Assembly: GCA_048881705.1 (NCBI GenBank)
Contig: JBHLSH010000060.1
Span: forward strand, 1-23,778
Source of the DNA: Candidatus Heimdallarchaeota archaeon
GTDB taxonomy: Archaea > Asgardarchaeota > Heimdallarchaeia > Hodarchaeales > Hodarchaeaceae
DNA length: 23,778 nucleotides
Direction of reading: 5' to 3'
Below, in pieces: positions 1 through 23,778 of this stretch. A program made the position numbers and the translations under genes. Positions within the stretch are counted from its first letter, which is position 1. Each line of letters starts with the position of its first letter. The notes under the pieces were generated by a model. That model had not been told where the DNA came from. It saw only the letters and a list, made by a program, of their open reading frames with translations, and ran no database searches.

Positions 1-3000
1 TATATTACAGATGGAACTTCGGCCAAGTTTTACCTAATTGCAGAAGTTAAGGATAGTATTGATTGGCTAAGTACAAATCGAATTGATGTTTCAGCAACGG
101 CGACAGGATGGACAGTACGAGACCTAGACAGTTATATTGCTTCGATTCCATTGAATACCTCAGGGGTAATTTTACAGCACGAATCAACTGGAACTGGGGG
201 CAGCGATTATAGAAATATAGCACGAGCGTATGGTCAAACATGGACTCTGCCCGATTATGATGTAGGCGGGGATACTTGGATGATGGCAGGGAGTGGAATT
301 GATGCACAAAACCGAATCCAAATTTACGCAGAATTTTTAGAACAAGATGTTTATGTTCATGCGTTAACCCGTTTTAGTGATAAAACTTCCCCAGTAATTG
401 AAAATATTGGCGTAGATGATCCAGGAACTGGAACTGCGACGTTTTGGGCCAACTTAACTGACCAATCTGGTGTTAATACCGTTACGATTACGATAAATGG
501 TACCGATTATCAAATGAGCTATAACGGTTCCTTTTGGATAAAAGACTTGACGGTGAAATGGCAAAAACTATATTCTTATCAGATAACCAATGCCTCCGAT
601 ATCTTTGGGAATTTCCCAACAGCGCCATCAGGATCGCAGGATTATTTGTTTGACTATGATTCTACCGTACCAATTGTTATAGATTGGGAATATTATCAGG
701 GAGCTGATGGGACTTGGGATGATCAAAACAATACTTTCCTAGCGAATGTAAGTGATTCCTGGGGTCAGATTGACACTGTGATGGTTGAAGTAATCACGTA
801 TTCTCTCACTGCCGTCATGGTTCAGTATTTCAACTTTTCTGGTATATTGGCATTTCGCAATAATTCTTTAAACTTGCCGAACGGAGGAATAGATTTCCGG
901 ATAATTGTAAACGACACTTCTGGCAATGGAGCTATTTCTTCCACTCATTCAGGGTCTGTATTTTACAACCATCCTCCTATCGCTTATGATCTCACTTTGA
1001 GTACGGCCCCCTATTATAGTAATTCCACCCTAACTCTTACGTATACTTACTTGGACGAAGATTCGCACCCACAGAGCGGAACTGAGATTCGTTGGTATAA
1101 AAATGGACTCTTGCAGGGTGACCACAACAATTCCCTGGTAATAGGTACCGTTTACCTATTTGATGGCGATGAGTGGAATGCGACCGTAAAGCCTAAAGAC
1201 GGGACTTTGTTTGGTCAATTAAATTATTCTTCCACTATCACAATCTCAAATACCCCTCCTGCCCTTTCCAACCTGAATATAGTACCTGGTAACCCTGTAA
1301 CGACTTCCACCCTTCTTGTGGATTATGATTATTTTGATTACGATGGAAACAATGAAAACTTCACTCTTCGTCAAATCGAATGGTATAAAGTTGGAACAGG
1401 ACACCTATTTGCATTCGATGACCAAGCGTCAATATCCTCTATCAATACCGTTAAGGGCGAAGAGTATTACGTCCGGGTCCGAGTCAACGATGGAAACGCA
1501 TATTCTGTTTGGATGATAAGCTCCACGATCGTAATTGGAAATAGCCACCCAAGTGCGGTCAACTTGTCATTACCCTTAAGTCCGACCAATGTAACAGATT
1601 TGACCGCCACATGGGATATGCAGGACGATGATACTAGTGATATTGAAAACAAAAGCGCCGCAATAATCTACTGGTATAAAAACGGAGTTCTACAATCCTC
1701 ATGGACCAACTCAACAACCATTGGATCAGGAAATACCTCGAAGGGACAAATATGGTGGTTTGAGGTAAGAATTTTTGATGGAGAAGAGTACTCGGCCATT
1801 ACGGAACTAATCCCCCATATAGAAATCCTTAATTCAATCCCTACCGTAGGTAATGTCATTATCACGACGTCCAGTCCGGTCACAACCGATGATTTAACCA
1901 TTGGAACTTGGAGTTATAGCGACGATGACAATGATACGGAAGAAACGCCTATTATCCACTGGTACCTTGATGGTAACCTTCAATCAACGTACGATGGCTA
2001 TACCTCTTTACCATCTATAGCTACAGCCAAAGGGGACAACTGGCACTTTGGAATCCGAACTTATGATGGATCTGCATACTCCCTTCAGGTCAATTCATCT
2101 CCAGTCTTAATTCTCAATACGGCACCCGAGGTGGGATCACCGACAATTACCCTTGCTCCTACCACAACTGAGGATCTGATTGCAAGCTGGACGTACAATG
2201 ATAATGATACTGACGGGTTAACCTTCAACGTGGCGTGGTATCTTGACGGTGTATTCAACTCGAGTTGGAGTGTTCCAACAAATAACGCGATATTAAGTGC
2301 TGGCAATACTTCTAAAAACCAGATGTGGTATTTTACCGTGCAGGCTTACGATGGAGAAGAATTTTCGATCCTCCTCTCCTTAGGATTTAACGTAACTATC
2401 CTAAATTCTCTACCAACAGTTTCTAATCCCACATTTAATAACACCAGTCCCACGACTAATGATAATTTCAACATAACGTATTCATACCTAGATTACGACG
2501 GGGATGCGGAAATCACTACTGAAATAATCGTATATTGGTACGTTAATTGGGTTTATCAATCCCAATATGAAAATTATACAGCCATATCTAATCAAAACAC
2601 TCAAACTGACGAGGTATGGTATTATGTGCTTCGTGTGTTTGATGGTTTTAGCTACAGTAATAACTACACGTCATTAACTGGAATTATCATAGGAGGCGGG
2701 ATAAATTCGAAGCCAATAGCTGAAAATTTAACTCTAACGCCTTCAATGCCCGATACGAGTGATGATCTGACGGCTTCATATGACTATTTTGATCCAGAGA
2801 GCAATGAACAGATTGCGTTCGAAATCACATGGTACCTGGATAACGTCGCTCAAACTCAATATAAAACACTAACAGTTCCTGCTAGTGCCACCACCAAAGG
2901 AGACCAATGGAATTTCACAATTAGAGTGTTTGACGGGTTACATTGGAGTGATCTGAATAGTTCAGCGGTTTATGTCATTGTTAATACGGCACCCCAGGTT

Positions 3001-6000
3001 AGCGGATTAAGTGCCGCCGCAAGTCCAGCCACTACTGATGATCTGGTCGTCAGCTGGAGTTCGTCTGATGAAGATTCAGATAGTTTGATATTTAATGTAA
3101 CCTGGATATTAAACGGAGTAATCAACTCAAGCTGGTGGACTTCTGACCATTTTGCAACCCTGATAGCAGGAAATACCACGAAAGGGGATAACTGGAATGT
3201 AACCATTGAAGCATATGATGGTGATAACGGGTATTCCCCCATCATAACGCTTGCAAGTAATATCACGATCCTCAACACTATTCCGGAGGCAGAAAACTTA
3301 ACTCTGACTTTAAATCCTAGGACTGCTGATGATTTAACCGCAGACTGGGATTATTCTGACATTGATGGTGATACACAAAATACTAGCGCCACAATCATTT
3401 ATTGGTATAAGAATGGTGATTTACAATCCTTATTGACCAATTTAACCACAGTCGGATATGGCAATACTTCTAAAGGGCAAGTTTGGTGGTTTAAAGTCAA
3501 GGTTTATGATGATGAAGATTATTCTGTGTTATACGAGCTCCGCCCTCATATCGAAATCCAGAATACGGCACCAGTAAACGTTTCTGCTCTCCCTGTTCCT
3601 ACAAACCCGACTAAAGAAAATGGAATCACTTTGTCTCTTTCGTCAATACTTTCCGCCTTTTATGATCCAGATGGAGGGGACAATATTGAAGTAGTTAAGA
3701 TTCGTTGGTACAAAGAAGGGATTCTTCAGGTCAATTTAAATGATTCATTAATCGTGACAGGAGCCAAATTAACCAAAGGAGAAAGCTGGTCGTATACGGT
3801 TATAGTATCTGATGGCTTCGAATCCGGGATGGTTGTAGCTTCAGCTGAATTCCAAATTGTAAACTCAATTCCCGTAATCTTGACTGCCTACATTACGGAA
3901 ACCAGTGTAAGAACCATTCACAATCTAACGGCTGGTTATATCTATAATGATGCTGATGGGGAACCTGTCAGTGTTTCGGAGATCAGATGGTATCGTTCAA
4001 CTGACTTTATCAATTATTTACTGATGTCTGCCTATGATGGCAATTTAAGACTCCCTTTCACAGCTACAGCAAAAAATGAAAGATGGAAATTCAACGTCAC
4101 GATAACAGACGGGTTTAATGAGTCAGTATGGAAGCTGTCCGACTATATTGAAATTGAAAACAGTGAACCGTGGATCGATCCCTTTAGCATAACGTTAATT
4201 GGGGGTCTGAACACATCAGATCTCATAACAGTAACGTATTCATGGTTTGATGATGACGGAGACACGCAGAGTGGTACCACATTTAGTTGGGAAAACAGTA
4301 CACACATCTTATTACTTGACGATACTCTAGAATCAATATATACAAAAGCAGGAGAAAGTTGGTCAGTTAGTATTACTCCCGGAGACGGTACGAGTTTTGG
4401 ACAAGTTGTTAATAGCAAATTTTACGGAGTAAATATTATTATTGGCAACACTCCGCCAGAGATTCCTGATAATGAAATTAAGATCCAAGGTTACGACCCA
4501 AGCAATGGATCATATAGTGATGGAATTGCCTTTGGTACGAATCTGGATCTTATTGTCCTCTATAACGTAACGGATATTGATGGAATACAGGGAGTGGTCC
4601 TTTATGATGTTTTCATAGTTGGTGGTTATGCCCTAGGTTCTGAATATCGTTGGTTTAGAAATCGATCCGGCATCATAACCTCAGTAGCAGCGCTCACTGG
4701 AAAGACAACAGTCCCAGCTACATATACGGAAAGGGGTGATCTCTGGTGGGTAGAAGTTAAACCACAGGATTTACAAGGGGATTTTGGAATTGCTGCAAAT
4801 TCCACAAAAATAAGCATCTCTAATACGGCCCCTTATTTAACAACTGTATCATGGGAGCAATCCTCATTCTATACCAGTGATGACTTATTGTTTACCTATA
4901 GTTTTGCAGATCACGATCAATCCGACATTGAACAGGGTAGCATAATAGAATGGTACCGAAATGGAATAAATCAAACTGGGTTCTTCAACTTCGCGGGTAT
5001 TCCCTCTCAAAATACAACGAAAACGGAAGAATGGTTTGCACGTATAAAGGTATACGATGGCAATCTGTATAGCGCCTGGTATTACTTACCAAATATCACG
5101 ATTGCCAATACAGCGCCGGTTGCTTACAATATCCTTCTGGCTCCCTTGTCAGCAACCGCAGACCAAGATCTCGTTGTATCATGGAATTATACTGATGCGG
5201 ATAACGACAGTCAACAGGCCCCGAGCATCCGCTGGTATAAAAACGATGTGTTGCAGCCCAATCTTAACAATTTGGACACCATAAATTCAGGAAATTTGAG
5301 TAAAAACGATATTTGGTATGTTATTCTAGAAGTCTATGACGGGAATGCCTATTCTGCGCAGCAGATTTCTTCCAGCATCCCCATACTTAATTCACCTCCA
5401 ATATTGACAAATGTGGTTCTCTGGAATAATAACGATCTTTCAAACACAACTTTCTCCGATGGGAGTATTTCCATATATTATTTCAACTATACTGACGTTG
5501 ATAATGATTTGATCGATCCTACAGGCCTTTATATTCTATGGTACCGTGATGGCATTTACGAATCTTTGTATGACAATCAAACTACTCTTTCAAGTGTTAT
5601 TCTTCAAAAAGGCTATACTTGGGCTGTCATTATACAGATCGTTGATATTGATGGAACTATATGGTCAAACAACCTTACATCTCAGAGTATTTCTGTCATC
5701 AATAAGGCACCTGATATATTGGAGTTTTCGTATGTAGGTAATGAATATTCTGGATTCGTTGTTGAAGATGAAGGCATCAATATTTCCCTAGCAACCATTG
5801 ATGTTGATATAGGTGATGATGACTTTTCCTTTATACGTTGGTATATCAATGGAGTTTACCAGCCACAATATGATAATATCATGCAGATTGAGCCTAATCA
5901 TACGTCTCCTGGTGAAATTTGGACTGCTATTGTCACTCCATCCGATGGTATAGACAACGGCGCATCAAGGAGCTTGGTCATCCTCATAGAAAGCCGCCCT

Positions 6001-7392
6001 AAAATCGAAGATTTTGATGTTGAAATTGAGCAAGATATCGATGGTCATTTCACCTTCAGTTTGAGGGTGAACGATACAAGAAATGAAGTTTTAACGGTGG
6101 TGTATCAAATCACTCTCAACGGGACTGAGCTCGATGTGACCCGTATTCTTAATGCCGCAAATGCAACGGGTCACTGGGTCTTTGATTATCATCTCTCAGA
6201 TATAATGTATTATAATACAGAGGCAATGATTAAAGTAACCGCTGAATCTAGCGTCGGAATCAGATCAGTCGAAAGCTTTAATTACACATTAATTGATGGA
6301 GTAGCTCCTCGTGTGTCGAACCAAGGCCTTGGAGTGAGATTTGTTAAGAATGGTAATAATCCTACTTATTTGTCTTTCTACGCAGATATTGAAGAATACG
6401 GATCGGGAGTAGCCAACATTACTCTACACTATTACTATAATGCCACCAACCAGGTAAGTAATGGTGGGCAAGGCTCTAGCCTGTTACAAAAATATACAGC
6501 TGTTATGATGGGCTATAATGGAACCGAGAATAACGTTTTGATTTACGCAGCCACGGTTCCATTTCCTCAGGACGGATTAAACTATGAGGTTCTTTATTGG
6601 GTATCCACACAGGATTTGAATGGGAATATAAATCCAATTGCGTTTGATATCAATGAATTTCCCGATCGAATAAAAAACGAGGAAATTGTTCGATCGCTTG
6701 GCGGACTCCCAGAATGGGTATTACTTGTAGCAGCGTTGGCCGTATTTCTTATTTTCATGGGATCAGTGACTTACATTAGATTCTTTAGAAAACCTGAACT
6801 GATAGGGCTAGACAAGGAACTTGTATTAAAAAAGGTCAGTAAACAATCAGATACTGTCATCTCTGAGAACCTGGACATTCATTCGCTGGGTATTGTAGTA
6901 TCCTTTTTTTCACAACACCATGGACCAGTACCAATTATTGTTCTACCTGAAATATTGAAGGATAATTTTGGTAAACTAATCGAAATTTCGGATCGTGCAT
7001 TTGGAAACTGTGGATTTACAAACAATTTCGAAAAAGAAACAATGGCTAGTTTCGACTTTGATTTAGCTCAAGGCAAGCAAATACGTTCACTGTCATTCGG
7101 CTATTCGTTGAACCGTCCAGAGGCCCGAGGAGGACAAGAGAATATTACGTTAAGTATATTGCTTAATGAAGATATTTATGCCATCCTCAACCATTTCCAA
7201 GATGAAATTCTTGTTAGAGTTCATGTGGTTCATAAAATGATGGATGAGAGACCAGAAGCAAAAGAAGAAATTCGTAAATCGCTGATTGGCATTCGTCGGT
7301 ATATTTCTTCTCTTGTATTAGCATACCAGGAAATCTATGGTGATCAACCTGCTGTGATGGAAACGCCGGATATTTTGGGATTTGGCGATTAA
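1..7392 (+). CDS. Giant single-pass surface protein (>2463 aa, 5'-truncated): Ig/cadherin-like repeat ectodomain, TM helix, cytoplasmic longin/uDENN-like domain
   Basis: Frame 1 is open from base 1 (YITDGTSAKFYLIAEVKD...), so the track start at 151 (TTG) is not the real start. It has tandem beta-rich repeats with many N-x-S/T sequons and a hydrophobic helix EWVLLVAALAVFLIFMGSVTYI followed by RFFRK. About 200 aa of C-terminal cytoplasmic domain follow. Confidence 0.93.
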   Translation, partial: YITDGTSAKFYLIAEVKDSIDWLSTNRIDVSATATGWTVRDLDSYIASIPLNTSGVILQHESTGTGGSDYRNIARAYGQTWTLPDYDVGGDTWMMAGSGIDAQNRIQIYAEFLEQDVYVHALTRFSDKTSPVIENIGVDDPGTGTATFWANLTDQSGVNTVTITINGTDYQMSYNGSFWIKDLTVKWQKLYSYQITNASDIFGNFPTAPSGSQDYLFDYDSTVPIVIDWEYYQGADGTWDDQNNTFLANVSDSWGQIDTVMVEVITYSLTAVMVQYFNFSGILAFRNNSLNLPNGGIDFRIIVNDTSGNGAISSTHSGSVFYNHPPIAYDLTLSTAPYYSNSTLTLTYTYLDEDSHPQSGTEIRWYKNGLLQGDHNNSLVIGTVYLFDGDEWNATVKPKDGTLFGQLNYSSTITISNTPPALSNLNIVPGNPVTTSTLLVDYDYFDYDGNNENFTLRQIEWYKVGTGHLFAFDDQASISSINTVKGEEYYVRVRVNDGNAYSVWMISSTIVIGNSHPSAVNLSLPLSPTNVTDLTATWDMQDDDTSDIENKSAAIIYWYKNGVLQSSWTNSTTIGSGNTSKGQIWWFEVRIFDGEEYSAITELIPHIEILNSIPTVGNVIITTSSPVTTDDLTIGTWSYSDDDNDTEETPIIHWYLDGNLQSTYDGYTSLPSIATAKGDNWHFGIRTYDGSAYSLQVNSSPVLILNTAPEVGSPTITLAPTTTEDLIASWTYNDNDTDGLTFNVAWYLDGVFNSSWSVPTNNAILSAGNTSKNQMWYFTVQAYDGEEFSILLSLGFNVTILNSLPTVSNPTFNNTSPTTNDNFNITYSYLDYDGDAEITTEIIVYWYVNWVYQSQYENYTAISNQNTQTDEVWYYVLRVFDGFSYSNNYTSLTGIIIGGGINSKPIAENLTLTPSMPDTSDDLTASYDYFDPESNEQIAFEITWYLDNVAQTQYKTLTVPASATTKGDQWNFTIRVFDGLHWSDLNSSAVYVIVNTAPQVSGLSAAASPATTDDLVVSWSSSDEDSDSLIFNVTWILNGVINSSWWTSDHFATLIAGNTTKGDNWNVTIEAYDGDNGYSPIITLASNITILNTIPEAENLTLTLNPRTADDLTADWDYSDIDGDTQNTSATIIYWYKNGDLQSLLTNLTTVGYGNTSKGQVWWFKVKVYDDEDYSVLYELRPHIEIQNTAPVNVSALPVPTNPTKENGITLSLSSILSAFYDPDGGDNIEVVKIRWYKEGILQVNLNDSLIVTGAKLTKGESWSYTVIVSDGFESGMVVASAEFQIVNSIPVILTAYITETSVRTIHNLTAGYIYNDADGEPVSVSEIRWYRSTDFINYLLMSAYDGNLRLPFTATAKNERWKFNVTITDGFNESVWKLSDYIEIENSEPWIDPFSITLIGGLNTSDLITVTYSWFDDDGDTQSGTTFSWENSTHILLLDDTLESIYTKAGESWSVSITPGDGTSFGQVVNSKFYGVNIIIGNTPPEIPDNEIKIQGYDPSNGSYSDGIAFGTNLDLIVLYNVTDIDGIQGVVLYDVFIVGGYALGSEYRWFRNRSGIITSVAALTGKTTVPATYTERGDLWWVEVKPQDLQGDFGIAANSTKISISNTAPYLTTVSWEQSSFYTSDDLLFTYSFADHDQSDIEQGSIIEWYRNGINQTGFFNFAGIPSQNTTKTEEWFARIKVYDGNLYSAWYYLPNITIANTAPVAYNILLAPLSATADQDLVVSWNYTDADNDSQQAPSIRWYKNDVLQPNLNNLDTINSGNLSKNDIWYVILEVYDGNAYSAQQISSSIPILNSPPILTNVVLWNNNDLSNTTFSDGSISIYYFNYTDVDNDLIDPTGLYILWYRDGIYESLYDNQTTLSSVILQKGYTWAVIIQIVDIDGTIWSNNLTSQSISVINKAPDILEFSYVGNEYSGFVVEDEGINISLATIDVDIGDDDFSFIRWYINGVYQPQYDNIMQIEPNHTSPGEIWTAIVTPSDGIDNGASRSLVILIESRPKIEDFDVEIEQDIDGHFTFSLRVNDTRNEVLTVVYQITLNGTELDVTRILNAANATGHWVFDYHLSDIMYYNTEAMIKVTAESSVGIRSVESFNYTLIDGVAPRVSNQGLGVRFVKNGNNPTYLSFYADIEEYGSGVANITLHYYYNATNQVSNGGQGSSLLQKYTAVMMGYNGTENNVLIYAATVPFPQDGLNYEVLYWVSTQDLNGNINPIAFDINEFPDRIKNEEIVRSLGGLPEWVLLVAALAVFLIFMGSVTYIRFFRKPELIGLDKELVLKKVSKQSDTVISENLDIHSLGIVVSFFSQHHGPVPIIVLPEILKDNFGKLIEISDRAFGNCGFTNNFEKETMASFDFDLAQGKQIRSLSFGYSLNRPEARGGQENITLSILLNEDIYAILNHFQDEILVRVHVVHKMMDERPEAKEEIRKSLIGIRRYISSLVLAYQEIYGDQPAVMETPDILGFGD
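967..5988 (+). repeat. 17 tandem ~93-125 aa cadherin/Ig-like protein repeats (mean ~98 aa)
   Basis: Counted by eye. Each unit starts N-(T/S)-x-P and has D-x-D-(G/N/S)-D, W-Y-x-(N/D)-G, T-x-K-G-x-x-W and a (Y/F)-D-G turn. Units 3-10 start at 1540, 1831, 2116, 2404, 2704, 2983, 3274 and 3562. The repeats are diverged at the DNA level. Confidence 0.9.
6712..6780 (+). other. Transmembrane helix of the giant protein (type I topology)
   Basis: EWVLLVAALAVFLIFMGSVTYIR is followed by basic FFRK (positive-inside rule). Confidence 0.9.
6880..7389 (+). other. Cytoplasmic longin/uDENN-like domain (SMCR8/FLCN type)
   Basis: Contains the N-terminal strand motif GIVVSFFSQHHGPVPIIVLP and the loop motif SLNRPEARGGQENITLSILL, then two long C-terminal helices. 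The order of elements fits a longin fold. Confidence 0.72.
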
Positions 7393-7519
7393 GTTCCTAT
7401 TATTGGAAATCCTACTCAGTTTACAGGAATTGCGGTATAGGAATCTGAAAATCGTATGTTTTTGGCCAACTGGGAATACTGAAACCTCCATTCGTAATAA
7501 AGACCTAGACATTGCCTTT

Positions 7520-7541
7520 GTTTGAAAAAGTCTTTCCAAAC
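7520..7541 (-). terminator. Hairpin just downstream of the tldE/pmbA stop (putative terminator or palindromic element)
   Basis: The minus-strand RNA GUUUGGAAAGACUUUUUCAAAC can fold with G-U pairs. It lies 5 nt after the stop, between convergent genes. Confidence 0.4.
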
Positions 7542-7546
7542 TCGAC

Positions 7547-8926
7547 CTAGTGGCTTGTTCCGCTTGAAAAACTCATTTTCGCCAATTGAATGGCTGGCGT
7601 GGAGAAGGCCATATTAAACCATGTTCCGACTTGGAGGACATCCTTAGAGATTTCCACATCTGAAAACATGTTAAGGATGGAATCAGTGAACCTCAGGTTT
7701 TTCGCACTTCCGATAATTTCTCCGTTTTTTACGACAAAGACACCGTCCTTAGTCATACCAGTTTGTGTCCCTCTGGGCATGTCGATGTAGTTTGTGTAAT
7801 GTAAGTTTGTTATCAAAAGACCATGATCCATCTCAGAAATTAGTTGTTCTCGTGATTTCCTGCCTGGAAGAATTTTGGATGCGAGGGGAAATGGACCGCG
7901 CATGAGGCCACCAAATAAAACCACACATGACCCGTTGGACTTGGTTCCCAATTTTCCTGCCGACAAACGGTCATAAGCGAAGTTCTCAATTATGCCTTTG
8001 TTGATGAGATTGTAACGTTGCGTCGGAATGCCTTCCGCATCAAATGGAGTGGATGATAAGGAGGTTGCATCGTGAGGATCGTTCACCAATGTCATTGAGG
8101 GATCAAACAGCTGTTCACCAACTTTATCACGCGCGAAAGACTGATTGTCATAAACTGCGTCCCCGGACAAAGCTGAACCCAATGCGATAACCTGATCCGC
8201 CATTGCCTGATGGTCCAAGATCACAGAATAGGATTTTGCATCTATATTTTCAGCGTTTAATCCTAACACTGATCTTTCCGCCACTTGGATAGATTCTTTT
8301 TCAAACGGAAGCCGTTTAAAACTCCGCTCTCCAAATGAGGTATTACTCCTGGATTCTCCGCGACCATCATCGCTCATTGTATTTATGGTCGAAAGAACCG
8401 TTGTAGAAGGGTATGTACTCTCATGCCCTTCTGATGAAAGAAAATATGTCCAGCCATCTCGGAAGTTCAAACTTCCAGAAACAGTTTGCACTTTTTTCGA
8501 AAATTCATGTCCTGCATTGATTCCAGCAATTATCTTATCTGTTACGTCAGATACTGTTATGTCAGCGGCATCTGGGTCACTTAACTTTAATTGCGGATAC
8601 TTATGTGGTTCACTCAGAACGCCTGGAAAATCCGGGTTGTCAGGCAATATGTTTATTCTTTTAACTGCTTGATCAACGGCCCAGCTGATATCTTTAAGCG
8701 TAAGGGAATTAACTATGGTATCCACCTGTTTACGACCCTTAATGACCTTCAACTGAAAAATCGATTCATAATCTACAAAATTTTGATGGATACTGGAGTT
8801 CGCAAATCGGGTAGCGATTACACGATTCATACCTGCATTAACAGATGTGCCATCGGCGCCTCCTGCTTGAGCTCGTTTTATTGCGAATTTAGCCATTTCA
8901 ACGATATGATCAACCGTTATTTCCAT
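7547..8926 (-). CDS. pmbA: TldE/PmbA family protein (non-catalytic partner of TldD), ~459 aa
   Basis: Has PmbA/TldD-family features (DDPH/PFDAEG-like motif, LIxKG, TGMT-DG...ENG-like C-terminal region) but lacks HExxxH. The start is moved from 9043 to ATG 8926 (MEITVDH), which has a GGTGA motif ~5 nt upstream and lies 13 nt after the tldD stop. Confidence 0.88.
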   Translation of the reverse strand: MEITVDHIVEMAKFAIKRAQAGGADGTSVNAGMNRVIATRFANSSIHQNFVDYESIFQLKVIKGRKQVDTIVNSLTLKDISWAVDQAVKRINILPDNPDFPGVLSEPHKYPQLKLSDPDAADITVSDVTDKIIAGINAGHEFSKKVQTVSGSLNFRDGWTYFLSSEGHESTYPSTTVLSTINTMSDDGRGESRSNTSFGERSFKRLPFEKESIQVAERSVLGLNAENIDAKSYSVILDHQAMADQVIALGSALSGDAVYDNQSFARDKVGEQLFDPSMTLVNDPHDATSLSSTPFDAEGIPTQRYNLINKGIIENFAYDRLSAGKLGTKSNGSCVVLFGGLMRGPFPLASKILPGRKSREQLISEMDHGLLITNLHYTNYIDMPRGTQTGMTKDGVFVVKNGEIIGSAKNLRFTDSILNMFSDVEISKDVLQVGTWFNMAFSTPAIQLAKMSFSSGTSH

Positions 8927-8939
8927 CCTAATCACCTTT

Positions 8940-10382
8940 CTAGCCTGCAAAAAGATTGACATTCTGAAATCGTGCCCATCCTCCGCCATGTGAAACCCAC
9001 ATAACCTGCATTGGAACCCCTTTTCCGCAGTTTGGAGTCCCATAGTACTTATCCTCTCTAGTTATCATATCACATTCTCCCCAAAATTCAGGAGTTTTAG
9101 CGTTATAACACACGTTCTTGAGAGGTTTTGTGAGTTCTCCATTTTCAATTAACCAGCCAATTTGGGTACTGAACTGAAAATTAATGCGTTTATCATCAAT
9201 GGAATGAGATTTCCAAGAGAGTCCGTAAATGCCATTCTCTGTCTCCTCAATCATTTCTTCTACATCCCTGGGACCGTTCGGATCTGGTTCAAGATATAGG
9301 TGGGACATTCGTACAAGGGGAATTCGATTGTAATTCGCGATGCGAGAATTGCCAAGGGAATGTTCAAGCCCGATCTCGTGCGCAGTTTCTCTATCCGTCA
9401 TATAATTCTTAAAGATCCCTTTTTCAATTACAGGAAATCGTTTGGTTTCCACCCCCTCGTCATCGTATTTATAATGTCCGAGTACATCAGGAGTCTGTGG
9501 ATCACAGATAATGTTGACGAGCTCGGAGCCGTATTTATAGTTTTGTCCAAGTTTGTCAAGCGTCAGAAAGCTCGTTCCAGCAAAATCTGCTTCAAATCCC
9601 ATAACACGATCCAATTCGGTTGGATGTCCCGTTGATTCGTGAATAGTAAGACCGAGCTGAAAAGGTTCCAATATAAATGTAGTTCTCTCTTTTGGGCAAT
9701 TCTCAGCTTCATTTGCCAGTATTAGGGCATCATTCGCTACTCTCATTGCCTCTTCGGACCATTCAAATTCCCTAGCAAATTCGAAACCTCGCATTTGAAA
9801 ATCCCCACTAGATCTTGATTGAACTTCCGTGCCTATGGCTGTTGCACGGACTTGACATCCGCTGTAGGTCTGTTGTTGTTCAATCAGAGACCCTTCGGTA
9901 TTACCGAAGAACAATCGTTTTCTAGACGCGGTTAAGCCACTTACTCGAACTTTTATTTGCTCACTTGCGTCTTTCATTGCTGAGTCCGCCGCTCCGAGTA
10001 ATTCGAGCTTCTCTTCCATGTCCACTTCAAACGGATCTAATGTAAATGGAGTGATATATTTATCAGTAATTATGGGTTCTTCGGTTAAAACGACAGATTT
10101 GCGAAGTTTCTGAGAACTTGCTTTGGCAACCTTGAATGCCTGTTTAACTATAATAGGAATACGATCCTCATTTAGATTGGAGGAAGATGCATACCCCCAA
10201 GCACCTTTGTGAATGACACGGACATTAAAACCTTTCTGGAGTAAAGTGTTTGCTTCTTCAATATTTCCGTTTTTCAGAACATTTGTTTCATCCATAGTGG
10301 AAAATACCCTAGCATCGCCGTATCCGCCGTTGCTAGATCTACTGAGTTCTCGCATGATCTTTTCTAGGAAGCTTCTGGACAT
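8940..10382 (-). CDS. tldD: TldD family metalloprotease, 480 aa
   Basis: Contains HESTGH (HExxxH), the downstream ELDR motif, YxYDDEG, and C-terminal CGKG with the third metal-ligand Cys. GGTGA precedes the ATG. Confidence 0.92.
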   Translation of the reverse strand: MSRSFLEKIMRELSRSSNGGYGDARVFSTMDETNVLKNGNIEEANTLLQKGFNVRVIHKGAWGYASSSNLNEDRIPIIVKQAFKVAKASSQKLRKSVVLTEEPIITDKYITPFTLDPFEVDMEEKLELLGAADSAMKDASEQIKVRVSGLTASRKRLFFGNTEGSLIEQQQTYSGCQVRATAIGTEVQSRSSGDFQMRGFEFAREFEWSEEAMRVANDALILANEAENCPKERTTFILEPFQLGLTIHESTGHPTELDRVMGFEADFAGTSFLTLDKLGQNYKYGSELVNIICDPQTPDVLGHYKYDDEGVETKRFPVIEKGIFKNYMTDRETAHEIGLEHSLGNSRIANYNRIPLVRMSHLYLEPDPNGPRDVEEMIEETENGIYGLSWKSHSIDDKRINFQFSTQIGWLIENGELTKPLKNVCYNAKTPEFWGECDMITREDKYYGTPNCGKGVPMQVMWVSHGGGWARFQNVNLFAG

Positions 10383-10438
10383 AATCTCACCATTACCGGC
10401 CCATGTTCAAAAAAATTGTAATGTTAATTGATTTCCTC

Positions 10439-10458
10439 AAGAAATAAGCTTGTTTCTT
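10439..10458. promoter_or_regulatory. Near-perfect 20-bp palindrome upstream of tldD (candidate operator)
   Basis: AAGAAATAAGCTTGTTTCTT has 9 of 10 pairs complementary. It lies 57-76 nt upstream of the tldD start. Confidence 0.4.
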
Positions 10459-10623
10459 CAAGTTTATCTTCTCTCTCGATAGCTAAGCCTAGAGTTCTTT
10501 AGATTATTGAAGTGGGATTTTGCTTGATCTAGATAATTGACAAATGCCAAAATCTCAAGTTAGCAAGGGTGTGGGTTAAACATTCTATTACCGAATCCTG
10601 AATTGGTTCAGTTCAAAAACGAT

Positions 10624-11487
10624 TCAGAAACCTAGAACCAAACCCAGACTCATCATAATATATACCGCAACCATCGCCAGAACACCTGCTTGCTCCATTC
10701 TGACAAAAAAATGTACAGAAACACCCCGAGCGGCCAGAATAATTACCCAAAGCTGGAGAATCACCACCAATGTTAAGGATATAACAGGTTGATCTGGTAC
10801 AATGATCCCTAATATGACAACTAATGGAAAAACAATTAATGGAAGTAGAGCTATGCCCATATTAATTAACAGCGCTCCCAGGTCTGTGGACAGCTTAATT
10901 TTCCTTTTCAGATAACTTTTCGCTAACAGTAAACCTAAAATTGTAAAAACAACCCAGGAAAAAGAAACAGAGGCAATTGAAAGGGCAAGGTCCTGTTCTG
11001 GCCAGTCAATAAAGAATACAAAGAACAATACTAGATGAGCTTGTGCGGTGATCCAAGAAAAGAGAAGAAGAAAAAGGATTTCCCACCCTAAAAACAGAAT
11101 GAAGGATTTTCTCGCAAAAAAGAAAATTTGGGGTGGAGCCAAAACCTGTAAAATGATGGACAAAAATGGCAGCTGGTGGGTCTCCTCTTCCTTTATGAAT
11201 TGTGATTTATCTTGTGAGGAGGTTAGTAGTTGAACTGCGAACTTACCTTCTGCAGAGAGAGTCCATGTTCCTCCTCCTGTAATTACCAAATTACCGAGAA
11301 GTTTCATATGATGATATATTGAGCCTACTCGAACGGCGGAATTATTTCGATCTTGATTCAGCTCGTTCTGAAGGTCGGTAAAGCCAATGCTTGGCCGATC
11401 TGATAGAATTAGAAGAATTTGCTGACGCAAGGGATGTGAAAGCGCCTTAAACACTCCTATCATATCACGGTCTGATTGCATCAGCAT
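10624..11487 (-). CDS. Membrane-tethered transcription regulator: ArsR-like winged HTH plus a multi-TM (Yip1-like) domain, ~287 aa
   Basis: The N-terminus VFKALSHPLRQQILLIL...GSIYHHMKLLGNLV...WTLSAEG is ArsR/wHTH-like, and the C-terminal half has ~5 hydrophobic helices. ATG 11487 is preferred over TTG 11511 because a TATA-like TTTTAAA lies 26-33 nt upstream. Confidence 0.8.
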   Translation of the reverse strand: MLMQSDRDMIGVFKALSHPLRQQILLILSDRPSIGFTDLQNELNQDRNNSAVRVGSIYHHMKLLGNLVITGGGTWTLSAEGKFAVQLLTSSQDKSQFIKEEETHQLPFLSIILQVLAPPQIFFFARKSFILFLGWEILFLLLFSWITAQAHLVLFFVFFIDWPEQDLALSIASVSFSWVVFTILGLLLAKSYLKRKIKLSTDLGALLINMGIALLPLIVFPLVVILGIIVPDQPVISLTLVVILQLWVIILAARGVSVHFFVRMEQAGVLAMVAVYIMMSLGLVLGF

Positions 11488-11512
11488 TCTACGTATACAT
11501 CCTATTCTCAAA

Positions 11513-11520
11513 CTTTAAAA
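11513..11520 (-). promoter_or_regulatory. TATA-box candidate for the wHTH-membrane gene (leaderless-type spacing)
   Basis: Minus-strand TTTTAAAG lies 26-33 nt upstream of ATG 11487. Confidence 0.45.
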
Positions 11521-11649
11521 GCCTAACAGAATAAGCCTGGTGTTTGGGGTCAGTTTGACATTAATCTGACTCTAAATTCAAGGGAGTGCAAAAAAAATTC
11601 AAGTAGATTCTATAATATGAAGTTGATTAAGTTCGGATCATATAAGGTT

Positions 11650-11674
11650 GAAAAAAAGGAAAAAAGAGGGGAGA
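11650..11674 (-). terminator. Oligo-T/pyrimidine-rich archaeal-type terminator after the large secreted protein
   Basis: The minus strand reads CTTCTCCCCTCTTTTTTCCTTTTTTTC ~20-40 nt after the stop at 11692. Confidence 0.6.
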
Positions 11675-11691
11675 AGTACCTTAGAATCGAT

Positions 11692-14600
11692 CTAGTTCCG
11701 TCGACGGCGTTCTCTAATTATCAAAGCGAGCACGGGCACGGCTAATAAGACAATCATGACCCTTATATTTTCACGTATAAAGGCTGTCAAGGTCGTAAAG
11801 CCAGGTGCGCCGCCTTGAGTGGTTGACGTGGGTGGACCTGCTGTGGTGGTGGTAGTGGTTCCTCCAGGTGTGGTGGCTGCATACGCCGAAAGTAATTGGC
11901 TTCCTGAAAATGACGTCCAACTTGATCCAGTTGGTTCGCCCTGTTGGATCCTCAAACGTGGGATGCCTTCAGTTCCCGGATTTAAAGCCGTAGAGGTCAT
12001 TGCCAGTTTAATTGAAACTGGATTTTGTCCTTCGACTTCCTCGCCAGCCTCCATACCTGAAGCACCATCCATTGGAAAGCGGCTATCATATTCTACTTGC
12101 ACTGGGGGGAGAATGAGCGCACTAGCATTGATTACTTCGAGTCGATAATAGAATATGATTGTCTCTCCAGGAGCTAAGTGCACTCCTGCTATTCCTACAA
12201 CACTAATTGGAAATTGGGGATGGGTCATTGCAAATCCTTGATCATAACCTATGATAGTATTTCCAGAGCTATCCGTCACTTTAGTGTTGGAAGGTTGAGT
12301 ACCAATGGTATATGGAAAACTAAGATCTATTGCGGCCATTCGTGATGGGAAATAGCTAAAGATTTTGAGAGTAGTAGCCTCATCACCATCATTAGTAACT
12401 TCGGTCCTAATTTCAATAAAATCGTCGTCCTCTATGCTGCCTCCATTGAGGTCAGTCCAATCTACCGTAACGTTGACCACAGGGGATGGAAAACTTGGTT
12501 CATCTTTTCCAGCTTTATCATCTCCAGGAATCACAAGTGCAAGAATAAGATTCGAAGCCAAGTTGCTGACATCGGTAGCATTGAATGCCATGTTGTATCC
12601 TTCGTTGGCATCTGTGGTATAATTGAGCATGGCTGCAACAGGATGAATCCCCAGAAAAGTATTAACTTCTCTGTAGAACGTGTGAGTAACCTTTTGCCCA
12701 GGATTAAGATCAGTCAATGCAATTACGTTTGAGAATGGCAGAATATCCCTCGGTTCCCAATTCGGACCGAGTTGGGCGTGAAGACCCAGGACTGAGAGAC
12801 CTGATGCAGGAGCATCTCCGATGTTCTCAACTGTCACGTTTATCTCTGCAATTTCTCCAATCTTGTACACAGAGGAATTTAATACCACGTTAGTCTTCAG
12901 AATAGCTTCATCGTCGTACACCTGGATGATTAATCCATTCGACCAGCCATAATATTCTCGATCTGCTCCATCAGCATAACGGAAAAACACACCCGGAATA
13001 AACTCTGTATTAAGTGGCGGGAATCTGAGATCCGAGCCATTAGTTAGGGCTAGATCAACGATAAGATCTTGAAGATTGGTAATGCCATTGAATCGATCAC
13101 TGGTGTTATCCATAAGGGTGATGTTTATCTGAAAATACGGGTCGGTACCATTCATTAACCATTGCCCTGGAGAATTGGTAAAATTCCCGTCGATCCATAT
13201 AAAGGTATCACTCCTGCTCGGGAGATCTTCTATGGCCCACCAAAACTCAGTGGACGCCCCATTAGGAAGCGCGTTAATGGTTCCGTTTAACGCGAAATTG
13301 CCATTCGGTAAAATCATGGTATTCATGTTGGTTGATCTACTGAAGGTGAAGTAGGAGCGTTCGACATATACCTGAAGAAGGGTGGGTATAATTTTGATGT
13401 CGAACATATTTGATGTCGTATTCCATTCGGTGATAGGTTGGACTACTGAGCCATTGGCGGTATATGTGAACCACCCTGTAATCTCATAGCTATTGTTCTG
13501 GGTACCATCGTCATTGAAGACCAATTTATCAACAAAAGTTCCCGTCGAGCCATCATAGTATCTTACTAGGTTTGGATCCCACGCAAACTGAGTATCATCA
13601 AAAACTGTGATTTTTTGAGGTAAGGGTTGATCACCGAGATCCCATACAAATGTTGTGTTGTGGGCTGTTTCAGATCCTGTATTTGTTAATGTGATGGTGT
13701 AATTTAAGGTAGGAGAAGGAGCATGCAAGGCTGCTACATCAACCGAAAGATCTGCGGAGATTTGGGGAAATGTTTTGAGCTGATCAATCTGCATGTCGTA
13801 GGTGACATATAGATCGTCATATTGTACTGCGAATGGACCAAATTTCATGCCCCATTCAAACCTTCCAGTCAGTTCAGGGTAAAGATTTGTCGTAGCTGGC
13901 GAATATTCGTAGACATTGGCAACATACGGCAAGGTAAAGTGGATAGTACTAATAAAAGCGTTAGGAGATGGTTCTATGATCCCCGTATAACCGAATGCAT
14001 TCGTAATCGACATATTGTGAACCCCGCTGGGACCCACCGAAATGCCGTTTTCTAGAATGAACGCTGAAACAGTTAACGGTACCCAGTGTCGAGTTTGATT
14101 TCGTATCAAACCTGTACCGACCACTGAAACCGGTGCATCTGCTATGTTGTCCGCTTTGATAAAGCTGGTAAAACCACCCTGATTAAACAAGTCGTAGAAC
14201 TCATTCCTAATGAAATCAGAATGATCCTGTCCCGACATGTAGCCCCAATAAAACAGGGTCGTTTCACCTCCGATTTCAGATCCATAGAGGAGGTCGATGG
14301 GTACGCCCGACCAAGCTGACAGCTGAGTAGCTATAGCATTTCCATCGCTCATGGCTGGCTCAAGTAATTGCGAGAAATGCATAACCAATGTTATCCCATC
14401 TCTAAATTCCCACAGAGACCTGGGCCAATAGTGCCGCCATAAGTTTTGATTTGATGATACGATGTACAGGAACTCTAGTTGATCGAACTCCGTTGTAAAT
14501 GGGTCCAATGGGAATAACTTCTGGCCACCAATCTGGTGATATTGAGCGATCATTGCTGATCCATTTGCAGCGAGCAATTCTAGACCTTCGATGAACGGAT

Positions 14601-14733
14601 TCTCACCCACTAAGGTATCAGTGAAAATTCGTTTTGGCACCTGCATGTCTGCCTGCGTAAGACTGGTAGGAGTCAGCATTAGGACTAAGAGTGCCGCGCT
14701 AACAGCATAAAGCTGAATTTTTTTCGTTTTCAT
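11692..14733 (-). CDS. Large secreted/cell-surface glycoprotein (~1013 aa) with DUF11/CARDB-like Ig domains, a Thr-rich linker and a PGF-CTERM-like C-terminal anchor
   Basis: Signal peptide MKTKKIQLYAVSAALLVLMLTPTSLTQA. Three Ig-type strands: YTITLTNTGSETA, INVTVENIGDAPA and IRTEVTNDGDEAT. The tail is TTPGGTTTTTTAGPPTSTTQGGAPGF...VMIVLLAVPVLALII-RERRRRN. ATG 14733 is preferred over GTG 14742. Confidence 0.85.
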   Translation of the reverse strand: MKTKKIQLYAVSAALLVLMLTPTSLTQADMQVPKRIFTDTLVGENPFIEGLELLAANGSAMIAQYHQIGGQKLFPLDPFTTEFDQLEFLYIVSSNQNLWRHYWPRSLWEFRDGITLVMHFSQLLEPAMSDGNAIATQLSAWSGVPIDLLYGSEIGGETTLFYWGYMSGQDHSDFIRNEFYDLFNQGGFTSFIKADNIADAPVSVVGTGLIRNQTRHWVPLTVSAFILENGISVGPSGVHNMSITNAFGYTGIIEPSPNAFISTIHFTLPYVANVYEYSPATTNLYPELTGRFEWGMKFGPFAVQYDDLYVTYDMQIDQLKTFPQISADLSVDVAALHAPSPTLNYTITLTNTGSETAHNTTFVWDLGDQPLPQKITVFDDTQFAWDPNLVRYYDGSTGTFVDKLVFNDDGTQNNSYEITGWFTYTANGSVVQPITEWNTTSNMFDIKIIPTLLQVYVERSYFTFSRSTNMNTMILPNGNFALNGTINALPNGASTEFWWAIEDLPSRSDTFIWIDGNFTNSPGQWLMNGTDPYFQINITLMDNTSDRFNGITNLQDLIVDLALTNGSDLRFPPLNTEFIPGVFFRYADGADREYYGWSNGLIIQVYDDEAILKTNVVLNSSVYKIGEIAEINVTVENIGDAPASGLSVLGLHAQLGPNWEPRDILPFSNVIALTDLNPGQKVTHTFYREVNTFLGIHPVAAMLNYTTDANEGYNMAFNATDVSNLASNLILALVIPGDDKAGKDEPSFPSPVVNVTVDWTDLNGGSIEDDDFIEIRTEVTNDGDEATTLKIFSYFPSRMAAIDLSFPYTIGTQPSNTKVTDSSGNTIIGYDQGFAMTHPQFPISVVGIAGVHLAPGETIIFYYRLEVINASALILPPVQVEYDSRFPMDGASGMEAGEEVEGQNPVSIKLAMTSTALNPGTEGIPRLRIQQGEPTGSSWTSFSGSQLLSAYAATTPGGTTTTTTAGPPTSTTQGGAPGFTTLTAFIRENIRVMIVLLAVPVLALIIRERRRRN

Positions 14734-14852
14734 TACATTCACTCATTTTAAATTATCCTATAACTGTGAAAATACCTTCGTTTATGGTGAAAGTTAATTT
14801 CCTCAGTCATTCTGCAGGTCCACCAGATGCCCTCCGACTTTTTAAGGAAATC

Positions 14853-14884
14853 TTTAAACCAAGTTTGAAAGCGAGCTTTCAAAC
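14853..14884 (+). promoter_or_regulatory. TATA box (TTTAAA, 14853-14858) followed by a 22-bp inverted repeat (14863-14884), candidate repressor operator
   Basis: GTTTGAAAGC-GA-GCTTTCAAAC has perfect 10-bp arms. It starts 5 nt downstream of TTTAAA and covers the expected start site of the CPBP transcript. Confidence 0.6.
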
Positions 14885-14917
14885 ATTCTTGAGTCTCGAA
14901 CTAGAACTGCTCCCTAG

Positions 14918-16219
14918 ATGATTCCAGCATTGTCCCATAGAATAGACTACATAATTAGCACTATCTTCTTTTTTTTCCTCGTACTGTTATTTCTATCGCA
15001 AGCTTATACTCAGCCAATAGTACAATTATCATTTGGGCTTATTCTCGTTTCTATCCTGGTTGGATTTCTCATGTATATCTTTACACCACCCACAGTGGCG
15101 TGGGGAAGATCCAGGTTCCTAAATATAGAAAAATTAATCCCTCCATTGGGCGTCGGTGTTCTTTTCGCGATTTATCGTTTAATCTTTCCAGTAAGCTCAG
15201 ATCTGATTGAAACAATCATTCAGATCATTCTTGGCTTGGTGCTAATCACGACTCCTAGCCTCTTTTATCTTGGATTTCCGCATACAGCAGACCAAGGGCT
15301 CACAAAAATCGATGTACTATTGGGATTGTGGGCCTGGATGCCGATTGAGTTCGGATTTGTGGACGACATGATCGGTACAATTGAAACTGGTAACATTCCA
15401 TTTGAAACATTGTACCTGCTCTTTGCATTCGTGTACGCGTTGATTTTCGTCCGAAATTTAGATATGGGTGTAGCGTACGGCGGTATGTCTTTCGATGACT
15501 TCATTCTTGTAATGAAAGTAACTGGCGTCGTCACCTTGACTATCTTGCCTCTAGGGGTTTTAACCAATTTCCTAGCTCCACCTGAAATAATTTGGGATAA
15601 TTTTCTGGGTTTGGTCGCTGATTTTCCTGTTTCGCTTTTCGATTCTATTTTAGTCTTTATCATGATTTTTTTGGGAATTGCTTTAATTGAAGAGATATTC
15701 TTCAGGGGATTTATTCACAACCTACTCGCCAAAAGGTTAAAAAAAGACGATCCCATGCAGTGGTGGTACCTCGGGGTCATACTTATGGGAGTATTGATAA
15801 CTTTAACTCCATGGGTGGACGATCTACTTAGTATAATGGCATTAACGTTTCCACAGGTTTTCGCGCCAATTGCAGCTATTGTAGGTTCGTTGGCTCAACC
15901 GTTAGGGGCTGCAGAAGGGAAGGCATGGTCATTGGTTTCGGAATTTCCCCTGGAGCTTCTATACTTTGGAGTTGCTCTGGTTTTATCGATTATAGCGATC
16001 ATTGTAATTCAGAGAACCAAGGATCCAATTTTAGCGGCCTTGGTAATTAGCTCTATGCTCTTTGGTTGGGCGCATTTTGAAGATTTGAGGTACATATTTT
16101 TTGCCACAATAGCAGGATTTGGATACGGGTATACGTATCAGAAAACGGATAAAGTGGTCCTTGCCGCTCTCGTACATACGATAGTCGACGCGGTTTGGAG
16201 CTTAGTCCTGGTATTTTGA
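14918..16219 (+). CDS. CPBP (CAAX protease/Abi, type II) family intramembrane glutamic/metalloprotease, 433 aa
   Basis: Motif 1 EEIFFRG (15689), motif 2 FGWAH (16061) and motif 4 HTIVD (16175) are present in a polytopic hydrophobic protein. Confidence 0.9.
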   Translation: MIPALSHRIDYIISTIFFFFLVLLFLSQAYTQPIVQLSFGLILVSILVGFLMYIFTPPTVAWGRSRFLNIEKLIPPLGVGVLFAIYRLIFPVSSDLIETIIQIILGLVLITTPSLFYLGFPHTADQGLTKIDVLLGLWAWMPIEFGFVDDMIGTIETGNIPFETLYLLFAFVYALIFVRNLDMGVAYGGMSFDDFILVMKVTGVVTLTILPLGVLTNFLAPPEIIWDNFLGLVADFPVSLFDSILVFIMIFLGIALIEEIFFRGFIHNLLAKRLKKDDPMQWWYLGVILMGVLITLTPWVDDLLSIMALTFPQVFAPIAAIVGSLAQPLGAAEGKAWSLVSEFPLELLYFGVALVLSIIAIIVIQRTKDPILAALVISSMLFGWAHFEDLRYIFFATIAGFGYGYTYQKTDKVVLAALVHTIVDAVWSLVLVF

Positions 16220-16315
16220 AGGCCTCATTCAAATCTACCTTTCGCCATAAATAAGACCAGTGTCCCAAATTTCAAAAAACCTAAGATTCTTATTGAGGTT
16301 TCGCAATAAATGCGT

Positions 16316-17086
16316 TCATTTTCCATTTAAGTGAGCCCGTACTATTGGAACGATCTCTCTTAAGTTGGATACGATTTTACGCATCATAGGGATGTTCATT
16401 TCTGGCGATGGCTTCCTTCCATCTCGATGGATTGCGACGAAATGCATTCCTACTTTTGTAGAATTGATAGCCTCATCTATTGAATCCCCTACAAAAATAG
16501 AACTATTAGGAGTCGAATTCGTAATTTCCAACATCTTATGAAAATATAGAGGATTCTTTGCTTTCTTAGGGGCCTGAACTGTGTCATATCCGATGAACGT
16601 CTTGATATATTTGCCTAGGGAATGTCGGTCAGCTCCTCCCTTGACATGGTGGGAACTGGCTGAGGATGCAATATGCAAATAAATTCCTTTTTCCGCGTAA
16701 AGCGTTTCAAGTGTTGGGATGACATCAGAATACAGTATCGGCCCTCCCTGAGCAAGAGCCTGGTATTCAAGCGTAGACGTTTTTAAAACCGGTTTAATTT
16801 GTTCCCGCTTATCTGGTGAGATATAATTTAGGATATAACGTTCCCATCCTTCATCGATATTCTGATACTGCCTCATGAATCTTCTGCTGTCTTCATTGAC
16901 ATCAAAATCGTCACGTAAGGACTTTATTTTTTCGATCCAAAGGTTATACGCCCTATCGTGGATTGCAAGCGCTTCCTGACAAGAAATACCCACCGAACTT
17001 AGCACTCTAGACAAGTAACGTCTATAATTCTGACTCACAGCGTCTAGCTTCGCCAATACTCCATGAAAATCAAAGAAAATATCCAT
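16316..17086 (-). CDS. HAD-superfamily hydrolase (C1 cap type), 256 aa
   Basis: Motif I IFFDFHGVL, motif II IASSA, motif III Lys in APKK and motif IV FVGDSIDE. Confidence 0.85.
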   Translation of the reverse strand: MDIFFDFHGVLAKLDAVSQNYRRYLSRVLSSVGISCQEALAIHDRAYNLWIEKIKSLRDDFDVNEDSRRFMRQYQNIDEGWERYILNYISPDKREQIKPVLKTSTLEYQALAQGGPILYSDVIPTLETLYAEKGIYLHIASSASSHHVKGGADRHSLGKYIKTFIGYDTVQAPKKAKNPLYFHKMLEITNSTPNSSIFVGDSIDEAINSTKVGMHFVAIHRDGRKPSPEMNIPMMRKIVSNLREIVPIVRAHLNGK

Positions 17087-17225
17087 TTAATTCCCGTATA
17101 CTTTTTTCATTTTTGTCTTTTTTGCCTCATTGAAGTGCATTTTACCTCATCAATTTGAAATGCTTATTCTCTTTAATAATATCACATATGGTCAGGCGGA
17201 AATCACCAAGGAGCTCATAAGACTT

Positions 17226-17753
17226 ATGAATACCACACAGGATAGAAAAAAGAAAATAATTGAAAAATTCAAGTCTGTAAAGGATAGTTTTACCATTAAT
17301 TTTGTCTGTTCAGGAAATATAATTCGAAGTCCCTATGCTCAGATGTTATTTGAGCATAAGATTAACAAAATTCCTTCATTGAGCAAGATACGGGCTGAGT
17401 CTGCCGCAGTAACTTACAAGAATTCCGTTATATATCCTGAATCAGAAAAAGCGCTGCTAGAAAAAGGAGTTGACGAAAAGAAGATCTCCTCTTTCCGGCC
17501 ACGATTTTATTTGGATTACCCCGAGATCTTTTCTCAAGCTGATCTCATCCTAGTCATGACTCATAAACATATTCCCCGTATTCCCGAAAAATATCGAGAA
17601 AAAACGTTCCTCCTTCGTGATTTTGCGCTTGGCAAAGCTGAAAACATTCCTGATCCATTCTTCGACCCTCCGTTTGATCGGGCATACGACATGATCGATG
17701 AAGCTCTGGATGGTCTAGTGGAGTTTTTTCTGGATGAAAAGTTGAGGACGTGA
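17226..17753 (+). CDS. Low-molecular-weight protein-tyrosine-phosphatase/ArsC-fold protein, ~175 aa
   Basis: P-loop FVCSGNIIRSPYAQ, then ADLILVM and the C-terminal general-acid loop IPDPFF. The start is set at ATG 17226 (MNTTQ) because the upstream TTG extension does not look like protein. Confidence 0.85.
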   Translation: MNTTQDRKKKIIEKFKSVKDSFTINFVCSGNIIRSPYAQMLFEHKINKIPSLSKIRAESAAVTYKNSVIYPESEKALLEKGVDEKKISSFRPRFYLDYPEIFSQADLILVMTHKHIPRIPEKYREKTFLLRDFALGKAENIPDPFFDPPFDRAYDMIDEALDGLVEFFLDEKLRT

Positions 17754-18120
17754 AATTTGCATGATACTTAGCTTTTTTCGGCCTAGATGATCAGGTTTCT
17801 TGAAGTAAGTATTTGGGGGGCTTTCACACAGGTTTGGAGGTTGTGTATTAAGGATTTTTCCTGTTTGCAACAGACATTTTTCTATTTTGCGCAATAATGT
17901 GTAAATATGAGTCAATTTATTGCCATGAGGCAGTACTGCGGAAGTGGGAGGATAGGATTTCGGGGGTACTAGTCCAAGGGGAACGCAGAATATAAACAGA
18001 TAGGGGACCAAGGCCTGATCCACGGATTTACTTTGACAGAACCCGAATGTTCCCTATTCAAAGACGTTGATATTTCAATGTAAATACAAAGGCTTTTGTA
18101 AGATCGATACCTCACATTTG

Positions 18121-18158
18121 ATTTAAACAAATTTGACAAAATAAGGATGTAAAAATTT
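18121..18158 (+). promoter_or_regulatory. Promoter/leader of paralog 1: ATTTAAA 38 nt upstream of the ATG plus AATAAGGATGTAA
   Basis: Both motifs recur at identical distances before paralog 2. Confidence 0.7.
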
Positions 18159-18614
18159 ATGGCAGCTATTAAGGAAATAATATATGGCATGATAGGGGGA
18201 ATTATCGGCGGTCTTGCCATGGTCGGCGTCGATTTAACGATGGGAATGGATGATTTGTATATAGATTGGCTACCTAGAGTGATAGGAATGACACCTAGCG
18301 CAGATAACCTTATTATCGGATTAGCTATGCATCTGGGCATCGCTGTGATATACGGCGCCTTCTTCGCAATTCTATTTGACCTTCTGGGCCGTGAGGATAC
18401 AATTGTGAATGGGCTGGCCTGGGGAATAATCTATGGTGTAGTTCTTGTGATCCTGGCCGCTATCGGTTTTATGTTCATTATTCCTGCGGTTATTTCTGGA
18501 TTTCCCACAATAATCGATCTAGCAAATCCAAACCTAATGATGATTGCAGGTATGGCCGCAGTTCACATATTGTATGGCGCTATTACTGGCTTAATATATG
18601 TGATATTTAGATAA
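18159..18614 (+). CDS. Small 4-TM Gly-rich membrane protein with two conserved His (DUF6789/DUF1440-like), paralog 1
   Basis: Four hydrophobic helices with HLGIAVIYG and HILYG motifs. Clearly homologous to 19083..19577 (shared FDLLGREDT, NLIIG, GMAA-H). Confidence 0.85.
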   Translation: MAAIKEIIYGMIGGIIGGLAMVGVDLTMGMDDLYIDWLPRVIGMTPSADNLIIGLAMHLGIAVIYGAFFAILFDLLGREDTIVNGLAWGIIYGVVLVILAAIGFMFIIPAVISGFPTIIDLANPNLMMIAGMAAVHILYGAITGLIYVIFR

Positions 18615-18631
18615 GTTGGATTTACCATGTT

Positions 18632-18650
18632 GGATTTGTTCACAAATTCC
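18632..18650 (+). terminator. Imperfect hairpin after paralog 1
   Basis: GGATTTG-TTCA-CAAATTCC followed by a pyrimidine-rich tract. It resembles the hairpin after paralog 2. Confidence 0.4.
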
Positions 18651-19044
18651 TTCTCCTAGTTATTTCAAATTGTGGGTCGCACTTCAGTTCCCTAATAACC
18701 CGCTATCAAGCCATATATTGTATACCAGTCTGCAATAAGAACGATAAATCTTCCGAATGATCAATCTTTTCCTCACCTATACTGCATCCATCCGACCAAA
18801 CCTGTAATAACACAATCTGTTGGGGCCACGTATCGTTTAGGGTCTTTCCTATACCCTTTGAGAAAAATCGGCCTTGCAGAGCGGGCCAGGCAATCGAACA
18901 CACGAAGGAAGCCAGGGATAACCTGATTCAAATAACAATCTAGACTTGGTTTGAGGATTGGATTTCGAAGTAATATTTATAAACAGATGGGGTGTATAAT
19001 TCTACCCAAGTGCCTGAAAGATGCACTAGTTACTTTCGAATATA

Positions 19045-19082
19045 ATTTAAATCAGTGAAATGTAATAAGGATGTAAGAAATT
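19045..19082 (+). promoter_or_regulatory. Promoter/leader of paralog 2: ATTTAAA 38 nt upstream of the ATG plus AATAAGGATGTAA
   Basis: ATTTAAA at 19045-19051 and AATAAGGATGTAA at 19064-19076, with the same spacing as in paralog 1. Confidence 0.7.
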
Positions 19083-19577
19083 ATGGCAGGTATTAAAGAA
19101 ATTCTTTACGGCATAATAGGAGGATTTATTGGAGGTATTGCCATGGCAGGTGGCGTCATTGGAATGGACGCCATGCTAGCAACCAATATGGATGCACTGT
19201 TTACGGATTGGATACCCCGGGTTATAGACAACTTTCTACCAGGGATAGTACAGACACCACCTGATGACGCCAATCTCATTATAGGAATAGCAGTGCATTT
19301 GGTTATTTCCATTATTTATGGCGGAATCTTCGCGATTGTATTTGACCTTCTAGGCCGCGAAGATACATTTGGGAACGGACTAATATGGGGAATAATTTGG
19401 GGTATCGTAGTCCTGATCCTCGCGGTTGTTGGCTTTATGCTTTTGCCTTCAATTGTATCAGGGTTTCCCGATGTGGTTACCATGCTTATGAATGACTTGG
19501 TAATGCTCGGGGGTATGGCGGCTGGCCATATTGTCTTTGGTGCCCTTACCGGTATAGTGTACGTCATCCTTAAGTGA
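19083..19577 (+). CDS. Small 4-TM Gly-rich membrane protein with two conserved His, paralog 2
   Basis: HLVISIIYG and HIVFG motifs. Roughly half of residues are identical to paralog 1 by eye, with two short insertions. Confidence 0.85.
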   Translation: MAGIKEILYGIIGGFIGGIAMAGGVIGMDAMLATNMDALFTDWIPRVIDNFLPGIVQTPPDDANLIIGIAVHLVISIIYGGIFAIVFDLLGREDTFGNGLIWGIIWGIVVLILAVVGFMLLPSIVSGFPDVVTMLMNDLVMLGGMAAGHIVFGALTGIVYVILK

Positions 19578-19594
19578 AAATGGCCAACCTAATT

Positions 19595-19632
19595 GGATTT
19601 CTTATCGAAATCCCTCTCTTTTCTTTTTTTTT
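19595..19632 (+). terminator. Hairpin plus T-tract terminator between paralog 2 and convergent kynU
   Basis: GGATTTC-TTATC-GAAATCC (7-bp stem) followed by CTCTCTTTTCTTTTTTTTT. Confidence 0.7.
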
Positions 19633-19634
19633 GC

Positions 19635-20882
19635 CTAAGATTCTTCCAAGATTTCCTTGATCATCGATACACATTTCCATATATCAGTATACGAGGTATA
19701 TAAAGGATGTGGGGCAATTCTAAGAACATTCGGTGGCCTATAATCAGTCATTATCCCTCGAGTTTGAAGTATTTGCTGTAATTCCTTTGCTTTCGGGTGT
19801 TCCAAAGATACATGTCCTGTCCGTTTCTCTATGTCGCGGGGTGTTCCAACGTTAACCCGGGATTCTCCTCTGGATAGAAATTGGTCTACCAGGTAGATCA
19901 AGTAAGACGTTATTTTTGATGATTTATTGCGTATTGCAAGGATTCCAGCTTCAAGCGTAACTTCTAGTGTACCTTTCAGGGCAGCTGAAGGTAGAATATT
20001 CCCTGACATTTGCCACCCTCCGGCTCCAAGGGCATGTTGGAAATCTATGTTGAGCTCAAATTGACGATCCTTCTCGTAACCAAACCATCCAGCTAGCCCA
20101 GGTACCTTGTTAAAGTGCCGCTTGTTTATGTAGATAAATGCAGTAGCCCCTGGGCCAGCATTTAAATATTTATACCCGCACCAAACTGCAAAATCTACCA
20201 TCCATTCATCAAAAAAGTGCGGAACAACCCCTACAGAGTGCGAACAGTCGAAGCCAATTGGTATCTCCCGCTTATGTGCTTCTCGGGTTAGAAAGCGAAC
20301 ATCCAACAGCTGCCCACTTCGGTATAAAGCAGAAGGTAAAAAAATCAACGCGATTTCATTTGTCATCAGTTCTACGATCTGAGATTCATCTAGATATCTG
20401 CCATCCGACGGTGCAAGGACTAAATGTTGATCAGGGGGCAATCCTGCTAGCCTAATTTGACTTTGTAGGGCATAAAGATCAGTTGGAAAGGTTAATGGAT
20501 CTGCAAGGATCTTAGTACGTTTTCCTGAGGGGTGGTAAAACGTACTGACTACAGAGTGTACATTCATTGTCGTAGTCCCTGTAGCCACTACTTCTGTTGG
20601 TTCGGCTCCGACCAGGGGCGCCCCCAAGGCGCCAAGGTTTTCCCCGTAATAAAACCAGGGGTCTTCGTCTTTCCACCAACCACCAATACCCATGGTTTTC
20701 CATTCATCTATAACGCGTAAAAGTGAGATTTCAGCATCCCTGGAAAGAAGGCCGAGCGAATTTCCTAATAAGTAGATAGGATACTCTTTTGGTACATAAA
20801 ACCGATTTCGAAACATCCTCAGAGGATCATTCATGTCTAGGTTCTTTGCAAATTCATGTGTCGTGTCAAACTCGTACGCCAT
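19635..20882 (-). CDS. kynU: Kynureninase (PLP-dependent), 415 aa
   Basis: YLLGNSLGL, FPTDLYA, FDCSHSVG (PLP-binding Asp), WCGYKYLNAGPG (PLP Lys), LAGWFG and the C-terminal DYRPPNVLRIAP are all typical of KynU. Confidence 0.95.
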   Translation of the reverse strand: MAYEFDTTHEFAKNLDMNDPLRMFRNRFYVPKEYPIYLLGNSLGLLSRDAEISLLRVIDEWKTMGIGGWWKDEDPWFYYGENLGALGAPLVGAEPTEVVATGTTTMNVHSVVSTFYHPSGKRTKILADPLTFPTDLYALQSQIRLAGLPPDQHLVLAPSDGRYLDESQIVELMTNEIALIFLPSALYRSGQLLDVRFLTREAHKREIPIGFDCSHSVGVVPHFFDEWMVDFAVWCGYKYLNAGPGATAFIYINKRHFNKVPGLAGWFGYEKDRQFELNIDFQHALGAGGWQMSGNILPSAALKGTLEVTLEAGILAIRNKSSKITSYLIYLVDQFLSRGESRVNVGTPRDIEKRTGHVSLEHPKAKELQQILQTRGIMTDYRPPNVLRIAPHPLYTSYTDIWKCVSMIKEILEES

Positions 20883-20909
20883 AAGATTAAACCCACGAAA
20901 TTAAGTCTT

Positions 20910-20917
20910 TATATAAA
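20910..20917 (-). promoter_or_regulatory. TATA box for kynU (probably leaderless or short leader)
   Basis: Minus-strand TTTATATA lies 28-35 nt upstream of ATG 20882. Confidence 0.55.
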
Positions 20918-21146
20918 CACGTATTTTAAAACAGAACTTTAAAGAGGTTTTTCTGTTTAAGAGACTTCATGATGTACATTGGCATAATATCTGATCGATT
21001 AGGTAGAATAATCCAATTTGGAAGGAATAAGACTGTCACAGCGGAACCTCAGATCTATAAACCGTGAAAAACAAAAGGATACTTTACTCTGTCCCTAGAT
21101 TCAAGGTATGATTCAATATCTTTTTAAATTCCCTGACTGTTAGAGA

Positions 21147-21176
21147 TTTATATTCGACATTAAGACCAGTAGGTGA
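21147..21176 (+). promoter_or_regulatory. TATA-like TTTATA (21147-21152) and GGTGA ribosome-binding motif (21172-21176) for the 7-TM gene
   Basis: Both motifs are seen directly upstream of ATG 21181. Confidence 0.5.
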
Positions 21177-21180
21177 TATC

Positions 21181-21981
21181 ATGGCGGTAACTCAGTTTGA
21201 CACCCCTCAGGAACTATTAGGAGTAGTTTTTGTTATTATAGCTGTAATTCTCTTTTTGCTGTTAGGAGTTTCCCTCTTCCTGAGCTATAGAAGATCAAGA
21301 CGACGGTCTACCCTGTATATTAGTCTAATATTATTATTTGGAGCAGGAGCACTTGTCTCCCTTGTATTGGAACAGGTGATTTTGATTGCATCGGATGTTA
21401 CTCAGGCCGACGCACCAACTCTGAAAGCTTTTTGGCAATATGGTTTAGATGAAATTTCTACTTTTTGGATTGCGTATGCATTCGCCATATTGGCCTGGAT
21501 TACCTCTGCCTCAGCGGTTCTATCTGGAGTCTTTTTTACGCAGAGTTTTTTTCCAGAAGACAGCTTTTTTGCCAAAAAATGGCTTTTGACTGTTCCTACG
21601 CTAATGCTGATTTTATATGTTCTAACTCTCGCTTATGCACCATTCGAGTGGATTGAAGTCGCTGGTGACTGGCAACCGACTCATGAGGCTACATTTGTAC
21701 TTATTGCCTACATCCTGTTATTTCCGAACTTATGGATGATTGTACTCCTTTTTCTATATCTAACGTTTAGTTTATTTAGACGCGGAACTCCCCGTTGGAA
21801 ACAGACACTGGTTCTTGCACTCGGTCAGTTTTTCCTATCTCTTGGCTATACAGTGGAAATTGTCAATGTTCCAGATCCAACGATTTCCTTGATTGCACGC
21901 GCAGTTATTGCGATGTATCCTATCGTAATGTATTTTGGTTTTACGCCACCAAACTGGTTTAAGAGGTTTATCGGGGTTTGA
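21181..21981 (+). CDS. Stand-alone 7-TM membrane protein (HisKA_7TM/receptor-like), 266 aa
   Basis: Seven hydrophobic segments counted. The basic loop YRRSRRRS after TM1 indicates N-out topology. The C-terminus is YFGFTPPNWFKRF and no fused enzymatic domain is present. Confidence 0.8.
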   Translation: MAVTQFDTPQELLGVVFVIIAVILFLLLGVSLFLSYRRSRRRSTLYISLILLFGAGALVSLVLEQVILIASDVTQADAPTLKAFWQYGLDEISTFWIAYAFAILAWITSASAVLSGVFFTQSFFPEDSFFAKKWLLTVPTLMLILYVLTLAYAPFEWIEVAGDWQPTHEATFVLIAYILLFPNLWMIVLLFLYLTFSLFRRGTPRWKQTLVLALGQFFLSLGYTVEIVNVPDPTISLIARAVIAMYPIVMYFGFTPPNWFKRFIGV

Positions 21982-22028
21982 ACCAAACTCTAGTCCATTT
22001 ATTTTCCTGATAACAGGAGGAATCAACA

Positions 22029-22955
22029 ATATTCCGTAAGAAAAAGCCCACCGAAGTCGAACTACTGAGAAACGAATTGAATCAACGTATTAAGGCGCTC
22101 CAGGAATCCATTGAGGATGTTGCATCCCGGACTACCGAGCTGAACCAGAAATTGGAAAATCGGAGCGTAGAATTCCGATCCAATACTTCGAAGGAATTCA
22201 AACAGGCTCTCGATGATGCTCAATTAAATCTAGAGAAGTTTAGTCTGGAACTCAATAATCAAATACTCGAGCTCTCAGATCGGGTGGAAACTATTTCACG
22301 AAACAGTGCCAACTGGTCTTTTGCTGTCAATGAACAGATTGAAGAGTTCCGTAAACAGTATGTTGACGTGTTGGAAGATCTACGCCAGGCAAAGCATATA
22401 GCTGTGGAGAAGGAAAAGATCTTAACCGATAAGTATGAGGCCCTCGTACAGCAGTTGAAAGAAAAAGAATCGATTTCGCTAGAAAAAGAAACTTTCTCTC
22501 AAAAACAAATCGAAAACCTTCAAGGAGAAATTGATCAACGTAAGCTCGAATTGGAAAGAGTGAGAGCAAGACTTGCGGAATTACAGCCACTTTTCCAAGA
22601 AAAAACAGAGCTAGAACAGAAAGCGGCTGCTCTTGAGTCTGAGGTGGGTCGCTTGCGAGAAGAAAACGAAATGCAAAAATACGAGCTTGAGCGTACGAAA
22701 ACCCAGATCAAGACTTTGAACGAAGAAACGAGCCGTGATTATGCGAGTAGCAAGGTTCTAAAAAGATTTTTGGGTGAATCGGAATCTGGACGTGTTCTGA
22801 ATCAGCTTCTTAACATGGAAGAGACTTCAATAGATGATATTGCAGCCATGACGGGGATTTCCACCTACAACGTGCAACAAGTGGTTCATCGCTTCAGAGA
22901 CATGGGTATTGCCCACTATGATGACGGAACTCGACGGGTTCGATTAATAGACTGA
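22029..22955 (+). CDS. Long coiled-coil protein with C-terminal winged HTH (~308 aa), probable ATA start
   Basis: Heptad-rich E/K/Q/L sequence of ~240 aa, then the wHTH-like RVLNQLLNMEETSIDDIAAMTGISTYNVQQVVHRFRDMGIAHYDDGTRRVRL. The frame is open back to TAA 22011, and AGGAGG (22015-22020) lies 8 nt before ATA 22029. The track start is TTG 22077. Confidence 0.75.
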   Translation: MFRKKKPTEVELLRNELNQRIKALQESIEDVASRTTELNQKLENRSVEFRSNTSKEFKQALDDAQLNLEKFSLELNNQILELSDRVETISRNSANWSFAVNEQIEEFRKQYVDVLEDLRQAKHIAVEKEKILTDKYEALVQQLKEKESISLEKETFSQKQIENLQGEIDQRKLELERVRARLAELQPLFQEKTELEQKAAALESEVGRLREENEMQKYELERTKTQIKTLNEETSRDYASSKVLKRFLGESESGRVLNQLLNMEETSIDDIAAMTGISTYNVQQVVHRFRDMGIAHYDDGTRRVRLID

Positions 22956-23087
22956 ACTCCCTACCTTTGGAAAGCTGTTCGGTCCTTCTCAGTGAAGTAG
23001 TAACCTAGTTTCTCTACTCTACCGACTCGATATCAATAAGAGCGTTTGAACATTGAACTAGGGGGTCTTTGAACACCGGAATTAGGG

Positions 23088-23778
23088 TCAATTACTCCCA
23101 TAATTCTTCTTCATTTCAGCTCGAGAAATAACGATCCGTTGTACCTCATTAGTTCCCTCGTAAATAGGAGTTATCCTGGCATCCCGATAGTAACGCTCGA
23201 CATCATAGTCGCGTATGTAGCCATAGCCACCATGAAGCTGGATTGCTTCGTAGGTCACTTTTTGAGCGATTTCAGACCCGTAGAGTTTGGCGATACTGGC
23301 ATATTCACTGAAATCCATTTTATGATCTTTCATTCGGGCAGCGGATAGATAGGCTAATCTAGCTGTATGGATCTGAGCGAACATATCCGCAAGCTTGAAT
23401 TGTGTAATCTGAAAGCTTTCTAAGGGACGTCCGAACTGCTTGCGAGTTTTAACATAGCTAGCAGACTTGCGGTAGGCCGCGTCTGCAATCCCCACTCCTT
23501 GGGCTCCTATTCCAATACGAGCTGCTGATAATTCATACAGGACGATGCTAAATCCCCTGTTAATCTCTCCCAATAGATTTGCTTTTGGTATTACGGCATC
23601 TTCCAACAGGATTTCTCCAGTTGCATTACTGTGCAAACCTAATTTTTCTTCAATTCGTGTAATTCTTGCCCCTTTATTATCATCGGTATCGAGAATGAAT
23701 GCTGTTAGGCCTTTACTTCCTTTTTCAGGGTCGGTAGACGCCAGAAAGATAAAGGTGTTCGCAATTCCACTGTTAGAT
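23088..23778 (-). CDS. Acyl-CoA dehydrogenase (short-chain/butyryl-CoA type), 5'-truncated
   Basis: The frame is open to the window edge (SNSGIANTFIFLA...KLGLHSNATGEILLED). Motifs RKQFGRPL, FQITQFKLADM, QLHGGYGY, ERYYRDARITPIYEGTNEVQR (catalytic Glu in YEG). Confidence 0.95.
   Translation of the reverse strand, partial: SNSGIANTFIFLASTDPEKGSKGLTAFILDTDDNKGARITRIEEKLGLHSNATGEILLEDAVIPKANLLGEINRGFSIVLYELSAARIGIGAQGVGIADAAYRKSASYVKTRKQFGRPLESFQITQFKLADMFAQIHTARLAYLSAARMKDHKMDFSEYASIAKLYGSEIAQKVTYEAIQLHGGYGYIRDYDVERYYRDARITPIYEGTNEVQRIVISRAEMKKNYGSN

Follow-up and report, generated by a model that had tools for sequence, protein, structure and literature searches.

The window analysed here is a stretch of 23,778 nucleotides (C60:1-23778) from a Heimdall-group Asgard archaeon, and it opens within one very long gene (Table 1). 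The frame encodes 2,463 amino acids followed by a stop codon; because the frame is still open at the first base of the window, which is also base 1 of contig C60, the N-terminus of the protein is missing. The part that is present consists of an ectodomain of more than 2,237 residues, one transmembrane helix and a tail of 203 residues (P0003, window positions 6781-7389), much as an earlier note on this DNA had laid it out (a repeat ectodomain of more than 2200 residues, one helix and a tail). A full-length relative (P0004) is 67% identical. The DNA runs that contain the sequence are sediment metagenomes and may be the source sample; no RNA run containing it was among the sequencing runs listed.

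Table 1. Features of the giant gene and its product (window coordinates; residue numbers of the tail count from its own start)
Feature	Position	Strand	Basis
Giant single-pass surface protein gene, 5' end cut by contig end	1..7392	+	translation
Array of 17 tandem repeats of about 95 aa, residues 323-1985	967..5955	+	repeat analysis of translation
Membrane-proximal ectodomain, about 250 aa	5956..6714	+	without Pfam match
Transmembrane helix WVLLVAALAVFLIFMGSVTYI, then RFFRK	6715..6777	+	translation
Juxtamembrane helical segment, tail residues 8-34, conserved G-L-D-K-E-L-V	6802..6882	+	model, pLDDT about 97
Longin core, tail residues 35-186	6883..7338	+	AF2 model and PDB matches
GP-motif hairpin F-F-S-Q-H-H-G-P-V-P, G48-P49 opening beta2	6904..6933	+	alignment and AF2
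beta4-beta5 loop R-P-E-A-R-G-G with candidate arginine finger R116	7114..7134	+	alignment and AF2

The repeats of the ectodomain share the consensus N-[ST]-x-P ... D-x-D ... W-Y-x-N-G ... K-G-x-x-W ... D-G. Its D-x-D is conserved across the tandem repeats; cadherin-type repeats carry acidic Ca-binding motifs. The term cadherin-like, used in the earlier note, finds weak backing: one of 16 repeats matches Pfam Cadherin_5 (E 4.9e-5), and Pfam gives no match for the whole protein. A profile of the repeats likewise matched nothing among PDB sequences. N-glycosylation sequons (N-x-S/T) are plentiful in the array; the ectodomain carries 73 of them, against 34 expected from its composition, and the tail carries one. 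The hydrophobic stretch of the membrane helix is 21 residues long, and the RFFRK directly after it fits a positive-inside topology, in which the tail would be cytoplasmic. The gene product is pictured as a type-I giant surface glycoprotein, probably with tandem Ig/cadherin-like beta-sandwich repeats outside and a single membrane helix.

The fold of the tail

With an alignment of 70 sequences, AF2 produced a confident model of the tail (pLDDT 91.7, pTM 0.86); the model from the single sequence was poor (pLDDT 41.9) and was discarded. In the core, beta1 (residues 35-44), beta2 (48-55), alpha1 (57-77), beta3 (87-94), beta4 (100-111), beta5 (119-129), alpha2 (130-156) and alpha3 (161-186) succeed one another in the b-b-a-b-b-b-a-a order of longins. 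The juxtamembrane helical segment is peculiar to the tail family.

The model was aligned structurally with the whole PDB, independently of Foldseek. The top match is a Lokiarchaeota longin (8yqg; Z 13.8, 141 aligned residues, rmsd 3.0), and the longin of FLCN (6nzd_H) follows at Z 12.0 over 135 aligned residues (rmsd 2.6, identity about 13%). Entries of C9orf72-SMCR8 score 10.3-11.9 (7o2w_A, 11.7; 6lt0_B, 10.3), GATOR1 NPRL2 10.5-11.0 (8fw5_B, 10.5), Lst4 11.1, FNIP2 9.9 and Npr2 9.8. DENND1 scores 9.5, and TRAPP, AP and SNARE longins reach at most 8.3. The longin fold proposed in the earlier note is what the model returns, its best PDB matches being longins of GAP complexes and the Lokiarchaeota longin. 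The rank of the folds is by itself silent on catalysis because the top matches include the non-catalytic partners Lst4, FNIP2 and C9orf72.

These three partners score Z 9.9-11.7, and DENND1, a Rab GEF, scores 9.5, which speaks for a different reading, in which the tail is a longin platform devoid of GAP chemistry. It would serve as an anchor or scaffold for a small GTPase at the membrane, like Ragulator or Lst4/FNIP2/C9orf72, or as a GEF, and the conserved arginine would contribute to binding or fold stability. PMC10933270 describes most longin modules as GEF platforms. We consider this reading rather unlikely, mainly in view of the motifs described below.

A small-molecule sensor of the PAS/LOV/GAF kind was also weighed, since the best E-values in Foldseek belong to LOV proteins and since ligand-binding domains of the GAF and LuxR types score Z about 6. 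The LOV/PAS rows were rejected: they have TM 0.30-0.33, rmsd 10-13 A and the wrong topology, and on re-alignment they do not exceed Z 7.2. The order of strands and helices is that of a longin and not of PAS, and no cofactor-binding motif was seen in the tail, so that a sensor is extremely improbable.

The tail of the window has no match in Pfam, and phmmer and hmmsearch with the tail and the family profiles gave no significant longin match among PDB sequences. Six of 30 family members match Pfam Folliculin (PF11704; E 5e-4 to 6e-3), all of these matches lying below threshold (16.8-20.3 bits against a cut-off of 23.3); genome-wide, one soluble protein of 430 residues is alone in reaching the cut-off. 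The matched stretch in the paralogues is exactly beta4-ARG-beta5-alpha2, and the arginine falls on about column 61 of the profile in two paralogues and in a soluble FLCN-like protein that this genome also encodes. Weak PDB rows named 'Folliculin' (E 0.059-0.89) were taken as chance, as their alignments fall on FLCN's C-terminal DENN domain and do not place Arg on Arg. The nearest named protein-language-model clusters, NPR2 (0.85) and Lst7/Folliculin (0.80), are leads only. Overall, homology of the tail to the longins of GAP complexes is very probable.

The GP motif and the loop arginine

Two motifs had been singled out in the earlier note, and both lie where it had placed them: IVVSFFSQHHGPVPIIVLP covers tail residues 38-56 (nt 6892-6948), and the arginine of YSLNRPEARGGQEN is tail residue 116 (codon 7126-7128). 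The strand-loop-strand that had been predicted around this arginine corresponds in the model to beta4, a loop of residues 112-118 and beta5, with R116 within the loop. Conservation was examined in an alignment of 70 relatives whose identity to the query is 22-54%. Neither G48 nor P51 varies among them (70/70), P49 and R116 are each found in 67, and G118 in 63; E120/N121 are kept in at least 90%. Of the 30 relatives below 35% identity, 27 retain GP and 27 retain R, and two of the three relatives without the arginine also lack the proline of GP. Conservation to this degree shows that the motifs are not due to chance. The arginine of ARG, a motif whose conservation the earlier note had asked about, is kept in nearly all of these relatives.

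By definition the GP motif either closes the beta1-beta2 loop or opens beta2; in SMCR8 it is G68-P69, with R147 as the arginine (PMC12290439). SMCR8 R147 lies in the betaL4-betaL5 loop and is equivalent to FLCN R164 (10.1101/2020.04.16.045708), as the earlier note had it. As modelled, G48-P49 and R116 of the tail occupy the published GP-motif and arginine-finger positions of FLCN, NPRL2 and SMCR8. The combination of GP and loop arginine is present in GAP-active subunits and absent from FNIP2, NPRL3, DENND and TRAPP longins (PMC12290439). In the tail family each element is about 96% conserved, which argues against a platform lacking GAP chemistry. That the tail acts as an arginine-finger GAP, a role read from sequence and model, is put forward tentatively, as a possibility somewhat short of probable.

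Such a GAP would probably need a partner. Known longin GAPs work as heterodimers, the second longin subunit being FNIP/Lst4, NPRL3 or C9orf72, and the longin of SMCR8 is inactive alone (10.1101/2020.04.16.045708). The stimulation of GTP hydrolysis by the conserved loop arginine would then probably take place only after the tail has paired with a second longin, which could be a second copy of itself, the tail of a paralogue or a soluble longin with the GP motif; longins of the last kind are encoded in the same genome, for example at C4:96900-97355, and are candidate partners.

Paralogues and Rag-type neighbours

The tail family is always C-terminal in large proteins. The genome has nine giant genes with a tail of this FLCN-type longin family, some of them in tandem arrays, and the ectodomains of the nine paralogues are very different (987-4,342 aa). 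The same genome has eight strong Rag-type GTPase genes. In two of the nine paralogues a Rag-type gene lies 34 and 54 bp from the tail-coding end, and the same adjacency is seen in three of 28 loci elsewhere (L026, L028 and L029, in other genomes), the distances over all five loci being 34-64 bp. The two paralogues lie at C4:67067-78130 (minus strand) and C4:80888-90139, and their adjacent Rag-type genes at C4:66108-67013 and C4:90173-92449. Adjacency at the tail-coding end, within 500 bp, has P about 7e-4 by permutation; a looser test with a neighbourhood of 5 kb was not significant (P 0.06). At the window's own gene, no GTPase or longin gene is present in the 16 kb downstream, and the upstream side is cut off by the contig end. 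The nearest loci (L009, L010 and L017) have no synteny with it beyond the tail.

These observations bear on whether the tail has to do with GTPases at all. It could instead be a module for assembly, sorting or linkage to the cytoskeleton that clusters giant surface proteins, its FLCN likeness reflecting the ancestry of the fold. The presence of nine paralogous tails on very different ectodomains, some in tandem, is what a generic tail module would give, and seven of the nine copies are without a GTPase neighbour. Against this stand the Rag genes that directly adjoin the tail-coding end of two copies and of loci in three other genomes, and the retention of the loop arginine and the GP hairpin in more than 90% of relatives down to 25% identity. 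A GTPase-independent module is, on this evidence, quite unlikely. The Rag neighbours of the sister genes would suit any kind of GTPase partner, a platform included. The balance tips modestly towards a tail that binds or regulates a Rag/Arf-type GTPase.

The best explanation overall, which we favour with moderate confidence, is a membrane-tethered longin tail of the GAP class on a giant surface glycoprotein. The last 190 or so residues would form a tethered longin of the class of FLCN/Lst7, NPRL2 and SMCR8, and would most likely serve as a docking site for a Rag/Arf-family small GTPase on the inner side of the cell membrane, where the loop arginine may then stimulate GTP hydrolysis. The assignment to a cytoplasmic longin of the FLCN/SMCR8 class, made in the earlier note, holds up on fold, topology, motif position, conservation, sub-threshold Folliculin matches and the Rag neighbours of sister genes. 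Its further proposal is outside-in signalling, in which extracellular contact could gate a cytoplasmic GAP for a small GTPase. A more specific form, in which contact or ligand-induced clustering of the ectodomains of giant surface receptors in Heimdall-group archaea would produce an active dimer of tail longins and so turn Rag-like GTPases off at the cell membrane, seems unlikely.

Relation to known longin GAPs

To our knowledge, FLCN, GATOR1 and C9orf72-SMCR8 are the only longin-based GAPs. Longin GAPs control Rag and Arf GTPases at the lysosome and have a part in nutrient signalling, cancer and ALS/FTD. With FLCN/Lst7, which in the FLCN-FNIP (Lst7-Lst4) complex is the catalytic GAP subunit for RagC/D (Gtr2), the tail has in common the longin fold, GP at beta2 and an arginine in the beta4-beta5 loop; its paralogues match Pfam Folliculin on the arginine segment, and sister genes adjoin Rag-type genes. 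The C-terminal DENN domain is absent. As the tail ends 17 residues past alpha3, it is Lst7-like, that is, longin only, and not FLCN/SMCR8-like. FLCN and Lst7 are soluble proteins recruited to the lysosome or vacuole, whereas a covalent link holds the archaeal tail at the cell membrane, behind a giant ectodomain. SMCR8 (with C9orf72 and WDR41; an Arf/Rab GAP) and NPRL2 (in GATOR1; a RagA/B GAP) share the fold class, GP and the loop arginine, but each is a large soluble subunit of several domains with a DENN or an NPRL2-specific domain at the C-terminus, and they act as obligate heterodimers.

Among archaeal proteins, the Lokiarchaeota Roadblock-Longin (8yqg), the best structural match, was solved as a dimer according to the title of its entry. 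It differs in being fused to a roadblock domain and not to a membrane helix and ectodomain, and its identity to the tail is 13%. The Asgard proteins termed 'Folliculin/SMCR8 longin domain-containing' (Traffic 2025, PMC12290439) belong to the same class, have both motifs and occur in the Heimdall group, so that the GP and arginine signature in Asgard longins is already known, having been published in 2025. FLCN-like and NPRL2-like Asgard longins of the same domain class and lineage are also described in a preprint (Liu et al., 10.1101/2020.10.19.343400). The main texts of these two papers give soluble proteins or fusions with DENN or two-component domains, in which respect they differ from the tail, and they make no mention of a membrane-anchored tail on giant surface proteins. 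The anchored, receptor-like architecture was not found in the literature searched.

Outside the longins, the architecture recalls plexins. These receptors cross the membrane once and carry a cytoplasmic GAP domain that acts on Rap GTPases. The analogy is conceptual only and is not evidence: both would have a large adhesive or ligand-binding ectodomain, one membrane helix and a cytoplasmic domain that regulates a GTPase and could be switched on by dimerisation. Plexins are eukaryotic, and their RasGAP-like fold is not related to the longin.

The tethered family is predicted to place a FLCN-type longin on the cytoplasmic side of the cell membrane, behind very large adhesin-like ectodomains, and the Rag-adjacent sister genes provide concrete pairs of regulator and GTPase, through which the pre-lysosomal role of the ancestral FLCN/NPRL2-type longin becomes accessible to experiment. 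These results suggest that, in archaea closely related to eukaryotes, the cell surface may be connected to small GTPases. Should the outside-in reading hold, the family would represent a forerunner, at the plasma membrane, of the FLCN/GATOR-Rag nutrient pathway of the lysosome, older than eukaryotes themselves.

The giant gene and its surroundings

The first gene of the window encodes a single-pass giant glycoprotein whose cytoplasmic end is a GAP-complex-type longin with both signature motifs intact. Its single frame is open from base 1, which is also base 1 of its contig (C60; source genome 3.96 Mb in 155 contigs, 91% complete), so the 5' end is absent and the protein exceeds 2,463 aa. Residues 323-1985 of the ectodomain form 17 tandem repeats of about 95 aa each, with the consensus N-[ST]-x-P ... 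D-x-D ... W-Y-x-N-G ... K-G-x-x-W ... D-G. The pre-membrane part is devoid of cysteine and carries 73 N-x-S/T sequons (34 expected from composition), and the tail carries one. RFFRK comes directly after the hydrophobic helix, so that the final 203 residues (P0003, the tail) are assigned to the cytoplasm. The Pfam scan of the whole giant protein gave no match, and the repeat profile found nothing among PDB sequences. The term cadherin-like, used for this protein in an earlier note, holds only weakly, as one of 16 repeats matches Cadherin_5 (E 4.9e-5).

Among the downstream genes (Table), the upstream member of the PmbA/TldD pair is extended at its N-terminus, where a C-x-x-C ... H motif stands ahead of the conserved part, and the 1,016-aa surface protein has neither a Pfam family nor a longin tail. 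The other genes in the 16 kb downstream encode a membrane protein without assignment, a HAD hydrolase, an LMW phosphatase, a kynureninase-like enzyme and a MarR-like coiled-coil protein. On contig C4, 4 kb separate a Ste24-like gene from the Rag genes. Rce1-like and Ste24-like enzymes process prenylated small GTPases in eukaryotes, and both families are widespread in prokaryotes.

Table. Features of the window, of its tail (residues, AlphaFold2 model) and of other contigs of the same genome (C numbers; L numbers, corresponding loci)
Feature	Position	Strand	Remarks
Giant gene	window 1-7392	+	stop 7390-7392
Hydrophobic helix	window 6715-6777	+	21 residues
Tail	window 6781-7389	+	203 residues
R116 codon	window 7126-7128	+	
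beta1	tail 35-44		
beta2	tail 48-55		
alpha1	tail 57-77		
beta3	tail 87-94		
beta4	tail 100-111		
beta5	tail 119-129		
alpha2	tail 130-156		
alpha3	tail 161-186		
PmbA/TldD metallopeptidase pair	window 7547-10382	-	listed ORFs overlap 104 nt (8940-9043)
Surface protein, 1,016 aa	window 11692-14742	-	N-terminal signal-like helix, Thr/Gly/Pro-rich stalk, C-terminal TM helix then RERRRRN
Rce1-like CAAX prenyl endopeptidase	window 14918-16219	+	
Ste24-like gene	L037:1110-2327	-	Peptidase_M48 with CAAX N-terminal domain
Rag-type GTPase gene	C4:66108-67013, L037:6609-7508	-	Gtr1_RagA E 5e-39; 54 bp from sister giant's tail-coding end
Rag-type GTPase gene	C4:90173-92449, L038:74-2305	-	Gtr1_RagA E 9e-31; 34 bp from sister giant's tail-coding end
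Soluble protein with F-D-x-x-x-G-P-x-P hairpin	C4:96900-97355	+	
Soluble protein with F-D-x-x-x-G-P-x-P hairpin	C51:28614-29360	+	
Soluble protein with F-D-x-x-x-G-P-x-P hairpin	C50:27823-29025	-	
Soluble 430-aa protein	C1:94140-95468, L039:641-1930	-	Folliculin 22.9 bits scanned alone
Three tail giants, head to tail	C19:1-17873	+	3,424, 1,546 and 987 aa

Fold and motifs of the tail

Prediction from the single tail sequence gave a poor fold, and AlphaFold2 on an alignment of 70 relatives gave a model with pLDDT 91.7 and pTM 0.86. In this model, two or three short juxtamembrane helices (residues 12-34) precede elements whose predicted order is that of a longin. The model was aligned structurally to 48,161 PDB representatives, independently of Foldseek. 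A Lokiarchaeota Roadblock-Longin protein (8yqg) ranks first (Z 13.8), followed by FLCN (6nzd_H, 12.0), C9orf72-SMCR8 (7o2w_A, 11.7), Lst4 (11.1), NPRL2 in GATOR1 (10.5), 6lt0_B (10.3), FNIP2 (9.9), Npr2 (9.8) and DENND1A (9.5); TRAPP, AP sigma/mu and SNARE longins reach 8.3 or less. The re-ranked Foldseek list agrees with this ranking. The longin fold that the earlier note had proposed, of SMCR8/folliculin type, is thus borne out by the element order and by the high rank of GAP-complex longins. The best Foldseek E-values belonged to LOV domains, a reading rejected at TM 0.30-0.33 and rmsd above 10 A; that the tail is a PAS-like sensor is unlikely.

As defined in a 2025 survey of longin GAP complexes (PMC12290439), the GP motif closes the beta1-beta2 loop or opens beta2 and adjoins the arginine finger; FLCN, NPRL2, SMCR8 and C9orf72 have it, and FNIP2, NPRL3, DENND and TRAPP longins lack it. 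R147 of SMCR8, equated with FLCN R164, lies in the betaL4-betaL5 loop (C9orf72-SMCR8-WDR41 structure, 10.1101/2020.04.16.045708). In the tail model, G48-P49 opens beta2 and R116, the candidate finger, lies in the beta4-beta5 loop. Both tail strings quoted in the earlier note lie at the coordinates that it gave, and the arginine, whose conservation it had left to be checked, is kept in 67 of the 70 aligned relatives. G48 and P51 are invariant in this set, and P49 is conserved in 67, G118 in 63 and E120 in 66. Among the 30 relatives less than 35% identical to the query, GP and R are each kept in 27, and two of the three that lack R have also lost the P of GP.

The window's own tail has no match in Pfam. 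Folliculin (PF11704) matches 6 of 30 relatives, with a best E of 5e-4, and in two paralogues (L007, L008) the match covers exactly beta4-ARG-beta5-alpha2 (profile positions 47-112). The arginine falls at about profile column 61 in both, and likewise in the soluble 430-aa protein, if no gaps are assumed. The latter is long enough for an FLCN-like longin plus DENN protein and, alone in the genome, reaches the Folliculin cut-off (23.3 bits, genome-wide search); in hhalign its R-G aligns weakly with that of the tails (E 0.033). Among named protein-language-model clusters, NPR2 (0.85) and Lst7/Folliculin (0.80) are nearest, as leads only. These links to Folliculin/NPR2 are all sub-threshold and agree in direction with the fold.

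Rag-type GTPases and a possible mechanism

Of the eight strong Rag-type GTPase genes in this genome (Gtr1_RagA E below 1e-30), two adjoin sister giants. Two adjacencies within 500 bp arise in 0.07% of trials with eight Rag genes placed randomly; a looser 5-kb test is not significant (P 0.06). The product of the second gene is 744 aa long, its C-terminal ~550 residues without a Pfam family, and a similar Rag fusion of 663-756 aa occupies the same convergent position at two loci of other genomes (L026, L028). Immediate adjacency is found in other genomes at three loci: these two, L028 with two Rag genes, and L029. The tail family is partially linked to Rag-type GTPase genes, at the family level. 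The window's copy is followed by 16 kb without a GTPase or longin gene, and it has no synteny with its nearest relatives. A rival explanation takes the tail for a GTPase-independent module for surface-protein assembly.

In the GAP reading, the tail would bind a Rag/Arf-type GTPase at the membrane and would supply R116 as the arginine finger. The SMCR8 longin alone is inactive without C9orf72 (10.1101/2020.04.16.045708), and the entry title of 8yqg, the best structural match, describes a dimer; the tail therefore probably requires a second longin. The tail might instead be a non-catalytic GTPase platform or a GEF, which is also a rival to a GAP. For a GAP, receptor clustering would be a natural way to bring the second longin, although this is speculation. 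One soluble GP-motif longin, of 145 aa, is encoded 6.8 kb away from a Rag-adjacent giant and lacks an Arg at the corresponding place in the loop; it and the other small or medium-sized soluble proteins with the hairpin (Table) are possible Arg-less partner subunits, and nothing more.

Range of the family and earlier descriptions

A search of 1.84 billion representative proteins yields 145 tail relatives at E below 1e-3, many of the short ones being fragments. In nearly all sufficiently long hits, in proteins of up to 5,809 aa, the match stops a few residues before the C-terminus. In public databases these proteins are called 'hypothetical protein' or 'DUF2341 domain-containing protein', and records of close relatives are labelled Hodarchaeota, Hodarchaeum mangrovi or Heimdallarchaeota, with some submitters using Thor-, Hermod- or Promethearchaeota. 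The nearest protein (67% identity) is from a Kariarchaeaceae MAG. Nine copies are present in the window's genome, each at the end of an ORF of 987-4,342 aa. The third copy on C19 has a far more divergent tail (E 5e-13); two or three giants also stand head to tail in several other genomes (L030, L031, L033-L036).

Across a sample of 300 genomes from the phylum, matches to the tail profile occur in 19 of the 20 that belong to the same genus (1-11 copies each) and in 20 of 29 and 8 of 11 genomes of two other families of the class, with weaker matches in some families of other classes. Most of the matches listed fall in long ORFs, the longest of 10,431 aa. In four sister genomes (G062:C193, G102:C10, G119:C87, G211:C52), the same tail ends open frames of 8,800-10,431 aa, which are, to our knowledge, among the largest archaeal ORFs met in listings. 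The window's copy is a typical member of the family, and the Rag-adjacent sister genes are better experimental entry points.

FLCN-like and NPRL2-like Asgard longins, the latter also fused to two-component domains, have been reported (Liu et al., 10.1101/2020.10.19.343400), and a 2025 paper described Asgard longins that carry the GP + Arg signature (PMC12290439). The text of neither mentions a transmembrane or extracellular context, and a full-text literature search found no description of a giant surface protein with a tethered longin tail. The window's longin shares the GP + Arg signature of the Asgard longins published in 2025 and is carried on a TM-anchored giant surface protein, an arrangement absent from the texts searched.
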